A DNA stretch of 64,000 bases from an uncultured Phycisphaerales bacterium. GTDB taxonomy: Bacteria > Planctomycetota > Phycisphaerae > Tepidisphaerales > Tepidisphaeraceae. The notes below the pieces were generated by a model. It made no database searches. It was not told where the DNA came from and saw only the letters and a list, made by a program, of their open reading frames with translations. Shown here piece after piece: positions 1 through 64,000 of the stretch (positions within the stretch are counted from its first letter, which is position 1; each line of letters begins with the position of its first letter). The stretch lies in contig CAVWVQ010000003.1 of the NCBI GenBank assembly GCA_963758525.1, positions 2,752,001-2,816,000 of the forward strand, read 5' to 3'. The translations under genes and the position numbers were made by a program.

Positions 1-367
1 GCATCCACCAGCGGTCGCCGGCGAGATATTGCTCGACTTCGGACTCTTCGATCGGATTGAGCAACTGCGGCAGGATGCCCGTGACGCGATCGGCTTTCTC
101 GGTGTGCTGGTACGGCGTCCCGTCTTTGCCGGGCGTGTAGCCTTTGGCGGTCTTCTCCTTCACCAGCTTGTCGTAGATCCTCTTGGCCTCGTCGAAGCCC
201 ACGGGCAACTCAGTCTTCGTGCCCGTGGTCATGGTCGAGCCCCGCCGGCCGTAAGAGTAGGTCACGATGAAGCCAGAACCGGACGGCTCGATCGCGGCGG
301 AATAGACTTTGTCGCTGGATCCCTCGCGGTAATAGAGCGTGATTTGCTCTGCTTGTGTTTCTGTCAT
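1..367 (-). CDS. WGR-domain protein, probably WGR plus ATP-dependent ligase-like domain (runs off the window; absent from the ORF track)
   Basis: Manual translation from the ATG at 367 (AAGGAG upstream): MTETQAEQITLYYREGSSDKVYSAAIEPSGSGFIVTYSYGRRGSTMTTGTKT...EAKRIYDKLVKEKTAKGY, then ILPQLLNPIEE...RWWM. YGRRG and K.AKGY are WGR hallmarks. Confidence 0.8.
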   Translation of the reverse strand, partial: MTETQAEQITLYYREGSSDKVYSAAIEPSGSGFIVTYSYGRRGSTMTTGTKTELPVGFDEAKRIYDKLVKEKTAKGYTPGKDGTPYQHTEKADRVTGILPQLLNPIEESEVEQYLAGDRWWM

Positions 368-601
368 GTTTGTCTCCTTGGATAAATGAAAATGCGCCCT
401 GAAGCGGGGTGTGAGTGATGGTTGGCGGGGCGTGCTGAGCGTCGCCAGCCCCCTCAAAACAAGTACAGGATTCTCCTAAACCGGCACACGACGGCGGCTC
501 AATTGATTCGGGGCATGGGCGCTCGAAGAATTCAGATGAAGCAGGTTGCAACTCCGAGTATCGAGCCCGCTTCCTGCTGAGCTTCAAACGAGGAGAATCC
601 C

Positions 602-1036
602 ATGACTCACAGCACATTTGACCCCACCGGCGACCCTGAACGCAGCGGCTCGACTATGCCGCCGCTGGCAACGCCGGGAATCGAAATCTCAGAAGAAAAC
701 GAAGGCAGGCTGCTGATCGTCAAGCTGATCGGGAAGCTGCATAAGGACGACTACCGTCACTTCCTGCCCGTGGTGCAAAAGGCCATCGGGCGCTATGGCA
801 AGGTTCGCATGCTGGTGCAGATGCTCGACTTCCACGGCTGGGACGCCGGTGCATTGTGGGAAGACATCAAATTCGACGTGAAGCACTTTAATGACATCGA
901 GCGACTGGCGATGGTGGGCGAGCGGACTTGGGAAAAATGGATGGTGATCTGCTGCAAGCCGTTCACCACCGCGAAAATGCGGTATTTCCCGGTCGAAGAG
1001 CTAGCCGAAGCGCGGACGTGGATCATGGCAGCGTAA
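602..1036 (+). CDS. STAS/SEC14 (SpoIIAA-like) domain protein
   Basis: GKLHKDDY...GKVRMLVQMLDFHGWDAGALWEDIKFDVKHFNDIERLAMVG...KPFTTAKMRYF...ARTWI; start may be the ATG at 656. Confidence 0.85.
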   Translation: MTHSTFDPTGDPERSGSTMPPLATPGIEISEENEGRLLIVKLIGKLHKDDYRHFLPVVQKAIGRYGKVRMLVQMLDFHGWDAGALWEDIKFDVKHFNDIERLAMVGERTWEKWMVICCKPFTTAKMRYFPVEELAEARTWIMAA

Positions 1037-1057
1037 TCCCGGCCGCAGTTGAGCTGT

Positions 1058-1747
1058 TTATGCCGCGGAAAGCTCCGCCGATAGCAGGTTGATAGTCACG
1101 TCGCGATCGACGGGCAAGCCCCGCAGCCACCGGGCAAACTGGCCGACCATCAGGCCCGCACAGATCGATGCCGTGTACAGCGTGCTCTTGGCCGTACACG
1201 ATCCGGCATACGCCTCTTCGGCACCAAACAGCGTAGTGGCGTAGTAGTAATCACCGCCCGGCTGCCCGCTGGCCAGCACCCGGAGCACTTCGGCGGACAT
1301 TCTCCCATCTGCGAAGAAGTGGAGATGCTCTCTGGTCGATTCCCAAATGAGCTTTCGCGTCACAATGGAATCGACGCAGCAGAAGAGCGCCAACCGCACC
1401 CCGTTCTGGCGAATCCATTCCAGCCGACGGGCCGATGAGCGCCGGAAGGGCTCTGCCTGACAGACCAGTGTAATCTCCGGGTAGATGCAGCGGCAGAGCC
1501 GGCCGGTGGCCTCGACCTTGGGCTGGTCCAGATCCTGGGGCCAATACCCCTGGGGAGCCAGATTCTCGACACCAACGGTGTCGTGATCGATCAGATCCAT
1601 CACCGGCACGCCCGTCGCCGCCAGCTGCATCGCCACCTGCCGGCCCACCGCCCCCGCACCGACCACCACGGCATGGACCTTCGCCAGATTGTCAGGCGGG
1701 ATCAACTCCCGCTGGCGGATATCCCGGTCGGGATGACTGGTGCTCAT
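1058..1747 (-). CDS. ThiF/E1-like adenylyltransferase (ubiquitin-like activating enzyme)
   Basis: [44 protein letters not shown], and a candidate catalytic Cys in [12 protein letters not shown]-coupled to the upstream gene. Confidence 0.9.
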
Positions 1748-2561
1748 CGTTCCTCCCGGTCGGTGATCTCGAAGTAGCTGGCATAGCCGTCGTCCATCGC
1801 CAGCTCATCGTGCCGGGCATAAATGTCATCTTCCTGGAACAGGTGGCTGGTGCGGGATTGACGATGGGAGGGCCGCAGATCGACCTCGTCCTCGAAGTAG
1901 CTGGAGGGCGAGGCGTCATGGATGTTGGTGCCGTATTCATCCATCCACTTCTCGGTCACGGCGCTCAATTCAGCCCCATTGTCAATGAGGATCTGGGGCC
2001 AGGTTTCCCAGTCGACCCGCACGGGCAGTGAGACCGATCCGCCGGGACCGACGTTGAACGTCAGCCGTGCGAATGTCTGGTGGGTCCGGCTGACGATGAG
2101 CATGATCGCCCAGTCACATTTCCCGAAGACGCGCTGAAAGGTCTCCTCATCCACGGAACTGGGCAGGGGGCTCTCACCGGGGTGTGTGTGCGCCAGATCC
2201 TGGCAAACCGGGCGGGGGTGAGGCCGCGATCGATGCAGTCATCGAAGTAATCCGCCACTGCCGTGTCATCGAACGCCACGGTGACCGGCGTGCAGGTCTG
2301 CTTCACTGTCTGGAAATTTTCGACGTAGAGCGGCTGCTTCTCAGCGCTAATGGCGAAGCCGCCGACTTCCGTGTCGCCGGCGTGGAGGAAGAATAGGAAC
2401 TTGAGCCAGGCCAGCGGCGAGAAGGTCACTGCCGCGGGCTCCTCACGCCGCCTGTGCATCGGAAACGCCAGCGGTGCCGGCTCCGGCTTCTCCATCAGTC
2501 GTGCCGCCCGCAGGCCCGACTGGTTGGGGGTCGGAAATATCTCGGAAATGGGAATGTGCAT
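1744..2561 (-). CDS. JAB/MPN (JAMM) metallo-isopeptidase, split by a one-base frameshift near 2193
   Basis: 5' frame: [23 protein letters not shown]...ARIW. Restoring one G (TGG GCG) continues as [24 protein letters not shown]...WAIMLIVS, giving the E...HxH...S..D JAMM motif. Confidence 0.85.
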
Positions 2562-3549
2562 GGGAGGTCTCCGTTTGGGGTTGCGGTTGTTCTGGAGCGG
2601 GATCGTGAACGGGATCGTCCTCGGTCTCTTCCGCTTCTTCTTCGTTGGCTTCCTCTCTCTTCTTGTCGTCGAGTTCTTTGCACTTGGGGCACAGCCGTTC
2701 GCCGTCGTCATTGCTGCCCGCGCAGCCGAGGCAGATGGATGCATCACATCGATCGCACGATCGAATGCAGTTGTCGCAGTACTCTTGATCGCAGTGGTTG
2801 CAGCAGTACGCTCCGTCGCTGGATGTCGACCTGCCGCAATCCGAGCACGGTTGGCCGTCCCAATCGCCCAGTGCCACGTAGGGGGAGGCGCGGTTGTAGG
2901 TGTGGAGAACGCGGTTCACGAGCTGAAACGCATCGCCGATCCGGCCTTCGGCCAGAGCGTAAGAGATCGGACCCCTGGCATCGCCGGCGCAGAGGCGTTC
3001 GCCCCGGACGTGTGGGTGTGTGCAGGTGTTATCGCTGGAAGCAGGATTGGGATCTTTGGCGAAAATTGTGAATGCCGATGCGTCTCTCCGCTGAGAGAAA
3101 ACATCAAAATGCAGTTGGATGGCAAAGCGGCCCAGGCAGACGTCTTCCAGCGTTATTTCATCCGTCGTAACATCGATGCGGCCCTCTTTGGGAAGGATCT
3201 CTACCTCGCTGAATTCGTCTGTCAGGTACCGGATTTCAGCGAGGATGTCGGCGACGCCGGGAACGTCGGTGGCAGTGGGATCGACTGTTCCTGGAGGGCG
3301 GGTGGTTCTGGAGGCGGAATTTATCTGAGTGATATGCCATTGAAGCCGGATAGACAGGAGCTCGGCGCTGTGCGTCCATCCGTGTGACATAGCCGTGCGG
3401 TACAGCCGCCAGCACCGTTCCATCGTCCGCTGCTGGTCCAGCAGCAAAGAGAGCGAAGTCATCCAATCAGGCGATTCGCCACGGTTGGCGCGGGTGAGAA
3501 TGCGGTGCAGTCGAAGGGCGGCCCAGAGGGTGAGGGATTTCTTCTTCAT
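2443..3549 (-). CDS. Prokaryotic E2/UBC-like protein with N-terminal helical region, Cys-rich zinc-binding tail and acidic C-terminus
   Basis: HPHVRGERLC (2989-3018) matches the E2 HPN...xC active-site pattern, followed by six CxxC pairs (2680-2847); lies between the Ubl and JAB genes. Confidence 0.7.
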   Translation of the reverse strand: MKKKSLTLWAALRLHRILTRANRGESPDWMTSLSLLLDQQRTMERCWRLYRTAMSHGWTHSAELLSIRLQWHITQINSASRTTRPPGTVDPTATDVPGVADILAEIRYLTDEFSEVEILPKEGRIDVTTDEITLEDVCLGRFAIQLHFDVFSQRRDASAFTIFAKDPNPASSDNTCTHPHVRGERLCAGDARGPISYALAEGRIGDAFQLVNRVLHTYNRASPYVALGDWDGQPCSDCGRSTSSDGAYCCNHCDQEYCDNCIRSCDRCDASICLGCAGSNDDGERLCPKCKELDDKKREEANEEEAEETEDDPVHDPAPEQPQPQTETSHAHSHFRDISDPQPVGPAGGTTDGEAGAGTAGVSDAQAA

Positions 3550-3642
3550 GGCGAACAGTCCTCCGGGAATGACAGAGCCCGCCTGAACGGAAAGATTCTC
3601 GTTCAGGCGGGCTGGAGAACGCATCTACGCACAGCCGGTGAC

Positions 3643-3861
3643 TCAGGCACCTTCGATCTTGAGCGGCGTCATGCTGATGCGGGAACCGGCCACCAGAACC
3701 TGATCGGCCGCGGCGGGAAGGCGATCGACCCGGATCAGATAGTCGGTGGGATTGGCGTCGGGCATCTTCTGCTGGAACAGTTTCTTGACGGTGGTGCCTT
3801 CCTCCACCTCGATGTGGTCGGCGAACCCGCCGCCTTCGTTGTTGATGTACAAAATCTTCAT
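3643..3861 (-). CDS. Ubiquitin-like (beta-grasp, ThiS/MoaD-like) protein ending KIEGA
   Basis: 72 aa; IEVEEGTTVKKLF...YLIRVDR...DQVLVAGSRISMTPLKIEGA; AAGGAG RBS. Confidence 0.85.
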   Translation of the reverse strand: MKILYINNEGGGFADHIEVEEGTTVKKLFQQKMPDANPTDYLIRVDRLPAAADQVLVAGSRISMTPLKIEGA

Positions 3862-3929
3862 GGGGTCTCCTTGTATAAAAGGGTTGGAATGGAAAACGGA
3901 TGAAAGAACATCGGGCGGGGCGGAATGGC

Positions 3930-4370
3930 TCAGCGATAACTTTCAGCGCACCGCGGGTCGAACTGACCATTTCCGCGGTGACGATCGTGTTGAGGCGAAT
4001 CGTACGCGCCAAATGGGCCATACTCTTCCTCCTCCGATCCATCATCGACGGGGCCACGCACCGGCGCTGGGCCACCCCGCCGGCTATCGCGATCGACCGG
4101 TGGCGTGGGGAACAAATGCCGCGGTCTGCTGATGGGGGATTTGAAAAGGACGCCCAGGCGATGGATGGCAAACGCCAACATCGTTATGCCGGCAATGGCG
4201 ATCGCCACAGCCGGCGGAACAAAGAGCGCGCCCTGGAGCACAGGCGAGCTTTGAACCAGCCGATGAACGACCGCTGCGCCGGGTTGGCCATTGAGTTCCT
4301 GTAACACGGCGTAGGCGGTCAGCACCATGCCGACCAAAGCGAAAAGCATGACACGAAAGAGCGAAGTCAT
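3930..4370 (-). CDS. Hypothetical membrane protein (two hydrophobic segments)
   Basis: GGAGG RBS; hydrophobic N-terminus, second hydrophobic stretch, acidic tail. Confidence 0.6.
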   Translation of the reverse strand: MTSLFRVMLFALVGMVLTAYAVLQELNGQPGAAVVHRLVQSSPVLQGALFVPPAVAIAIAGITMLAFAIHRLGVLFKSPISRPRHLFPTPPVDRDSRRGGPAPVRGPVDDGSEEEEYGPFGAYDSPQHDRHRGNGQFDPRCAESYR

Positions 4371-4435
4371 GAAAACCTCCGGAATTCGGTACGAGGGGTG
4401 AATGCAAACGGGAAGACAGTGAATTGGTCGTTCGC

Positions 4436-4660
4436 CTACGAAGCGAGCGCCCGTGAGCTGGGGAATGACTTTGCGGGAACAGGATGCAGCCGCGTGACCC
4501 CTTCGTGCATGGCGGAAAGGGATCGATTCACGGCGGCGAGCACGCGCCGGTTGGCACGCTGGTCGTGGGTGCGCTGGAGCTGACGCCGGCTCGGCAGGAT
4601 GTTATTTCCCAGCATCTCCAGGTCGGACGACGAGAGGTCGGTGGCGGATACGTACAGCAT
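4436..4660 (-). CDS. Small hypothetical protein, paralog of 5492..5719
   Basis: AAGGAG RBS; shares LSS.DL.MLGNN...RR.LAAVNRSLS.M.E.V..L with 5492..5719. Confidence 0.7.
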   Translation of the reverse strand: MLYVSATDLSSSDLEMLGNNILPSRRQLQRTHDQRANRRVLAAVNRSLSAMHEGVTRLHPVPAKSFPSSRALAS

Positions 4661-4781
4661 GGGATTCTCCTTCTGTTGCAGCCCACCCCGGCAAGGGGCG
4701 GCCGCGTGGTTATGTGAAACGCGACCACCCGGCACACGCCAGGCAGATCAGAGAGCTTGATTTGTTTGGGGAAACAGCGAA

Positions 4782-5043
4782 CTACGTCGGGGGTGAGGGC
4801 GGTGTGTCGGTGGGCGCTGCCGGTGGTTCACCGTCTTGCTCCCAAAGAGATCGGTGAGCGTTGCGGAGAGCAAGCACGCAAATGACGGCGGTTTTCTCTG
4901 CCCGGCGGTACGCCTTTCGGGCATCGGCTTCAGTAAGCCCCTGGCGGGTCAGATCGCCGTCGATCCCCGCCGGTCGTATTCCATTACCGCGCTCAGCACA
5001 TGGGCGGCGGTGACAATCCGTTCGGAGTGATTGTGTTCGCATG
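4782..5043 (-). pseudogene. Degenerate paralog of 5808..6176 with an internal deletion and frame change
   Basis: Two frames give VTAAHVLSAVMEYDRRG and LTRQG...AVICVLALRNAHRSLWE, matching VHSRTILQTMLELQRQG and LLALG...TMVCIVSLRKSHFELWE; the middle part is missing. Confidence 0.6.
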
Positions 5044-5063
5044 CAGCGCGATGCGGGAGGCAA

Positions 5064-5405
5064 TCAGGCTTGTTTGGCTTCGCGAACCGCAATCGCGTCG
5101 AAATGCTGTTTGAGCGCCGCCTGAATGTTTCGGGCCTCAGAGCCCCGCCCGATCGTCTCGTGATATTCGACGCCGAGGGCAACGGCGAGAAACCGAAGCA
5201 TCTGAAGGCCGTACACACCGGTAAGCTCTTTCACGGGTTGGCCATTAACGAAGAGAGTGCCCTTGGGCGAGCCGTCCGACTTGTACTTCCTGGTCATGTG
5301 CTCCACGACTGCCGCCGGCAGCCCGGCATCGGTGAAAGCTTCAGGCTTGAGGATCGAATGACCGTTACAAAGTGATGCCGCCCGGAGATCACCTCCGGGC
5401 GGCAC
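5064..5405 (-). CDS. Hypothetical protein (start uncertain)
   Basis: Protein-like C-terminal part of ORF 5064..5687: LCNGHSILKPEAF...GVYGLQMLRFLAVALGVEY...GRGSEAR; co-oriented with neighbours. Confidence 0.6.
   Translation of the reverse strand: MPPGGDLRAASLCNGHSILKPEAFTDAGLPAAVVEHMTRKYKSDGSPKGTLFVNGQPVKELTGVYGLQMLRFLAVALGVEYHETIGRGSEARNIQAALKQHFDAIAVREAKQA
5376..5404. repeat. Perfect 12-bp stem hairpin TGCCGCCCGGAG-atcac-CTCCGGGCGGCA
   Basis: Read directly from the sequence. Confidence 0.8.
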
Positions 5406-5491
5406 TCCTTGACCAGGCGCACGATCTGATGGATTTGTGGGCGTGAACTCACAGTGTGTCTCCGGTGTGAGCGTTTGGGAGGGAGGGACCG

Positions 5492-5719
5492 TCAAGCCAC
5501 AACGGCGCTGACCGCAGGGGACGGCTGGTGGAGACAGGCGGCGTAGAGCGCGCCGACTTTCTCGCCCATGCTCGACAGCGAACGGTTCACGGCGGCGAGC
5601 TGGCGGCGCTGATACACGTGGCGGCGTTGCGGACTCCGGCGACGGTGACCGGGATCGACGTTGTTTCCCAGCATGGCAAGATCGCACGAGGACAGACGTG
5701 AAGCGGGAATAATGGACAT
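5492..5719 (-). CDS. Small hypothetical protein, paralog of 4436..4660
   Basis: AAGGAG RBS; shared motif LSSCDLAMLGNN...LAAVNRSLSSM. Confidence 0.7.
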   Translation of the reverse strand: MSIIPASRLSSCDLAMLGNNVDPGHRRRSPQRRHVYQRRQLAAVNRSLSSMGEKVGALYAACLHQPSPAVSAVVA

Positions 5720-5807
5720 GAAATCTCCTTGTTGCGCAGAGTCGCGCAGCTTGAAAGTGGTGACACAGAGCGAACGCGGTATCCCGGCACGCGCCGGGAA
5801 CTACCGC

Positions 5808-6176
5808 TCAGGTGGTGAGATCTGAGTCAGGGGTGATCGGCGGCTCGGGAAGGGCGGCGGGTGGGGCTGATGGATCGAGCTGCTCCAGGCGTTCACCCAT
5901 CTGGGCTTCCCAGAGCTCGAAATGGCTCTTTCTCAGCGAGACGATGCACACCATCGTGAGAAGCTCGATGGCTTTCTGAACGCGCTGGGTTTTCTTGTGC
6001 GAGCCGCCAAGGGCCAGGAGTTTCTGGTACAGGTCTGAATATGACTCCATGACGAAGCTGGCCAGATCAGGCTCGACCTTTTCCAGGTGGGACATGGCGG
6101 GCGTGATCCCCTGGCGCTGCAGCTCCAACATTGTCTGGAGGATGGTGCGGGAATGCACCTGTTGATCAGATGCCAT
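5808..6176 (-). CDS. Hypothetical helical protein
   Basis: ATG at 6176 with GGAG upstream; has an in-window paralog at 4782..5043. Confidence 0.7.
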   Translation of the reverse strand: MASDQQVHSRTILQTMLELQRQGITPAMSHLEKVEPDLASFVMESYSDLYQKLLALGGSHKKTQRVQKAIELLTMVCIVSLRKSHFELWEAQMGERLEQLDPSAPPAALPEPPITPDSDLTT

Positions 6177-6544
6177 AAGTAAATGCTCCGGTTGAAATTC
6201 TCGTTGGCGGGCGGAAAGTGCTGGCCACTGCCCGTGTAACGGGCTACCCAACGACGTGGAACGTAAACGAGAGGACAATCGCCACGCGATCACCGCGAAG
6301 AGGAGGCACCCCAACATCGCGATGGCGGATCGCAAGCACTGGACGATTGCCGGCGTGCCTACGGTAACGGCGGCTTGGCGAGCTACAACTTCATCAGGCT
6401 AAAAGAGAGAAATACCAACACGATCCCCGCCGTCGTGTCGAATCAGCAGAGTCACGCAATGATGTCGCGAGGGAAAGCAAACATTTATTCGCGCCCGCGG
6501 TCGCGTTAGCATCTTCTTCTCTTCGAAATACACGATGGTGACAC

Positions 6545-7774
6545 ATGCAAGACGACACTTGGCTTAGCGCTCAATTTCCCTTTCCGCTGGTTCGCACGAA
6601 CATGGAAGGTGTCTACACGACACCAGCGCCGCCCGACCATCTGAACTTCGAGACGGCAAGTTCCGCTGCTGCAGCCCAGTATGGACTGCTGTTGCATCGT
6701 CCAAAGCGTGGCGATAGTGCTGCCGTGATATCCGCGTGGAAGCGGATCACTGAAAAGGGGCTGCGAATTCTCGCACCAATTCTGGAGCCACTGCCTGAGC
6801 CAGTGCGCCGTCCCAGGGGATCGCCGGGACGATGGCCGAATGGACCACAAGCACTGAGCACGAACTGGTGTGGGTGCGTGCTGGAGGGAGCGGGTAATTG
6901 GAGCAGCGTGGTCGGAACGTTCCGCCTGCCGTACTTGAACGCTCCATACGGTGTTCAGGCAAGCGAGTGTGCTGGCCTCTCGGCGTGGGTAGGCTTGGAT
7001 GGATGGAAGGCCGCGCCGTTGGAGCTGCTTCAAACAATTATGAACTTCAACTTGGACGCGAGTACCAATCCGCCCTCAGCGTTCTTCAATTATCCGACGT
7101 GGCAGTGGTGGATACCTGATCCGAACGATCCGAATGCGTCAAGTTACTTCGGGGGTGGCACCGTGATGAATGCGCCGGCGATGAAATCCGGAGACCTTGT
7201 CCAATTGTCCTGCGCGTATGCGACCGGTCTGGACGGATCACCCTGGGGTCATGTCTCTTTCCTGTTCTACAACGATCAGAGCAATGGAAGTCCGGTCCTG
7301 ATGAATTTCATGTTTCCCGGACCGCCGACGGTGGCAGGGCAAGGCGGGTCGATAGAGTGGATCATGGAGAACGAAGCGGCTACGAACAATCAGTCCGACA
7401 CGATCGTCCCCGTCTTCTCGGCAACCCCGAATTCGATTACTCCAATCACGTTCACTCAAGCGGCGGGTTCCAGTCAGTCGGGGAGTGTCATTGGCAATCC
7501 TTTGGACGGATTTACCGTCCTGTGGGAGGACAGCGCCGGGCAGGCGAGCAACGTCGCGGCGGTGTCCATCGCGCCGCAAGAGGTCTCCATTCTTTACAAA
7601 GGCGAAATTCCGCCGCCGGTCGACTGCGCCGAACTGGTGCAAAGTATCCAGGTAGTATTGACTACCAGTCTTCGCCTAACCGGGGCGCAGTGGGCACAAG
7701 CAAAACAACAGCTTCTCAACTGCCGGAGCGAGGGGCGGATCACTGAAGCGCAGTACCAGACCCTTGATGGGTGA
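6545..7774 (+). CDS. G1 family glutamic endopeptidase (eqolisin-like)
   Basis: STNWCG, SAWVGLDG, LLQT (catalytic Gln region), EWIME (catalytic Glu); propeptide-like N-terminus. Confidence 0.85.
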   Translation: MQDDTWLSAQFPFPLVRTNMEGVYTTPAPPDHLNFETASSAAAAQYGLLLHRPKRGDSAAVISAWKRITEKGLRILAPILEPLPEPVRRPRGSPGRWPNGPQALSTNWCGCVLEGAGNWSSVVGTFRLPYLNAPYGVQASECAGLSAWVGLDGWKAAPLELLQTIMNFNLDASTNPPSAFFNYPTWQWWIPDPNDPNASSYFGGGTVMNAPAMKSGDLVQLSCAYATGLDGSPWGHVSFLFYNDQSNGSPVLMNFMFPGPPTVAGQGGSIEWIMENEAATNNQSDTIVPVFSATPNSITPITFTQAAGSSQSGSVIGNPLDGFTVLWEDSAGQASNVAAVSIAPQEVSILYKGEIPPPVDCAELVQSIQVVLTTSLRLTGAQWAQAKQQLLNCRSEGRITEAQYQTLDG

Positions 7775-7947
7775 GATAGCTCGGTACTCGACATCGGGGT
7801 CGAACGAAAGCTTGCCAGAGCCGTGAGTGACGCGGCACGTATGTGATGAGCACATGGTCCGGTGCTCTTATTCGTTTTCTTGGCTGCAAATTTAGGACAT
7901 GGCAAGCGCGACGAACCGGCGACACAATCCTGTGGCAAAGGGCGATG

Positions 7948-8553
7948 TCATCGCCGCGTTGAGATATCGCCGCGATCCCAAGCGATCAATTCCTCGATCG
8001 CCGTCATCGCGTTACGCAGAGCCGACCGTGTCATCAGCGCCATCACGGCCTCGGGCAATGCGTTGAAATCGGCGAGGTTGGTGTGCTGCTCCGCGATTGT
8101 ACCCTTAACGGCCCAAAGTAATTCGCCCAGAGCCATCCAGGATCCAGCCCGCTGAGCCGGTGAACTGATCTTTCCAGCGCACACCACGTAGACGCGCTCG
8201 CTGGAACTTTGTTTGACCGCCTCGCAACAGGCCCGATCCATCGGCGTGTCGTTGTAGTTCACTTCGCTGCCGTCCGACGGCACGCATTCGATGAACATCC
8301 TCGGCTCGTGAAGTCCGACCAGACCAGGCTTCGGGTCGATGAGCAGCACACAGCTGGCGTTGTCTTCGATTGCGGTGATCAGATGGGGAAGCCGGAAGTT
8401 GATTGAGACATCGCTCATCGTTTCGAGGTCCTGTTCTCGTGGCAGAACTTCATGTGGTGTGACGGGGAGGTGGAGCAGCATGGCCGTATCCACCAGGGGT
8501 TTGATCTCCGTCAGCCACTTGCTGGCGATCTCGCGGAGTGCGTCAAAGATCAT
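7948..8553 (-). CDS. Hypothetical protein
   Basis: 201-aa ORF with AGGA RBS, overlapping the end of the upstream nuclease gene. Confidence 0.65.
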   Translation of the reverse strand: MIFDALREIASKWLTEIKPLVDTAMLLHLPVTPHEVLPREQDLETMSDVSINFRLPHLITAIEDNASCVLLIDPKPGLVGLHEPRMFIECVPSDGSEVNYNDTPMDRACCEAVKQSSSERVYVVCAGKISSPAQRAGSWMALGELLWAVKGTIAEQHTNLADFNALPEAVMALMTRSALRNAMTAIEELIAWDRGDISTRR

Positions 8554-9478
8554 GGGTGTTCCTTTCTTCCGTGTTCTTACCCTCTTGTTTCCCTGAGTGC
8601 CCGGCGAAGATCGGGCAGCGGGAACGAAACGGACAAGTCACGCAGTTCTGTGGCGACGGACTGGGGTAGAAATTGCCGCTCTGGATTGCCGCCCAGACCT
8701 GGGCGATGCCATCCCGCATGACATCGATCCGCTGCTCCTCTGCGGCGAGCGGCAGAATCTGCACGCGGGGAACCTTGTGCTTGGTGAGCACCGCGAAATG
8801 CAGCTTGATCGGCAGTCCCATGGAACGGGACATCTGCGCCAGCGTCTGACCGTACAGCACGAGCTGATCGCCCGACTCCTGTGCCTTCTGTTCGGTCCAG
8901 GAACTGCGGGATGTCTTAAAGTCAATGCAATGCAGCCAGCCGTCGGTATGCGTTAGCAAATCTACCTTGGTCAGCACATCAGGGAAACTTGCATCGAGCG
9001 TGACGGTGAGTGTTTCTTCGATGCCGAGAATCGTGCTCTTGGGGCTGGCGAGCGGTGAAGCCAGAAACGCCGTCAGCATCCGGCTGGCCAGTTCGTGAAG
9101 TGTGTCGGTGTTCTCGTTCTTGTTGAACCGCACGGGAACGGGCTTGCCCGACGTCGCGGGCCGCTTGCGCCAAGCATCGTGATACGCCGATAGCAATGCT
9201 TCAAGCGTCACGGCCAGACCCTCAAGTCTGGCCCGGAAATAAAGCTCCAGAGCCGCATGGATGCTGCCACCGAAGATCAAGCTGCTGGGAACGAAATCAG
9301 CCGGAGCATTCTCGACGTATTGAAAGGCGAACTTCCGAGGGCAGGCTCGAAAAAAGTAAAGCTGTGAGTGGGACAAGTACGGCCGCCCCGTGATCCGCTG
9401 GGCCAGCTGGTTGGGCGCACGGCTGCGCCGGTTCCCGGTGCGCGCAGCGTGAGCGGGCATGACCGTCTGCGTGGTCAT
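8543..9478 (-). CDS. PD-(D/E)XK nuclease family protein (RecB/AddB-like, four-Cys cluster)
   Basis: LSHSQL...CPRKFAFQY, GGSIHAALE, KVDL...IDFKTS, QLVLY, CVTCPFRSRC; AAGGAGG RBS. Confidence 0.9.
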   Translation of the reverse strand: MTTQTVMPAHAARTGNRRSRAPNQLAQRITGRPYLSHSQLYFFRACPRKFAFQYVENAPADFVPSSLIFGGSIHAALELYFRARLEGLAVTLEALLSAYHDAWRKRPATSGKPVPVRFNKNENTDTLHELASRMLTAFLASPLASPKSTILGIEETLTVTLDASFPDVLTKVDLLTHTDGWLHCIDFKTSRSSWTEQKAQESGDQLVLYGQTLAQMSRSMGLPIKLHFAVLTKHKVPRVQILPLAAEEQRIDVMRDGIAQVWAAIQSGNFYPSPSPQNCVTCPFRSRCPIFAGHSGKQEGKNTEERNTHDL

Positions 9479-9515
9479 GAGAACCTCCTTTCTTTTAGGT
9501 GTCGCGTGACGGCAA

Positions 9516-9537
9516 ATCTAAAAACCGGTTTTTAGAT
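9516..9537. promoter_or_regulatory. Perfect 22-bp AT-rich palindrome ATCTAAAAACCGGTTTTTAGAT, candidate operator
   Basis: Exact self-complement, intergenic, about 38 bp upstream of the nuclease start; the regulatory role is inferred. Confidence 0.55.
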
Positions 9538-9557
9538 GTAGCGAAATGTGGCCAGTC

Positions 9558-10022
9558 TCAGCGTCCTCGGTCTGCTGAGGTGAAGCACTTGAGGTGGTCG
9601 ATGAGATCACTGGCCTGCCGGACGCTCAGGTCGTCCAGCGCCACGCCGACGATCTGGTCGGATTCGTGTGCCGGATCAATGTTGGCGCGGCGGGCGATGG
9701 CGAAGATGGCCTTGCGCTGGCTTTCGGTCATGCCGCCGTGGTGACCATTGCCGTTACCGTTGCCGCCGTTGCGGTTGCTGGGAGCGCCGTTGCGCGAAGG
9801 GTATGGGCGCGACTGACGGGTGTCGTTGCGCGGGGCTCGACCCGCCTGTTGCTCAAGAGCCTGCTGGGCCTGCGCGTACAGGTTGCCGATCTCCTGCTGG
9901 AGTTCGTCGGGACGAGCCAGCAGCGATTGATCCAGCTCCGCGGTGACGTTGATCGAGACGCCGGTCGATTGGAAATTCCGGCTGGCTTTCCGGCTCAAGC
10001 CGACATTGACGGATAAGGGCAC
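9558..10022 (-). CDS. Hypothetical protein (phage/ICE-type)
   Basis: GTG start with AAGGAG; VNVGLSRK...GVSINVTAELD N-terminus, N/G-rich linker, C-terminal MTESQRKAIFAIARR...LSVRQASDLIDHLK helical module. Confidence 0.7.
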   Translation of the reverse strand: MPLSVNVGLSRKASRNFQSTGVSINVTAELDQSLLARPDELQQEIGNLYAQAQQALEQQAGRAPRNDTRQSRPYPSRNGAPSNRNGGNGNGNGHHGGMTESQRKAIFAIARRANIDPAHESDQIVGVALDDLSVRQASDLIDHLKCFTSADRGR

Positions 10023-10290
10023 GGGAATCTCCTTTGCCCGAGAGGGCGGTTGTGGGTGTGAAGAAGGGCGGATGGCTATCCATCTGCACCTCACAGGTAT
10101 TGACGCAAAACGGGCTGCAATTTAGCTCAGAGGTTCCGATCTCAGACTCGGCGTCGAGTCGAGACTTAGAACGCCGTCGATCATGGAATGAATGCGGGGA
10201 AAAGAGCAGAAGGTAGTCGGCAATATCGCCGGACGACATGTTCGACGGATCAAGCGAACAGCGTTGCTGGAAATTGATGAGTCGGATACA

Positions 10291-10455
10291 TCACTTTTTA
10301 GCCTCCCTGGAGTCTGCGGCACATTGAGGGCAAACAGATCCCACTGGAAACGGAATTTGGTGCTTCGGACACAAGTTGCGTGTGATGGTCTCTGTCCTCA
10401 CCTTGTCCGTCGCCGGTTGGTTTTTCTCATCAGTGATGATTTTGTGTTTTGCCAT
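10291..10455 (-). CDS. Zinc-ribbon microprotein (CxxH-x9-CxxC)
   Basis: CPKHQIPFPVGSVCPQC; tandem paralog of 10460..10603. Confidence 0.65.
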   Translation of the reverse strand: MAKHKIITDEKNQPATDKVRTETITRNLCPKHQIPFPVGSVCPQCAADSREAKK

Positions 10456-10459
10456 TTTA

Positions 10460-10603
10460 CTATTCTTTATTCGCGGTCCGCGCACATTTCGGACAAGACG
10501 AGCCTTTGGGGTATGTGATTCCGTGCTTCGCGCATTTGCTTCTATTTACAACGGCAGTCACAGTTTTTCTTGGCTTGTTTTGTCCGTGCTTATTGATCGC
10601 CAT
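10460..10603 (-). CDS. Zinc-ribbon microprotein (CxxH-x9-CxxC)
   Basis: CAKHGITYPKGSSCPKC; GAGG RBS; overlaps the end of the upstream gene. Confidence 0.65.
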   Translation of the reverse strand: MAINKHGQNKPRKTVTAVVNRSKCAKHGITYPKGSSCPKCARTANKE

Positions 10604-11411
10604 TGTGACCTCGGTTCGCCCGCCAAAATTGAGCATCCGCAATCAGCCTTGCCCCGATGAATCCTACCATTGCTACAGACGCAATCACAATCACTACTAT
10701 CACCGGCCCTGACGACCAAGAGTATACTGCTGCCAGTAACCAGACGGCAGACAAGGCGAGCAAAGAATAAGCCGTTTCAAGCAACCCGTCGCTGAGCTGG
10801 TCAATCCAGTAATAGAACTTGTGTTCTTGTAGTGATGCAGTGGTGAGAAAACAGAAGAAGCTGACTGCTGCATAGTAGATCGCCGGCAACAAGTCCTTCA
10901 CCAATAGCCCACCAACAACTGCAAGTCCCGCAACGAATGTAATACTGAAGCTAGCGAGCATCAAGGCGGTTTCACGGTGCGCGTCGGTGTCTCGCTCATC
11001 CTCTCCCAGAAGCCGCCACAACTCCGGCCGCAAGATAAGCACCAGAACGAGCCTTGGCAGCAGCGGGACAAGTGGCAAAAAGTACCAGAAGCATTTCGCG
11101 GAGCCATTGATTGCAGATGTCTTCGCTGCCGCTCCAGCAGCTTCCTCGGTTTTGATTTCCGCATCGAGCGATTCAACCGCGATCGACAACCGAGAAATCG
11201 CTTCATTCTCGCTCTGGGCGCGAAGTTGTGCACTCTTCTCGGTCGCCTCCAAAGTTCGAGCCAAACGATCCATGCTGGATACAACGGTGTTGTTTGCACA
11301 CCGCGCTGGCAGTTTCATTTTTTGGGTTGGAGTGTCAGCTGAGGCGATAATTGCGTTAAGCAGGAAGGCGACGAACGCGGGCAAGCAGAGCCAGTATCGA
11401 CAATGATTCAT
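10590..11411 (-). CDS. Hypothetical membrane protein (signal peptide, coiled coil, about 5 TM segments)
   Basis: Hydrophobic N-terminus, heptad-like region, several hydrophobic segments; visibly lower GC. Confidence 0.65.
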   Translation of the reverse strand: MNHCRYWLCLPAFVAFLLNAIIASADTPTQKMKLPARCANNTVVSSMDRLARTLEATEKSAQLRAQSENEAISRLSIAVESLDAEIKTEEAAGAAAKTSAINGSAKCFWYFLPLVPLLPRLVLVLILRPELWRLLGEDERDTDAHRETALMLASFSITFVAGLAVVGGLLVKDLLPAIYYAAVSFFCFLTTASLQEHKFYYWIDQLSDGLLETAYSLLALSAVWLLAAVYSWSSGPVIVVIVIASVAMVGFIGARLIADAQFWRANRGHNGDQ

Positions 11412-11691
11412 GGTCTTCTCGGCACGTCTCTCAGTTAGTTAGAACGGGGCTTGGGTTGACGAGCTACGACCCGCTCTCCGGCCAAGCCGGCATTCAAGCT
11501 CAGGAATCGGCTTCGACAATGAAGGCGCGAAATCAAAGAGCTGAGCACAAGTCTTCCGAAGGCATGCGGCAATGTCAACCGCCTAGTTTCTGGATGGCCC
11601 GCGGTCCGGCGGCCGATGCGTTGGGCCGAGATTCGACTCGATTGCCCGAATTCCGGGTTCGCTATGTTCCGAACAGGGGACGGGAGCAGAT

Positions 11692-11961
11692 ATGACTCCT
11701 GACCAAAGCTGGGGCGTCGAAGGGCTCACCCTCGCCGTCCTTCATCAGATCGAATCGTCGGGGTACGCCGTGAGCGTCCATCGGCTCGGCGGCTCGCTCC
11801 ACGGGACTCTGCCACCATCTATCGAGATGCACGCCGTTCGCCTCGACGCCACTGAGCCGCCGCAGATCGCCCGCGTTGTCATCGAGAGCGTTGACGATCC
11901 GGAGTATCACTGCGCCTGCCTGTTGGCGCACGCCGTTGGAATCGACCTTGAAGACGGTTAG
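11692..11961 (+). CDS. Hypothetical protein
   Basis: GGAG RBS; ends 9 bp before the UDG-like gene. Confidence 0.55.
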   Translation: MTPDQSWGVEGLTLAVLHQIESSGYAVSVHRLGGSLHGTLPPSIEMHAVRLDATEPPQIARVVIESVDDPEYHCACLLAHAVGIDLEDG

Positions 11962-11970
11962 AACACGCCG

Positions 11971-12723
11971 GTGATCACAGTGACGGCTGATTCTCTCCTG
12001 CCCAAGTACGCGGACGCAATCAGAGAGCTGCCTGCCGGTCCCCTTTCTTTAGCGATGTTGGCGGAGCGCTTCACGCTGTATCACGAAGTCAGGGTTCGGA
12101 TCGTTTACGCGCCATTCGATTTTGTGAATACGTCGGCGCGCATTGCCATCGTCGGCATCACGCCAGGCCTTTCTCAGGCGCAAATCGCCTTCGAGTCAGT
12201 CAGAGCGGCGCTGGTCGGCGGCAAGTCCCTCGAACAAGCTGCTAAAGAAGCGAAGACAGCCGCCAGCTTCGCCGGTCCGATGCGCTCGAATCTCTGTTCC
12301 ATGCTCGACGCCATCGGACTGCCGGCAGTTCTGGGGATTCCGAACTCCGTGGCGCTGTTCGATCAATCATCCGATCTGCTTCACTGCACGTCGGTCATCC
12401 GTTACCCGGTATTCGTGAATGCTGAGAACTACGGCGGGTCCAATCCATATGCCTGGAAACATCCGGCGCTGCTGGCGTACATCAAGGATGTACTGGCCGC
12501 GGAACTGCAAGCTGTCACCGGGTCATTGATCGTGCCGTTGGGGAAGGCTGCGGAGCGCGCAGTCAGGTATCTGGTCTGGAGTCACCGGCTCGACGAGCGA
12601 CGGTGTCTGATCGGCTTGCCTCATCCTTCCGGCGGGAATGGGCATCGAGTCGGGCAGTTCAACCAGCAGCGCAAGGCCCTGACGAGGCAGTTGAACGGGT
12701 GGAGCGAGCTGGTCGAGGACTGA
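11971..12723 (+). CDS. Uracil-DNA glycosylase superfamily protein
   Basis: IAIVGITPG (motif A-like), SFAG, IVPLGK, LPHPSGGN (motif B-like). Confidence 0.8.
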   Translation: MITVTADSLLPKYADAIRELPAGPLSLAMLAERFTLYHEVRVRIVYAPFDFVNTSARIAIVGITPGLSQAQIAFESVRAALVGGKSLEQAAKEAKTAASFAGPMRSNLCSMLDAIGLPAVLGIPNSVALFDQSSDLLHCTSVIRYPVFVNAENYGGSNPYAWKHPALLAYIKDVLAAELQAVTGSLIVPLGKAAERAVRYLVWSHRLDERRCLIGLPHPSGGNGHRVGQFNQQRKALTRQLNGWSELVED

Positions 12724-12735
12724 ATCGCGGCGGCC

Positions 12736-13344
12736 CTACCCTCCAACGGTCTTTTGCAGCGCCACCATTTTCCGGTTCGCGGCTCTTAGTTCCTTGAGTA
12801 CCGCAGGCGAGAGCCGAAATGCGGGCTTCCCGGCGGGCATGACCTCTTGCATCAAGCCTTTCCACTTGCGGGAAAGTTTTGCGATCGACACCAACGCCTC
12901 CCCCGCGTCCTCCGGCGTATGAGCATGCCTGCCAGCCAGGGCTCTTCGCTGGCCGAATTTTTTGAGGATCTCCGAGTCCAATCGATTGCGACTCCATTTC
13001 CCAGCGATAGCCAGCCGTTCCAGTCGACACCGTGCCTCGCCTTTTGGTACTGACAACAGTCTGATGATGTGGCTGAAGCCCAGGGCGTATCCGGATTCCC
13101 GGGCGTCCTTGATCAACTGATCGAGTTCTCTGCGGGTATAGCCGACTTTCGGGTCAGCACAGACGCGGGCTTTTCGGAGCATTTCGGTGCTGGTTCCCCG
13201 TTTTTGAACCTCCAGCATGCCGCCATACGCCATGCGCTCCCGATATTGCTCCAAGCTTCCCTTGCCCTGATCGTAGAACTTTTCGATGTCCCTGAGTGAC
13301 TGCTCTACGCGCCGTTGTGTCTTCTGCATGTGCTCACCAGCCAC
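12736..13344 (-). CDS. Hypothetical basic protein resembling the DUF1016/YhcG N-terminal domain
   Basis: LGFSHIIRLLSVPKGEARCRLERLAIAGKWSRNRLDSEI resembles the LSWSH..LL.V....R...A....WS...L...I pattern. Confidence 0.55.
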   Translation of the reverse strand: MAGEHMQKTQRRVEQSLRDIEKFYDQGKGSLEQYRERMAYGGMLEVQKRGTSTEMLRKARVCADPKVGYTRRELDQLIKDARESGYALGFSHIIRLLSVPKGEARCRLERLAIAGKWSRNRLDSEILKKFGQRRALAGRHAHTPEDAGEALVSIAKLSRKWKGLMQEVMPAGKPAFRLSPAVLKELRAANRKMVALQKTVGG

Positions 13345-13559
13345 TGGAGAGAAATGATCTGCGTCAATGGCCCAGCCATTGGAGACGAGCGTACTGAGAA
13401 GACGCCACGGTGAACAGATCGTGCAACCTGGGCGAGTCCGTTCCAGATCGGAAATAAATCGCCGGCATATCGAAGGTGCGCGAGTCTGCCGGCCACAATC
13501 GAGCCGTGACCAGGACAGGCGTGACGCTCAAAAATGGATTGAGTAACATCGCGGACACG

Positions 13560-14093
13560 ATGTCCGAAGAGCCGGTGCCCGCTACGACGGAAGAAGAGAT
13601 GGACCCAATGTTCAGAGTGTCGTGCCCTCTCGCGATCCCTGTGTCTGAACTGGGCGACCAGGATATTTTTTGCCACAAATGCCAGAAGCAACTTGAGGAG
13701 GCCTGTTTCGACGGTTTCGGCAGGTACTACTGTGAAAAGTGCATGGAGACGCGAATTGCGCGCGTGGAAAAGAGAGCAGAAAGTTATGCGGCGTCGCAGT
13801 GCAGGATCACCGCGCAACTTCCAAAATACGATCGAGCGTTCGAATTTCGCTGCACTCCAGAGGACTACGAAATGGGCGCGAAGGAATCATATTCGCCGAA
13901 CGCATATCTGGCGCATTGTCGCCACAACTGCACGAACTACGAAATTCTCATCGAGAGACTGGATCCAGAGCAGATAGCGCACAAGGTCTGGTATTGGGCG
14001 ATAAGGGACAGAATTGAGACGCTGTTGCAGGACGCGATCGACGAAAGAGAGCTGCTCGATGATGATGAGGATGAAAGCGAGTCCTGGCGTTGA
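13560..14093 (+). CDS. Hypothetical protein with CxxC pairs and acidic tail
   Basis: CHKC...CEKC, CRHNCTNYE; start uncertain. Confidence 0.6.
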   Translation: MSEEPVPATTEEEMDPMFRVSCPLAIPVSELGDQDIFCHKCQKQLEEACFDGFGRYYCEKCMETRIARVEKRAESYAASQCRITAQLPKYDRAFEFRCTPEDYEMGAKESYSPNAYLAHCRHNCTNYEILIERLDPEQIAHKVWYWAIRDRIETLLQDAIDERELLDDDEDESESWR

Positions 14094-14320
14094 AGCCGGG
14101 CGGTGATTGTGAGCCCCAGGAGCTTCGCAGCAAACCCTGCCGTTGTGAAAACTCTGTGTAAACTAGGCTCGAAACCGTGGTGAATCGCCATGAGTGCCCG
14201 TGATCCGCAGTGAATTCCAATGAAATTCGTAACTCCTGGTCCGATCAGTGCGTATGATACAAACACGGGCTTGTTAAAGAGTTGCAGTCGGCGATGGGGC
14301 CGTTTCCCCGTCTCTCCGTT

Positions 14321-14494
14321 TTAAGTTGCCCGCCCTAGAACCGTGAAATGAATCCCCTCGAGCGCAAGAGCGGGCAACGCCGTCTCCGGAACGACGGTCT
14401 CGCCGGTGGACCAGGTTTTGAAGGGAAACCGACCGACCAAGTAAGCCAACGCACGTCGCTCGGTCGCAAGATCAGCAAATCGGATCTTGATCAT
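14321..14494 (-). CDS. Small hypothetical protein
   Basis: GGAG RBS then MIKIRFADLATERRALAYLVGRFPFKTWSTGETVVPETAL... Confidence 0.55.
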   Translation of the reverse strand: MIKIRFADLATERRALAYLVGRFPFKTWSTGETVVPETALPALALEGIHFTVLGRAT

Positions 14495-14581
14495 CTCAAC
14501 TCCAGCCGTATCGTAGCCGTAAACCTCTCTGTTTGCATGCCCAGCTTCCGCCTCGGCGGGTTTGCTTCTATCCTCGTTTGC

Positions 14582-15781
14582 TTGAAGATCCTTCTTCCCA
14601 TTCTCCATGCCGATCCCGCTCGCGGCGGGGCGGAGCGCTACACGATCGATCTGGCGGCCGGACTGCGCGCGCGCGGACACGATGTGCGCATCGCCGCTTC
14701 GACGTTCGAAGCAAAAGTGCAAACCCCTACCGATGTCGTGATTGACGCCGGCGGGTCGACGCGACACAGCCGGTATCTGCGGTTCCTCGATGGCCTCGAC
14801 CGTCACCTGGCCGCTCAGCGGTACGACATCGTTCATGCGATGCTGCCGGTCCGGTATTGCGATATTTACCATCCGCACGCGGGCATTGCGGCCGCCGCGC
14901 TGGCTGGCGGACATCTCAAGCATGACGGCGCGTTCATGCAGACCGTGTCGCGCGTCGCCACACGCCTCAATCGCCGCCGGCAGCGCTTCGGGGAAGTCGA
15001 GCGCTCGCTCCTGACCGGGCCGCGGCCGCCAGTGGTCCTGTGTCTCTCGCAATACGTGCGGGCCAATGTGCAGAAGCATTACACACTTGCAGATTCGCAA
15101 TTGGCGACGCTTTTCAATGCCGTCGATCTCTCCCGCTTTGACCCCGCCGCCCGCCCTGACGCGGGCGTTGAGGCGCGACGACAGCTCAATATCAATGCCG
15201 ACGCGATCGTCGCGCTGATGATCGCCAACGACTTTGAGCGAAAGGGACTGCGCGAAGCGATCCAGGCGACGGCCAGGGTGAATGATCGGCGCTTGCTGCT
15301 GGTCGTCGTCGGCAGAGACAAGCCCGGTCCCTATCGCGCCGTGGCGGAACAAAACAAAAACGCGAAAGTTCTTTTCGCCGGCGCCACGGATGATCCGTAC
15401 GCCCTCTACCGCGCCGCCGATTTCTTCCTGTTGCCAACCCGGCACGATCCGTGCAGCCTGGTGGTGCTGGAGGCATTGGCGATGGGATTGCCGGTGATCA
15501 GCACGATTTTCAACGGCGCGTGCGAAATCATGACCGACGGCCGCGAGGGTCTTGTGTTGCGTGATTCCTCCGACATCGTCACGCTGGCGGAAGCAATTCG
15601 TCAGATGCTCGATCCGAAGGTGCGCGCCGCCGCGTCCGCGGCAGCACTCGCGCTGCGGCCGCAACTCGCGTACAGCCGCCACCTTGACGCGCTGGAGGAA
15701 ATCTATCGGCGACGCGGTGTGCCTTCCGCCGGCAGTGAACCGCCGCTGATCCCTTCTCCCGGCACCGCGGGAGAAAGTTAG
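14582..15781 (+). CDS. Glycosyltransferase family 4
   Basis: GGAERY, FNAVD, RKGL, ADFFLLPTRHDPCSLVVLEALAMGLPVI; TTG start. Confidence 0.92.
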   Translation: MKILLPILHADPARGGAERYTIDLAAGLRARGHDVRIAASTFEAKVQTPTDVVIDAGGSTRHSRYLRFLDGLDRHLAAQRYDIVHAMLPVRYCDIYHPHAGIAAAALAGGHLKHDGAFMQTVSRVATRLNRRRQRFGEVERSLLTGPRPPVVLCLSQYVRANVQKHYTLADSQLATLFNAVDLSRFDPAARPDAGVEARRQLNINADAIVALMIANDFERKGLREAIQATARVNDRRLLLVVVGRDKPGPYRAVAEQNKNAKVLFAGATDDPYALYRAADFFLLPTRHDPCSLVVLEALAMGLPVISTIFNGACEIMTDGREGLVLRDSSDIVTLAEAIRQMLDPKVRAAASAAALALRPQLAYSRHLDALEEIYRRRGVPSAGSEPPLIPSPGTAGES

Positions 15782-15858
15782 CATCCGGGCGTCACCAGAA
15801 GTTAGGAAAGTAAGCCGTCATGTGTAGAATGCGGTGTCGTCTGCCGCGGGGAGATTCG

Positions 15859-16653
15859 ATGGCGGTTCGATTGAAGGAGACTGGCAAGTGTGCTTGCGGT
15901 ACCCGCCTGCGGGCATTCGTCTTCGTCGCCTGGTCGTTGCTTGTCCCGGCGGTTCTCTGCGCTCAAACCGGCTTCGCTCCCGGGCAACCGACAAAACTCC
16001 CGATCGACGCCAAGTTCGTGGTTTCCAGCGCAATCGATAGCGGCGGCGCGATCTGGATCGGCACGGAAGATCAGGGGGTCTGGCGCGTGAGTGAAGGGAC
16101 GGCAGCCCATTTCACCACGGCCGACGGGTTGGGTGACGATGACGCATATGCAATTGCCGTGGATCTTCAGGGTCGCGCGTGGGTCGGCCATTCGAGTCAT
16201 GGCGTGTCCGTGTTTGATGGGGCGGGACACTGGCGGAATTATGACGTGACGTCGGGGCCATGGGGTTCGCGCGTCTTTTCCATCGCTGTTTGTCCGATCG
16301 ATGGCGACGTTTGGATCGCGACGGAGGCGGGGCTCACCCGCTACGCGCCGCGAACCGATACCTGGTCGAACATCGATCGGACCAGCGGACTGCCGGCGAA
16401 CGAAACCAACGCCCTGGCGTTTAACGCGAAAGGCGATCTGTTTGCCGGTCTGCAGTGTGGCGGCATCGCGATCGCGCGGCGCAGCGACGGCTATCGCACC
16501 TGGCGATCCACTTCCGGCCCGGATCAGATGCCAACGACACCAACCGGCGACGGACTTCCCACTCCGTTGGTCAATGCGTTAATCGTTGCCCGCGAGGCGG
16601 CACATAGCTTTGCTGGAGGGAACCCTGCACCTGTGGGCGGCGAGCGGATTTGA
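15859..16653 (+). pseudogene. Truncated beta-propeller (Reg_prop-like repeat) secreted protein, paralog of the central part of 35056..38262
   Basis: IWIGTEDQGVW, DGLGDDDAYAIAVD, GRAWVGH, GLP repeats; similarity stops near 16,595. Confidence 0.65.
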
Positions 16654-17032
16654 GGAACTCCAGGCCGATCATCTCGACCAGACGGTCAGAAAACCTCGGA
16701 CCATCACGCTCGCCAGCGGACTACAGATCGCCATTGAACAGCAGAAGCCGCGCGGGCAGGAGCTGACGATCACCCTCGGCATGCTCCGGCATGACAAGCC
16801 GGTTACGGAGTGGAACTTGCTCGAGCGCCGCCTCCGCTCCATCCGGCTGACAGCAATCGATTCCAGCGAACATCACACCGAGATCGAACACAACGGCGAA
16901 AGCTGGAGTCCCAACGAGCACTGGATTCACTTCAATACGAAGCTGCCCGCGCCGGTGAAGGTCATCGCGCGCGTGCCGGTCGACGTCGAAATCCAAATCC
17001 CTTTTTCGCTTCACGATCTTCCGCTGCCATAG
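16586..17032 (+). pseudogene. C-terminal fragment of an unrelated protein
   Basis: Protein-like frame ending IPFSLHDLPLP with no convincing start; abuts the truncated propeller gene. Confidence 0.45.
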
Positions 17033-17090
17033 GCCGGGAAGCAGGTTCCAATCGAATGAGAGCAATTTTCCGGGTTGGAGGTGGCGGCCA

Positions 17091-17147
17091 TTGTGGTGCG
17101 GGCTTCCAGCCTGCTCCGCAGGGGCAGGCTGGAAGCCTGCACCACAA
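17091..17147. repeat. REP-like palindrome, family A (TTGTGGTGC(A/G)GGCTTCCAGCCTGC...GCAGGCTGGAAGCCTGCACCACAA)
   Basis: 24-bp arms between convergent genes; further copies at 43778 and 54134. Confidence 0.85.
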
Positions 17148-17160
17148 CATCACAACTGCT

Positions 17161-17709
17161 TTAATCCAACTCGTCGTCCCGCAGTGAGACCGGCGGGCGC
17201 AGAATTTCCGTCAGAATGAACTGCTGCCGCAACAGCGCCGGCTGCATCCGCCGCGAAAGAGACCGCCCGTCGACCAGCGCCGGCGCGGTGGCTGTCGTTG
17301 TCGGAGAATCCTCGGATCGAGCGGCGGCGCTGAGTTTGACTGCCGGGGAGGAAGCCTCAGGCGCGAGGTGTCTGCGCTGCGGTGTCGCCGGCACGCGTCC
17401 GCCGGCGACCAGTTGGCGGATGGCTTCCGCCTGGCGAGCCGCGAACACGGCATCGGTCCGCTTCTTCGCCAGCGCACCCGGCCGCGGGATCGGCCGCAAC
17501 GATTTGGCGGTCATCGGGAGCGGCGGCGGGACGGGCTGGGGCCGTTTCGGTGAAAAAGGAGCAATGGGAACGACCGGCGTTTTTGGCCCAGTCGAGGCGC
17601 GCTTGAAAATGGCCGAGCCGATGCCGAAAAGCCAGATAGCGCCGACCACGATCATGGGGATGAATCGGAGCCAGCCCGTGTCAGCGAGAATGAGCGAGGC
17701 CGGCAGCAT
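17161..17709 (-). CDS. Hypothetical membrane-anchored protein downstream of floA
   Basis: N-terminal TM, Pro/Ala-rich middle, C-terminal FILTEILRPPVSLR. Confidence 0.7.
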   Translation of the reverse strand: MLPASLILADTGWLRFIPMIVVGAIWLFGIGSAIFKRASTGPKTPVVPIAPFSPKRPQPVPPPLPMTAKSLRPIPRPGALAKKRTDAVFAARQAEAIRQLVAGGRVPATPQRRHLAPEASSPAVKLSAAARSEDSPTTTATAPALVDGRSLSRRMQPALLRQQFILTEILRPPVSLRDDELD

Positions 17710-18093
17710 TCAGTTCGACGCTCCACGCCGCAGGGCGACCGGCGGCAACACCAGTTCGGTCATCATCAGCGCAGTGGCGATATTCTTGCGCGATCGCAAC
17801 GCCTCGGCGATCTGGGTCGCGGGCGACGTCGCTGGCGCCGCCGCGGCCGGCTCGGCGGTCGCCGCCCGCTTCGTGGAAGTTACAGCCTGCGGCGCCGGCG
17901 CGGAGCGTGGAAGTCGCTTGCCCCTTGCGGCGACAGCCGCCTGCCGTCCACGCGTCGCAACGGGAGTTGCCGCAACAATCGGCGCAGGCGCGGCTGGTAC
18001 GCGCGCCGCGGCTTTGCGGGCAGAGTTCGACTCCGATGCGGAGTTCACCGCCCGGATGATCAGCTTGATGATGAAAACCAGCAGTTCGTCCAT
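17710..18093 (-). CDS. Hypothetical protein downstream of floA
   Basis: Hydrophobic N-terminus, Ala/Pro-rich middle, C-terminal LMMTELVLPPVALR. Confidence 0.7.
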   Translation of the reverse strand: MDELLVFIIKLIIRAVNSASESNSARKAAARVPAAPAPIVAATPVATRGRQAAVAARGKRLPRSAPAPQAVTSTKRAATAEPAAAAPATSPATQIAEALRSRKNIATALMMTELVLPPVALRRGASN

Positions 18094-18100
18094 GAATGTT

Positions 18101-19101
18101 TCAAACCTTTGGCCCTTCCACCGGCTTGGCAATTGCCTCGCGCATGCTGGTGTCGGCCTGCACATTCTTGAGCTTGTAATAATCCATCACGCCTAGGTTC
18201 CCATTGCGGAGCGCCTCGGCGATCGCCTTGGGGATTTCCGCCTCGGCCAGCACCACCGCGGCCCGGTTGGCCGCGACATGCGCGATGTTTTCCTGCTCCT
18301 GCGCAATGGCCATCGCGCGGCGCTGCTCGGCCTCGGCCTGGAAGCGGCGCTTGTCAGACTCGGCCCGGTCGGCGGCAAGCTTCGCGCCAGGTTCTCTCCC
18401 ACGTCGATATCCGCGATGTCGATGGAGAGAATCTCGAATGCGGTGTTGGCGTCGAGCCCTTTGCTCAAGACGGCTTTGGAGATCGAGTCGGGGTTTTCCA
18501 GGACGTGCTTGTAATCGATGGCAGACCCGATCGCGTTCACGATTCCTTCGCCCACGCGCACGATGACGGTTTCCTCGGTCGCCCCGCCCACGAGGCTCTT
18601 GATGTTGGTTCGGACGGTGACCCGGGCACGCACCTTCAGTTGGATTCCGTCCTTCGCGACGCCGTCGATCGTCGTGCGGCCAAGTGTGGTGTTGGGGACG
18701 TCGATCACCTTCGGATTCACGCTGGTCTGCACCGCATCGAGGATGTCGCGCCCCGCCAGATCGATGGCGGTGGCAATCTGCCAGGGAAGCTCGATCTGCG
18801 CCTTGTTGGCCGCGATCATCGCGTTGATGACGCGCTGCACATCGCCGCCGGCAAGCACGTGCGATTCCATCTCGCGGTTGCTGACGTTGATGCCGGCGCG
18901 GCTGGCCTGAATGCGGGCGTTGACGATCGCCAGCGCATTCACTTTCCGCACGCGCATCCCCATCAGATCAAAAAGGCTGATGTGCGATCCGCTGGCAAAC
19001 GCGCGAATGTACAGCCCAAGAAACTGGGCGATGAATGCGAAGACGATCAGCAGAAAAATAAGAAAGACGACAAGCAGACCGACGCCGATAGGGTTACTCA
19101 T
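18101..19101 (-). CDS. floA: Flotillin-like protein FloA (UPF0365), one-base frameshift near 18,388
   Basis: [59 protein letters not shown]; one added G restores LGAKL...[10 protein letters not shown]...GNLGVMDYY. Confidence 0.92.
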
Positions 19102-19223
19102 ATGATTCCCTCCGATGGGAAGCGACACGGGACTTTGTTCATGCCCCGCTTATTCTATGAAGGCGGCGGGGGAAAGCGAAAGGCGTGCGGGATGCACGAC
19201 CGTCTCCGCGTCTCTGCGCACTG

Positions 19224-19253
19224 CCCCCTCTCCCGGTATTCCGGGAGAGGGGG
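19224..19253. repeat. REP-like hairpin, family C (CCCCCTCTCCCGG-tatt-CCGGGAGAGGGGG)
   Basis: 13-bp stem; partial related copy near 19,333 and a related hairpin at 43943-43970. Confidence 0.75.
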
Positions 19254-19418
19254 TAGCGCACAACGACGGCCCTGCATCAGGCGTGCGGCTGGACCTGACG
19301 GCTACATGCCAATTGTCGCTGCGCTGATCATTTCCCCTCCCCCGGAGTACCCAATATTTTGCACCTGCGATGTAAGTCCTCTTCCTCTGTTTTTCCAATG
19401 AAATGCTTGGCTCCCTTA

Positions 19419-20942
19419 TCACACTTGCCTGACTACCACGCGCGTGCCCCGCACTTCCTCAACCGCGATTTTACTGCCCGGCGGAACGAAGCCGCTCGAG
19501 CTGACCACGGAAGTGGTGCGGGTGTCGTCCGCGAAGGGAAAACGCGCAGATCCTCCCGGCTTCAATTCGCTCACGGCTTCGCCAATCGTCCCGACAAATG
19601 GCCAGGAATCGGGTTTGAGCGGCTGCAGCGCCAACGGAATACTCCCGCCCGATGTCTCAGTGAGAACCAGTCTTTTGAAGTATGGGATGGCGGGCAAATA
19701 TTTGCGGAGCCAGACGGAAAGAATAACTGAGCAGATCATTCCGCCGATCACGACAAGCAATCCGGTCTGCGCATTGCGCCACGTTTGATGCATGTTGGGA
19801 AGCCAGCCCGGCGACGCCGGTTCTCTGCCGACGAACGTCAGCACCAGTCCGAGCACGATCATGAACAATCCCAGCGCCAGTGAAACGCCATGGCCGGGGA
19901 AGACGAAGATCTCAAACGCGCACAGCGCCAACCCGGCGACGATCACCAGAATTTCCCACCACTGCGCATACCCCGTAAGCAGCGGCACGCCGACCAACAG
20001 CGCCAGCGAGACGACGGCAGTCGCCTCGGCGGCGCCATGACCAGGAGCGTGCAGGGAGATATTGAGCGCCATGATAAAGGCCGTCAGCAGCAGAAATCGC
20101 GCGAACGGATTGCTCAAAATCGCGACGATCTCGTCACCGACGCCGGGCGTCAAATCGGCAATGAGCGACAGATGCCGATCCTTGATGAGTTCATCAGTGG
20201 TCGGGACGGTCGCCTTGGAGAGGTTGAGCGTCTGCGCGATGTCCGGCCCAACCGTCAACAGCGTGTCGGCTCCATCGACCGGGTCAGGCACACCGGGCAT
20301 CGGTTTCCATCCCTGCTTGAGCAGATCCTTATAGCCGTCGTCGTCGACGAAGCGTTTGTCTCCGTTGGCGTTCTGCAGAACATGGACAACCGTTTGCACC
20401 CGCACCATCGCCTCGGCGACGAGCGGGTCGTATCCGTTCCGCCGGGCGCTGCTGAGGAAATCCGACAGCACCGGTGATTCCTCCTTCGCGCGCTCCGCAG
20501 CAGGAAGCGGCTGCAACTGTCCATCGGTGCTGAAGATGATCGGGGCGCAGTCGCCGATCTGCGAGCCGGGGGACATGACGATCTCGTCGCACGCGATCGC
20601 GATCATCGAGCCGGCGGAGATCGCCTTGGTCTTCACGAACGCAATCGTATGAATATCCGTCTGATCGCGGAGGAACCGGGAGATATCGAGCCCCGCGGTG
20701 ACAAGTCCGCCATAGGTGTTGATGCGAAGGATGACAGTCTTCGCCCCCATGTCGCGAGCCCGCTGGAACCGCCGCAGCAAATCGTCGCGCGTGTAGTCGT
20801 TGATCTCGTCGGAGATGGGGATGACAACAGTCTTCGCGCGCGCGTCGGACTCCGGGCCCGTCGGCTGCGTCGGCGAATCCGCAAACAGAAGGGCGGTGGA
20901 CGCGATGCAGATTGCCCACGCCAGCGCATGGATCGTCTTCAT
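19419..20942 (-). CDS. nfeD: NfeD family membrane-bound ClpP-class serine protease
   Basis: INTYGGL, AISAGSMIAIACDEI, TM bundle, C-terminal OB domain (GEAVSELKPGG); classic partner of floA. Confidence 0.9.
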   Translation of the reverse strand: MKTIHALAWAICIASTALLFADSPTQPTGPESDARAKTVVIPISDEINDYTRDDLLRRFQRARDMGAKTVILRINTYGGLVTAGLDISRFLRDQTDIHTIAFVKTKAISAGSMIAIACDEIVMSPGSQIGDCAPIIFSTDGQLQPLPAAERAKEESPVLSDFLSSARRNGYDPLVAEAMVRVQTVVHVLQNANGDKRFVDDDGYKDLLKQGWKPMPGVPDPVDGADTLLTVGPDIAQTLNLSKATVPTTDELIKDRHLSLIADLTPGVGDEIVAILSNPFARFLLLTAFIMALNISLHAPGHGAAEATAVVSLALLVGVPLLTGYAQWWEILVIVAGLALCAFEIFVFPGHGVSLALGLFMIVLGLVLTFVGREPASPGWLPNMHQTWRNAQTGLLVVIGGMICSVILSVWLRKYLPAIPYFKRLVLTETSGGSIPLALQPLKPDSWPFVGTIGEAVSELKPGGSARFPFADDTRTTSVVSSSGFVPPGSKIAVEEVRGTRVVVRQV

Positions 20943-21028
20943 GCCATGATTATAAGCATCTTTTCTATTCCCTTCTTCTCCTGTGCCCCGAGGCGGCGAA
21001 TTCCAGCAGCAGAAGCTATGATGCCGCC

Positions 21029-21370
21029 ATGAAGCACCAACGCCTGCTCTTCCTATTCGTTTTGTTGCTGACGATCGGCTTCCTTCGCGTCAGCGCCCGC
21101 AGCGACCCTGCCGACGCGCCAGGGCCGCTTGCCGACCGCGCGTTCGCATCGCATTTGAAAATCACGCTCGATCCGCGCACCGCATCGGATTACGGCGTTG
21201 ATCCCAAAAAGGTCGATTCGCTCATTAACGAATTCGCCGCCAAGCACGATTCATTTAATCTCAGCGATCTGCAGAACCTGAAGATTCCCGCCGGTCCTGA
21301 CAAAAATCTCCTGCTCAGCGAAATTGCAACGATCGACGTGCAATTCAACCCGATGGCCGCCAAGCAGTAG
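21029..21370 (+). CDS. Small secreted protein resembling an AcrB/CusA docking subdomain
   Basis: Signal peptide, then LKITLDP...YGV...LSDLQNLKIPAG...LLSEIATID. Confidence 0.55.
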   Translation: MKHQRLLFLFVLLLTIGFLRVSARSDPADAPGPLADRAFASHLKITLDPRTASDYGVDPKKVDSLINEFAAKHDSFNLSDLQNLKIPAGPDKNLLLSEIATIDVQFNPMAAKQ

Positions 21371-21378
21371 CAACCCAC

Positions 21379-22640
21379 ATGCGGACCTGGCTATGCATCC
21401 CGCTGATCTTCCTTTCCAGTGCGCTGTTGGCCCGCGCCGCCGCAATTGCGGAGAATCCCGCCGTTCCCGAGTCGATGGGAGTCAACATTCACTTCACCGA
21501 TCCGCGGCCGGGGGAAATGGAGATGCTCGCCGCGGCCGGATTCAAGTGGGTCCGCATGGATCTGGGCTGGAACGGCACCGAGCGAACGAAAGGCAACTAC
21601 GATTTCTCCGCCTATGACCGGCTGCTCGCGGCCCTGGATGCAAAACAGATGCACGCGATGCTCATCCTGGATTATTCCAACAGGCTCTACGACGAAGGCC
21701 TGTCCCCTTTTACCGATGACGGCCGTGCCGCGTTCGCGCGATGGGCCGCGGCCGCGGTGCAGCATTTCAAGGGTCGGGGCGTTCTCTGGGAAATGTACAA
21801 CGAGCCGAATGGCGGGTTCTGGAAACCCAAGGCCGACGCGGGCGCTTACTGGCAACTTGCGCTGACCGTCGGCAAGGCGCTTGCGCAGCGGCGCCGGACG
21901 AAACGTATATCGGCCCGGCGATGGCCGGCATGGAGTTCACCTACCTGCAGAAGTGCTTCGATGCCGGCGTGCTTCAGTACTTCTCGGCCGTCACCGTGCA
22001 TCCGTACAGGCAGGAAGAGCCCGAAACTGTCGCTAAGGACTACGCAAAGCTGCGGGCGATGATCGCGCAAGCTGCGCCCGCGGGAAAGAAAATTCCCGTG
22101 ATCAGCGGCGAATGGGGATATTCGGAACGCTTCCGCAATCAAAACGAAGAAAATCAGGGAAAGACGCTGGCACGCGAGTTCCTGACGAATCTCGCCGAAG
22201 GAATTCCCCTCTCAATCTGGTATGACTGGCACGATGACGGAGATGATCCGAAAAACGCTGAGCATCGTTTCGGCATCGTGCACCATGCATTCCTCAAAGA
22301 CGGTCTGACGCCATACGCGCCAAAGCCGGCATATCTGGCGGCCAAAACGCTCGGCACGACGTTCGCGGGATATCGTTTCGAAAAGCGATTGCCGGTCGGC
22401 GGTCCGAACGACTGCGTGCTGCTCTTCAATAACGGCAACGCCCATGCAATCGCGGCCTGGTCAACTTCGCATGAACAGCACGATGTCACGATTCCGATCC
22501 AGGGAGCGGTTCACCGAACCAGTCACGTGGGCGATGATCTGGGCGACAAGGTCGCCGCTGCCGACGGACTTCACATCGTGCTGACTGATGCTCCGGTGTA
22601 TCTCACGTCTGACGAGCCGAGGTCATTCCAACCGCTTTGA
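21379..22640 (+). CDS. Secreted clan GH-A glycoside hydrolase (GH5/GH39-like), frameshift near 21,883
   Basis: Signal peptide; GFKWVRMDLGW, WEMYNEPN (acid/base), VHPY, ISGEWG (nucleophile). Confidence 0.85.
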
Positions 22641-22855
22641 TTCGCGCGTTATTGACCCGCCAGGGAGAGGTGCATTCGCGCACGAACAACTTGATCATTT
22701 TCGAAGCATAAATGAGGTAATTACGTATCACAGCCGTCTCGGCTGTGGCCCGCAAGCACAGCCGAGACGGCTGTGCTGGAACCGCCAGCCATTCCCGCGG
22801 TGCGACGATTCCCTGGGTTGAAGACCGCTCTTATCGGTCCCGCCGACTCACCCGG

Positions 22856-24238
22856 ATGGCAGGAGCAAGCGGCGCGGCCGATGGTGCCGATACGAACATC
22901 ATGATTTCGATGTGGGAACGAGCGCGGGGCCTGACGACCCTGCTGAGTCATTCAAAGCTGCAGCAACGGCACCTCCGCGAGTTTCAGAACCGGCGGCTGC
23001 GCACTCTGGTGCGACACGCATACGACAACGTTCCCTTCTACCGCACGCTGTACGACCAGCATGGCGTCGATCCCCGCGCTATTCGCGGCGTTGACGACAT
23101 CGAACGGCTGCCTGTCACCACCAAGCGAATGTTCCAGGCGCTCCCGATGGAGCAACGTCTGGCGCGGGACGAACCAGGACCGGCTGATTCTGCGCAAAAC
23201 CAGCGGCTCGTCAGGGCAACCGTTCGTATTCGCGCGCTCGCTGATCGAAGAGCGATTTCTGGGATGGGTCCGGCTTCGCGCGATGCTGGAGATGGGCACC
23301 CGGCTGACCTACCGCCATGCCAGCGTCCTGATCAACCACAAACGGCAGAAGTCGGACAAGCAGTTGCCGCTGGGAATTCTCAAAGCCTTCGGGCTGATGC
23401 GGGGAGCGCCGATCGATTGCTTTCAGGAGCCGCGCGCCATCCTCGACCAGTTGGTGCGTGTTGATCCTGACGTGATCATTGGGTTTCCCGGAGTATTGTC
23501 GCGCGTCGCGACGCTGGCGCAGGCGCCGGCAAGTCGACTCTCAAGCCGCGCCTGATCTTCTGCGGCGGTGAAACCGTCACTCCGATGATGCGCAAGCAGA
23601 TCGAGCAGGGCTTTGGCGCTCCGCTGCGCGACACCTATGGGTGCGTCGAATTTAATCTGATTGCATCGCAATGCTGCGGCAACGGCGTCATGCACACCTG
23701 CGACCACGGAGTCATCAGTGAAGTGCTCAGCGGCGAAAAGCCGACCCCGTTTGGCGAGCGCGGGGAGATGGTGCTGACCGGACTTCACTCGTTTGCGATG
23801 CCCCTCATTCGCTACCGCATCGGCGACGTGGTCACGCGCGGCACGGCCGGCTGCGCGTGCGGCAGCCCCTTCGCGACGATCAGCGCGATCCAGGGCCGGA
23901 TGGTCGATCATTTCCAGCTTCCCGACGGCCGGCTCCTGCATCCGTGGAAGATCATCATCAGCGTCTTCGATGACCCGAAAATTGTGAGCGAGGTGCAGTT
24001 GCTTCAGGAGACCAGGTCGCGCGTCGTGATGCGGATCGTTCCGCAGCGGCCCATCTCTGAGAGCGAAATGAGCCACATTCGCGGCGGCGCCTCCCGACTG
24101 CTCGGCCCTGATGTGACCCTCGACATTCAACTGGTGGCTCGAATTCAGCAGGAAGCCACCGGCAAGTTCCGCACCTCCCGCTCGCTGGTGGAATCACAGT
24201 ATGACAACTTCAATGCCGCGGCGGCGGGCGCCGCGTAG
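22856..24238 (+). CDS. Phenylacetate-CoA ligase family (PaaK/CapK-like) protein, frameshifts near 23,167 and 23,535
   Basis: HAYDNVPFYR, LPVTTK, TSGSSGQP, CGGE, DTYGCVE, MPLIRYRIGD, QGR, GKFR; start uncertain. Confidence 0.85.
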
Positions 24239-24251
24239 CATGAACTGAACG

Positions 24252-25553
24252 TTGACGAACGCGGGCCAAGCGGCTATCCCAAGTCAAGTGTCTGCCGAAC
24301 TTATCCTTCTCATTGCATATGGGCTGCTGGGAGTGTGCGCCTGGGGCGTCTACGGGTTCGCCATCTGGTGGGGCCGGGAAAAGATGCTGCTGATGAAGCG
24401 CCCGCCGCACCCGTTCGCGGTCTCGCCGCTTCCGTCGGTCACCATTTTGATTCCGGCGAAAGATGAGGGCGAACGCATCCGCGGGTGCATTCAGTCGGCG
24501 CTCGGTCAGGATTATCCGCATACCCGCGTCATTGCAATCGATGATCGCAGCTTAGATCAGACCGGCGCGGTGATGGATGAGATGGCTTCCGCGAATCCGC
24601 AGTTGGAAGTATTGCACATCAAGGAGCCGCCCGCGCCGGGATGGACGGGCAAAAACAACGCTCTCTACACCGCCGCCAGGAACGCGCCCGGCGACTGGCT
24701 TCTGTTCGTGGATTCCGATGTGGTGCTGCAGCCCGACGCGCTCACGGTCGCAATGTCGGTGTCACTGCGAAAGCAGTTTGATCTGCTCTCGCTGCTGCCC
24801 CGGCTCGAGAGTCATACCCTCTGGGAGAGCCTGCTCGTCCCGCTGGCGGGCAGCGCGGCCTCCTCGCTCTATCTCATCGCGCTGACCAACTCGGCAAACT
24901 ACACGGGGCCCCCGTTCGCCAATGGGCAATTCCTCCTGATTAAGCGCACCAGCTACGACGCAATCGGCGGGCACGCGACCGTTCGCGACCGCTTCTGCGA
25001 AGACGTGGAGATTGCCATATTGCTCAAGCGCGGGGGGATGAAGCCGAGGGTTTCCTGGGGGAACGAGTTCGCGTCGGTGCGTATGTATGACTCGCTGTCG
25101 AACATCGTGCGGGGCTGGAGCCGAATTTTCTATTCCGCCCGCGTCGGAAGCCCCCGCACGGCCCTGAGCGGCATCGCCTTTTTGCTCTGCTGCTGTTTCA
25201 CCGCGTACCCCGCCCTGGCGTGGGGGCTGCTGGGACTCCTCCACCCGTCGGCCGTACCCCATCCGCATCTGGCGATCGCCTGGTTCGCGACGGCGGCAAT
25301 GCATCTCTCAATGATGACCTGGTTTGTCGGTCTGATGTATTTCTGGAGCGGAAACCCCCGGCGCAACGCTCTGCTGTTCCCGGTGGCGGGCGCCATGCTG
25401 ATGTTCATCTTCATGAAGAGTTTGAAGATGTGCATCACCAAGAAAGTAGAGTGGCGGGGCACTGCCTACTCGCACACCATGACCCATGATCTGGGCTCCG
25501 CGAAGCAACCGGCCGCGGCTCCCAGCTCGCCGCGGAGACAGGGGCATTGCTAA
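24252..25553 (+). CDS. Glycosyltransferase family 2, membrane-bound
   Basis: ILIPAKDE, IDDRSLD, GWTGKNNAL, FVDSD, ANGQF, EDV. Confidence 0.9.
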   Translation: MTNAGQAAIPSQVSAELILLIAYGLLGVCAWGVYGFAIWWGREKMLLMKRPPHPFAVSPLPSVTILIPAKDEGERIRGCIQSALGQDYPHTRVIAIDDRSLDQTGAVMDEMASANPQLEVLHIKEPPAPGWTGKNNALYTAARNAPGDWLLFVDSDVVLQPDALTVAMSVSLRKQFDLLSLLPRLESHTLWESLLVPLAGSAASSLYLIALTNSANYTGPPFANGQFLLIKRTSYDAIGGHATVRDRFCEDVEIAILLKRGGMKPRVSWGNEFASVRMYDSLSNIVRGWSRIFYSARVGSPRTALSGIAFLLCCCFTAYPALAWGLLGLLHPSAVPHPHLAIAWFATAAMHLSMMTWFVGLMYFWSGNPRRNALLFPVAGAMLMFIFMKSLKMCITKKVEWRGTAYSHTMTHDLGSAKQPAAAPSSPRRQGHC

Positions 25554-25625
25554 GCCGCGCACGCGGGGAGTACACTTTTCACTGCGTCGGTCCTGAGTGT
25601 CCTCAAGCACCCGGAGATTTGCCTC

Positions 25626-26645
25626 ATGTCCCTGCGCCACATTTGCGTTCTCCTTGGCCTCTGCCTTGTTTCGATTTCGCGCGCGGTCGCGGCAGACGAC
25701 GTCGCCAAGCCGCGCATCGGGAAGCTTCCCCACCTCGAGTTCGATCTGGACAAGAAACAGGTGCGCGTCGAATGCGAAGCGCTGGATACCAGCGCCCCGC
25801 TCGAATTCTTCTGTTGCGAAACCGGCACCAACGAATATGAATCGTTGCTCCGATCGTCAGTCAAGCCATCAGATGTCCATACTGCTCTGTTGGCCATCGG
25901 CCTCAAGCCAGGCTCGCCGGTCACGTATTCCGAAGCGCTCAAGAAGCTCATCCCTCCGCACGGCCCGCCGCTGCGAATTTCTCTCGAATATGAGAAAGAC
26001 GGCAAGGTCGTTCGCACCTTGGCACAACATTGGCTGCGGGACATCAAGACCAAGAAAGAGCCGCCGCATTTCGGCTGGGTGTTCGCCGGCTCGCGTGTGA
26101 TGCCCGACGGTAAATACGCCGCCGACATGACCGGCTACATCGTGAGCATTGTCAATTTCGACCTGACGATGATTGACGTTCCCGAGCTTGCCAGCAGCGC
26201 CAACGAAACGCTCGAGTGGGAGCGCAATCCCGACACCGCTCCGAAGGCCGGCACCACGGTTTGGATGGTCATCGAGCCGATGGGTGGCGGCGGCGATGCC
26301 GCCAATGCGCCAACCACCGCGCCCGCGCAACCAGTTGTTGCAGATGTTCCGTCGGCCCCGCCGGCGGACGCCTCCCCTCCACCGCCGGCCACCGAGCCAT
26401 CGCTTTCCGACGTGCATATCGACCAGGCGAAAGTAGACCGTCTGCAAAAGTACTGGGAGGAAAAAGTCTCCCCGCACGCCGCCGCGCTCCGCGAGGCGGC
26501 CGAGGCGCATTACAAGGTGATGGCCGACCTTCGGCGCGAACAGCAGCGGCTGATCGACGAAGCCGATCGTATTCAGCGGACCATTGATGCCCTCGAAAAA
26601 CAGTATCAGGACATGACCACACCGCATCCCGAGCCCGGATCGTGA
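25626..26645 (+). CDS. YdjY-domain secreted protein
   Basis: Signal peptide; LEFFCC..GTNEYES, KPSDVHTALLAIGLKPG, WVFAGS, SIVNF; coiled-coil tail. Confidence 0.75.
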   Translation: MSLRHICVLLGLCLVSISRAVAADDVAKPRIGKLPHLEFDLDKKQVRVECEALDTSAPLEFFCCETGTNEYESLLRSSVKPSDVHTALLAIGLKPGSPVTYSEALKKLIPPHGPPLRISLEYEKDGKVVRTLAQHWLRDIKTKKEPPHFGWVFAGSRVMPDGKYAADMTGYIVSIVNFDLTMIDVPELASSANETLEWERNPDTAPKAGTTVWMVIEPMGGGGDAANAPTTAPAQPVVADVPSAPPADASPPPPATEPSLSDVHIDQAKVDRLQKYWEEKVSPHAAALREAAEAHYKVMADLRREQQRLIDEADRIQRTIDALEKQYQDMTTPHPEPGS

Positions 26646-27319
26646 CCCGTTCCACCGTCTCTCGACTCGCCTTGCCATTTCTGCTTGCGCTGTGCGCCAC
26701 CGGCTTGTGTTACTTGGCCGCGGGTCCGACGCTGGGGCTGTTCTTCGGCACTTTTTTCGTCGCCGCGATGATCGTCCCGCCGCTGCAACAGACAGAGAGC
26801 GGCGCGAGCGCAATTGTCGCCGGAGTATGCGCCGGCGCAGCCGTCGTTTGGGTCGCGGCCGCGACGCGGCCGGATGTCTATGTCTGGGATTGCGGGAGAA
26901 GCGTGGTGATGCTCGCGGCCTGGATCCTGGCGCTCCTTGGCGTCGGGCGGCTGCTCCGTGTCGCGCACGTCGGGCCGACGCCCGCAGCCGGGCTGACTCT
27001 TTTCATCGCCCTGGCATGGCTGTCCTGGCCGGTGTGGCTCACTCCTGCGCTCGAAACGTCGCATGGCCAAGCCATCGTCGACCTCCTCGTCCCCGTGCAC
27101 CCCCTGTTCTCCATCAATGGAGTCATGAAGCACTTCGGCGCCTGGGATCATTATCCTGCCCTGGCGTATCCAACGCTGACTGTTTTGAATCAGGATGTCT
27201 CCTATCGTCAGCCGACCGGCATTCTTCCCGCCGCTCTTTTCCACGCGATGTTTGGCCTTGCGCTGCTGATTCCACGACGAAGCGTTCTTGAGACGGGATC
27301 GCCGCGTCGCGCGTTGTGA
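26642..27319 (+). CDS. Hypothetical membrane protein
   Basis: GTGA-coupled to the upstream gene; several TM segments. Confidence 0.7.
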   Translation: MTRSTVSRLALPFLLALCATGLCYLAAGPTLGLFFGTFFVAAMIVPPLQQTESGASAIVAGVCAGAAVVWVAAATRPDVYVWDCGRSVVMLAAWILALLGVGRLLRVAHVGPTPAAGLTLFIALAWLSWPVWLTPALETSHGQAIVDLLVPVHPLFSINGVMKHFGAWDHYPALAYPTLTVLNQDVSYRQPTGILPAALFHAMFGLALLIPRRSVLETGSPRRAL

Positions 27320-27328
27320 CCCGCGCGC

Positions 27329-28156
27329 TCACGGACGATCAATCGATCTCGTTGTGGCGGGGCTCCTCTTCCCGATCTCCAGCCCCGCAAGTACCAGAGG
27401 CGCCAAGACCCGTGCGGCAAATTCCGGCCTGAGCGTTCCAACATGGTCGCCAAGATTTCCGTATTTCATCCACGCTTTGTCGAACGGATATTGGATGAGC
27501 TTCGCATATTGCAACGGATCTCCGTCCTTTGGCATCACGAATCCGACCTTTCCCGACGCCTCGGTTCGCACGCCATCGATCGTGCCGAACGCGCTGGTGC
27601 CTGCGCCGAGAACAATCGAATCGTATTCACTGTTGAACGCGTATGCATTGCCGCTCACATGGCGGAGCGCCTCGCTGAGGTCATATCCCGGCGAGAGCGC
27701 CGACGACAGGAGAAACAGCGTTTGCACATGCACATCTTTGGGCAATCGTTCCAGCGCCCAGACCGCCAGTCCCGTGCCGCCGCTGTGTGCGGTCAGCGTG
27801 ATCTGTATTGCCGGGTCGTCCTTGACGAGCAGCACGATCTTGTCGGCGATACGCTGCGCTTCCTTGTCGTTGCGCTGGCGCGACCAGAGCGCGGACAACC
27901 CCGGCTGCGATTCGGTCCAATCGTAGATCTCGGCCGGCCCGTCGTACCCGCCGGTTTTGAGTCCGTGAATGAGATCGTGGTCGATTGATAGCTCTCCACC
28001 GACGCCAGGCAGATGGATCAATCGCGTGTGCTGGAAGGATACGGATTCAAGTCTCGGCGCCGCAGGAGTTGAATTATCAGCCGCGCGGGTTGCGCTCGGC
28101 AGCGACCACAACACGGTAAAGAGAGAAAGGCAGGAAATAGCACAGTTGACGGCCAT
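27329..28156 (-). CDS. Secreted alpha/beta hydrolase-fold protein
   Basis: HLPGVGG, TAHSGGT nucleophile elbow, LLSSALS, D and GDH near the C-terminus. Confidence 0.75.
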   Translation of the reverse strand: MAVNCAISCLSLFTVLWSLPSATRAADNSTPAAPRLESVSFQHTRLIHLPGVGGELSIDHDLIHGLKTGGYDGPAEIYDWTESQPGLSALWSRQRNDKEAQRIADKIVLLVKDDPAIQITLTAHSGGTGLAVWALERLPKDVHVQTLFLLSSALSPGYDLSEALRHVSGNAYAFNSEYDSIVLGAGTSAFGTIDGVRTEASGKVGFVMPKDGDPLQYAKLIQYPFDKAWMKYGNLGDHVGTLRPEFAARVLAPLVLAGLEIGKRSPATTRSIDRP

Positions 28157-28242
28157 GAAGCATCGAATCGTACCGGTCACAGCGGCGCCTGTCGCGAGAT
28201 ACACGACCGTCGCTGCGCCGTGGATCTGGCGATCGGCTCCAA

Positions 28243-28415
28243 GTAGGGCGGGATTCATCCCGCCGATTTGTCGGCCCGCCCAAAAACCGGCGGGATGAAT
28301 CCCGCCCACCATCTGGGTGTGGCGCTCGAAAGCGGCGCTCGCCCCGCGTAGGGCGGGATTCATCCCGCCGATTTGTTGGCCCGCCGAAAAAACAGCGGGA
28401 TGAATCCCGCCCTAC
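28243..28415. repeat. Two tandem GTAG-family REP doublets, family B (GTAGGGCGGGATTCATCCCGCCG...CGGGATGAATCCCGCCCTAC)
   Basis: Inverted pairs at about 28243-28308 and 28348-28415. Confidence 0.9.
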
Positions 28416-29523
28416 CATCCCGCGGAAAGAAACGGTCACGGAAAGCCAAAGCTGGAAATTCAACGATCTTCGCGATCAACGCGCCGCAAATTGCGCAGGC
28501 GGCAATGGCGCTTGCCGCATAGATCGGCATGGAAACGCTGCTGGGCACGAGTCGATTCATCAGATCGAGTTCGCCAGCCATCCAACCCAGAACGAGGCGG
28601 TGATAGAGATAAATGGAGTAGCTGAACCAGCCGATCGCCGCGATCAAATTGATCGGCCACAGCGCCAGAGGATGACGTGAGACCGGAAGATGCAGGGCCG
28701 CGAGGAGTATCAGGCCATATCCCCAGGCGAGCATTGAGAAACCGATCGTGATGACGAATCGGCTATGCTCCAATCGAAATACTGCCATCGGCACGATCAA
28801 CGCACCCCCAATCGCCAGCAAGAGCAACGGGCGGGCGCAAAACCTCCGCAGTGACTGAGGATGAAAATGATGGAGATAGCTTAAGAAAACGCCAAAGAAA
28901 AGGCTGTCGATTCGAAGGTGAGTGCGATAGACGTGAGTCGGATACGTAAACGGCCGGTTCATATTGGCGATTCGCAGCGACAAACAAACAACCGAGAGGG
29001 CGATCGTGATTGCCACGACCGCTGGGCCGAGCCACGACCTGGGGATTCCAAAGGACAAGCCAAACAGTACCAGCGGCAGTGCCAGGTAGAAATGTTCTTC
29101 CAGTGCGAGCGACCAGGTGTGGTCGGTGTATGCGTTGTTGGGGTAGTAGTTTTGAACGTGCAGCAGATTGTGCCAGGTCACCGTGTCCCCCGATCCCCTT
29201 GTGATTAAATAGACCGCCAGCAGAAAGACGTAATACGATGGCCAGATCTTGAAAGCGCGGCGGATCAGGAATCGCCCCACATTCAGACGGCCGGTGAACT
29301 TCATTTCCTGGAACAGCAGCCCGCCGATCAAGAAGCCGCTGAGAATGAGAAATAAGTCGACGCCGGTCCAACCGAACCTTGCAAGCGTTCCCACCACCAG
29401 CCAACTCAATCCAGTTAATTTAGCGCTCAGCGGCAGGTGCCTGAATATCACGAGAATGATGGCGACCCCGCGCAGGAAATCCAATTGCACAATTCGCTTG
29501 TTCCGGATCACCGTCCAATCCAT
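28360..29523 (-). CDS. Acyltransferase family 3 (OafA/YrhL-like)
   Basis: LDFLRGVAI, GVDLFLILSGFLI, RRAFKIWP, HTWSLALEEHFY, SYSIYLYH. Confidence 0.93.
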   Translation of the reverse strand: MDWTVIRNKRIVQLDFLRGVAIILVIFRHLPLSAKLTGLSWLVVGTLARFGWTGVDLFLILSGFLIGGLLFQEMKFTGRLNVGRFLIRRAFKIWPSYYVFLLAVYLITRGSGDTVTWHNLLHVQNYYPNNAYTDHTWSLALEEHFYLALPLVLFGLSFGIPRSWLGPAVVAITIALSVVCLSLRIANMNRPFTYPTHVYRTHLRIDSLFFGVFLSYLHHFHPQSLRRFCARPLLLLAIGGALIVPMAVFRLEHSRFVITIGFSMLAWGYGLILLAALHLPVSRHPLALWPINLIAAIGWFSYSIYLYHRLVLGWMAGELDLMNRLVPSSVSMPIYAASAIAACAICGALIAKIVEFPALAFRDRFFPRDGRAGFIPLFFRRANKSAG

Positions 29524-29705
29524 TCTTCGCCAGGCAGAATGACGTGTCTGCGTCGATTCCGCCCTGTGAAACCGACAACAGTGTCGGCCATTGCGGCGCG
29601 GGCTTGCAGCCCGCTCCTCAGAGGGGTCGGGCGGAGCCGGCAGCGTACTTTAGCAGTATAAGGCTCGCGTTACGTTCGCGTTACATTTAATTCTTCCGCC
29701 TGCAA

Positions 29706-30615
29706 CTACTTTTCGAATGATGCCGCCGCCTCGGTTTCGGCGGCTTCGGGCGCATGCGTCTCGGTGGGATAGAACTCGCCGCCAAACGCCTTGTTTGTCT
29801 CTTCCGGGGGCGCAAACGCTGTCACATCCGGCAACGCGGTCAGCCGCTGGATCGCGGCCGGCAGCGGTTTCTCCAGGGGCAACAGCGGCGCTCCCGGTTC
29901 CCCCTCGCGCAACTGCCACTCGTAGTAGGCGATCAGATCAAGCACCACATTCAGTTTGGCCAGCGCCTCATCGGCCTCTTTCTTCCAGTCGTGTTTGGGC
30001 TTCGGAACCAGCGCCAGCGTAGCCAGCAGCTCCAGTCGCTGCTGCCGCCCGAACCCGGCCCCGGTCAGCAGCCGCGACGTCACCGGCCAGACGCCGCCGA
30101 CCAGGAAGGTCGAGCCGGCAATCCACAGCGCTGCCGACACCGCGGGAATTTCATACCACGCGTAGCGGTAGTGGAAGCCGCGCGCGGCCGGCTGGCGCTC
30201 GACGGCGCCAAGCAGATCGCGCACGCTCGCATGCTTGGAGGCGGAGATCGTCGGATCCAGCGGATGATACGGATCGTCCGCCCGGAACTTGGCCGGCGCC
30301 GTCAGCACCGAATCGGTCATTGGGCTGTGCCGGTTGTTCGGGTCGGAATGCACACGGATCGTGCGCAGTCCATTGTGCGGTGATCCAGTACCCTCCCGAT
30401 GCGTCCTTCGGGTGCACCACGACATTCGCCAGCGCCGGCCGGGCACTGACGGTGCTCTCCAGCAGCGCCGCTTCGAACTGCGCCTGCCCCATCGTCCTGT
30501 CGCGGCTCGCCATCCAATCGCGCGACGAACTCGGGCCCAGAAACGCCAGCAACACGCCCGCGATCGCTCCGATCGCGATCCAGTGCCACGTCTTGAGGTC
30601 CAGAATCCAAGCCAT
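29706..30615 (-). CDS. Hypothetical membrane protein, frameshifted near 30,350
   Basis: N-terminal TM in ORF 30151..30660 continues in the frame of ORF 29706..30722 (YRYAWYE, TM, acidic tail). Confidence 0.55.
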
Positions 30616-30732
30616 CTTCGCCCCGCACTCCCAGGTGAATGTGCGCGGGTACGCACACATGCTAGAATGGACGGTGCCCGAGGACGGGCGGCTAAACGGC
30701 CCAAGATTGCGGGAATTCGCAAGCAGGGGCGG

Positions 30733-31428
30733 CTATGGTCCCTGCACCTGATCCCACGTCGCCAGTTCGTTCACGTCATACGTCATCGCCGAAACGTCAA
30801 ACGCCCGGAAACACGCCACGTGCCCGTCGGCAAACAGCACGTTGTTCCCGTCCCGATGAATGTTCAATCCGCCCGGCTCATTGGCAAAGAGCATGTGCTC
30901 CCAGACCTCATCGCTCTTGTCCACGTCCACCGTCGTGTACGTCGCGATCCCAAACGGCGGAATGTACGCCCTGGCCCCCGTGCAATCCCCGCTGAGGATG
31001 TACTGCGAAGAACGCTTCACATCCGAGAACTTGATGTTGTGCCGATCCTGCAGCTTCGACCATCTCGCCTCCAGGAAATAATTCATCGGCGTCTCCGGCG
31101 GAAACGACGGGCAGTTGTAGATCGCCGAATCCGGCTTCTGCCCGAACGTCAGCGCAAGCTCCTCCGTCCAGGCCAGTCCCGCCTCATCCTCCGGCGAAGA
31201 CCCGTCGGGATACACGTTCCAGCCCGACCAGCTTGGCAGGCTTCCTTTGTAGACATTGGCATACTCGAACAGCGCCTGCCCGATCTGCCGCAGGTTCGAC
31301 TGGCACTGAATCATCTTCGCCTGCTCACGCGACGACGCCAGAGCGGGAAGGAGCAACGCGGTTAGAAGGCCGATGAGGCCGATCACGACGATTAGCTCCA
31401 CGAGCGAGAAGCCGCGAGTTGCAATCAT
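30733..31428 (-). CDS. Prepilin-type N-terminal cleavage/methylation and H-X9-DG domain protein (DUF1559-like)
   Basis: GFSLVELIVVIGLIGLL..LLLPAL, CQSNLRQIG, HRDGNNVLFADGHV. Confidence 0.92.
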   Translation of the reverse strand: MIATRGFSLVELIVVIGLIGLLTALLLPALASSREQAKMIQCQSNLRQIGQALFEYANVYKGSLPSWSGWNVYPDGSSPEDEAGLAWTEELALTFGQKPDSAIYNCPSFPPETPMNYFLEARWSKLQDRHNIKFSDVKRSSQYILSGDCTGARAYIPPFGIATYTTVDVDKSDEVWEHMLFANEPGGLNIHRDGNNVLFADGHVACFRAFDVSAMTYDVNELATWDQVQGP

Positions 31429-31643
31429 CTTTGGAGTTTTCCTGCCAAGCATACCCGCTCCCAAGGCGTTTGACCGCTGTCTATTCTTTCCACCAGGGAA
31501 GTTTTGGGGTGACCGCGTCGTCACCCTCGGCGGAGGCCCGGACGAAATCATCATCGAGCAAAATGGCTACCGGCGTGGTCGCGAACCGGTCGCGCGTACG
31601 GCTTGACGACCCGACACTCGCTCCAAGATACTTTGGCCGCTTG

Positions 31644-33458
31644 TCATTTAGGTTCTGAGATACCAGCAGCCTTCAAAAGCTCGGAAGCGAATGTGTCATA
31701 TGCGATCTGCTCGAGCGGCGATCGCCCTTTAACTGAATATTGCCGATATTCTAACCACAGCGATTGCTCAGTCCTGTCGGTGCCCAATTCCTTAAATACA
31801 GGATTACCGACTCGCGCTAAATCCAAATATTTTCTGCACGCATCTTCAAGGCGCGATGGTGGACCTGTACTTTGCAATGATAGAGACTTTTCAAGCATTG
31901 CCGCCACCGCGTTGATCGCGGTTTCTTTATGACCATTTGACGGCCACTTGTACCTAATCCGCAGGTCCATGACAATGAAATCAATGGCTGCCTGACGCCT
32001 GGGGACAAGTTCCGCTTGGCGCAACTGATCGACCGGCACGTCCTTCATCTTCCGTCTTAACCACTTAGCAAGTTCATCTCCAAGTTTTGAACCTTTCCAT
32101 GATACATCAGAATCGTCCCCAAGTACAGTGCGCTCGAACTGACTTACAACATCGGTTCGTTGAATTTCACCGTCCTTGAATAATGGAAGTTGCATAGCGT
32201 CGCTGCGAAGCTCCCGAAGAAATATTTTCTCTAAATCAGATAGCTGGACCTCCGTCTCATTCTGCGTGCCGCCAAATTCGTCAAGCGAAAGGATCTTCGT
32301 CTTCCATTCGGTAAAAAACACCGAAATGGTATCGGTCGCGATCGGCGATTTGTCGTCTACAGTCCGCGCCCAGCACGAACACCATTCATTGAGAGCTTGT
32401 CTGAAGTACCTAGTTCGCTGAATGTCTACTCTATTCTGCAAAGCCGGATTTGCTCGGTAGTCGGAAAGAATGGCCTGCTCGTCTTCCGGAGATATTGTGC
32501 CGCCAAACAACACCGGGGGTAGATGCGAGTTCGGACCCGCGCTCCTTGACGCAAGAGCCTTCAGTGCGAGCTTTACGCCTGTTTTGATCGGTCCCGGTTT
32601 CAGGACAACGTGATCCGCGGGACTCGAATAGATCAGGTCGTCGGCAATGCCGACCAACTGGGATATCTCAGTTTCTGACGTAATTACAATAACTCCTTTT
32701 TCAGTCATTCCGTCGACTATCACCTGATTGTAAGCTGCCAAGTCTGCGTCGGTCAGTTGTCGAGGAGTCTTGGTTGCGGCCATTAGATAAATCGAACCCC
32801 AAAAGGCCGCCTTTGCATCTATACGATTGCCCACGAGTTCGTCAATGGCCTGACTGATCCGGTTTTGCACGTTTTTGTTGTGATCTAGCAGCATGTGAGT
32901 CTGGCCGATCAAGGACTGCGTAGCTGGAGAAGCCGGGTGAGCGCGCAAGCCATTCGACTGGTTTATCACGTCCCCAAGAAGCGACTCGTCCGCGAACACC
33001 ACCACTGGCCGGAGGCTGAACTGCTCATGCAAGTCGCTACGGATTATTTCAGCATCATGATGGACCGTCTTTACAAATGGATCACGGTCCCTCATTAGAA
33101 TCTCCGGCGTCAGGGCCACCAAGTTCTTGCTGTAGATTCTAAGCAGTTCATCCGTCCACGATCGTAATTGCTTTTCAGACATTTGCGCGGTTTCGTCGGA
33201 AGTTGCGGTCGCCGCTTGTGCAACAGAATCGCAAACAACCTTTCGAACGATCTCCGAATCCGCATCCCCGACGTGGATGAGCAAAGCCTTCGTTCTGACA
33301 GCCAGATCTTCATAAATTCGGAGTTGAGCCTCGCTCACCTTATCCTTTAGGCGCGCATCCACTCCTTCGACCAATTGGTTCGTCGCTGAGTACGCTGTGA
33401 CCCCCGCAGCCAACACAATTGCGATGAAATGAAACGGTTTGTGCGCAGACATTCTCAA
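31644..33458 (-). CDS. Hypothetical secreted, mostly helical protein (low-GC island)
   Basis: 604-aa ORF with signal-like N-terminus; no motif recognised. Confidence 0.7.
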   Translation of the reverse strand: MRMSAHKPFHFIAIVLAAGVTAYSATNQLVEGVDARLKDKVSEAQLRIYEDLAVRTKALLIHVGDADSEIVRKVVCDSVAQAATATSDETAQMSEKQLRSWTDELLRIYSKNLVALTPEILMRDRDPFVKTVHHDAEIIRSDLHEQFSLRPVVVFADESLLGDVINQSNGLRAHPASPATQSLIGQTHMLLDHNKNVQNRISQAIDELVGNRIDAKAAFWGSIYLMAATKTPRQLTDADLAAYNQVIVDGMTEKGVIVITSETEISQLVGIADDLIYSSPADHVVLKPGPIKTGVKLALKALASRSAGPNSHLPPVLFGGTISPEDEQAILSDYRANPALQNRVDIQRTRYFRQALNEWCSCWARTVDDKSPIATDTISVFFTEWKTKILSLDEFGGTQNETEVQLSDLEKIFLRELRSDAMQLPLFKDGEIQRTDVVSQFERTVLGDDSDVSWKGSKLGDELAKWLRRKMKDVPVDQLRQAELVPRRQAAIDFIVMDLRIRYKWPSNGHKETAINAVAAMLEKSLSLQSTGPPSRLEDACRKYLDLARVGNPVFKELGTDRTEQSLWLEYRQYSVKGRSPLEQIAYDTFASELLKAAGISEPK

Positions 33459-33500
33459 CTCCCATCGATCTCACAGCCGTGAGCACTAAGAACGCAACGC

Positions 33501-35021
33501 TCACAGCTTAGCGGTAAAGACAATCTCTGAATCGTCAGGCATTTCCGCCTTCAATTCGGCATCCGAAGAGAATCCCCATTCGTCGTCCGTAACCTGGTTG
33601 ACATCGAAGGCTGAGTTTAATCGCAAATATTTGTGCATTGTAAATTGCTGGCCTGCCTGATGAGGCTGCATATCGACTTTCATTATGTACTGGCCGCCAA
33701 CAGGGCCTCCGCCGTCTATTTCTGCGGTCTGATTCCACGTCAAACGAACTGGCACGCTCACACCGCCGGTTGGGCCGCCGCCAGACCCGCCCTGATATCC
33801 CAGATTCAACGTGACGGTAGTTACCGTACCCTGGTATCCCGTGGCAACAGTGGGATTCGATAGATTAACATTGTCGTTGTCTACTTGCGCACTTACCCCG
33901 GCGGCTTGCGTGAAAGATGCTTGGTAGTCAAAATCGAAAGGATTGTATTGATCGTTATCCTCGTAATAGAACGCCTCTACGCCAATATTGCCGACGTAGG
34001 TTAGTTTATCGTCCACGGATGCAAAACCCTCACATTTGTCGCCCTGAGACTGATAAAAATACACAACTGATCCACTCTCGCTGGTCGGTTGTGTTGTGGA
34101 TGTTGCGGTATCAGACCAGTGCCCGACCGTCGCTCCGTGAGACGATCCATCGCCGTTAGTTGAAACTTCAGATGTGTGAAGTCCTACTGAGATTTGATGG
34201 AGGTCTTCACCCAAGCCATCATCTGTCGCGACAGCGCTGTATACAGTGCTTTGCGTTGGCAACGAAGTCTCCGGCAGCCATATATTTACAGGGTCATCAC
34301 CTGGGGAAGTAAAAGACTCTCGGCTGAACTTTACCAGCCTCACACCAATCTGATCGCTGCAGGCGGTGAGTTGGCTATCGGCAGCGGTAACCGTGATCGA
34401 AGATGGCCCTGTCCAATTTCGTGAAATCGGGATCTTTAGTTTCACAGTGCAGGTACCGCCGTTGGAAATGTACGTCACAAAGTCCGCGCCGGGCCCCGAT
34501 ATTGACCAATTGATTGACCGATCACTCGGCACAATTTGAGCGGATATATCGACGCTCACGGCACTGGGGTCTTGATCGATTTCGAGTGGCCCGCTGGTCG
34601 TAATTTTTACTTGAACAGCTGTGAATGCCACCGTGATTGCCCCTGTGTCCGACCACAATTGCTTACCGTTGTTATCAGTGATCGAGGCACTGACACTGGC
34701 AGTTCCGTTGATTGTGCCTGCTTGAAGGAAAGTACCTGAAAACGAAGTGCTTTGCGTGTTACTAGGTGAAGTTGCGAGCGGCGAAGGAGAACCGCTCCAT
34801 GACCAAGCTACGCCGTATTTGGCAGCCTCTTGCTGTACTACAGGGTCATTCGGCAAGCTCGCCTGAAGGCCGACGCCCAATGTCGAGTAAATTGGCCCAA
34901 CCATCGGATTTGTACCCTGGGTAATGAAAACAGGGAGTGTGGCCTTCACCGTTCCGGTAGAAACACCCAATACGACGATCGTTGCAATAATGATAACGAA
35001 GCTCCGAATAACGTTTTGCAT
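33501..35021 (-). CDS. Hypothetical secreted beta-rich protein with Ig/PKD-like N-terminal modules (low-GC island)
   Basis: Signal peptide, Ser/Thr-rich, WSWSG and INWSISG motifs; AAGGA RBS. Confidence 0.7.
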   Translation of the reverse strand: MQNVIRSFVIIIATIVVLGVSTGTVKATLPVFITQGTNPMVGPIYSTLGVGLQASLPNDPVVQQEAAKYGVAWSWSGSPSPLATSPSNTQSTSFSGTFLQAGTINGTASVSASITDNNGKQLWSDTGAITVAFTAVQVKITTSGPLEIDQDPSAVSVDISAQIVPSDRSINWSISGPGADFVTYISNGGTCTVKLKIPISRNWTGPSSITVTAADSQLTACSDQIGVRLVKFSRESFTSPGDDPVNIWLPETSLPTQSTVYSAVATDDGLGEDLHQISVGLHTSEVSTNGDGSSHGATVGHWSDTATSTTQPTSESGSVVYFYQSQGDKCEGFASVDDKLTYVGNIGVEAFYYEDNDQYNPFDFDYQASFTQAAGVSAQVDNDNVNLSNPTVATGYQGTVTTVTLNLGYQGGSGGGPTGGVSVPVRLTWNQTAEIDGGGPVGGQYIMKVDMQPHQAGQQFTMHKYLRLNSAFDVNQVTDDEWGFSSDAELKAEMPDDSEIVFTAKL

Positions 35022-35055
35022 AGCTTATTCCTTTTCAATTTGTCGAGGTATGTTG

Positions 35056-38000
35056 TCAGCGGTCATTTTTAGAAAAGACTTGCGGATTGTTGAGTTTGAA
35101 TTGGTTCCATGAGCGTGACATTTGATCTTCGAAATCACCCCGATCGCCGGTCGACCATAGATTCAGGCACCATCGTAGTGTCGCGGCCAAAGCGCCCCCA
35201 TCGTTGATCGTGACCCACCGGCACGTAAGAACTCCGAACCGCTGCCAGTCAGACCAGGCCGCTCCAGACCGTGGCGTTAGCTTAGACCAAGACTCCCACA
35301 TCCTGCGGATATCAAGTCCTACGTTACGTAGCAACTTTTGCCCGACCAGAGGCGGCATGTAGATGAGATTGCCGGAAAAAGCCAAACTCTCCCGCGGCCC
35401 ATTAAAATTCACTAGTCCGGGCATATCAAAAAACACGCCCGAAATGATTGTGTTGAAAGAATGCTGCTTTGCAATTGTAACTAGATATGTTCCCATATCC
35501 GGCAGGACGAATTGTTTGTAAACCCCACCGCAAAAATCCCGCACTCGCGAACGAGCAGCGATCGATGGAGCATCAGCTACTCCGGAATTTTGTCGGATAA
35601 CGGTAATAAGATAATCACGATAACGATTCCAGCCGGAGTGGCCATCTTTGTTCGTGAAATACAAGCTAACGCAGTGAGCGCCACTAGGAACCTGAACTTT
35701 TAACACGAGCCCTGGGCCAGCTTCGGACATCGATACCGACTCTCCATGGTCGTCCCACTCCGCTTGGCGACGCAGTCCAACGCAGGGGTCATAGAGTACA
35801 TTCCTCCGCTGGGAGCTAAGCCAAGTAAGGAAGTAGCGCACGCAGTCGCCGCGCTCATAGGCATGACCTAGAAAATCGTCGACGAAATACCCTGAACGCG
35901 AAGCAACCTCGTCATCGAAGGGAGATTCGGCCGCGCATAATCGTGCGTACTGGCGACCGTAACGGCCCACCCAATCCCCCTGTGTAGCCCAATCCTCGTG
36001 AGTGAACGCCACCACGTCAGGCTGGCTAGAAGTCATCGCTAATTGGGGCCGCAACGTTGCGCCTTTTGGCAATTGAACGGGAGAAGCCGGTGCAATTCTG
36101 GTATTGCTTGGTGTCCACAAACCGATTGCACTCACGCCGTTGCCGTACGATCCAACTTCAAGCCCGTTATCGGTAAGAATCGATTGTGTGAAGGTGCCGG
36201 TTCCGACGGATTGCGTCAGTAGCGTCTTAAAATTAATGCCCTCAATAGGGTGCCCTCTATGGCCAACGTAAATGTTGCCTGAAGCATCCTCTCCCAAACA
36301 CGTACAGTAGTCTTCCGCCAAAGTCTGATGATCGATCTGCTTCCAATCCTTAGGTGCCCCGCCGTTTAGCCCGCGAACTTTGTCGGCCCAATCCTTGCCC
36401 CGAAGAAATTGCCAAGTGATTCCGCGGTCGCCGCTCCAAGCCAAACCCGTGGTCGTGGCGACGTAAACGGTGCGGTCTTTCGCGACGATGACGTCATTGA
36501 TCAGATTGGTCGGCAAGCCGGCGCCGGCTGGAACCAACGGGTCCTTATCGGCGCCGGTGACCGTGCGCCAAATCTTGTAGCTGTCGGCGGCATTCCCCAT
36601 CGCGATTCCGTCGCACTGAGTGCCAAGATAAATGTTTCCGTCTTTGTCGAAGGCGATGGCGCTGGATTGGTCACTGGGCAGCCCGTCAGCCCTAGTGTAA
36701 TAACTCCAATCATCTCTCGACTGCGAATAGCGGGAAAGCCCGCAGTTGGTGCTGATCCACACGTCGCCGTCCGTGGGACAGACCTTAATGGCGAACACAC
36801 GCTCGCCTAAGGGGCCAGAGCGCGTGCCGGGATGCGAGAGGCCGCCCACAACTTCGTAATTTTGCCATCCCTGGCCGTTATATACGCTGACACCATGATT
36901 GAGATGACCCACCCAGACCCTCCCCTTCCGGTCGCAGGCCATCGCGTAGCCGTTGTTGTCACCAAGACCGTCCTTGGTCGTGAACCGGACCCATTGATGA
37001 AGCGGCGGAGCGGAGGGATCAAATCGCTGCACGCCGCCGGTGCCGGGGGCATCTTCCTCGCAGCCGACCCACAGGCAGCCCTCCTGGTCCTGGCAAAGGG
37101 ACATGACGAACTTGCGTGCCTCCTCCAGCCGCAGGTTTTCCGCGATCAGGGGTGCCTCGTCGGGCGGGCCGCCGCTGTTGGGCAACGGACTCGATTGGAT
37201 AAAAGCCGTTTCGGCCTTGCCGAGGATCGCTGATTGACTGTCCATGCCAAGCGAAACAACGGGAACCTTCGCGGCCGACTCGGATGGATGATCGTCTCGG
37301 GCCCGCCCCAGATAATTCACCGTATATTTCAGCGAGGGATGCAGGGCGATTTCCAGCGCTGTCGGCTGTGGCCGCAGCACTCCGCCGCCGATGGTCTCGG
37401 GCACCGCCGCATAATAGGTTGGCATGCTGGCGGTGGGCACGTCGGTCACGGCTGGCTCAACAATCTTGGCAGCCGGTAACGACGGCGCGGGGCTCGTACC
37501 AATCGCCGCGGGAGCCAACCGCACCGGGGGTTTCGGAGTCAGCGCCGCAGTGGTCGTAACCTTGGAGGCAGCCGTACCATTGTCGGCGGGAAGCACGCTG
37601 GCGGGACCCGGCATCGCCAATCTGCTGGCGGGAACCTGCGTGACTGCCGCCTCCGCGACCGGCACCGGTGGTGGCGTTCCGGTGAAAGTCACTGCTGTGG
37701 GCCCGATCCGCAGGGGAGATTTGGGCGTCGTCGCTCCGGCAGTTGTTATGTAAGCCGGTGCGGCCACAGCGGGGGCGCGCGGCAGCGCGACTGTTGCGAT
37801 GCCCGCAGGCGCGGGGGCGACCACGCCTATCTTAACAGGTGATACGGCCGTGGCGCGATCAGCCGGCACGACGGCGATCAGATTGGGCGTGGACGCGGCC
37901 GGCGCCGTCACCTGTGCGGGATCGATTTTTGCCGGCTTCAGCGCGTCAACTTGAATCAAATTTGGGAGGCCCGACGACGAAGCTTTCTCTTGCGAGTGAC

Positions 38001-38250
38001 GCGGCGGCGAGATAGACAGCCCTCGGTCGCTCGGAGAATCCCCCGATACAACGATGAGAGGGATTCGCCGAGCAGCGGTTGCGGTGCGGTTGGGAACGCG
38101 GATGGAGATCGTCTCTGCTTGATCATCCGTACGGGAGTAGTCAAGAAACGTGCGAAGGGAGATTACAGTGAGGATCGCCAGCAAGACGCCGACGATCGCG
38201 ACGGACGCGATTGCTCGAGCGTTGTATTGGCGATTGGGCATTGCGTCACT
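35056..38250 (-). CDS. Membrane-anchored protein: Pro/Ala linker, beta-propeller (Reg_prop-like) repeats and C-terminal beta domain
   Basis: N-terminal TM; LWVGCE, DGLGDNNGYAMACD, DGLPSDQ, GLPTNLIND repeats; start somewhere in 38241-38262. Confidence 0.8.
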   Translation of the reverse strand, partial: SDAMPNRQYNARAIASVAIVGVLLAILTVISLRTFLDYSRTDDQAETISIRVPNRTATAARRIPLIVVSGDSPSDRGLSISPPRHSQEKASSSGLPNLIQVDALKPAKIDPAQVTAPAASTPNLIAVVPADRATAVSPVKIGVVAPAPAGIATVALPRAPAVAAPAYITTAGATTPKSPLRIGPTAVTFTGTPPPVPVAEAAVTQVPASRLAMPGPASVLPADNGTAASKVTTTAALTPKPPVRLAPAAIGTSPAPSLPAAKIVEPAVTDVPTASMPTYYAAVPETIGGGVLRPQPTALEIALHPSLKYTVNYLGRARDDHPSESAAKVPVVSLGMDSQSAILGKAETAFIQSSPLPNSGGPPDEAPLIAENLRLEEARKFVMSLCQDQEGCLWVGCEEDAPGTGGVQRFDPSAPPLHQWVRFTTKDGLGDNNGYAMACDRKGRVWVGHLNHGVSVYNGQGWQNYEVVGGLSHPGTRSGPLGERVFAIKVCPTDGDVWISTNCGLSRYSQSRDDWSYYTRADGLPSDQSSAIAFDKDGNIYLGTQCDGIAMGNAADSYKIWRTVTGADKDPLVPAGAGLPTNLINDVIVAKDRTVYVATTTGLAWSGDRGITWQFLRGKDWADKVRGLNGGAPKDWKQIDHQTLAEDYCTCLGEDASGNIYVGHRGHPIEGINFKTLLTQSVGTGTFTQSILTDNGLEVGSYGNGVSAIGLWTPSNTRIAPASPVQLPKGATLRPQLAMTSSQPDVVAFTHEDWATQGDWVGRYGRQYARLCAAESPFDDEVASRSGYFVDDFLGHAYERGDCVRYFLTWLSSQRRNVLYDPCVGLRRQAEWDDHGESVSMSEAGPGLVLKVQVPSGAHCVSLYFTNKDGHSGWNRYRDYLITVIRQNSGVADAPSIAARSRVRDFCGGVYKQFVLPDMGTYLVTIAKQHSFNTIISGVFFDMPGLVNFNGPRESLAFSGNLIYMPPLVGQKLLRNVGLDIRRMWESWSKLTPRSGAAWSDWQRFGVLTCRWVTINDGGALAATLRWCLNLWSTGDRGDFEDQMSRSWNQFKLNNPQVFSKNDR

Positions 38251-38288
38251 CTTCTCGCTCAAGCGTCAATTTCCCGCATTTCGCAAAC

Positions 38289-39101
38289 TCATGATGTAGG
38301 CGTTGGCCGGGCCGACGCAGCCCGATTCGCGCGCAGAGCCCGCGCGACGTTCTCCACGGCAGCCGCAAGGTCCTGCGGCGGCGCCAAGTCGTACGCTTGC
38401 TCGAACACCACGCGGGCTTGCTTGGCTTCGCCCGAGAGCAGCAGCAAATTGCCCTTCAGCACGTACTTTTTGTAATCGTCCATCACCATCCCGCTCAGGG
38501 CGGCCTGAAATGGCGTTGGATCGACATGAACACTGGCAAGAACCGGCGGTCCAAGGTCTACGGCGGGCTGGGTGGAAGGCGCGGTCGTCGCACCGGCCAT
38601 CTGCTGCAGCTTGAAGCGATGCACGATTCCCGGATCGTCCGGATGGGCCATCCCTAGCGCCAGGGCGGCGACGTTGATCGCGTCGGCGGTGTCCTTCAGC
38701 ATGGCCGTGTCGTAATACGTCCGCGCCGCCATCAACCCTTCGGCGGCTTTGCCCTGCTGGCGAAAGGCAACGGCACGTAGTCGTTCCAACGCCGCGTCGT
38801 TCTCCGCGTTGGCTGGATCACGAAGAATAAGCCTCATCGCGATTTCCTCGGCTTCGGCGTAGTGCTTTGTCTCGATAAGGACGTTGAGTGCCTGGTCGCG
38901 ATGCAGCCGGCTCCCTGCCGCCAGTGATTCGACCTTCCTGACAGCGGCGGACATCCGAGCGGCATCGCCGCTGTTCAGTTCAACTGCCAGCAGATCGTGC
39001 GGACTGGGGCCCCTGGAAGCGGGCCGAGTGGTGGCGCCTCCTGCGCAGACAGCACTGAAACAGACGATTTGCAATGCGACGAGGCGTGTCAATAATCTCA
39101 T
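38289..39101 (-). CDS. Secreted TPR-like protein (possible frameshift near the 3' end)
   Basis: Signal peptide plus ATTRP; KHYAEAEEIA, KGNLLLLSGEAKQARVVFEQAY. Confidence 0.7.
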   Translation of the reverse strand: MRLLTRLVALQIVCFSAVCAGGATTRPASRGPSPHDLLAVELNSGDAARMSAAVRKVESLAAGSRLHRDQALNVLIETKHYAEAEEIAMRLILRDPANAENDAALERLRAVAFRQQGKAAEGLMAARTYYDTAMLKDTADAINVAALALGMAHPDDPGIVHRFKLQQMAGATTAPSTQPAVDLGPPVLASVHVDPTPFQAALSGMVMDDYKKYVLKGNLLLLSGEAKQARVVFEQAYDLAPPQDLAAAVENVARALRANRAASARPTPTS

Positions 39102-39475
39102 CAGAAACCCCACAGCATGACGGACACAGACGCCCAGCCACGCGTTAGAGCGCGGGCCCAAGACCCTGCATACCGACGATATCGCGAAAGCTCGCTGGCA
39201 GATTTCCACCCTAAACGAAAGGCCCCTGCCCCAGCGCGATCGGCGCAACATAGAATTTAGAGGCAACCCAGTCAACAGAAAAAGACGAATTCTTTCAAAA
39301 TTACATATATTTACCATGATTTATATGTTTTATGACAAAACAACACACAGCCGCACGCGACATGCCTCGGACGCGAACGAGTTTGCGTACATAGACATCG
39401 ACGCGGTATGTTCGATATTGATTCGCGGTCCCCTTACGGCGCGCCCTTCGCGATGGACCAGCATCTCAGGAAGCG

Positions 39476-41269
39476 ATGTCAAAAGCTAATACTATGGATG
39501 AGGCCGGACCGCTGGCAGAGCGAGAGTCGCTTGATTCCAAGCCTGTCGGGATTGGAGGCAACTTCGCTCCACCCCTGCCGGCAAACGAAAAAAAGCACCA
39601 CACCGCTTGGGGCCGCCGTGTTCTCGCCGCGCTTGCGATCCTCCTGGCTCTGTTGAGCGGCCTGAACCTTCGGCACTGGACTTGGCAGCACACGGGCACG
39701 ATCCGGTTCTCCGCTGATCTGGCAAACGCCTATAAGTGGGGGAGCAGAGCCTCAACCGAAGGGGTGGTTCACGTCTATGAACACGTCGAAGCGGAGAAGC
39801 GCGACAGCGCGGCGAGCGACGCTCCGCCGTCTTATGATTTGGATTACCCCCCGTTGCGGCTCGCCATCGCCGCGTGGTGGGTGAGGACCGTAACCACAGA
39901 CTCTCGATGGCCGGCGACCGCAGGCTGGCAGCGGTCGTATGCCTTTAATTCGCCGATGCTTGCGCTCAACACGATATCCGGACTTTTCGGAGCGATCGGG
40001 ACGTACGTGCTGATTCGGCTTTGGTATATCAGAGGTTTTCCGACGCAGAATAAAAGCGCGGCCGAAGTTCGAGCATTGACCGGCGCTCTGCTGTTTTGGT
40101 TCAACCCGGCGGTTATTTGCGATGGCTACGGCTGGCCTCAGTGGGACATCTGGCTTTGGCCATTCTTTCTGTTCGCGGCGCTGCTCGCGAGCGTTGATCG
40201 GTGGCTTGCCGCAGGAATCCTGATCGCGACCGGGGCGATGATCAAGGGCCAGATCTTGCTGGTCGCGCCGATCTTCGTGCTCTGGCCGTTGATCCGACTT
40301 AAGCTCCGCGCTGTCTTTCAATTTCTAGCAGGCTTCATATTTGGCGCTGCATTGATTACAGCCCCGTGGTCGATCCAAAATAAGAGTGCGGTACTCTGGA
40401 TTCTCAGGGCAGCGGTTGCATGCGGCCTGCCCTTGCTCGCGCGCATCACATTTCCCAAGAGGGCGAGACTCGCCACGGCTGTCGCAATCATATTTGGGGC
40501 GGTGCTGGTGGTGAGTCCACTTATTCGGGGCGGCGCATTGTGGTTTGCGTGCGGGATGTTGCTATTCGTGATGATCGGCATCCTAACGGCAGTTGTCCCC
40601 CGTCGCGATCTGCCTTCGATATTCTCGGCGCTTGCATCGATTGTCATCTTCCTCTGCGTGCCGTTCTATCACGGGACGGCAGCATGGCTTGCGATTGGCT
40701 TTGGTTATGGAGCGCGCAAATTCGAGAAGCTGATCGGGGGCACCACCGGAGTCGTAAACCTCGGCAGCCTGCTGCAGCACCAGTGGGGTTGGACTTACAA
40801 AAGTACAGTGCCGCTTCACTTCTCCGCATTCGGAGTCAGTGCGATTTCCATCTCGGGCCTGATGATCGGGATGTATTTGGTGGCACTGGCGCTCGCTTCG
40901 CTGGCGCTGGCAATCCAGGATCGGCGCGGGGACGTGCGTTTTCTGGTCGCCTTATGCGTCCCCTGGCTGGCGATGTATGCGTTATTGCCGCAGATGCACT
41001 CCCGCTATCTGCTCTGGGCGGCGGCTGCGACCGCGACCATGACCGCTGTCAGCCTTGGCCTCACGCTCCTGCACCTTCTCATTACGCTCACAGCGACATC
41101 CACCATTCTGGCAGCGATGGCGGCGGTGAGACAAAATTCCCCGCCGCAATGGCTGCTGACAGCAATCGCGGGAAATGACGGCCTCGCGTGGGTGGTCCTG
41201 TTGTGCGCGGCGATGTTTCTTTATCTGGCTTTTCTGCCTTCGCCGCCGCTGCTCCAGCATCGCGGGTGA
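39476..41269 (+). CDS. Polytopic GT-C-type glycosyltransferase (mannosyltransferase-like)
   Basis: LDYPPL, FNPAVICDGYGWPQWD, IKGQ, LPQMHSRY; more than 10 TM segments. Confidence 0.7.
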   Translation: MSKANTMDEAGPLAERESLDSKPVGIGGNFAPPLPANEKKHHTAWGRRVLAALAILLALLSGLNLRHWTWQHTGTIRFSADLANAYKWGSRASTEGVVHVYEHVEAEKRDSAASDAPPSYDLDYPPLRLAIAAWWVRTVTTDSRWPATAGWQRSYAFNSPMLALNTISGLFGAIGTYVLIRLWYIRGFPTQNKSAAEVRALTGALLFWFNPAVICDGYGWPQWDIWLWPFFLFAALLASVDRWLAAGILIATGAMIKGQILLVAPIFVLWPLIRLKLRAVFQFLAGFIFGAALITAPWSIQNKSAVLWILRAAVACGLPLLARITFPKRARLATAVAIIFGAVLVVSPLIRGGALWFACGMLLFVMIGILTAVVPRRDLPSIFSALASIVIFLCVPFYHGTAAWLAIGFGYGARKFEKLIGGTTGVVNLGSLLQHQWGWTYKSTVPLHFSAFGVSAISISGLMIGMYLVALALASLALAIQDRRGDVRFLVALCVPWLAMYALLPQMHSRYLLWAAAATATMTAVSLGLTLLHLLITLTATSTILAAMAAVRQNSPPQWLLTAIAGNDGLAWVVLLCAAMFLYLAFLPSPPLLQHRG

Positions 41270-41387
41270 GACAAGGGGTCCTAAATGACCTTGCGCGATT
41301 ACCCGCTTCCCAAACACTTTCAGCCGCTGCCCAGGGGCAGCATGATCTCTGCACGTGGGGCGTGCTCGCGCACGTTCATTTAGCCAG

Positions 41388-42698
41388 CTACGCCGGCACG
41401 ATATGATCGCGGCGGCCGCGCACTTTAGCCATGGCGTTGCGGGTGTCGACGATGAGCATTGCGTGATCCGCGATCAATTGCCAGTCGTATGCGGAATGAT
41501 GCGTTGCGATCAGCACGCAGTCATAGCCCGCCAGCGCCTCGGGCGTGAGCAGAATGCTGCGGCGAGGCACGTTGTGGCGGCGCATCGGATGGGTGGCAGG
41601 AACGTGCGGATCGTGATAATCGACCGACGCCCCCAAACCTTCCAGCAGTTCGATCAGCTCGAAACTTGGACTCTCGCGCACGTCGTCCACGTCCGGCTTG
41701 TACGCAAGCCCAAGCACAAGAACGCGGCTTCCCTTCGCGGCTTTGCCGGCGTTGTTGAGCGCGAGAACGGTTCGATCCACCACGTAGTGCGGCATGCGAT
41801 GATTGACCTCGCCCGCCAGCTCGATGAATCGGGTCGACATGCCAAACTCGCGGGCCTTCCAGGTGAGGTAATAGGGATCGATCGGAATACAGTGGCCGCC
41901 GAGCCCTGGACCCGGATAAAAGGTTTGAAATCCGAACGGCTTGGTGCCGGCCGCGGCGATCACTTCCCAGACGTCAATCCCCATCGCCTGGAGAACAACC
42001 TTCATTTCGTTCACCAGGGCAATGTTGACGGCACGATAGATGTTCTCCAGCAGCTTGGCGGACTCCGCGACTTCCGCGGTGGAAACGAGAATCACCTTGT
42101 CCAACGCCGTCCGATAGAGCGCGGCGGCGAGTTCGCCCGAAATCGCATCAATTCCGCCGACCAGTTTGGGAATCGTCGTCGTGTTGAAGTCCTTGCGACC
42201 GGGATCTTCCCGCTCGGGGGAATAAGCGACAAAGAAATCCTTCCCGAGCAACAGCCCCCGCGCTTGCAGGCGGGGCAGGACCACCTGCCGAGTCGTACCC
42301 GGATAGGTGGTCGACTCGAGCACGACCAGTTGTCCCGGCCGCAGCGCCGCGGCAATGTCATCGGCAGTCCTCTCGACATAACTCAGATCGGGCTCCAGAT
42401 GCGGCCCCAGGGGCGTTGGAACACAACTGATAATCGCGTCCGCTTCCGCAAGCCGTTTGGGATCGCTCGTGGCGTCGAACGTGGCGCCTTGAAGAAGGTC
42501 CCTGGCAAGCGATTCGCCGAGGTGTTTGAGGTAGCTTTCCCCTCGTTTGAGCGACTCAATCTTGCGGGGGTCGACGTCGTAGCCAAGGGTGGGAAGCCCC
42601 GCGCGATGAAACGCCGCGAGAAGGGGCAGCCCGACGTATCCGAGCCCGCAGACCGCCACGACCGCCGACTTCGATTGGATCTTCGATGCAAGGTCCAC
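41388..42698 (-). CDS. Nucleotide sugar dehydrogenase (UDP-N-acetylhexosamine 6-dehydrogenase family)
   Basis: GLGYVGLP, CVPTP, ESTTYPGTT, SPEREDPG, KLLEN, GPGLGGHCIPID, GLAYK.DVDD.RESP. Confidence 0.95.
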   Translation of the reverse strand: MDLASKIQSKSAVVAVCGLGYVGLPLLAAFHRAGLPTLGYDVDPRKIESLKRGESYLKHLGESLARDLLQGATFDATSDPKRLAEADAIISCVPTPLGPHLEPDLSYVERTADDIAAALRPGQLVVLESTTYPGTTRQVVLPRLQARGLLLGKDFFVAYSPEREDPGRKDFNTTTIPKLVGGIDAISGELAAALYRTALDKVILVSTAEVAESAKLLENIYRAVNIALVNEMKVVLQAMGIDVWEVIAAAGTKPFGFQTFYPGPGLGGHCIPIDPYYLTWKAREFGMSTRFIELAGEVNHRMPHYVVDRTVLALNNAGKAAKGSRVLVLGLAYKPDVDDVRESPSFELIELLEGLGASVDYHDPHVPATHPMRRHNVPRRSILLTPEALAGYDCVLIATHHSAYDWQLIADHAMLIVDTRNAMAKVRGRRDHIVPA

Positions 42699-42736
42699 CC
42701 CAGCCTCCTAAAACGCCTGAGAAGTGCGTTGTGTGA

Positions 42737-43513
42737 TTATTTCCCGATCTTTTTGACAAGATAGTTCGGATTGTGCTCGACAATCTCATATTTTCCCGAC
42801 GCACGGACTTCCTGAATCACCCGGCCCACGCCCTCAAACGCGTACCCGTCGCTCGAGTCATCGAAGAGGATGTAGCCGTTCTCGACCAGCAGGCGGTCGC
42901 AATTGATGAAGTCGCGTTTCGCGAAGTCATAGGTATGGTTGCCGTCGATGTAGGCGAACGCCAGCGGACCGCCTAGCTGGACGTTGCGGCCAAAGACGTC
43001 CGTGCAGATCTTCGCATCGCGCCAGAGACTGAAGAACTCGTCGGAGAACACCTCAATGGTGTGAGGCAGCCGCAAATGGGAGAACGTCTGCACGTTTCGC
43101 AGGAAGCTTCCCCGGACGAACTCGCGATAATCGTCATGCGTGACTGAAGAGCCCGCGAGAGGTTGGCCGGGTTGAGCGCCCTCGAATTCCCACTTGTCGC
43201 AGGTGAACAACGGGCGGTCTATCGCGTGTCTTCCCATCAGGTATGTCAGAATGTTGGTCGAGAGCCCGCAGAACGAGCCGATTTCGAGAAGCGATCCGGT
43301 CGGCGGCAGATTGCTGATGGCGCGCGACATCGCCGTGACATTTCCGTCCAGCAGCATTCCCGCATTTGCGAAGCGGAGCCAGCGCGTAAACTGCTGCTCC
43401 TGCGACGGAATCGCTGCCTGCCCGTTTTGGGCTCCATTTTTCCCCAGCAGCAATCGAGCCGCCCGAATCGTAATCGGCGGCAATACCTGCTTCAGAGCTT
43501 CTTTCGCCGTCAT
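42737..43513 (-). CDS. Class I SAM-dependent methyltransferase (Methyltransf_24-like)
   Basis: LEIGSFCGLST, YIDGNHTY, GYILFDD. Confidence 0.88.
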   Translation of the reverse strand: MTAKEALKQVLPPITIRAARLLLGKNGAQNGQAAIPSQEQQFTRWLRFANAGMLLDGNVTAMSRAISNLPPTGSLLEIGSFCGLSTNILTYLMGRHAIDRPLFTCDKWEFEGAQPGQPLAGSSVTHDDYREFVRGSFLRNVQTFSHLRLPHTIEVFSDEFFSLWRDAKICTDVFGRNVQLGGPLAFAYIDGNHTYDFAKRDFINCDRLLVENGYILFDDSSDGYAFEGVGRVIQEVRASGKYEIVEHNPNYLVKKIGK

Positions 43514-43633
43514 CCTCCCGCTCCTGTCACATTAGATACAGCGTATCTTAACGATCGCCGACGAGAAAATGCGAATGCCGAGACGGGAAGAGTCGTGCCG
43601 GGTGTGGCGCTCGAAAGTGGCGATCGGCTCCGA

Positions 43634-43701
43634 GTAGGGCGGGATTCATCCCGCCGATTTGTTGGCCGGCTGAGAAAACGGCGGGATGAATCCCGCCCTA
43701 C
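43634..43701. repeat. GTAG-family REP doublet, family B
   Basis: Same arms as 28243-28415; upstream flank GGGTGTGGCGCTCGAAAG is also shared. Confidence 0.9.
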
Positions 43702-43777
43702 GATCGCAAAATCTGCAATCGCCACAAATAAAAGTTACACCCGTCGTGCCGGGTCAGGGCGATTGCATGTGACAGTT

Positions 43778-43835
43778 TTGTGGTGCAGGCTTCCAGCCTG
43801 CTGCTTGGGAAGCAGGCTGGAAGCCTGCACCACAA
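43778..43835. repeat. REP-like palindrome, family A
   Basis: TTGTGGTGCAGGCTTCCAGCCTGC...GCAGGCTGGAAGCCTGCACCACAA. Confidence 0.9.
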
Positions 43836-43942
43836 TGGGAAATCGTCCTTCCGGAAGTCACATGCGATTGCCCTGGGTGCCGGGTATGCCCAGTTTTTCG
43901 GGAATTTCCGGGAGCGTGGAACTTTGGGTGCTGCAATTATTT

Positions 43943-43970
43943 CCCCCTCCCCTGGTACTCCGGGGGAGGG
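43943..43970. repeat. REP-like hairpin, family C
   Basis: CCCTCCCCTGG-tact-CCGGGGGAGGG, related to 19224-19253. Confidence 0.7.
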
Positions 43971-44220
43971 CCGGGGTGGGGGCTTGCCAGGGGTCGCGCG
44001 GTGTGGGTAGCGAATCAGCGCTTCGCTTCCCGTCCGCACCTCAATCCCCCGTACAAGGGGAGCAGGTGACGGGACGCTCCAAGGACGCTCCCGTGAAATT
44101 CACGCACGTTTTGTTATCAAGTTTGCGCGGCTGCTCACACCGTCGCGGGCGGGAAGTTTTTCCCGACCGCGTTATACTCCCGATACGCTTCGGCAACTTG
44201 AGGCGCGAAGAGTCGAGACA

Positions 44221-45372
44221 ATGCGCACAAAACGACTGATCCGACCGCTTGTGCAACTGCTCGTGATACTGTTCGCCTTGGGGCTGCTTTATCACTTCTG
44301 GCATGCAAATCCGCCGCCGCCAGCCCCCGTGGGCGGGGGGGACAATGACGAGGACGACGTCAAATACAGCCCCATTGTGCCTGTGAGCGTCGCTCCAATC
44401 ACGGTTGCGACGATGCACTCGTCTATCTTGGCGTACGGGACGGTCGAAGCAGCGCCGGCCACCGCAAGCGAAGGGGCCGCAGGAGCTTCGATTCGCGTGC
44501 CGGTCCCTTCACTGGTAGCCGAGGTGAACTGCATCGAAGGACAGCACGTCGAGAAAGGGCAAACGCTTTTCAAACTGGACGCACGGGCCGTCTCCGCGAA
44601 CGTCGGGCGTGCGCGACGAGAACTTGCGGCTGCAAATGACAACCTGGCCCGCCTTGAAAAGGCGACCGACGTTCCCCGGCAGTATCAGTTGCGCGGTCAG
44701 CTTGACCGGGATCAAGCTCAAGCCGCGATGGACGCTGCGATCGCCCAGGAGGCGATGCTGAATTTCGCCTCGCCGATTGCGGGATCGGTTGTCCAGTTGA
44801 ACATCCGGCCCGGCGAGCTGGCCGATCCGTCAACGCCGGCGGTGCAGGTTGTCGATCTCAGCCGCCTTGTGATTGCGTTAGAGGTCCCCGGCTGGGAGCT
44901 CAGCGAAATACAACTCGGAGCGGAAGCTGAAATCACCCGGCATGGAGGAAAGGTCCCCGCCGCCGGCGACACAACCGCTCCCGCGACTGGGCCCGTATCG
45001 TTTGCGGGGAAAGTGGTCTTCGTCGATCCGCAGGTCGATGCGAGCACCGGCATGGGCTCGGTGGATGTCTCCGCGCCGCCCGAAATGCATCTGCGGCTCG
45101 GCGACTTCCTCAGCGTGCGGATCGTCAGCCGTGAACACAAGGATTGCCTGACGGTCCCCGCCACGAGCCTTGTAAGAGACGCGAATGACAACTGGGGAAT
45201 CAGCATCGCGGTTCGTGACTTTCACTCCGCGTTTCGCCATCGCGTGCAGGTTGGAATCATCGAAGGGGATCGCGCCGAGGTCGCCGGAGAAGGAGTCTGG
45301 GCCGGCGAATACGTGGTGACCACGGGTGCGCATGCGCTGCCGGACCAATCCAAAATCGAAGTTGCCCGGTAA
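44221..45372 (+). CDS. RND efflux periplasmic adaptor (membrane fusion protein)
   Basis: N-terminal TM, lipoyl halves (GQHVEKGQTLFKLD; SPIAGSV), GKVVFVDPQVD, TVPATSL. Confidence 0.92.
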   Translation: MRTKRLIRPLVQLLVILFALGLLYHFWHANPPPPAPVGGGDNDEDDVKYSPIVPVSVAPITVATMHSSILAYGTVEAAPATASEGAAGASIRVPVPSLVAEVNCIEGQHVEKGQTLFKLDARAVSANVGRARRELAAANDNLARLEKATDVPRQYQLRGQLDRDQAQAAMDAAIAQEAMLNFASPIAGSVVQLNIRPGELADPSTPAVQVVDLSRLVIALEVPGWELSEIQLGAEAEITRHGGKVPAAGDTTAPATGPVSFAGKVVFVDPQVDASTGMGSVDVSAPPEMHLRLGDFLSVRIVSREHKDCLTVPATSLVRDANDNWGISIAVRDFHSAFRHRVQVGIIEGDRAEVAGEGVWAGEYVVTTGAHALPDQSKIEVAR

Positions 45373-45379
45373 TGGGGAC

Positions 45380-48300
45380 ATGGCGAGCCACACGATCGCC
45401 GGCGGGACACATCTGATGAATTCAGCGATCGGAAATTTCGCCGTCCGTCACGCCGTCTCCATCACCTTCCTCGTCGTCGCAGGCTGCATCGGCGGCGGAT
45501 ATGCCGCCCTGAACATGCCCTCGTCGGTATTTCCCGAGGTCAATTTTCCGCGCGTCATCATCCTGGTCGACAACGGCACGATGAAGGCCGACGAGATGAT
45601 GGCGTCGATCACGCGCCCGATCGAAGAAGCGATGAAAGACATCCCCGGCTGCAGGACGATTCGCTCCTCGACGGGCCGCGGCTCGGCCGAGATCGACGTC
45701 TTCTTCACCTGGGACGTCGATATAAAGCAGTCCGAGCTCTATATCAACAGCCGCCTGTCGCAGCTTCGCGGCGCGCTTCCCGCAAGTGCCAATGCCACCG
45801 CATACCGAATGACCTTCTCGGCGTTTCCGATTATCGGCGTGAGTCTCACCAGCCCGTCTCGTGACACCGGCGCGATCTGGGAGACGGCGCGTTATGAACT
45901 CAAGCCGCGATTGCTCCGCATCCCTGGTGTCGCGCGCGTGGAAATCGTGGGAGGTCGACCGCCCGAGTATCAGGTGACTGTCGATCCGGCCCGGCTTGCG
46001 GCGGCGCATCTCACGCTGGCGCAGGTTGCGGACGCTTTCAAACGCAACAATCTCATCGCGCCGTCAGGGCTGCATGAGGAAGACGCGCGGCTGTATTTGA
46101 CCGTCGTCGACGGACGACTGCGATCGCTGGCGGACATCGAAAATCTCACGGTGCCCGCGGGCAACGGAACTCCCGTCCAAATCAAGGAAATCGCCACCGT
46201 CGATCGCGGTCACGAGCCGGCGTTCAGCCGGGTCACCGCCGACGGCGCCAACGCGGTGCTGCTGAACATCTTTTCGCAGCCGGACGCGAGCACCGTGGAA
46301 ATCGCCGATCGGGTCCAGGAACAGCTTCGTGCCATGCGGCAGGAGCTTCCCGCCGACATCCGGTCGCGGTTGTTCTACGATCAGTCGCTGCTCGTGCGCG
46401 CTTCGCTGAAAGGGGTATGGGAATCGATCGGCTTTGGCCTGATCCTTTCGGCCGCGATCTTGTATCTGTTCCTGAAAAACTGGAGCAGCACGCTGATCGC
46501 CGCGGCGGTCATCCCCATCGCGGTGCTGTTCACCATTCTGGCAATGAAACTGTTCGGCATGAGCTTCAATCTCATGACGCTGGGCGGAATTGCTGCCGCG
46601 ATCGGTCTGGTGATCGACGACGCGATTGTGGTGGTCGAAGCAATCTACACGAAGCTCGCCACGGGTCTGGGCCGCGTGGAAGCGGTGCAGGTGACCGTCA
46701 GTGAAATCCTCTCTCCGTTGCTGGGTTCCACGCTCACACCGGTGGTGGTCTTTATTCCCCTGGCGTTTCTCGACGGCATCACCGGCGTCTTCTTCCGCGC
46801 ACTGGCGCTCACCATGACGGTCTCCCTTCTCACATCGCTGATCCTCGCGCTCACGCTGACGCCGTCGCTCGCTTCCTGGCTCATGCGCGCGCCCTCGCAA
46901 CGGGCGGTTCCTGAACTGCAGCAAGCCGAGGAAAGCGGCCTGCTCCTGCGGCTGGTCATCCGTCTCTATGAGATCAGCGTCGTTCAAGCGCTGCGGCATC
47001 GCTGGTTCACGCTCGCAATCTGCGGGCTGGTCCTCGTATTTGCCGCGATGCTCTATTCAACGCTCGACAGCAATTTTCTTCCCGCCATCGACGAAGGCGG
47101 CTTCGTGATCGACTACATCGCGCCGCCGGGCACGAGTCTCACCGAAATCAATCGGCAGATGTTCCAGGCGGAAGCGATGCTCAGGAGCATTCCCGAGGTC
47201 GAAAGCTATTCCCGCCGAACCGGCGAGGGGCTTGGCGTGCAACTCGTTGAGCCCAACACCGGTGATTTTCTCGTCAAGCTCAAGCCCGATCGCAAGCGGA
47301 CCACGCAGCAGGTCATTGCCGACGTGCGGGAAAAATTCAACGTCGCGCTTCCGCTGACCAAATGGGATTTCCCCGGCATTCTCAGTGATCTGATCGGGGA
47401 TATGACGCTGGCGGATCAGCCGATCGAGGTGAAGATCATCTCGAACGATATCGAGTTCCTCAAGGACAGGGACGTGAAAGTCGTAGCCGCGCTGAAAAGA
47501 GTCCCCGGCGTCGTCGACGTGCTGAACGGCATGATCTACACCGGGCCGACGATCGACATCCACGTGCGGACCGGCGACGCCCAGCATTTCGGCCTGAGCA
47601 CCGAGGAGATCGGCAACGCCATCAATCTCGCGATGCTCGGTCAGACAGTGTCGGCTGTCCCCGAGGCCGATCGGCTCGTCAACATCAGAGTGAAGGGGAA
47701 TAACGATTCCGTCGACAGGATCGAGAAACTGCACAGCCTGCCGCTGCGGGCCGGGAGCGGCGCGCTGATCACGCTCGCCCAGGTCGCGGACATTCGCCAG
47801 ACGCCGGGGGATCTCGAATTGCATCGCGACGACCTCCGCCAGGACCTTTCTGTCGACGCGGAACTGGAAGGCCGCGACCTCGGCAGCACCATGGCCCAGA
47901 TCCGCTCGATTCTCGACAAAGACAAAAGCTTTCCCCCCGGCAGCATCGAATACGGCGGAACCTATGAAGAACAACAGGAATCCTTCAGAAAGCTCATCGT
48001 TGTGCTGGTGCTCGCCGTGGTCCTCGTCTTCACCGTCGCGCTGCTGGAATTCCGCTCGTTCTCCGCGCCGCTTGCCATTGTCTTCGGCGCGCTCCTCTCG
48101 TTCTTCGGCATCGTCGCGGCACTGAAAATGACTGGAACATCCCTCAGCGTCGTCGCATTTCTCGGCGCCATCATCGGCATGGGCATCGTCCACAAGAACG
48201 GCATCCTCCTGCTCGACTACGTCGAGCATCTGCGCGCCCAGGGAATGACTCTCGAAAATGCCCTTCTCTACTCCGGCCGTCGTCGGCTGCGTCCCGTTTT

Positions 48301-48508
48301 AATGACATCGCTTGCCGCCGCGATGGGAATGCTCCCCCTCGCATACGGCATCGGCTCCGGCACCGACATGCTGCGCCCGCTCGCGATCGCCGTCATGGGC
48401 GCGGTCTGCATTTCCGTGCTTCTGTCTCTGATCGCAACGCCGACGATGTATTACCTGCTGCTGCGGCTCGGCGACGGCTCCCGTCACCATAGAGTTGCCA
48501 AGCCATGA
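45380..48508 (+). CDS. RND efflux permease (CusA/AcrB family)
   Basis: FNLMTLGGIAAAIGLVIDDAIVVVE, GIVHKNGILL, RLRPVLMTSLAA. Confidence 0.95.
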   Translation: MASHTIAGGTHLMNSAIGNFAVRHAVSITFLVVAGCIGGGYAALNMPSSVFPEVNFPRVIILVDNGTMKADEMMASITRPIEEAMKDIPGCRTIRSSTGRGSAEIDVFFTWDVDIKQSELYINSRLSQLRGALPASANATAYRMTFSAFPIIGVSLTSPSRDTGAIWETARYELKPRLLRIPGVARVEIVGGRPPEYQVTVDPARLAAAHLTLAQVADAFKRNNLIAPSGLHEEDARLYLTVVDGRLRSLADIENLTVPAGNGTPVQIKEIATVDRGHEPAFSRVTADGANAVLLNIFSQPDASTVEIADRVQEQLRAMRQELPADIRSRLFYDQSLLVRASLKGVWESIGFGLILSAAILYLFLKNWSSTLIAAAVIPIAVLFTILAMKLFGMSFNLMTLGGIAAAIGLVIDDAIVVVEAIYTKLATGLGRVEAVQVTVSEILSPLLGSTLTPVVVFIPLAFLDGITGVFFRALALTMTVSLLTSLILALTLTPSLASWLMRAPSQRAVPELQQAEESGLLLRLVIRLYEISVVQALRHRWFTLAICGLVLVFAAMLYSTLDSNFLPAIDEGGFVIDYIAPPGTSLTEINRQMFQAEAMLRSIPEVESYSRRTGEGLGVQLVEPNTGDFLVKLKPDRKRTTQQVIADVREKFNVALPLTKWDFPGILSDLIGDMTLADQPIEVKIISNDIEFLKDRDVKVVAALKRVPGVVDVLNGMIYTGPTIDIHVRTGDAQHFGLSTEEIGNAINLAMLGQTVSAVPEADRLVNIRVKGNNDSVDRIEKLHSLPLRAGSGALITLAQVADIRQTPGDLELHRDDLRQDLSVDAELEGRDLGSTMAQIRSILDKDKSFPPGSIEYGGTYEEQQESFRKLIVVLVLAVVLVFTVALLEFRSFSAPLAIVFGALLSFFGIVAALKMTGTSLSVVAFLGAIIGMGIVHKNGILLLDYVEHLRAQGMTLENALLYSGRRRLRPVLMTSLAAAMGMLPLAYGIGSGTDMLRPLAIAVMGAVCISVLLSLIATPTMYYLLLRLGDGSRHHRVAKP

Positions 48509-48519
48509 GTTACGCGAGG

Positions 48520-51500
48520 CTATCGAGCACCGGCGAGGTTTGCCGTCAGATGTTCCAGAACTACCCAAAGCCCAAATCCGCTGGAAGGAAGCAGAATCGC
48601 CGCGAGCCACGGGTACTGCGACAAGATCGAAAATGCTCCCCGGCGTTCCTCCTGCACCTCATTTGCCAATAGTTCAAATGTCTGCGCCAGAAGGATCACT
48701 ATCCTGTACGCAACTCAGCTTTCGCTCCTGCAGCTTTCTCAATGCCGTCTCCCGCGCCCTCTCCGCGCTCTGCGCAAAAGAATCGCGGCCAATAGCGCCA
48801 GCGCTACGTTACTTGCGAGAATGATCAGTAATCCCACCGGCCAGTCCCAGTTATCAAATAAGCTGATCCTCGAAATAATAATCAGGAAATAAATGATAAA
48901 AGGAAGGTAAATGACGTTGCCTACAACTTCGGTCCGCATTGCGATGAAGCGGATATCGAGATACTCCGCAAGCTCGGCCGGCGCGATGAGCTTCGTTTGA
49001 AGTTGGTCGTATGCACACGCGGGCCAATGAGTATCGCGTTTCAACAGAAGGTGGATGATCTTCGAGTTGAGATAACTGGCATCAACGACATAGAACGTGA
49101 AGGCAATTGATGAAAAGACGCTTAGCATGGTAATCCCCCGATCCCAGGCGGCAACGTCGTGGCCCCTGGCGGGAATTTGAGGGTCGCCGAACAGTTGAAT
49201 GAGTTGCCAGGCGGCATAGAAATAGAGCGCCGCTCCGAGAAGCACGCGAAGCAATCGAACTCGGTTGTCCGCGCACAGCCGTATTCCTTCCACACGTCCC
49301 ACGCATACACCTTCGCGGCATCGGAATGTGTGCCGAGCTCGGCCGGTGAACCGACTCGCTGACGAGCACAGTCGATTCCATAGACCTTCCACCTTTTGAA
49401 GTTCCTGTGCAGCGCCGCCAGAAAGGGCGCAGGGGATAGGCGCTTGCTGAGCCCGAACTTCTTGCAGATTTCGTCGTTGCTTTTTTTCAAATCGTAATTT
49501 GCCTTATAGATGAAGTGGAAACAGAGCATCGCTGCGAGCAACCGGAGCGCCTCCGTCGGCCAGATGCTAAGCCCCTCGATCCAGGCAAACGGCTCCTGAT
49601 AAAATTCGTATTTCACGATGAGAAAATGGACGGTGAGATAAACGACCGCCGTCGCGAAAACGAGGAAGACTGTCGTATAGCTCAGGAACCGCGGCACGTT
49701 GAGCTTCGCCGGCCGGACTCCGAAACAGACGGGTACAATAAACAACAGCGCCAGAGCAATGGATAGATTGCGAAACAAATTGCGGCGCCTTCCCCCTGGT
49801 CCCACCATGACTTTAAGTCTTGCCGCGGCGGTTGAATCTGTGATGGCCTGTCCTTCTCGCCGGAATACGGTCTAACCTCTCCTCCCTCCTCCGATTGGCT
49901 CGCGCGATCGACGCTCATATCGAACGCTTCGGTTCGCCCGATTTCATAAACCCGCGGCAGCCCGAGCTGCTGCCTCCATCCTCCTTTCTCCATTTGCGCC
50001 GGGTCCACCGCCGCGACGGTCGCCGCGAATCCAGCAGTTTGAAGCGAATCGCGAAATGGCGGAATATTCCCCTGATAATATCGATGCAACCGCAAGCCAA
50101 AGCCGGAGGCGACAAGCAGGTTGTGCGTTGTCCTCCATTCGGAAGGAAGGTTGTACCGGGCGTCCAGGTCGGTAGTGAAGTAGACGACGCCGCTGGAAAG
50201 CCGGTCGCGAACCGCGCAACACCAGCAGCTTGTCATACAGGTCAGTACCGAGGATTCCGACAGCGGCAAGATGATTCCCATCGCGCCGCAGATCGGCATC
50301 CCATTCCGCCAGTTGATCCGCCAAGCGGCGCAAATAGTCCGATTGAGCCAGCCCTTCCGGCGGCTCCGCGGCACCGCCCAATTTGAGGCTGGCTCGCTCC
50401 GTCTCTCGGGATTTTGCGGCATCAGAGGCTTTGCCGCTGTTACCGGTTCCTGCAATCTTCCCATCGATGCCGCGCAGATAAACAAATGCCCTGATCCAGC
50501 CGGAAAATTCTTTGCCTCCCCAGTCAGCGCCGCCACTCGCCGTCCTGTGGCGGCGGCAACGAAATTGAAAGAAAGTGCACGTCCGAAAACCGTATCCCAC
50601 TCCCCGATCAACGCAATATAACCGTGCGATTCTGCATCAATGGGAGGGATCTCGCCAGCTTGAGAAGCCGCGGGTTGCCCAATGCTCTCGTCGCAATACG
50701 AAAGGAACTTCCCGGCTGGAAGATCTACGTTGCGTCGGTACAATTCGGCTGCGAGTTCGTCGCAAATGTTCGAGTCGGTGAGGGTCGTCCGCACGAACCG
50801 GAATGGTTCGATGCGGTTGCCTCGAAAACCGCGGGATAGATAGGCGCTGACACTTTCGCGCGCCCTTCGCGGATTAAACGAGCACTTCTCGTCCAGAAAC
50901 AGGGCCTCATCCGAGGCGGTGGCCCACGGAGACATGATCTCGATACTGCCGCGTCGACCGAACGAATCGAACGGACCCGGACGCGACGAATCGGGATAGT
51001 CCTGAGCCTCAGCCTCCTCGACCATCGCGCGCAATGTCGTTGACACGCACGGACCGATGATCCTCACGTTTGCGTTGACCCCCCTGGGGATGACTGACTG
51101 AAGAAGCCATCCCAATCGCGTCATTGGAAAATCATAAAACACATTTTCGTTAACCCAGAGAACCAGGACCTTCTTGTACGCTGTATCGCCCTTGGTTTGT
51201 CGGGCAATTGGAACTCCGGCCATCGGCACGCCGGGCGCTTCGCACCACTCGTAAGGAATCACCAGATTTAGGATCAGATCGCCCGCCCAAGTGTGGTCGG
51301 GAAGCTGGGGGCGCGGCAACTCGGTCATGCGGGTTGAAGGCCATCCCATGGTGAAATAGCCCAGATGAACGGTATCGTCGGGTTTATACCCGCGAATTCC
51401 CAACGCCTCCAAGACCGCTACGCGGGTGCGAATTCTCCGCTCGGCTATTTCGGGGTATGCGTCCCCCTGCACCATCACGGGAAGTATCAGGGTCGACTCG

Positions 51501-51979
51501 CCCCTGACCTGTGCGGTGTCGATGATCTGATCCTGTATCTCCCGAAGCGAATGACGCGGAGGCGGAATCAGCTTGGCCAGCGGTATGCTGCCGGGCTCCC
51601 GAGGGCTTTTCGTCAAACCGTCGGCTGCTGATTGGGTCCCCATATGCGGACACGCCGATTCGGTGGAAAGCGCGTCTCCCTGGTAATGGCCAAGTTGCAC
51701 CTTGCCATTGAACAGCGATTTGCTGCCGGTGCTGATGTCGATGGATGTGGTCTCGGTCCACGACGTCGGCGGGTGGTATTCGCTGGAGACGGCCTCAAGT
51801 GGATCTTGCCAAAGCCTCGCGTCCACGTCCTCGTCACCAATTGTCTGACTATTCGTTGCGGTAAAATCGGGGCGATCCGTCGTGAGCGGATGGTAATACA
51901 GAGATGCGCTTCCCACCGCCAGAAACAGCGCCATTAACGTTGGCCACGGAATAGAGCTGGCCCCTTTTTGTTCAGCCAT
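48520..51979 (-). pseudogene. Large uncharacterised membrane protein broken by about six frameshifts
   Basis: Continuous protein-like sequence across frames: DARLWQDP, EWDTVFGR, YLRGIDG, QSDYLRRL, GTDLYDKLL, FTTDLDAR, PPFRD, then TM segments to a TAG at 48520. Breaks may be sequencing errors. Confidence 0.65.
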
Positions 51980-52099
51980 TGCGCACCCTAAGGGGTGTCT
52001 CTACCCGATCGATCTTCCGCCTGTAAAGAAATCCGTGCGCCCGCGACAATTATTTGCCATCGCCATAATTGGCGTGTCAAGCCTTATTCGCTGCTGCGG

Positions 52100-52580
52100 C
52101 TCAAATGGTGGAACCCCGCGGCTTGATCAGCCTCGGATCGAACTGATGCCGAAATTCTTTTCCAATTGGATGTTGCCAAAGTCCGGATGCAACACGTTCA
52201 GGAGGAAATTGCTCTCGCCTTGAATGATCGCACTCGGCACCTCAAGAACGGCTGACACACCCGACGCCACCCAATCCGTCCCGATCTTCTGCACGGCAGC
52301 GGGGATTGGATTGGCACGCCAGTTTCGAGGCAGGTCTGTCAAGCGAACTCCCTGACCAATCCGTCGTCAAAAGTGACCGACCGCACCGCGTAAGCGCCCA
52401 TGATCTCCGACGACTGGAGATGAACGAGCATCTCAAGCGACGCAAGCGAGACGGTTGCCGATGTGTAAACTACGGCGACGCCCTTGCTGTTGAATCTGCC
52501 GCCGTGGAGCCGCGCTCCTTCGCCCGAAAAGGCAGTGGACGAATGCTTGCGCTATAGATGCGCCAAGCAGTGATCGTCAC
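52100..52580 (-). pseudogene. RES-domain toxin (MbcT/ParT-like) with three apparent frameshifts
   Basis: GTGA-coupled start; across frames AWRI, AFSGEGARLHGGRFNSKG..VVYTS..SLA.LE.LVH, IGTDW...VLEVPSAII..E.NFLLNVLHPDF, FDPRL. Confidence 0.85.
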
Positions 52581-53338
52581 GTAAAGATTCCATGTTCGAG
52601 ACGGCCGATCAGGTCCTCAACCTCGCGTGCACCGATGTCGGTTTGAGCGAAATCGAGAGGTTTCTGCCCAGCAAGCGCGGGCTGCGGCGTCTGCAGCCAT
52701 TCGATCGCGGCCCTTCGGTCACCCTCAAAGAGCCCCACCGCCTTGTCAACGACTCTTGCGGCCCGAATCAGGCGGTCGCGATCGTCCCGCTGCAGAACTT
52801 CGATATATTCCGGCGGCACGTGCTCGGTCAGCCAGACGCCATTGGCGCTGACGAAAAAGGGGACGCCGTCGCGATGCATCTGGCCGGACGACACTTTCAG
52901 CAGGATCGGATCTCCCCGCCGTTCACCAACCTTCATTGCCGTCGGCACGTCAACGCTCAAATGCACGTGATGCCGCTTGCCCTTGATTAGTCCAGCCTTG
53001 CGGATCGAATTGAGGAATCGATCGACCGTCCCGTGATAGAGCGTCTCCGGTGGAACCGCCGGCTCGTACCCGAGTTCCACGGCAACGCTGTGTCCCTGGC
53101 TGGCGCGAATCTTCTGGCGATCCTCGCTGAACGCGAAGCGTTTCTTGTCGCAGGTGTCGACAACTTCGTTGAGCTCTGCTTCCGACACGGGAAACTTCGA
53201 TCTCCCCATCGCGTCGAGCAATTCACGGACGCTCACCCAGCCGGCTTCATCGAGCGTGATGCCAATTTCCTGCGGCTTGTGCCGGAGCACCAGGCTCAAA
53301 AACTTGCTGATTCTTGTGATTCGCTGCGTTTGCATCAT
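52577..53338 (-). CDS. kptA: RNA 2'-phosphotransferase KptA/Tpt1 fused to an Xre/MbcA/ParS antitoxin C-terminal domain
   Basis: SKFLSLVLRH, KKRF, IRASQGHS, YHGT, RHHVHLS, NGVWLT, then in frame DRLIRAARV...LFEGD...WLQTPQPALAGQKPLD...GAREVEDLIGRLEHGIF. Confidence 0.9.
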   Translation of the reverse strand: MMQTQRITRISKFLSLVLRHKPQEIGITLDEAGWVSVRELLDAMGRSKFPVSEAELNEVVDTCDKKRFAFSEDRQKIRASQGHSVAVELGYEPAVPPETLYHGTVDRFLNSIRKAGLIKGKRHHVHLSVDVPTAMKVGERRGDPILLKVSSGQMHRDGVPFFVSANGVWLTEHVPPEYIEVLQRDDRDRLIRAARVVDKAVGLFEGDRRAAIEWLQTPQPALAGQKPLDFAQTDIGAREVEDLIGRLEHGIFT

Positions 53339-53390
53339 CGCACCATTCAACTGTCCATGTGGCCATTCCCTTGGAAATGGGGTCGACGAT

Positions 53391-53460
53391 GTAGGGCGGG
53401 ATTCATCCCGCCGTGCCTTCTGCAGAATCACCGGCTACGGCGGGATGAATCCCGCCCTAC
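53391..53460. repeat. GTAG-family REP doublet, family B
   Basis: GTAGGGCGGGATTCATCCCGCCGT...ACGGCGGGATGAATCCCGCCCTAC between pncA and kptA. Confidence 0.9.
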
Positions 53461-53479
53461 AGGAAGCCGGCCCGCGCGT

Positions 53480-54088
53480 TCAGATGGAATGCACCACCAG
53501 CGTCACTCCCGCCGACTTCATTTCGTCCAACGCGGCGTTCACGTCGCCCGGCTTCAACTCGACGCCCCTGCATCCGTCCGCGATCAGCCAAACCCGGAAC
53601 CCGGCCGAGACCGAGTCCAGTGCGGTAAACTTCACGCAATAGTCCGTCGCCAGGCCCATCACGTACACGTCCGACACGTTCCTCGCCTTGAGAAATTCGC
53701 CAAGTCCGGTCGACCTGCGGTGACCGTTGTCAAACAGGCCGCTGTAGCTGTCGATGCGCGAATCAGTTCCTTTGCGAAACACGCGATCGATACGGGCCAC
53801 ATTCAGATCGGCACTGAACGCCGCGCCGCGAGTGTCCTGAACGCAATGCACCGGCCAGAGCACTTGGGGAATGCCGTCGAGATCGATCACTTGTCCGATG
53901 TGCGTTCCGGGATGATTGGCCGCGAAGCTTGCGTGGTCGGGCGGATGCCAATCCTGCGTGGCGACCACCAGATCAAATCGATCCATCACTAAATTCGCAA
54001 TGGGGACGACCTCATCTCCGCCGGGAACCGCCAGAGCGCCGCCGGGGAGAAAATCATTCTGAAGATCGACAAGAATAAGTGCCTTCAT
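53480..54088 (-). CDS. pncA: Nicotinamidase/pyrazinamidase
   Basis: VDLQNDF.PGGALAV, TQDWHP..H, WPVHCVQ, KG, GLATDYCV. Confidence 0.95.
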   Translation of the reverse strand: MKALILVDLQNDFLPGGALAVPGGDEVVPIANLVMDRFDLVVATQDWHPPDHASFAANHPGTHIGQVIDLDGIPQVLWPVHCVQDTRGAAFSADLNVARIDRVFRKGTDSRIDSYSGLFDNGHRRSTGLGEFLKARNVSDVYVMGLATDYCVKFTALDSVSAGFRVWLIADGCRGVELKPGDVNAALDEMKSAGVTLVVHSI

Positions 54089-54133
54089 TCAAAGGTCTCA
54101 TATTTCGAAGCTGATCTTTTCTTGCTCGCTTTA

Positions 54134-54187
54134 TTGTGGTGCAGGCTTTCAGCCTTCTCAGATAGCAGGCTGAAGTTTGCACCACAA
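54134..54187. repeat. Degenerate family A palindrome
   Basis: TTGTGGTGCAGGCTTTCAGCC...GGCTGAAGTTTGCACCACAA between pncB and pncA. Confidence 0.8.
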
Positions 54188-54196
54188 TGAGATTCC

Positions 54197-55678
54197 TCAG
54201 TGTTCGTCACCCTGATGCCGGGCGGCGACCAGCATCTCATTTCGCAGACGATTGAGCGATGCCTCCAGTCCGGCGGGATATCCGTGCGGATTGAGCAAGC
54301 GCGTCACCGTCGGATGCAGCGCGTTGATCTGCTCCCTGGCCCGTTGCCGCACCGCGTGAATCGACGGAATGTCATAAACGCACTTTCCGTTCCGCATCAC
54401 TGGTACGAGAAGGTCCTCCCACTGCGCATCGGCGCCGATGGTTTTCCAACGCGTCTCGTCGTTCGGATCGACCAGTTTTGGCGCCGCGCCGATGCCCTGC
54501 GGTTCGTCGTAGATCATGTCGGCCACGAATTGGCCGCCGTTGCTGTACCGGCGCACCTGCAGAATCCCAGGGTAGGAAGCCTTGGCGCGCTGTTCCGACG
54601 CCTTGATCTTGTACTGCCAAGGCGCGTCGGCCGAATCGCGGATGGCCGAAAGCTTGTAGACCCCGCCCAGCGCCGGCTGATCGAACGCCGTCGCCAGACG
54701 TGTTCCCACGCCCCACACGGAAATCTTCGCCCCCTGCTGTTTGAGCGACTCGATCAGATACTCATCCAGATCGTTGCTGGCGACGATCGCGGCGTCGTGC
54801 AGACCGGCATCGTCGAGAATCTTGCGCGCCTCGATACTCAGATAAGCAAGGTCGCCGCTGTCGAGCCGGATACCCGCCATGCGATGCCCGGCGGCCGCAA
54901 GCCGGCGCCCAACCTCGGCGGCGTGACGCACGCCCTGGAGCGTGTCATACGTGTCCACCAGGAAAACGCAGTTGTTCGGCATGACCCTGGCGTAAGCCGC
55001 GAATGATTCCAGCTCGTGATCGAAGCTCATCACCCAGCTATGGGCGTGAGTGCCGCGCACGGGAATGCCAAACAGTTTCCCCGCCAGCACGTTGCTCGTC
55101 GCTGCGCAGCCGCCGACGTACGCCGCCCGGCAGGCGGTGAGACTTCCGTCGATTCCCTGCGATCGGCGCAGGCCAAACTCGATCACTGGATCATCGCCCG
55201 CCGCCCTGCAGATTCGCGCCGATTTGCTCGCGACCAGGGTCGCAAAGTTGATGAGATTCAGCAGCGGCGTTTCCAGAAGCTGACACTGAAGGATCGGCCC
55301 GCGCACGCGGATCAGCGGCTCGCCCGGGAACACAGCCGTTCCTTCCGGGATCGCGTCGATGTCGCAGCTCCAGCGAAGCTCGCGCAGCGCGTCGAGAAAC
55401 CCATCTTCAAACAATCCCCGCTCGTCGTTTCCCTTCAGACTGGCGAGATAATGAAGGTCATCCTCCGCGAAGCGAAACGCCTCGAGAAACTCCACGACCG
55501 ATTCCAGGCCGCAGGCGACCGTGTACCCGCCCTTGAACGGATTGCTGCGGAAGTACAGATGAAACACCGCCTCCTGCGCGGTTTTGCCGAGCTTCCAATA
55601 CCCATGCGCCATCGTAAGCTGATACAGATCGGTCAGCAGGGCCAGCGAATTTTTGCAGGTGCTGCCTAGGGCGTTCAT
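54197..55678 (-). CDS. pncB: Nicotinate phosphoribosyltransferase
   Basis: [57 protein letters not shown]. Confidence 0.96.
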
Positions 55679-55929
55679 GAAATACCCACGGCGCTGGCGG
55701 GTCTGGCTGCATCCGGCGGATGCTCGCCGGCAACGCGCAGGACCCTCCGCAAGTTAACCACGCCAACACGATTCAGTTGCAGTTTATCGACTGCGCTTTT
55801 TGGAATAATGTGCTCGACCGAGAATGGGTCGGGGGAGAAACGGGCTTGACTGACACAGTACTCGCAACAGGCGTGCGCGCGCTCGGTCAGCCATTGCCGT
55901 TGGGCTGTCGTGAGCTTTGGCTCAGGCAT
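55675..55929 (-). pseudogene. HNH endonuclease remnant with in-frame internal deletion
   Basis: RAHACCEYC...FSVEHIIPKS joined directly to AVDKLQLNR; the N.A..C..CN core is absent. Confidence 0.75.
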
Positions 55930-56308
55930 CAGACCCGGGGCTAATTCCCAGTTGCTGCATCAGTGCATTCAGAGGAACCCGGCAAAGCCGGGCCAATTCG
56001 GCGACGTACCCCATGCGTCGAGCATTAGCTTGTTCGATCTCATTTGAAAGCTCGATCAGCGATCGATGCTCCTCGGGCGACAACGTCTCCGCGCGTCGCT
56101 TCTCCACGAGAGCGTGATATTGCTGCCAAGTCGCCGATGAAATACCAAGATTGATCTGCTGCAACAACTCGACTTCAGTGCCCGGGGGATCACCCAGCAC
56201 ACGCTTCAGTGCTTCGGCAATGTACGTGGCGGCATCGACGCCCTGTTTGGCTGCTTGATGCCGCAATCCGGCCTCGAGGACCGGATCTAATTCGATCGTT
56301 ACACTCAT
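55922..56308 (-). CDS. Antitoxin-like hypothetical protein paired with the HNH gene
   Basis: RHH-like N-terminus (MSVTIELDP.LEA.LR..A...G), then ELLQQIN...Y..L..KRRAETLS.EEH..L; overlaps the HNH start. Confidence 0.7.
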   Translation of the reverse strand: MSVTIELDPVLEAGLRHQAAKQGVDAATYIAEALKRVLGDPPGTEVELLQQINLGISSATWQQYHALVEKRRAETLSPEEHRSLIELSNEIEQANARRMGYVAELARLCRVPLNALMQQLGISPGSDA

Positions 56309-56424
56309 GCGTTGCCTGCATCATATCCTACACATCGCTGGCACACGCTTCCAGAGGGTTCATTCGTGGATTCGTGAAGCTGCGTCCCGTTTTCACTTCC
56401 CAAGGAAATCCGCCTGTTGCCTGC

Positions 56425-56600
56425 CTTGACCAGGCGGCAGGGTCCATGGGCATTACCCAATCCGTGTTGTCACGGCTCGAAGCGCAGCACGACATGTACG
56501 TCGGCACGCTTCAACGCATCGTCAAATCGCTGCGAGGCCGGCTGCAAATCATCGCCGACATGCCAAATGGCCAACGTGTCTCCGTCGGCCAGTCCCCCGA
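56425..56600 (+). pseudogene. XRE/HigA-type HTH regulator remnant
   Basis: AAGSMGITQSVLSRLEAQHDMYVGTLQRIVKSLRGRLQIIADMPNG in the frame of ORF 56209..56751; N-terminus missing. Confidence 0.7.
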
Positions 56601-57015
56601 ACCGCATGCTTGCCAAACGGATTCAGGCTGCACCAAGCGGTGGCGAGCGATGAACGCGCCACCGTGTCCCTGCGACTTCAATACCCTACGGATCGCAATC
56701 CGTAGGCTTGTGCATCAAAGAGTGGGATGGGCTCAGTCGCGTTCCCATTGACGTTACCCCTCTGTTCCAGGAAAGCCAACGGATTGCCATCCGTTGGTCT
56801 CACCCGCTTCGAGAATATCGCTGAGGAGCATCAGCTCTGCCCGCCCCTGGTGTGGTACAAGGGGAGGCAGGCAATCAACCCCGGTTCTTTGGGCATGTCC
56901 CGAATTGGACAAGGACCGCGGCTCGGCCTTGTGTTCAGTTCCCGCACTCTTGATAATTTCTGCTCGCGGCGGCGGCTGCGTTTTGACTTTGTCACTTCCG
57001 GAGGAGGAAACGATC

Positions 57016-58968
57016 GTGCCATTCACATCGCGTCACGACGCGGCGGAAGACGAACTGACGCTCCTCCGCACGCTCGCCGGGCAGTTTCCCAACGTCGACT
57101 GGGCGATGGCCGAGATCGCGCGACTCTCGGCGGTTCTCACGCTCCCCAAGGGAACGATTCACGTCATCAGTGACATTCACGGCGAAGACAAAAAACTCCG
57201 CCATGTCATTAACAACGCCTCGGGCACGTTGCGCCCGTTGGTGGAACGGCTCTTTGCCGATCGGATGAGCCCGAAGGAATTTCAGGAGTTTCTCACGCTC
57301 ACGTTTTACCCGGCGGAGATTGCCGAAAGGATGGAGCAGACGGCGATGGACCCGCGCGAGCTGCGGGAATTTGCGATTCGCACCATGCGGCATCAGTTCG
57401 AGCTGGTGCGGGTTCTCTCGACGCGATACAGCCTGCGCCGCGCGATGGCGGTGTTTCCCGCCGAGTATCAGGAGCTGCTCGCCGAGATGCTGCACGAGCC
57501 GACCACGGAACGCGACAAGGAATTCATCGAGGCGGTCGTCGACGAGCTGCAGCAACGCGGGCGAGTCCTCCACCTCATTCACATCGCCGGGCGATTGGTC
57601 CGGAATCTGGCGATTTACGAACTCATCATCGGCGGCGACTGCTGGGACCGCGGCCCGCGCGGCGATCGCGTCGTCGATTACCTTCGCCAGCAGCCCAACG
57701 TCTCGTTCATCTGGGGCAATCACGACATGGCCTGGCTTGGCGCGGCGCTCGGCCACGAGGCGCTGATCTGCTGCGTCCTGCGCGTCTCGCTGCGCTATCG
57801 CCGGATCGGGCAGCTTGATGAGGGATACAGCATCCCGCTCACGCCGCTGGAGTATCTCGCCAACACCGTATACGCAGACGATCCCGCCATTCACTTCAAG
57901 CCTAAGTCATCCGGCATGCGGCCCGACGTTCTGGTCGCCCGCATGCAAAAGGCCGCGGCGATCATGCAGGCGAAGTTCGAGGGGCAGATGATCGGCCGCA
58001 ATCCCCATTGGGAGATGGACCACCGCCGTCTCCTGCACCGCATCAATCACCTTGCCGGCACGATCGAGGTGGACGGCGCTGCGTATGCGTTGCGCGACAC
58101 GCATCTGCCGACGGTCGATCCCAAAAACCCATACGAGTTGTCCTCCGAGGAGAAAACGTGCATTCGCCGGCTGCGCGACTCCTTCACCGCCAGCCAGAAG
58201 CTCGGCGAGCACATGCAGTTCATGGTCAACCGCGGCTCGATGTTCCTCCGCCGCGACCAGAATCTCATCTTTCACGGCTGCGTCCCCTGCGACGAAAAAG
58301 GGGAGTTTCTTCCGATGCATATCGACGGCCAGCCACTCGCCGGTCGCGCGATGTTCGACACGATCGAGAAAGTGGTGCTCCGCGCGATCGAGCGCCGGGC
58401 CGAGGGCGACCTCGATCTGCTCTGGTATCTCTGGAGCGGCCCGCGGTCGCCGCTGTTCGGCAAAGACCGCATCGCCACCCTCGAGCGCGATTTCATCGCC
58501 GACAAGAAGCCGCATCACGAAACGAAGGACCCATACTTCACGCTGATTCACGAGCGCTGGTTCTGCGAGAAGGTGCTGACGGAATTTGGCGTTGATCCGC
58601 AGGAAGGCCTCATCGTCAATGGCCACGTCCCGGTGAAGATCGAAGCCGGGGAGAGCCCGCTGAAGCGCAGCGGCAAGGCCATCACCATCGACGGCGCGTT
58701 TTCCGAAGCCTACGGAGACATCGGCTACACGCTCGTTCTGGAAGCCGACCGCACGCTGCTCGCCACGCATCATCACTTCGAATCCGTCGAAGCCGCTCTT
58801 CGCGACGGGGTCGACATCGTGCCCAGCGTTTCCATCATCCGCATGTGGCCCAGCCCGCGCCGCATGGCCGACACCGAGCGCGGCAAGGAATTCCGCAGCC
58901 GGATCGCGATGCTCCAACGGCTCATCGAAGCCTACAGGAACAACGATATCCGCCAGCAGAAAGCCTGA
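57016..58968 (+). CDS. fbp: Fructose-1,6-bisphosphatase class 3
   Basis: LPKGTIHVISDIHGE, GDCWDRG, WGNHD, FHGC, WYLW.G..SPLFGKD, NGHVPVK, IDGAFSEAY; GAGGAGG RBS then GTG. Confidence 0.92.
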   Translation: MPFTSRHDAAEDELTLLRTLAGQFPNVDWAMAEIARLSAVLTLPKGTIHVISDIHGEDKKLRHVINNASGTLRPLVERLFADRMSPKEFQEFLTLTFYPAEIAERMEQTAMDPRELREFAIRTMRHQFELVRVLSTRYSLRRAMAVFPAEYQELLAEMLHEPTTERDKEFIEAVVDELQQRGRVLHLIHIAGRLVRNLAIYELIIGGDCWDRGPRGDRVVDYLRQQPNVSFIWGNHDMAWLGAALGHEALICCVLRVSLRYRRIGQLDEGYSIPLTPLEYLANTVYADDPAIHFKPKSSGMRPDVLVARMQKAAAIMQAKFEGQMIGRNPHWEMDHRRLLHRINHLAGTIEVDGAAYALRDTHLPTVDPKNPYELSSEEKTCIRRLRDSFTASQKLGEHMQFMVNRGSMFLRRDQNLIFHGCVPCDEKGEFLPMHIDGQPLAGRAMFDTIEKVVLRAIERRAEGDLDLLWYLWSGPRSPLFGKDRIATLERDFIADKKPHHETKDPYFTLIHERWFCEKVLTEFGVDPQEGLIVNGHVPVKIEAGESPLKRSGKAITIDGAFSEAYGDIGYTLVLEADRTLLATHHHFESVEAALRDGVDIVPSVSIIRMWPSPRRMADTERGKEFRSRIAMLQRLIEAYRNNDIRQQKA

Positions 58969-59071
58969 AGCTGGCTGCTCGCGCGGCTTGCTTCCCCTGG
59001 AAAAACGCGCAGGTTCGTCGGCTGAACGGGAATTGTTGCGAGGCTGTTTGGACGTTCGATTATTGCCGCAG

Positions 59072-59464
59072 ATGAAATTAGTGGCGGCGATGTTGATCAG
59101 TGCGCTCGGACTAGTCGCAGTCATCGCCGGAGTGCTGGGCGCGAAGATGGCCCGCGTGCATCCGCCGCAGGCGGTTTTGCAGAATGCTGCCGCGGATGAC
59201 GGCACCGGGCAGGCGACGCATCCGGCAACCTCGCCGATCACGATGCAAGCGACCACGATAGCGCATCGCGAAGAATCGAAAGCTGCCGCCAAGCGGCGCG
59301 CTCGTCCTCTCCGCCAGCGCCGCCCGCATCCATGCCACAACCCATTGAGATCTTCGCGCGCTGCGCAAATTTTCCCGGGCAGGCGATCAGCCAAAAGATC
59401 AAGAGCCGCGAAGACGCGAAGCCGCGAAGACAAACGCGAAGGAAGACAATTCAATTGCACCTGA
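59072..59464 (+). CDS. Hypothetical exported protein whose 3' end runs into a repeat
   Basis: Hydrophobic N-terminus MKLVAAMLISALGLVAVIAG; low-complexity remainder. Confidence 0.4.
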   Translation: MKLVAAMLISALGLVAVIAGVLGAKMARVHPPQAVLQNAAADDGTGQATHPATSPITMQATTIAHREESKAAAKRRARPLRQRRPHPCHNPLRSSRAAQIFPGRRSAKRSRAAKTRSREDKREGRQFNCT

Positions 59465-59558
59465 AACCCCAAGGCGCAATTCCTTGGGCTTCGATCCCGC
59501 ATTTTTGATTTTCTTACCTTCGCGTCTCTCTTCGCGTCTTCGCGTCTTCGCGGCTCTT
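59401..59558. repeat. MITE-like element, family D: about 42-bp imperfect inverted arms built of (CGCGAAG) units, with an internal hairpin
   Basis: AAGAGCCGCGAAGACGCGAAG... (59401-59442) versus ...CTTCGCGTCTTCGCGGCTCTT (59517-59558); CCCAAGG/CCTTGGG inside. Confidence 0.8.
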
Positions 59559-59566
59559 CGTTTTGG

Positions 59567-59947
59567 TTGCGGCCGAGCGAAGCGAGGCAGCGCTGGGGCT
59601 ATCAGCTTCATCTCGACGGGCGCGGCGATGGGCAGATCGTTTATTGGGTCGATCTGCACGAGTACATCGAATGGCCCGCGGGATGCCCGCGGAGCGGCAA
59701 GTTTACGATCGAACTGACATACTCTTGCGCGAAGGAGGCGGGCGGTCTGTTTCAGATCAACGCCGGCCCGTTTGTGCTGCACGGCCATGCGAGGCCGACG
59801 GGGGACTGGAAGACATACCGAACGATCAGTGTCGGCACGATCACGCTCGATCAGGATCGCACCACGATCCTGCTGCAGTGCGAAGGAGCCTTGCACGGCG
59901 CGCTGATGAACGTGAAGCAGCTTCGGCTGATTCCCGAGCCGCGGTAA
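59567..59947 (+). CDS. Carbohydrate-binding-like beta-sandwich domain (CBM6-like), probably a gene fragment
   Basis: YWVD..EYIEW...GKFTIELTYSC...GG...TGDWKTY....VGTITL...LMNVKQLRL. Confidence 0.6.
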   Translation: MRPSEARQRWGYQLHLDGRGDGQIVYWVDLHEYIEWPAGCPRSGKFTIELTYSCAKEAGGLFQINAGPFVLHGHARPTGDWKTYRTISVGTITLDQDRTTILLQCEGALHGALMNVKQLRLIPEPR

Positions 59948-59970
59948 AACGCGCTGGCACGCGCCTCACC

Positions 59971-60888
59971 TCAACCTGATTCCGAAATCACCGCCGACAT
60001 CACGTGCTCTTCCCCCGGCGCGAGCGCGACTGCATGCTCGGCCGCATTGGCGGTTTCGATGCAGAGCATGGAGGGCCATTCCTCGTCGCCGAAATCGGCC
60101 ATCGCTTTGGCTTTGGCAATCCAGGGATTCCAGACGACTGTCGCGGCCGAGCCGGTCTTGGCGACGGTGATCTGACGGCCGGTGGATTCTTCGACGATCA
60201 CTGTGTCTGGAGTTCCCAGATAGACGCGGTCGGTCTCGCCCGCGATGGCAATCGGCTCGGGCCCCTGTCGCATGCGTTTGCCGGCCAGCATTTTGTCCAG
60301 ATAGTCGCGGCCGGAGAGACCCTCGATCTTGAGAAGCCGAACGTCGCTCACGGCCAGATACGTGTGGAACGCTTCTTCATACGTGAACGGCGAATCGCCG
60401 GTGTTGCGGACGGCAAGCCGCATCTCCAGTTGCGGACCGATATGGGCCACGAAGCGCAGCTCGAATTCATGCGGCCAGAGCTTTCGCGTGGCAGCTGAGG
60501 CGGCGAGTGTCAGCGCGACGCTCACGCCGCCGCGTTCCTGGCGGATGGATCGAAGCTCCCACTCGCTGGTTCGGGCAAACCCGTGCGCGGGTAGCTTCGA
60601 GTCTCCTGGATGCGGGCCGAACCAGGGGAAGATCAATGGCACTCCGCCGCGGATCGGCTTGTCCGGCGCGAACAGACTTGCCCTGCTCCGGAAAAGAAGT
60701 GGTTTGCCTTTGGGCGGTCTGACCTGTGTAACGTGCGCGCCGTGCAGATAGATCTCGCCATAGGCGCCGGCGACATCGACCACAACCCGGCGCAATCCTC
60801 CTTCGCCCGGCTCGATGCGGGCGACGCCTGGGATCTGGAACTGGTCGTATTCCGAAACGCTTTGGGAGGAGTTGGTCGGATCAGTCAT
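59971..60888 (-). CDS. D-hexose-6-phosphate mutarotase (YeaD-like)
   Basis: GAHV, IRGGVPLIFPWFG, HGFAR, AFHTY, ETDRVY, VVWNPW, MLCIE. Confidence 0.93.
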   Translation of the reverse strand: MTDPTNSSQSVSEYDQFQIPGVARIEPGEGGLRRVVVDVAGAYGEIYLHGAHVTQVRPPKGKPLLFRSRASLFAPDKPIRGGVPLIFPWFGPHPGDSKLPAHGFARTSEWELRSIRQERGGVSVALTLAASAATRKLWPHEFELRFVAHIGPQLEMRLAVRNTGDSPFTYEEAFHTYLAVSDVRLLKIEGLSGRDYLDKMLAGKRMRQGPEPIAIAGETDRVYLGTPDTVIVEESTGRQITVAKTGSAATVVWNPWIAKAKAMADFGDEEWPSMLCIETANAAEHAVALAPGEEHVMSAVISESG

Positions 60889-61729
60889 GTGTTTCGAGAA
60901 GGCGCTTCGTTGCCACGGCGGCGCGAGCTTTGCGTCGTCCGGGGAAGAGCGCCTCTCGGAGAAACAGCATAACATAGGTCGAGTTCATGACCAGATAGCG
61001 TTTCCAGAGTCGGCCCGGCTCCTGCGTCAGGCGGAACAGCCATTCGAGCCCGCGCTTCTGCATCCACGCGGGAGCGATCTTTTTGGTGCCGGCGTGAAAA
61101 TCGAACGCCGCGCCGACGCAGAGTTGAACGGCTTGGATCGAGTCGCGATGTTCGAACGCGAACACTTCCTGCCGAGGAGAACCGGTGCCCAGGAACAACA
61201 GCCCTGCCCCGCTGCCATTGATACGTTCGACGGCAGCGCGATCTTCTTCGGGCGTCAAGGGACGAAAGGGCGGCGATTCTGCGCCGGCGATGTGCAGATC
61301 GGGAAATTCGGTTAACAGACGTTCCTGAAGCTTTTCCAGGACGTCGGGAGTGCTGCCGAACAGGTAGATGCCGACGCCAGCCTCGGCCGCGGCGCGGCAA
61401 AGCCGCCAGGTGAGCTCGGGGCCGTAGACGCGGTCGGTCAGCCCGGTCTTATAGAAGTAATTGAGTGCCCACCGAACGGGCTGGCCATCGGGAGCGACGA
61501 TGTCAAACTGATTGAGACGGGCCAGATGCTTCGGATCCTGCACGGCTGGGATCAGCCCGTGGACCGGCATGAAGTCGATAAGGGCCGCCTGCCTGTTCTG
61601 CGCGGCAGCGATCACCTTTTCAACGACCTCGTCGTAGCAAGTGGCACTCACCTGCACTCCAAAAATGTCGTGCTTTGCGGGCCAGACGATGAGGGCGGGG
61701 ATATCCATGAGGTTGCAGGTTGTGGTCAC
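60881..61729 (-). CDS. WecB/TagA/CpsF family glycosyltransferase
   Basis: PDGQPVRW, RVYGPEL, SPPF, G.GSPRQE, VGAAFDF, GLEWLFRL.QEP.RLWKRY. Confidence 0.93.
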   Translation of the reverse strand: MTTTCNLMDIPALIVWPAKHDIFGVQVSATCYDEVVEKVIAAAQNRQAALIDFMPVHGLIPAVQDPKHLARLNQFDIVAPDGQPVRWALNYFYKTGLTDRVYGPELTWRLCRAAAEAGVGIYLFGSTPDVLEKLQERLLTEFPDLHIAGAESPPFRPLTPEEDRAAVERINGSGAGLLFLGTGSPRQEVFAFEHRDSIQAVQLCVGAAFDFHAGTKKIAPAWMQKRGLEWLFRLTQEPGRLWKRYLVMNSTYVMLFLREALFPGRRKARAAVATKRLLETHD

Positions 61730-61777
61730 CGTGATATATCGGCCCGGAACCGGCAGCAGGCAAGTCCCTGGAGCGGA

Positions 61778-61808
61778 AAAGCCCAGGGAGCAATGCTCCC
61801 TGGGCTTT
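61778..61808 (-). terminator. 14-bp stem hairpin with short U-run, possible intrinsic terminator or stabiliser
   Basis: AAAGCCCAGGGAGC-aat-GCTCCCTGGGCTTT just downstream of the sugar transferase stop. Confidence 0.55.
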
Positions 61809-61832
61809 CTTCTAAAGGTTGCCGAATTTGAG

Positions 61833-63170
61833 TTATCGGGCGCCGCGTCGCAGGAGCACTGCCGGTACGGTCATCACCAAGAGCGAGAGATCGTGCAGAA
61901 TCGTGCGGCGGCGGATGTATTCGACGTCCATCCGGATCCACTCGGCGAAGCTCACCGTCGAGCGGCCTTTGACCTGCCAGATGCAGGTGAGGCCCGGGGT
62001 TACGTCGAGCCGGCGCCGCTGCCATTGAAGGCAACGTTCGGCTTCCTCAATCGGCAGCGGCCGGGGACCGACCAGGGACATCTCGCCCTTGATCACGTTC
62101 CACAACTGCGGAAGCTCATCGAGGCTGGTCTTGCGAAGCAGCCGACCCAGAGGGGTAATTCGGGGATCGTTCTTCAGTTTGAAGGCCGGACCGTCCTGTT
62201 CACTGAGTTGGCGAAGTGCCTTGAGCTTTGCCTCGGCGCCGACGACCATCGTGCGAAACTTGTGAATCTTGAACGGCTTTCCGCCCAGACCAGCCCGGTC
62301 CTGGCTGAAGAAGACCGGATCACGCGGGCTGCTCAGTTTCATAATCACCGCGATCAGTGCCATGACCGGGAGGAAACAGGCAAATATCACCAAGCCGCAG
62401 GCAAGATCGAGAACGCGTTTCCACTTGGGCATCGGGTGCACAAGGAACTCGTGGATCGACTCAGCCGGCAAGCCCTCGGATGCGTGCTCATCGGCTAAAC
62501 CGCGCGCCAGCGCCGGCATCAGGTCGGATCGCTTGAGATCCGCGATGGCGATGCTGGTGGCAGCGCCGCCATCGCCGACCGTGCGAAACACCGCGCCAGC
62601 ACGATGCGACGTCCCATTGACGCGGTCATGCCCCACGTGCAGTCGGCCGTTGCCGCCGCCGGTGTGATGATCGTTGTCGTCGAACCGGTCCACCCGCGAA
62701 TGATTCGCGGTGGCGGAGAAAGCCGAATCCTCCGCCGTCAGCAGGTTGCCCGGATAGCTGTAGACGACAGCAAGCGGGCGCGTTCCCTTGCGTTCAACGA
62801 GGTCACAGACACTGTTCATGAAAATCTGGGCGCCCTGCACCGAGGTGTCGGGCAGCAGGCCGCAGATGTAATGATTGCTGAACCAGCCGACCTCGTCGGT
62901 CAGCCGAGCCCGCGAGAGAATGGTACGAGCCAGACGGTGCGTCGAGACCGACGTTCGCTTCTGGTTCTTCACGCGGAACAGGACCAGCGAGAATTCCCGG
63001 CCGTTGCGGTCCGCACGGGCACACTCCCGGCGAATCAACAGGTCCAGAACTTCCCGCGGCACCAGTTCTTCAGTACTACGGTTCACACTCGAACGGAGAA
63101 TCCGTTCGTTTGTTGGCGATGACGGTTGCATTGCATTAACCTTCCCTCTATCAGCGTTATGAGCTACCAC
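61833..63170 (-). CDS. Priming sugar (phospho)transferase with N-terminal degenerate GGDEF-like domain
   Basis: C-terminus: KRVLD, FFSQDRAG, KFRTM, DPRIT, RKTSLDELPQL, MSLVGPRP, PGLT. N-terminus: RECARADR...FSLVLF...RLTDEVGW...LLPDT..QGA. Confidence 0.92.
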   Translation of the reverse strand: MVAHNADRGKVNAMQPSSPTNERILRSSVNRSTEELVPREVLDLLIRRECARADRNGREFSLVLFRVKNQKRTSVSTHRLARTILSRARLTDEVGWFSNHYICGLLPDTSVQGAQIFMNSVCDLVERKGTRPLAVVYSYPGNLLTAEDSAFSATANHSRVDRFDDNDHHTGGGNGRLHVGHDRVNGTSHRAGAVFRTVGDGGAATSIAIADLKRSDLMPALARGLADEHASEGLPAESIHEFLVHPMPKWKRVLDLACGLVIFACFLPVMALIAVIMKLSSPRDPVFFSQDRAGLGGKPFKIHKFRTMVVGAEAKLKALRQLSEQDGPAFKLKNDPRITPLGRLLRKTSLDELPQLWNVIKGEMSLVGPRPLPIEEAERCLQWQRRRLDVTPGLTCIWQVKGRSTVSFAEWIRMDVEYIRRRTILHDLSLLVMTVPAVLLRRGAR

Positions 63171-64000
63171 ACGGCACCTTTGGCTACCGGCCTGATCGTC
63201 GCCTCGTGCGATTAACCCAGCCGGAACAGAACCTCGGAACCACGTCGCGTTTCACCGAAGCGAATCAAACCCACTCGATTCGTTCCAGAGCGCAAAAAAA
63301 ACAACTCTTTGCCGCGACGCACACTACCCACACGCAAGTAATCAAATATCCCTGATCGTTTGTCAAAACCCACAAAAAATCTTTTTCGCCCAGAGCGGAT
63401 CATACCCGAGTCGGGCGAAGCCATAGGAAATGTCTGCTCGTTCACCACAAATAGCTCTTAATCCGGTTCAAAACAAGTGGGAAAATGCCGGATGGTTGCA
63501 CCTGCGGTGTTACCCATCCTGCGCAGCTTACCCGTCTGCATCTACTTACCAGATAAGGACTACAGTTTACCTAGACTCGCAGTCCAATAACGAATTAGCG
63601 TAATGCGAAAGCGGTGCCAAGGTGCATGGCCCATCCAACTGCCGTGGCGTGCTGCTGGACGAGGTGCGCGACGAAAATGGCAATTTCCGCCGCCTCGTTT
63701 CTAGGCGAACACCGTCCCACGCGTTGAACAAAGGCATATTCGACCACCTGATGAGCATGTATCGAAGTTGTTCGCAAGCAAAATATCAGTTTCGCAAAAA
63801 ATTCCTTATTTGCGGATTTCGGGCACTCTCTGCAGAGCTAACGGTGTCAAAACTACGCCCCACAATTCCCTATTATCGTTAAAGGCGTATTAAAAGATTC
63901 AGTTGAACTCAAAGGCGTCCCTTGCCATCACCATCGGACGGTTTTGCCCGATGTTCAACAGGAAGCCCGCTGCCATGAAACTGGCGACAAGGCTGCTGCC

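Follow-up and report, generated by a model that had tools for sequence, protein, structure and literature searches.

The window, the whole 64,000-nt stretch of DNA that was analysed, carries four adjacent minus-strand genes encoding a ubiquitin-like protein (Ubl), an E2-type fusion protein, a JAB/JAMM metalloprotease and a ThiF-type E1. An ORF check found all four where they had originally been predicted, the last three overlapping as described: the JAB gene runs over the 3′ end of the E2 gene by 119 nt, and JAB and E1 share an ATGA. Each gene is preceded by a Shine-Dalgarno-like sequence; no sigma-70 promoter was found in 400-6000, and terminators showed no excess there. The complete set recurred in a planctomycete neighbourhood survey, the order Ubl-E2-JAB-E1 being kept at 31 of 34 loci and on 28 of 33 viral (IMG/VR) contigs. 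Relative to the closest genome locus (L031), dN/dS is 0.10-0.32, the value for the zinc array of the E2 being saturated. Purifying selection thus acts on the cassette, and given these ratios and the order kept in bacterial and viral loci, it is not a chance arrangement. The bacterial copies L032, L036, L037, L043, L054 and L063 are split.

The Ubl precursor (3643..3861, minus strand) has 72 aa and ends in KIEGA, as the original prediction had it, the ORF being confirmed at 3861-3643. From its homologues and alignment it is predicted to be a beta-grasp protein, with weak ThiS/SAMP2 matches (E 0.004-0.02) for the homologues and a MoaD match at E 0.64 for the alignment. A conserved K-I-x-G71 precedes Ala72, and G71 and A72 are invariant in 33 rows. 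Of 36 bacterial Ubls, 35 continue past the Gly with Ala and a tail and one lacks the motif; none ends in Gly. Trimming would therefore be needed, and these sequences support the proposal that the JAB protease removes the tail. Three-domain Ubls occur on phages.

The JAB gene (1744..2561, minus strand; about 272 codons) has Prok-JAB and PADLOC JAB matches in its C-terminal half and a one-base break at 2191-2192. The break splits the JAB motif, so that the E of GDTEVGG and the remainder are read in different frames. HTHPG..PS..D is conserved among JAB homologues, and intact homologues contain the whole JAMM motif, E...HxH-x7-S-x2-D, in agreement with the motif first recognized after repair of one base. 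Contigs from runs X2 and X5 have an extra base at 2192; runs X1, X2 and X5 represent relatives or fragments, not established as the same strain. Frameshifts affect 18 of 94 conserved orthologues in the assembly (0.15 per kb), 17 of them distinct, as one entry is a shadow ORF. A GCGC lies within 3 nt of 15 of these 17 breaks, against a background of 14.7% (binomial p 3e-11), and the JAB break sits in TGGCGCAC. Given the extra base in relatives and the same GCGC motif at 15 of the 17 other breaks, the assembly is very likely in error at the JAB frameshift, and the cassette copy is probably intact in the cell. On these two grounds a true JAB pseudogene was largely rejected. A dead remnant, with a real break, a tag that could not mature and a lost element integrase, would account for a break within the catalytic motif, for the lack of an integrase nearby, for an E2 remnant and an AAA fragment elsewhere in the genome and for a 2,477-base Logan contig encoding the same truncated C-terminal piece, which may share the same reads. 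We nevertheless regard it as very improbable in view of the many GCGC-linked frameshifts and of a dN/dS of 0.14 for both JAB halves. Most single-base ‘pseudogenes’ in this assembly are GCGC-linked errors, and it would be wrong to interpret them as decay.

The E2 fusion protein (2443..3549, minus strand; 368 aa, AlphaFold pLDDT 83.6) consists of an N-terminal helical hairpin (residues 6-82; 3304..3534), a UBC/E2 domain (residues 96-232; 2854..3264), a predicted zinc array of six CxxC pairs (Cys235-Cys290; 2680..2847) and an acidic disordered tail. The gene descriptions of the original prediction stood, but it had missed the hairpin, which varies most among the folded parts (24% mean identity), and the 12-Cys array. 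The motif HPHVRGERLC contains H178-P-H180 and Cys187 (codon 2991-2989). No Pfam, NCBIfam, PADLOC or PHROG family matched the E2 above cut-off, and its alignment had no sequence match in the PDB at E<=10 and only chance matches in Pfam; no Pfam family covers this protein. Fold searches with the whole protein were dominated by the hairpin and said little about the E2, with weak LIM/FYVE matches in Foldseek (E 0.1-0.7), and it was the domain model (pLDDT 91) that proved informative. In a fold search (VIA), all of its top 50 rows were E2, UEV or RWD structures, the best being UBE2S (Z 8.0, rmsd 3.4, 122 aligned residues), with BubB (Z 5.6) under the eukaryotic E2s; Foldseek gave a best E of 0.013 (probability 0.99). 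These structural scores are middling, and the fold searches returned ranges rather than a residue-level superposition of Cys187. The modelled domain is predicted to adopt a UBC fold, which favours the E2-type identity first proposed. The H, P, H and C of HPH-x6-C are invariant in 34 of 34 aligned homologues, the Cys is likewise present in all 47 rows of another alignment, and a motif search found it in 188 of 196 database homologues, so the residue is not a variable one. One phage paralogue (L107) has the canonical HPN-x7-C, and the 34-row alignment shows no conserved His downstream of the Cys. In the zinc array the 12 Cys are invariant in a 28-row alignment, the number of CxxC pairs ranges from 0 to 21 across homologues, and one phage encodes three E2 paralogues. 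Such variation is as expected of a specificity module, and the array is a candidate built-in target selector. It matches Pfam Siva below cut-off (E 0.001) and has no RING Pfam match.

The E1 (1058..1747, minus strand) is a single ThiF-type domain of 229 aa (Pfam ThiF 2e-19; 70 bits, cut-off 28) whose 33 homologues align over 219 profile positions. G30/G32/G35, D54, K77, D126 and C184 are invariant in the 33 rows, and the GxGxxG, Asp, Lys and Mg-binding Asp of the adenylation domain are all present. Cys184 (codon 1198-1196) lies in GSCTAKST; the original call of a ThiF/E1 enzyme with this motif stood, but the Cys is not ‘spare’, being the only invariant Cys of the E1. Typical of the ThiF/MoeB/E1 family are zinc-binding CxxC pairs and the NLxRQ arginine, which has a role in ATP binding. 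This arginine is missing from all 61 E1 rows that have the motif, the E1 alignment has no zinc-binding CxxC pairs and the CYS domain is absent, so catalysis must be non-canonical; the invariant R8, R11, R131, R149 and R156 might compensate for the missing arginine. Cassette E1s form a group of their own (SH-aLRT 99), and 27 of 32 viral rows cluster apart from the bacterial ones (SH-aLRT 92), in a quick tree with long branches that gives no direction of transfer.

A single ThiF-like domain, together with a Ubl whose family matches are ThiS, SAMP2 and MoaD only, could also belong to a sulfur relay, in which a ThiS/MoaD-like carrier is trimmed by JAB and adenylated by E1 to a thiocarboxylate, with the E2-like protein passive. 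This is extremely improbable, as nearly every locus has an E2 with the invariant Cys and three-domain phage Ubls do not suit sulfur carriers. Moreover, no sulfur-cofactor family (sulfurtransferase, ThiG, MoaE or cysteine synthase) was found in 125 flanking proteins from 30 loci (NCBIfam, E<=1e-20, two very long ORFs left out) or in the conserved neighbour clusters, in keeping with the earlier remark that thiamine, molybdopterin and cysteine genes are missing nearby. The ThiG and MoaE of the host lie >1 Mb from the cassette, and its own ThiF-family genes, from which the cassette E1s are separate, are also elsewhere.

Beyond the E1 lies a plus-strand SpoIIAA-like gene (602..1036), elsewhere not conserved beside the cassette, and then the start of a minus-strand gene for a WGR-domain ATP-dependent ligase (1..367), a backbone gene that continues past the window and has a paralogue in a sister element of the same genome (C3:4.824 Mb). 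The upstream backbone (5064..10094, minus strand) comprises small conserved ORFs, a PD-(D/E)XK nuclease gene (9478-8543) and an ORF at 10094-9558, and is interrupted by a plus-strand peptidase A4 gene. The sister element carries a collinear copy of the backbone (53-91% identical), without the cassette and with a BREX system in its cargo region; the cassette itself runs in the same direction as the backbone genes among which it sits. Of 25 bacterial E2 matches, 17 have the backbone gene c7 no more than 20 kb away, and 18 of 36 c7 loci have no cassette. These loci and the sister element indicate that the cassette is dispensable to the element. The region is the backbone of a tRNA-integrating, integrative non-conjugative element, neither phage nor ICE. 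Thus, the mobile-element context of the original prediction held but its phage/ICE-like label did not, neither terminase PF03237 nor coupling protein PF02534 being found in the genome (91% complete). The nearest tyrosine-integrase match is about 136 kb off, and no tRNA was found in the window or in the preceding 60 kb; among the bacterial loci, 8 have an integrase, and 4 of these 8 a tRNA-Ser beside it.

The distribution of the cassette is patchy and multicopy. Matches occur in 18 of 401 genomes of the phylum (4 of them weak), with up to 6 per genome, and the cassette is present in 7 of 61 relatives and in 0 of 2 other genomes of the same genus. The family, a large one, comprises 2,617 clusters at 50% identity, with an unnamed Atlas cluster of 2,546 members and a viral cluster of 55; the E2 has no matches in INPHARED phages or PLSDB plasmids. 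Scanning for viral loci with the E2 alignment gave 1, and with the E1 alignment 33. All 33 have a JAB gene and 28 have all four genes; direct terminal repeats are present on 8 of the contigs and a terminase match on 12. Complete phages of 160–180 kb carry the cassette.

A Ycf46-like AAA ATPase gene, which belongs to a module with c7, c12, DUF2997 and DUF1257-like genes, lies near the cassette at 15 of 34 bacterial loci, about 11 kb off in this genome, and within 8 kb at 13 of 33 viral loci. In a group of ~165-kb phages the cassette stays beside the AAA gene, the AAA proteins of bacteria and phages are homologues (hhalign probability 100), and phrog_20456 is common to their DUF1257-like genes. 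Ubiquitin marks substrates for Cdc48, and the Ubl could similarly mark the element's own proteins for extraction by the AAA module. We consider this explanation rather improbable, given that 6 of 17 genomes (and the 18 of 36 loci above) have the module but no cassette and 2 of 13 genomes the cassette but no c7, that an AAA match is missing from 17 of 33 viral records, that the AAA gene is so far from the cassette here and that the phage c7-like protein matches bacterial c7 weakly (hhalign probability 2, E 0.02).

On balance, we lean slightly towards a ubiquitin-style tagging pathway that serves mobile elements and phages themselves. By analogy with Bil/Bub biochemistry, JAB would cut the Ubl after Gly71, the E1 would adenylate it with ATP and hold it on Cys184, and the E2 would accept it on Cys187 by thioester relay, with isopeptide formation after. 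More speculatively, the zinc array fused to the E2 would likely select the tagging target, substituting for an E3, the targets might belong to the host (defence proteins, for example) or to the element, and tagged proteins might be handed to the co-travelling AAA ATPase. Given that many related elements and phage genomes carry the same kit, the cassette probably serves the invader that carries it instead of defending the host, and the phage copies strengthen the original suggestion to this effect. Its patchy, multicopy distribution and its co-oriented place among backbone genes favour this reading as well. Some observations weigh against an invader's tool, namely that the cassette is dispensable, that several bacterial copies are split, that the AAA ATPase is missing from about half of the viral records and that defence genes accompany related loci, including the BREX of the sister element. 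Phages carry defence systems against competitors too.

With Gabija, Wadjet, Dpd, type III RM, Cas1 or SoFic genes within 6 kb at 8 of 30 bacterial loci, the cassette might instead be a Bil-like defence, carried as cargo against competitors or for superinfection exclusion, with structural proteins of incoming phages as its targets. The available parts of the sources describe an identical gene order for BilABCD (PMC10557695) and tagging of the phage central tail fibre by Bil (10.1101/2023.09.04.556158); the cassette is optional in the element, and a variable zinc array would suit an arms race. A defence of this kind seems to us unlikely, though far from negligible, since the cassette is co-oriented in the backbone run rather than placed in the cargo region that holds BREX in the sister element, 22 of 30 loci have no PADLOC match at E<=1e-15 (a mad3 match is an ABC transporter) and the ~165-kb phages retain the cassette next to the AAA gene. 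In addition, no CapH/CapP- or WYL-named families were seen near cassettes, at thresholds that could miss small regulators.

Returning to the tagging pathway that serves the invader, eukaryotic viruses tag and remove host proteins with ubiquitin ligases. It is possible, though we hold it doubtful, that planctomycete integrative elements and a group of large phages share a form of offensive ubiquitination, with a minimal E1, an E2 whose zinc array acts as E3, a JAB that both matures and reverses the tag and a Cdc48-like AAA unfoldase, which would remove selected host proteins, defence factors among them. In the parts of the literature available, the bacterial Ubl pathways that have been characterised (CBASS Cap2, Bil and Bub) are presented as host defences. 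A large family carried by phages and elements, with an E2 that has no Pfam model, therefore offers a natural test of the use of ubiquitin-like tagging by invaders, and the origin of E3-type specificity would have a simple model in an E2 fused to an expandable zinc array.

The literature searched contains no description of this cassette family, which may be listed in Burroughs 2011, Ledvina 2023 or their supplements. Type II CBASS was rejected, as the E1 and E2 are separate rather than joined in a Cap2-type fusion and no nucleotidyltransferase is found among the conserved neighbours. The PRTRC (Iyer class 6D) systems resemble the cassette in having a Ubl, a JAB, a single-domain ThiF E1 and an E2 on mobile DNA (TIGR03736, TIGR03738; PMC1779556). 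However, in these systems the classical His is missing from the E2 and a His follows its Cys, the JAB includes a JAB-N domain, and there is an accompanying alpha-helical protein (PMC1779556). The cassette E1 scores 23 bits against TIGR03736 (cut-off 145), the PRTRC models do not match the Ubl, the E2 or either JAB half, and TIGR03738 was found in 0 of 5 cassette-bearing genomes, a control being positive in 1 of 14; PRTRC membership was thus rejected.

Bub (class 6E) is also a bacterial Ubl conjugation system, with JAB maturation in Type I, but it works through oxyesters on Tyr and Ser, and it has fused genes and a DUF6527 protease (PMC11601596). The cassette was not assigned to it, because its E1 and E2 keep an invariant Cys, its genes are unfused and there is no fifth conserved core gene. 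Prokaryotic tri-ligase operons with a RING E3, compared here by the description in the available part of PMC7159879, share an HPN-like E2 motif, JAB, E1 and Ubl, and that part reports related systems from planctomycetes. In the cassette, by contrast with that description, there is no separate RING gene, and the Cys array is fused to the E2 and made of CxxC repeats.

The closest parallels in layout are with BilABCD Types I and II, which, in the available parts of PMC10557695 and 10.1101/2023.09.04.556158, have the same gene order, four separate genes and no E3 gene, a conserved Ubl Gly hidden by Ala plus a tail, and a Cys on both E1 and E2. Type II corresponds to CEHH, or Iyer class 6C, and BilA is processed by the JAB-type protease BilC (PMC10557695). 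The cassette was not placed in Bil: it has the order and the Gly-tail but lacks an IAD-AAD-CYS E1 and the downstream E2 His (CEHH). As far as these sources go, BilD is a large E1 of IAD-AAD-CYS architecture that has a zinc site, whereas the cassette E1 is one 229-aa ThiF domain whose Cys sits in a short loop. In BilB a His follows the Cys and there is an extended loop, where the cassette E2 has HPH before the Cys, a helical hairpin and a zinc array. Finally, Bil is described from defence islands, while the cassette resides in element backbones and on phages.

The four cassette genes lie where the original prediction placed them on the minus strand, and a Shine-Dalgarno-like sequence accompanies every one of them. 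A 93 nt gap separates the Ubl gene (3861-3643) from the E2-like gene downstream of it (3549-2443); the start of the JAB gene, at 2561, falls within the part of the E2 gene coding for the acidic tail, and JAB shares an ATGA overlap with the E1 gene (1747-1058). At window 2570-2555, the DNA coding for the conserved T-E-x-x-H-E motif of E2 tails also holds the ribosome-binding site and ATG of JAB, whose gene overlaps E2 here; conservation of this motif thus probably reflects a constraint at the DNA level. In family-profile searches (Pfam, PADLOC and others), E1 exceeded the cut-off for Pfam ThiF, the C-terminal half of JAB matched Prok-JAB, Cap3 and PADLOC JAB weakly, the sole E2 match (Siva) was below the cut-off, and Ubl had no match. 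The nearest named relatives are Tepidisphaeraceae (Planctomycetota) genomes.

The predicted JAMM motif is conserved in intact JAB homologues but is broken here by a one-base frameshift in the assembly, located in TGGCGCAC. Sequencing runs X2 and X5 each show an extra base at 2192, in a 90%-identical contig and a 98%-identical piece, respectively (single contigs, depth 2). Gene prediction on 400 kb of a same-genus genome gave 327 genes, and for 94 of them the source assembly contains a well-covered orthologue; 18 of these (~1 in 5) were frameshifted, one being a shadow ORF, which leaves 17 distinct breaks. Fifteen of the 17 were located ≤3 nt from GCGC, compared with 14.7% of positions. Long-read basecalling is known to make motif-linked errors where the DNA is methylated. 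Given the GCGC link and the extra base in both runs, such an error is the most likely cause of the JAB frameshift, and other 'broken gene' findings in this assembly may be artefacts. ORFs seemingly split by frameshifts also occur at window 18193-19128, 21379-22640 and 22745-24238, presumably flotillin-like, glycoside hydrolase and acyl-CoA-ligase-like genes, respectively. That the window copy is dead is very improbable, considering the GCGC-linked break and the purifying selection on all cassette genes (dN/dS 0.10-0.32 against the locus of the closest genome, one pair with synonymous sites near saturation).

In the full E2 model (pLDDT 83.6), a helical hairpin (6-82) precedes an alpha/beta domain, after which come a Cys-rich module and a disordered tail. 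When residues 96-232 were modelled alone (pLDDT 91) and searched against 48,161 representatives, UBC/UEV/RWD chains filled all of the top 50 rows, in agreement with the predicted E2 fold. UBE2S was the best structural match (Z 8.0, rmsd 3.4, 122 residues), BubB and Cap2 scored Z 5.6 and 5.5, and Foldseek agreed weakly with the UBC fold (E 0.013); scores for the modelled domain are middling but uniform. Residues H178, H180 and C187 were invariant in an alignment of 47 homologues. The Cys-rich module, with no RING family match in profile searches, carries six CxxC pairs here, most commonly ten in database homologues (106 of the 192 having the motif) and 0-21 in viral copies. The E2 family is large, with 2,617 clusters at E<=0.001 and still 793 when the threshold is set to 1e-30.

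The Ubl had been predicted to need trimming to expose its Gly. In 35 of 36 bacterial Ubls, K-I-x-G precedes an Ala and as many as 42 more residues, and none of the 36 ends in Gly, which implies a need for maturation by a protease; BilA is likewise matured (PMC10557695). The extra Cys proposed for E1 proved real: adenylation residues are retained, together with one invariant Cys, C184. The main oddity is the lack of the NLxRQ arginine (61/61 rows with the motif; three viral rows gave no motif match) and the absence of zinc CxxC pairs from the E1 alignment, which would speak against canonical activity. By analogy, we consider it likely that JAB exposes Gly71, that E1, probably a ThiF-like homodimer, adenylates it and then holds Ubl as a Cys184 thioester, and that Ubl moves to E2 Cys187 and from there onto a lysine of the target, a step for which JAB may also provide the reversal. 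In the absence of an E3 gene, targets would most plausibly be selected by E2 itself, through its variable zinc array and hairpin. A sulfur relay is the least credible alternative, since flanking ORFs (125 of 127 scanned) contain no sulfur-cofactor family.

E2 was detected in 18 of 401 genomes of the phylum, weakly in four. We studied 34 bacterial loci (20 of the 25 strong matches outside the own genome plus 14 GTDB loci), some being near-copies within one genome. The four genes occur in identical order in 31; two exceptions are cut at contig edges and one is E2 alone. Recurring neighbours include an AAA ATPase, DUF2997, a gene without a Pfam match that we take to be DUF1257-like, three unnamed clusters (c7, c12 and c9), DUF4230, DUF6573, WGR-ligase and tyrosine integrases, several of which adjoin tRNA-Ser. 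The AAA module tends to accompany the cassette, but each also occurs without the other.

The 'phage/ICE-like' label was not borne out, as neither a terminase nor a coupling protein was found in a search of the source genome; the backbone therefore looks like an integrative, non-conjugative element, with no integrase found near the window copy. A sister element at tRNA-Glu on the same contig (C3, about 4,786,000-4,836,400, ~4.79-4.84 Mb, L069-L071) carries an integrase, an excisionase, Prim-Pol, the shared backbone, a three-integrase insertion, and a BREX/Pgl-type cluster with GmrSD and HNH genes as cargo; it lacks the Ubl cassette. A truncated, isolated E2 remnant, ~60% identical and without Ubl, JAB and E1, lies at C3:4759713-4760306. 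Cargo or neighbours (C3:2732001-2752000, L068; window 6545-7774 and 11971-12723) comprise a CLC channel, a reverse-transcriptase fragment, HATPase, a NucA/NuiA-like nuclease-inhibitor pair, peptidase A4 and a UDG-like gene, with Ku just past them. Two direct copies of a 5.5-kb segment, which share 99.2% identity and lie 20 kb apart, are found at C3:2690862-2696353 and 2710727-2716209.

E1 alignment matched 33 IMG/VR contigs, several of them near-duplicates. The complete set of four genes occurs in order on 28 of the contigs, a terminase match on 12 and direct terminal repeats on 8, and an AAA ATPase is encoded on 16 viral records. Viral variants (L107:120-4479, L112-L115 and L117) include tandem three-domain Ubls, 670-800-aa E2s, a divergent second ThiF gene upstream, and two Ubls with three E2 paralogues that differ in zinc arrays, one with a canonical HPN. 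In a quick E1 tree (long branches, no root test), the family separated from two host ThiF proteins (SH-aLRT 99) and 27 of 32 viral rows formed one group (SH-aLRT 92), a clustering that suggests long residence in phages. Because the cassette sits in the backbone and is carried by phages, we lean slightly towards a function for the invader, be it element or phage. The same evidence weighs against a Bil-like defence role, which is rather unlikely even though defence genes flank 8 of 30 loci, and against a dedicated tag-and-extract module, which is more doubtful still.

No description of this family was found in the main-text literature searched, and the available part of PMC7824862 has no match for JAB, ThiF or Ubl. 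Comparison drew on the accessible portions of PMC1779556, PMC10557695, PMC11601603, PMC11601596, PMC7159879 and 10.1101/2023.09.04.556158. The cassette belongs to neither Bub nor PRTRC. E1 architecture and the E2 motif also set it apart from Bil, but its predicted working mode is alike.

Follow-up and report, generated by a model that had tools for sequence, protein, structure and literature searches.

A KptA–antitoxin fusion beside a broken RES toxin gene in a bacterial NAD-salvage cluster, probably a genomic accident

In an uncultured Phycisphaerales bacterium, a run of minus-strand genes places two NAD-salvage enzymes, an RNA 2'-phosphotransferase (KptA/Tpt1) that continues into the end of an antitoxin, and RES-like sequence (from 52,580) next to each other (Table 1; coordinates are those of the window, the whole stretch of 64,000 nucleotides that was analysed). 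Is this chimera part of a working system or the trace of a deletion? The original prediction left two options, a guard-type design in which an RNA-repair enzyme controls an NAD-destroying toxin, and a recent deletion that fused two neighbours. We give a probability of about 0.88 to a deletion-born fusion beside a dead toxin, whichever event came first, and regard the fusion as probably a genomic accident, not a new system.

Table 1. Features of the KptA–antitoxin locus and the basis for each assignment.
Feature	Coordinates	Strand	Basis
RES toxin, likely pseudogene, four pieces	52101..52580	-	frames, PF08808, NF049844
Antitoxin tail: last 72 residues of the fusion, Xre/MbcA/ParS type	52577..52795	-	PF09722, 76% identity to P0248
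Residues 1-181 of the fusion: complete KptA/Tpt1	52796..53338	-	PF01885, NF002014
REP-like inverted repeat between pncA and kptA	53390..53461		25-nt arms, 22-nt spacer
pncA, nicotinamidase, intact	53480..54088	-	NF008623, 265.9 bits (cut-off 174)
pncB, nicotinate phosphoribosyltransferase, intact	54197..55678	-	NF006695, 582.6 bits (cut-off 469)
HNH endonuclease gene, internally deleted	55675..55929	-	alignment with three full-length relatives
128-aa gene, overlaps the start of the HNH gene	55922..56308	-	ORF

The KptA–antitoxin fusion is real and in frame

The fusion ORF (253 aa, 53,338-52,577, minus strand) carries PF01885 at residues 6-172 and PF09722 at residues 203-250, and the alignments place a sharp, linker-free join at residue 181/182 (about 52,795). 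The predicted in-frame run of a full KptA into an antitoxin C-terminal domain is thus confirmed by both profiles and alignments. In a fold modelled from a 7-sequence KptA alignment (mean pLDDT 73.6, antitoxin tail mostly below 70), the first antitoxin helix is predicted to begin directly after the last KptA strand. Short reads came from four DNA runs with patchy coverage of the region, in a check limited to 51,500-56,500. One 151-nt record from run X3 covers 52,740-52,890 with 0 differences and 0 gaps and leaves 56 and 95 bases on the two sides of the junction, so that the interval 52,750-52,850, where the original prediction saw the risk of an unsupported join, is bridged. The exact 253-aa protein is also present in a separate Logan assembly, on a 2,225-base contig.

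The antitoxin tail scores 66 bits with PF09722 and 73.3 with TIGR02293 (cut-off 57); with NF049845 it reaches 73.8, below the whole-protein cut-off of 90. It is 76% identical to residues 124-195 of the full-length antitoxin P0248 and retains the native C-terminus. Two residues that are invariant in 119 antitoxins are altered directly after the junction; the other 27 of the 29 conserved columns are unchanged. The Xre HTH half (PF20432) is absent from the fusion protein and has no match in the genome (assembly 91% complete), where a relocated copy was also looked for and not found. Because the full antitoxin aligns only via residues 124-195, the surroundings contain no HTH sequence in any frame. 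This agrees with the two predictions that the HTH part is missing and that no single indel restores a separate antitoxin start, and we reject such an indel. The fusion stop overlaps the RES start as GTGA (52,580-52,577), again as predicted.

An assembly artefact that joined nearby genes could be suspected here, since the 6-contig assembly is error-prone and the architecture unique. It is scarcely credible in view of the X3 record, the separate Logan copy of the protein and the absence of the missing HTH from the rest of the genome. The KptA–antitoxin fusion is real and in frame.

The KptA part scores 168 bits with PF01885 (cut-off 26) and 265.5 with NF002014 (cut-off 239), and has 0 changes at 81 conserved columns. 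Tpt1's Arg-His-Arg-Arg tetrad, as defined in the accessible part of PMC6333775, is intact (Arg19-His20-Arg67-Arg122, aligned with R18, H19, R68 and R121 of C. thermocellum Tpt1, 6E3A), and an HGT motif stands at residues 102-104. The kptA stop is reached within 15 codons at 102 of 105 kptA loci. Among 42 scanned KptA representatives, the C-terminal extensions are PARG (5, and 1 more that is weak), Nudix (4), Macro (1) and alpha/beta hydrolase (1), with others unnamed; none is PF09722. Judged by these proteins, KptA tolerates extensions at its C-terminus.

State of the RES toxin gene

The claim of a RES toxin following the fusion holds in part: RES sequence starts at the fusion stop, but it is not intact, which the original prediction merely hinted at with the words "repaired toxin". 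Four pieces are spread over three frame changes, each one base short (about 52,555, about 52,345 and about 52,165). PF08808 and NF049844 match the two larger pieces, which remain below the NF049844 whole-protein cut-off.

Were RES intact in the cell and its breaks sequencing errors, the fusion would be the only antitoxin, an idea we consider very improbable. Equally far-fetched is the further step, in which the state of KptA (set by substrate, by NAD+ or by a phage protein that attacks it) would free an NAD-degrading toxin while PncA and PncB permit recovery. A variant in which the breaks are shared long-read errors and the chimera, just arisen from a kptA-xre-res neighbourhood, is the sole inhibitor of a live toxin deserves no more credence. 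These readings draw on genuine indel errors that the assembly shows in EF-G, AspRS, GlmS and other essential genes. The RES breaks, each the loss of a single base, match the error type of the assembly, and two of them adjoin CGC/GCGC contexts like most background errors. NAD salvage also counters a RES toxin in P. aeruginosa, according to the available text of PMC11535050. The third RES break, however, lies outside GC context, and three frameshifts in 0.477 kb are improbable as errors: about 0.06 are expected, given the 24 frameshifts counted in 191 kb of background (at that rate P is about 3e-5, and at 4x the rate 2e-3), and none of the 24 frameshifted control genes has more than one.

Breaks other than the first (about 52,555) were also compared with Logan. 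The broken 71-aa RES piece recurs exactly on a 2,225-base Logan contig, a size matching that of the fusion-bearing one. Among eight control fragments from frameshifted housekeeping genes, seven were found, 0 of 7 in Logan, an absence that may partly reflect contig fragmentation. The Logan pncB copy has its own frameshift, and the contig and the genome may derive from shared long reads. None of the four short-read runs covers any RES break.

Read through its breaks, RES has changes at 2 of 44 conserved sites, and 35% of relatives have as many. This lack of excess substitutions would fit a live gene and is less than one would expect had the gene truly suffered three indels. No near-identical full-length RES occurs among the 120 matches listed (best 76%). 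The fusion might conceivably neutralise another RES toxin of the genome, but the two others are both divergent: one barely scores on the profile of this RES family and the other gives no score. With no intact ORF found at the locus, the toxin is likely a dead pseudogene.

Xre or RES genes lie beside 0 of 105 kptA loci, 78 of which have at least 700 bases downstream. The guard-type option is unsupported because the toxin is frameshifted three times, a second assembly repeats its broken piece and kptA loci lack Xre/RES neighbours. In the databases searched here, the architecture was not found in independent genomes and the fusion has no relatives; a live effector is likewise missing at this locus.

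Relatives, inferred ancestor and order of events

For the whole protein, all 119 non-self matches listed are KptA alone (177-214 aa); for the antitoxin region, all 119 listed carry PF20432 together with PF09722. None of the best 150 matches in a 1.84-billion library aligns past query residue 205, and Xre and RES profiles matched 0 of 269 KptA relatives. No match over both domains occurs in 140 family genomes or 400 phylum genomes. Plasmid records (0 of 1,339 cover 80% of the fusion) and viral contigs are likewise without it, the ESM Atlas returned KptA clusters and nothing else (at 0.86), and a genome-contig scan gave 6 distant loci. No description of a KptA–antitoxin fusion was found in the parts of the literature covered. 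The fusion looks private to one organism. Uniqueness to this assembly, and relatives with a separate kptA and a full antitoxin, had been named in the original prediction as signs against its claim, and both are seen: there is no second two-domain protein among the listed matches or in the family and phylum genomes, and the closest listed relatives of each part are unfused and full-length. These results support its other option, a recent deletion that fused neighbours.

The best listed relatives, all unfused Logan proteins, are P0003 (KptA, 80%), the full-length antitoxin P0248 (76%) and P0157 (RES, 76%). Their longest contigs have one length, 6,487, the sole value common to the three lists. 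From this shared value we infer that unfused kptA, xre and res are probably neighbours on the 6,487 contig and represent the ancestral layout. With identities of 76-80% and a contig that the three proteins probably have in common, this neighbourhood would long predate the fusion.

Within a small clade, the unfused order might itself be a conserved functional link that ties NAD salvage and RNA repair to a toxin degrading NAD, which would be compatible with a deletion-born fusion. The P. aeruginosa physiology described in the available text of PMC11535050 ties NAD salvage to a RES toxin. We nevertheless find such a link rather improbable: it is read from one inferred contig, kptA loci lack Xre/RES neighbours as noted above, pncA, pncB or kptA lie beside 0 of 25 xre loci (most with 1.5-kb flanks), and in family genomes matching both halves the two lie either on separate contigs or some 1 Mb from each other.

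As predicted, pncB and pncA lie upstream of the fusion on the same strand and exceed their NCBIfam cut-offs. The pncA-kptA pairing recurs at 13 of 103 distinct loci, none of the 13 with Xre/RES, and two relatives (G002 and G021) have the arrangement pncB ... nrtR-(NADAR)-pncA-kptA, G021 also with NAD synthase. The cluster studied here has no nrtR, and the NrtR of one such relative, used as a single query, gives weak Nudix-like genome matches only. By this comparison of loci, the pncB-pncA-kptA grouping is real and occurs in relatives without the toxin-antitoxin pair. That pncA and kptA are repeatedly coupled, in relatives together with nrtR, NADAR and nadE, suggests that bacterial KptA, whose role is unsettled in the accessible part of PMC6333775, may be supplied by or co-regulated with NAD salvage. 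A promoter scan gave 0 sigma-70 sites, terminators are at chance level, and the palindromic repeat between pncA and kptA (72 bp) has about 70 similar places in the genome.

The co-oriented run begins upstream of pncB with the 128-aa gene, followed by the HNH gene, which ends in an overlap with the start of pncB. The 128-aa gene has no Pfam or NCBIfam match; it is possibly an antitoxin-like partner. A full-length HNH relative carries PF01844, and the gene at this locus, 2.9 kb upstream of the fusion, has cleanly lost 68 internal codons in frame at about 55,795, a point bridged by an X1 record (55,761-55,911) with 0 differences. This loss is of one kind with the deletion proposed for the fusion, and together with the two altered residues after the junction it speaks for local decay.

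We propose an ancestral order of pncB-pncA-kptA and, behind it, a separate xre-res pair under its own promoter. The toxin would have been inactivated before the fusion, which would have freed the antitoxin from selection. A deletion of about 0.3-0.6 kb, as the alignments suggest, would then have taken the end of kptA (its final few codons with the stop), the promoter of xre and the HTH-coding half of the antitoxin gene, and by chance left both reading frames joined. The present state would follow, with all conserved KptA residues kept, a fragmented toxin and no Xre HTH found in the genome. KptA is predicted to remove RNA 2'-phosphates using NAD+, with PncA and PncB recycling nicotinamide, while the antitoxin tail would be a passenger with no cognate toxin to block and no ability to repress a promoter. 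We hold this order, toxin first, to be probable. In Photorhabdus, toxin-only (185) or double (186) pseudogenisation is far above antitoxin-only (8) in the accessible part of PMC13617665. Several observations speak against this account: the breakpoints are tidy, with KptA whole, the frame kept and the entire toxin-binding domain intact to its native C-terminus; the RES breaks are of the assembly's error type and the Logan copy may share the genome's long reads; and the unfused ancestor comes from the shared 6,487 value, not from its DNA.

The tidiness would be explained if the deletion struck while RES was active and only cells that still translated the toxin-binding domain were viable. The fusion would temporarily have been a true antitoxin expressed off the salvage promoter, and lost autorepression would later have selected for toxin inactivation, leading to the same present state. 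The kept tail, at 72 aa, is as long as the piece of ParS in the crystal with ParT (6D0H); apart from the two altered residues next to the junction it is free of lesions, and the RES breaks look recent. In the available texts, MbcA and ParS block their toxins through the C-terminus (PMC6436930, PMC7758455), which the fusion keeps, and repression requires the HTH (PMC12204516). We nonetheless think this order unlikely: the neighbouring HNH deletion is a tidy in-frame loss without any such need, toxin-first decay is much the commoner order in the available text of PMC13617665, and the case was chosen because it looked tidy. If it were true, antitoxins could acquire new N-terminal domains in one step. 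Under the favoured order, the locus is a caution that a tidy two-domain protein from a single genome does not prove a designed system.

Comparison with known systems

CapRel-type guard or sensor-fused toxin-antitoxin defences likewise have an extra domain covalently joined to a toxin-antitoxin component. Those defences show conservation between genomes and a live effector, and this fusion has neither. There is also close similarity to RES-Xre systems (P. putida Xre-RES, Sphingobium ParST, M. tuberculosis MbcTA and P. aeruginosa NatRT), with which the locus shares a PF09722/TIGR02293 domain overlapping a downstream RES gene; the tail matches structures 8GUG and 6GW6 and, weakly, the 6D0H fragment. 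Unlike in these systems, KptA stands in place of the HTH half and of the antitoxin's own promoter, the toxin has three frameshifts, and the locus falls below the whole-protein cut-offs of NF049845 and NF049844.

The KptA part has the full two-lobe domain, tetrad and HGT motif of Tpt1/KptA enzymes (Runella 7KW8, C. thermocellum 6E3A) and differs by its 72-aa antitoxin tail. NrtR-type NAD salvage clusters (pncB, pncA, nrtR, nadE) have the same pncB-pncA order, both genes being intact here, but this cluster is without nrtR, NADAR and nadE and has a toxin-antitoxin remnant on each side. The locus also resembles eroding chromosomal toxin-antitoxin islets, which combine clustered modules, truncated or frameshifted toxins and small deletions in the accessible part of PMC13617665; here the deletion would have extended into a neighbouring housekeeping gene, producing an in-frame chimera. 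Of little consequence in itself, the fusion is a clean example of how toxin-antitoxin erosion may yield such chimeras.

The chimeric gene and its junction

The 253-residue product of the fusion ORF carries PF01885 at residues 6-172 and PF09722 at 203-250 (Pfam), in agreement with the original prediction of a KptA domain running in frame into an antitoxin C-terminal domain. Alignments join the two parts without a linker: KptA relatives can be aligned as far as an invariant YIE at residue 180 and stop soon after it, in most cases within 2-6 residues, and the alignment of antitoxin relatives starts at residue 182 and runs to the end of the fusion protein. In the predicted structure, whose tail is of low confidence, the first antitoxin helix would begin directly behind the final KptA strand. 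Aligned KptA relatives start at the Met near 53,338; an alternative longer start, at 53,431, falls within a palindromic repeat. The KptA part keeps its catalytic tetrad and has no change at 81 columns conserved across 119 relatives. The tail has two changes at 29 conserved columns, both immediately past the join and absent from all 119 relatives; being adjacent, they may be one event.

The junction is real. It is supported by spanning sequence: a 151-nt record of DNA run X3, a single low-depth piece, covers 52,740-52,890 with no differences. The exact fusion protein is also present in a 2,225-base contig of Logan, a separate assembly collection that may share reads with this genome (6.47 Mb, 6 contigs, 91% complete). 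Four soil runs of one study hold pieces matching the window with 0-2 differences. That the fusion is an artefact is hardly credible.

Features of the locus and further RES genes of the same genome
Feature	Position	Strand	Remarks
Large gene	about 48,540-51,990	minus	no Pfam family; split by two apparent frameshifts near 49,750 and 49,270
RES-like sequence	52,580-52,101	minus	
Fusion ORF	53,338-52,577	minus	
REP-like palindromic repeat	53,390-53,461		~70 similar genome places, many in tandem clusters
pncA	54,088-53,480	minus	above NCBIfam cut-off
pncB	55,678-54,197	minus	above NCBIfam cut-off
HNH remnant	55,929-55,675	minus	
128-aa gene	56,308-55,922	minus	no known family
Short frame	~56,417-56,600	plus	
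Fructose-1,6-bisphosphatase, Firmicute-type	56,794-58,968	plus	PF06874; intact
RES gene (L188)	contig C3, about 1,741,955-1,742,395		
RES gene (L189)	contig C4, about 155,960-157,000		match holds one stop; toxin ahead of PF09722 protein (toxin-first)
pncA-kptA loci			L010, L011, L032, L033, L035, L039, L041, L054, L073, L078, L122, L123, L125, L126, L129, L131

Probable loss of the toxin and proposed origin of the fusion

RES reads as four pieces, separated by three losses of a single base. Assembly frameshifts occur once each in 24 of 160 conserved genes of this genome (~15%, so that its broken genes need care), or 0.126 per kb, measured by comparison with 420 kb from a genome of the same genus and a lower bound because the method misses breaks near gene ends. 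They strike EF-G, AspRS and GlmS among others and are mostly losses in GC-rich, often GCGC, contexts; two RES breaks adjoin CGC contexts. Three frameshifts in 0.477 kb have a probability of ~3e-5, which rises to 2e-3 if the background rate is quadrupled. An exact copy of the broken 71-aa RES piece sits on a Logan contig of 2,225 bases; this piece includes the third break and would be called separately only with the second in place. Logan contains both the neighbouring HNH and 128-aa proteins, and none of the seven control fragments present in the collection (eight truncated housekeeping fragments chosen). Against a broken toxin stand these CGC contexts and the short-read records, none of which lies over a RES break. 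So does the RES read-through, in which no more than 2 of 44 conserved columns are changed, a test biased because the relatives were found with part of the same RES sequence. We conclude that the toxin is very probably truly broken, and recently so.

Among the matches listed, the best KptA match (P0003, 80% identity, 183 aa), a joint-best antitoxin match (P0248, 76%, 195 aa) and a RES match of joint-highest identity (P0157, 76%) are Logan proteins, each with a longest contig of 6,487 bases. No other length occurs in all three lists, which give 118, 119 and 118 lengths. The antitoxin and RES lists share 12 lengths, as expected because the genes are adjacent; controls with shifted lengths gave 0.25 matches common to all three when the lists were taken whole, and 0.065 matches between KptA and antitoxin when contigs of 4-10 kb were considered. 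The common length points to an unfused kptA, xre, res neighbourhood in the ancestor. Antitoxin relatives have 65-123 residues ahead of the joined point (median 86; 116 of 119 measured), which, with the promoter region, would put the deletion at roughly 0.3-0.6 kb.

Passages of the cited sources describe RES toxins as degrading NAD+ or ADP-ribosylating Prs and the antitoxin C-terminus as plugging the toxin active site (PMC6436930, PMC7758455), with the operon promoter repressed by the Xre HTH (PMC12204516). We favour, at a probability of about 0.68, an order in which the RES toxin would have been lost first and the deletion would have followed, leaving a predicted active KptA with an idle antitoxin tail. 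The main rival, rather improbable, is the reverse order, with the fusion serving as a temporary true antitoxin. Speaking for it, the retained part is the toxin-plugging C-terminus; speaking against it, chromosomal modules are described, in passages of PMC13617665, as decaying mostly toxin first.

NAD salvage and neighbouring decay

At 15 of 105 loci (13 of 103 distinct, with two duplicates removed) kptA directly follows pncA, and at 4 of 105 it has pncB upstream, the loci being related rather than independent. Xre or RES lies beside kptA in none of the 105, 78 of which have at least 700 bases downstream, and no pnc or kptA gene was found at 25 xre loci within mostly 1.5-kb flanks. The order is pncB-nrtR-NADAR-pncA-kptA in a genome of the same genus, and one of the same family has pncB, NAD synthase, nrtR, pncA and kptA; xre-res accompanies neither. 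Thus, it is the cluster of salvage genes and kptA that is conserved, with the toxin-antitoxin pair as a local neighbour: the NAD-centred grouping first proposed holds for pncB, pncA and kptA, not for the pair. The recurrence of pncA-kptA, with nrtR, NADAR or NAD synthase in the two examined relatives, suggests a tie between KptA and NAD salvage in bacteria; a literature search with these NAD salvage terms found nothing on the linkage beyond a viral survey. Tpt1 moves the RNA 2'-phosphate to NAD+ with release of nicotinamide, and NatT is countered by salvage (passages of PMC6333775 and PMC11535050, respectively).

Comparison with three relatives shows 68 codons missing, in frame, from the HNH gene, among them the latter half of the HNH motif. 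A record of DNA run X1 bridges the deletion point, and there is therefore a second clean in-frame deletion 2.9 kb from the fusion. The 128-aa gene overlaps the HNH gene, whose stop overlaps the pncB start (55,675-56,308, minus strand); together the two look like a second decayed toxin-antitoxin-like pair. The short plus-strand frame, which we take to resemble the C-terminal part of an HTH antitoxin, has no Pfam or NCBIfam match and is possibly a third remnant. Relatives of the large downstream gene are mostly open frames of ~930-1,180 aa; 9 of 140 family genomes have them, frequently with more than one copy per genome.

Relation to known architectures

The original prediction suggested a database search for the fused architecture; among the matches listed it did not appear outside this organism. 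All 119 non-self matches of the whole-protein search (8,000 candidates scored, best 120 listed) are KptA alone, and all 119 of the antitoxin-region search (best 120 of 609) have both HTH and C-terminal domains, both among proteins of 139-443 residues; in an unindexed-library search (best 150 of 10,764) none aligned past query residue 205. Xre and RES profiles matched none of 269 listed KptA relatives, and no other genome gave a match over both domains, in sets of 60 relatives, 140 genomes of the family and 400 of the phylum (overlapping sets), nor did plasmids and viral contigs. The fusion is not conserved in anything searched; these searches covered top lists, and a lower-ranked distant fusion may therefore exist.

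A second Pfam family is present in 12 of 42 chosen C-terminally extended KptA representatives (PARG in 5, plus 1 weak; Nudix 4; Macro 1; hydrolase 1), PF09722 in none, and a further weak PARP match fell inside a KptA domain. Natural KptA fusions to microbial PARG, Nudix and Macro recur (P0369, P0373, P0401, P0428, P0462, P0378, P0384, P0400, P0422, P0457). No description of a KptA-Xre fusion was found in a literature coverage mostly at abstract level, and the architecture appears undescribed. Passages of PMC9503650 place both KptA and RES in NAD+/ADP-ribose conflict networks and do not mention a KptA-Xre fusion; beside a toxin in four pieces, the guard-type design, one of the two options first proposed, is very unlikely to be a live system. 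Seen in one genome and next to a broken toxin, the chimera is a variant of the erosion usual in toxin-antitoxin modules.
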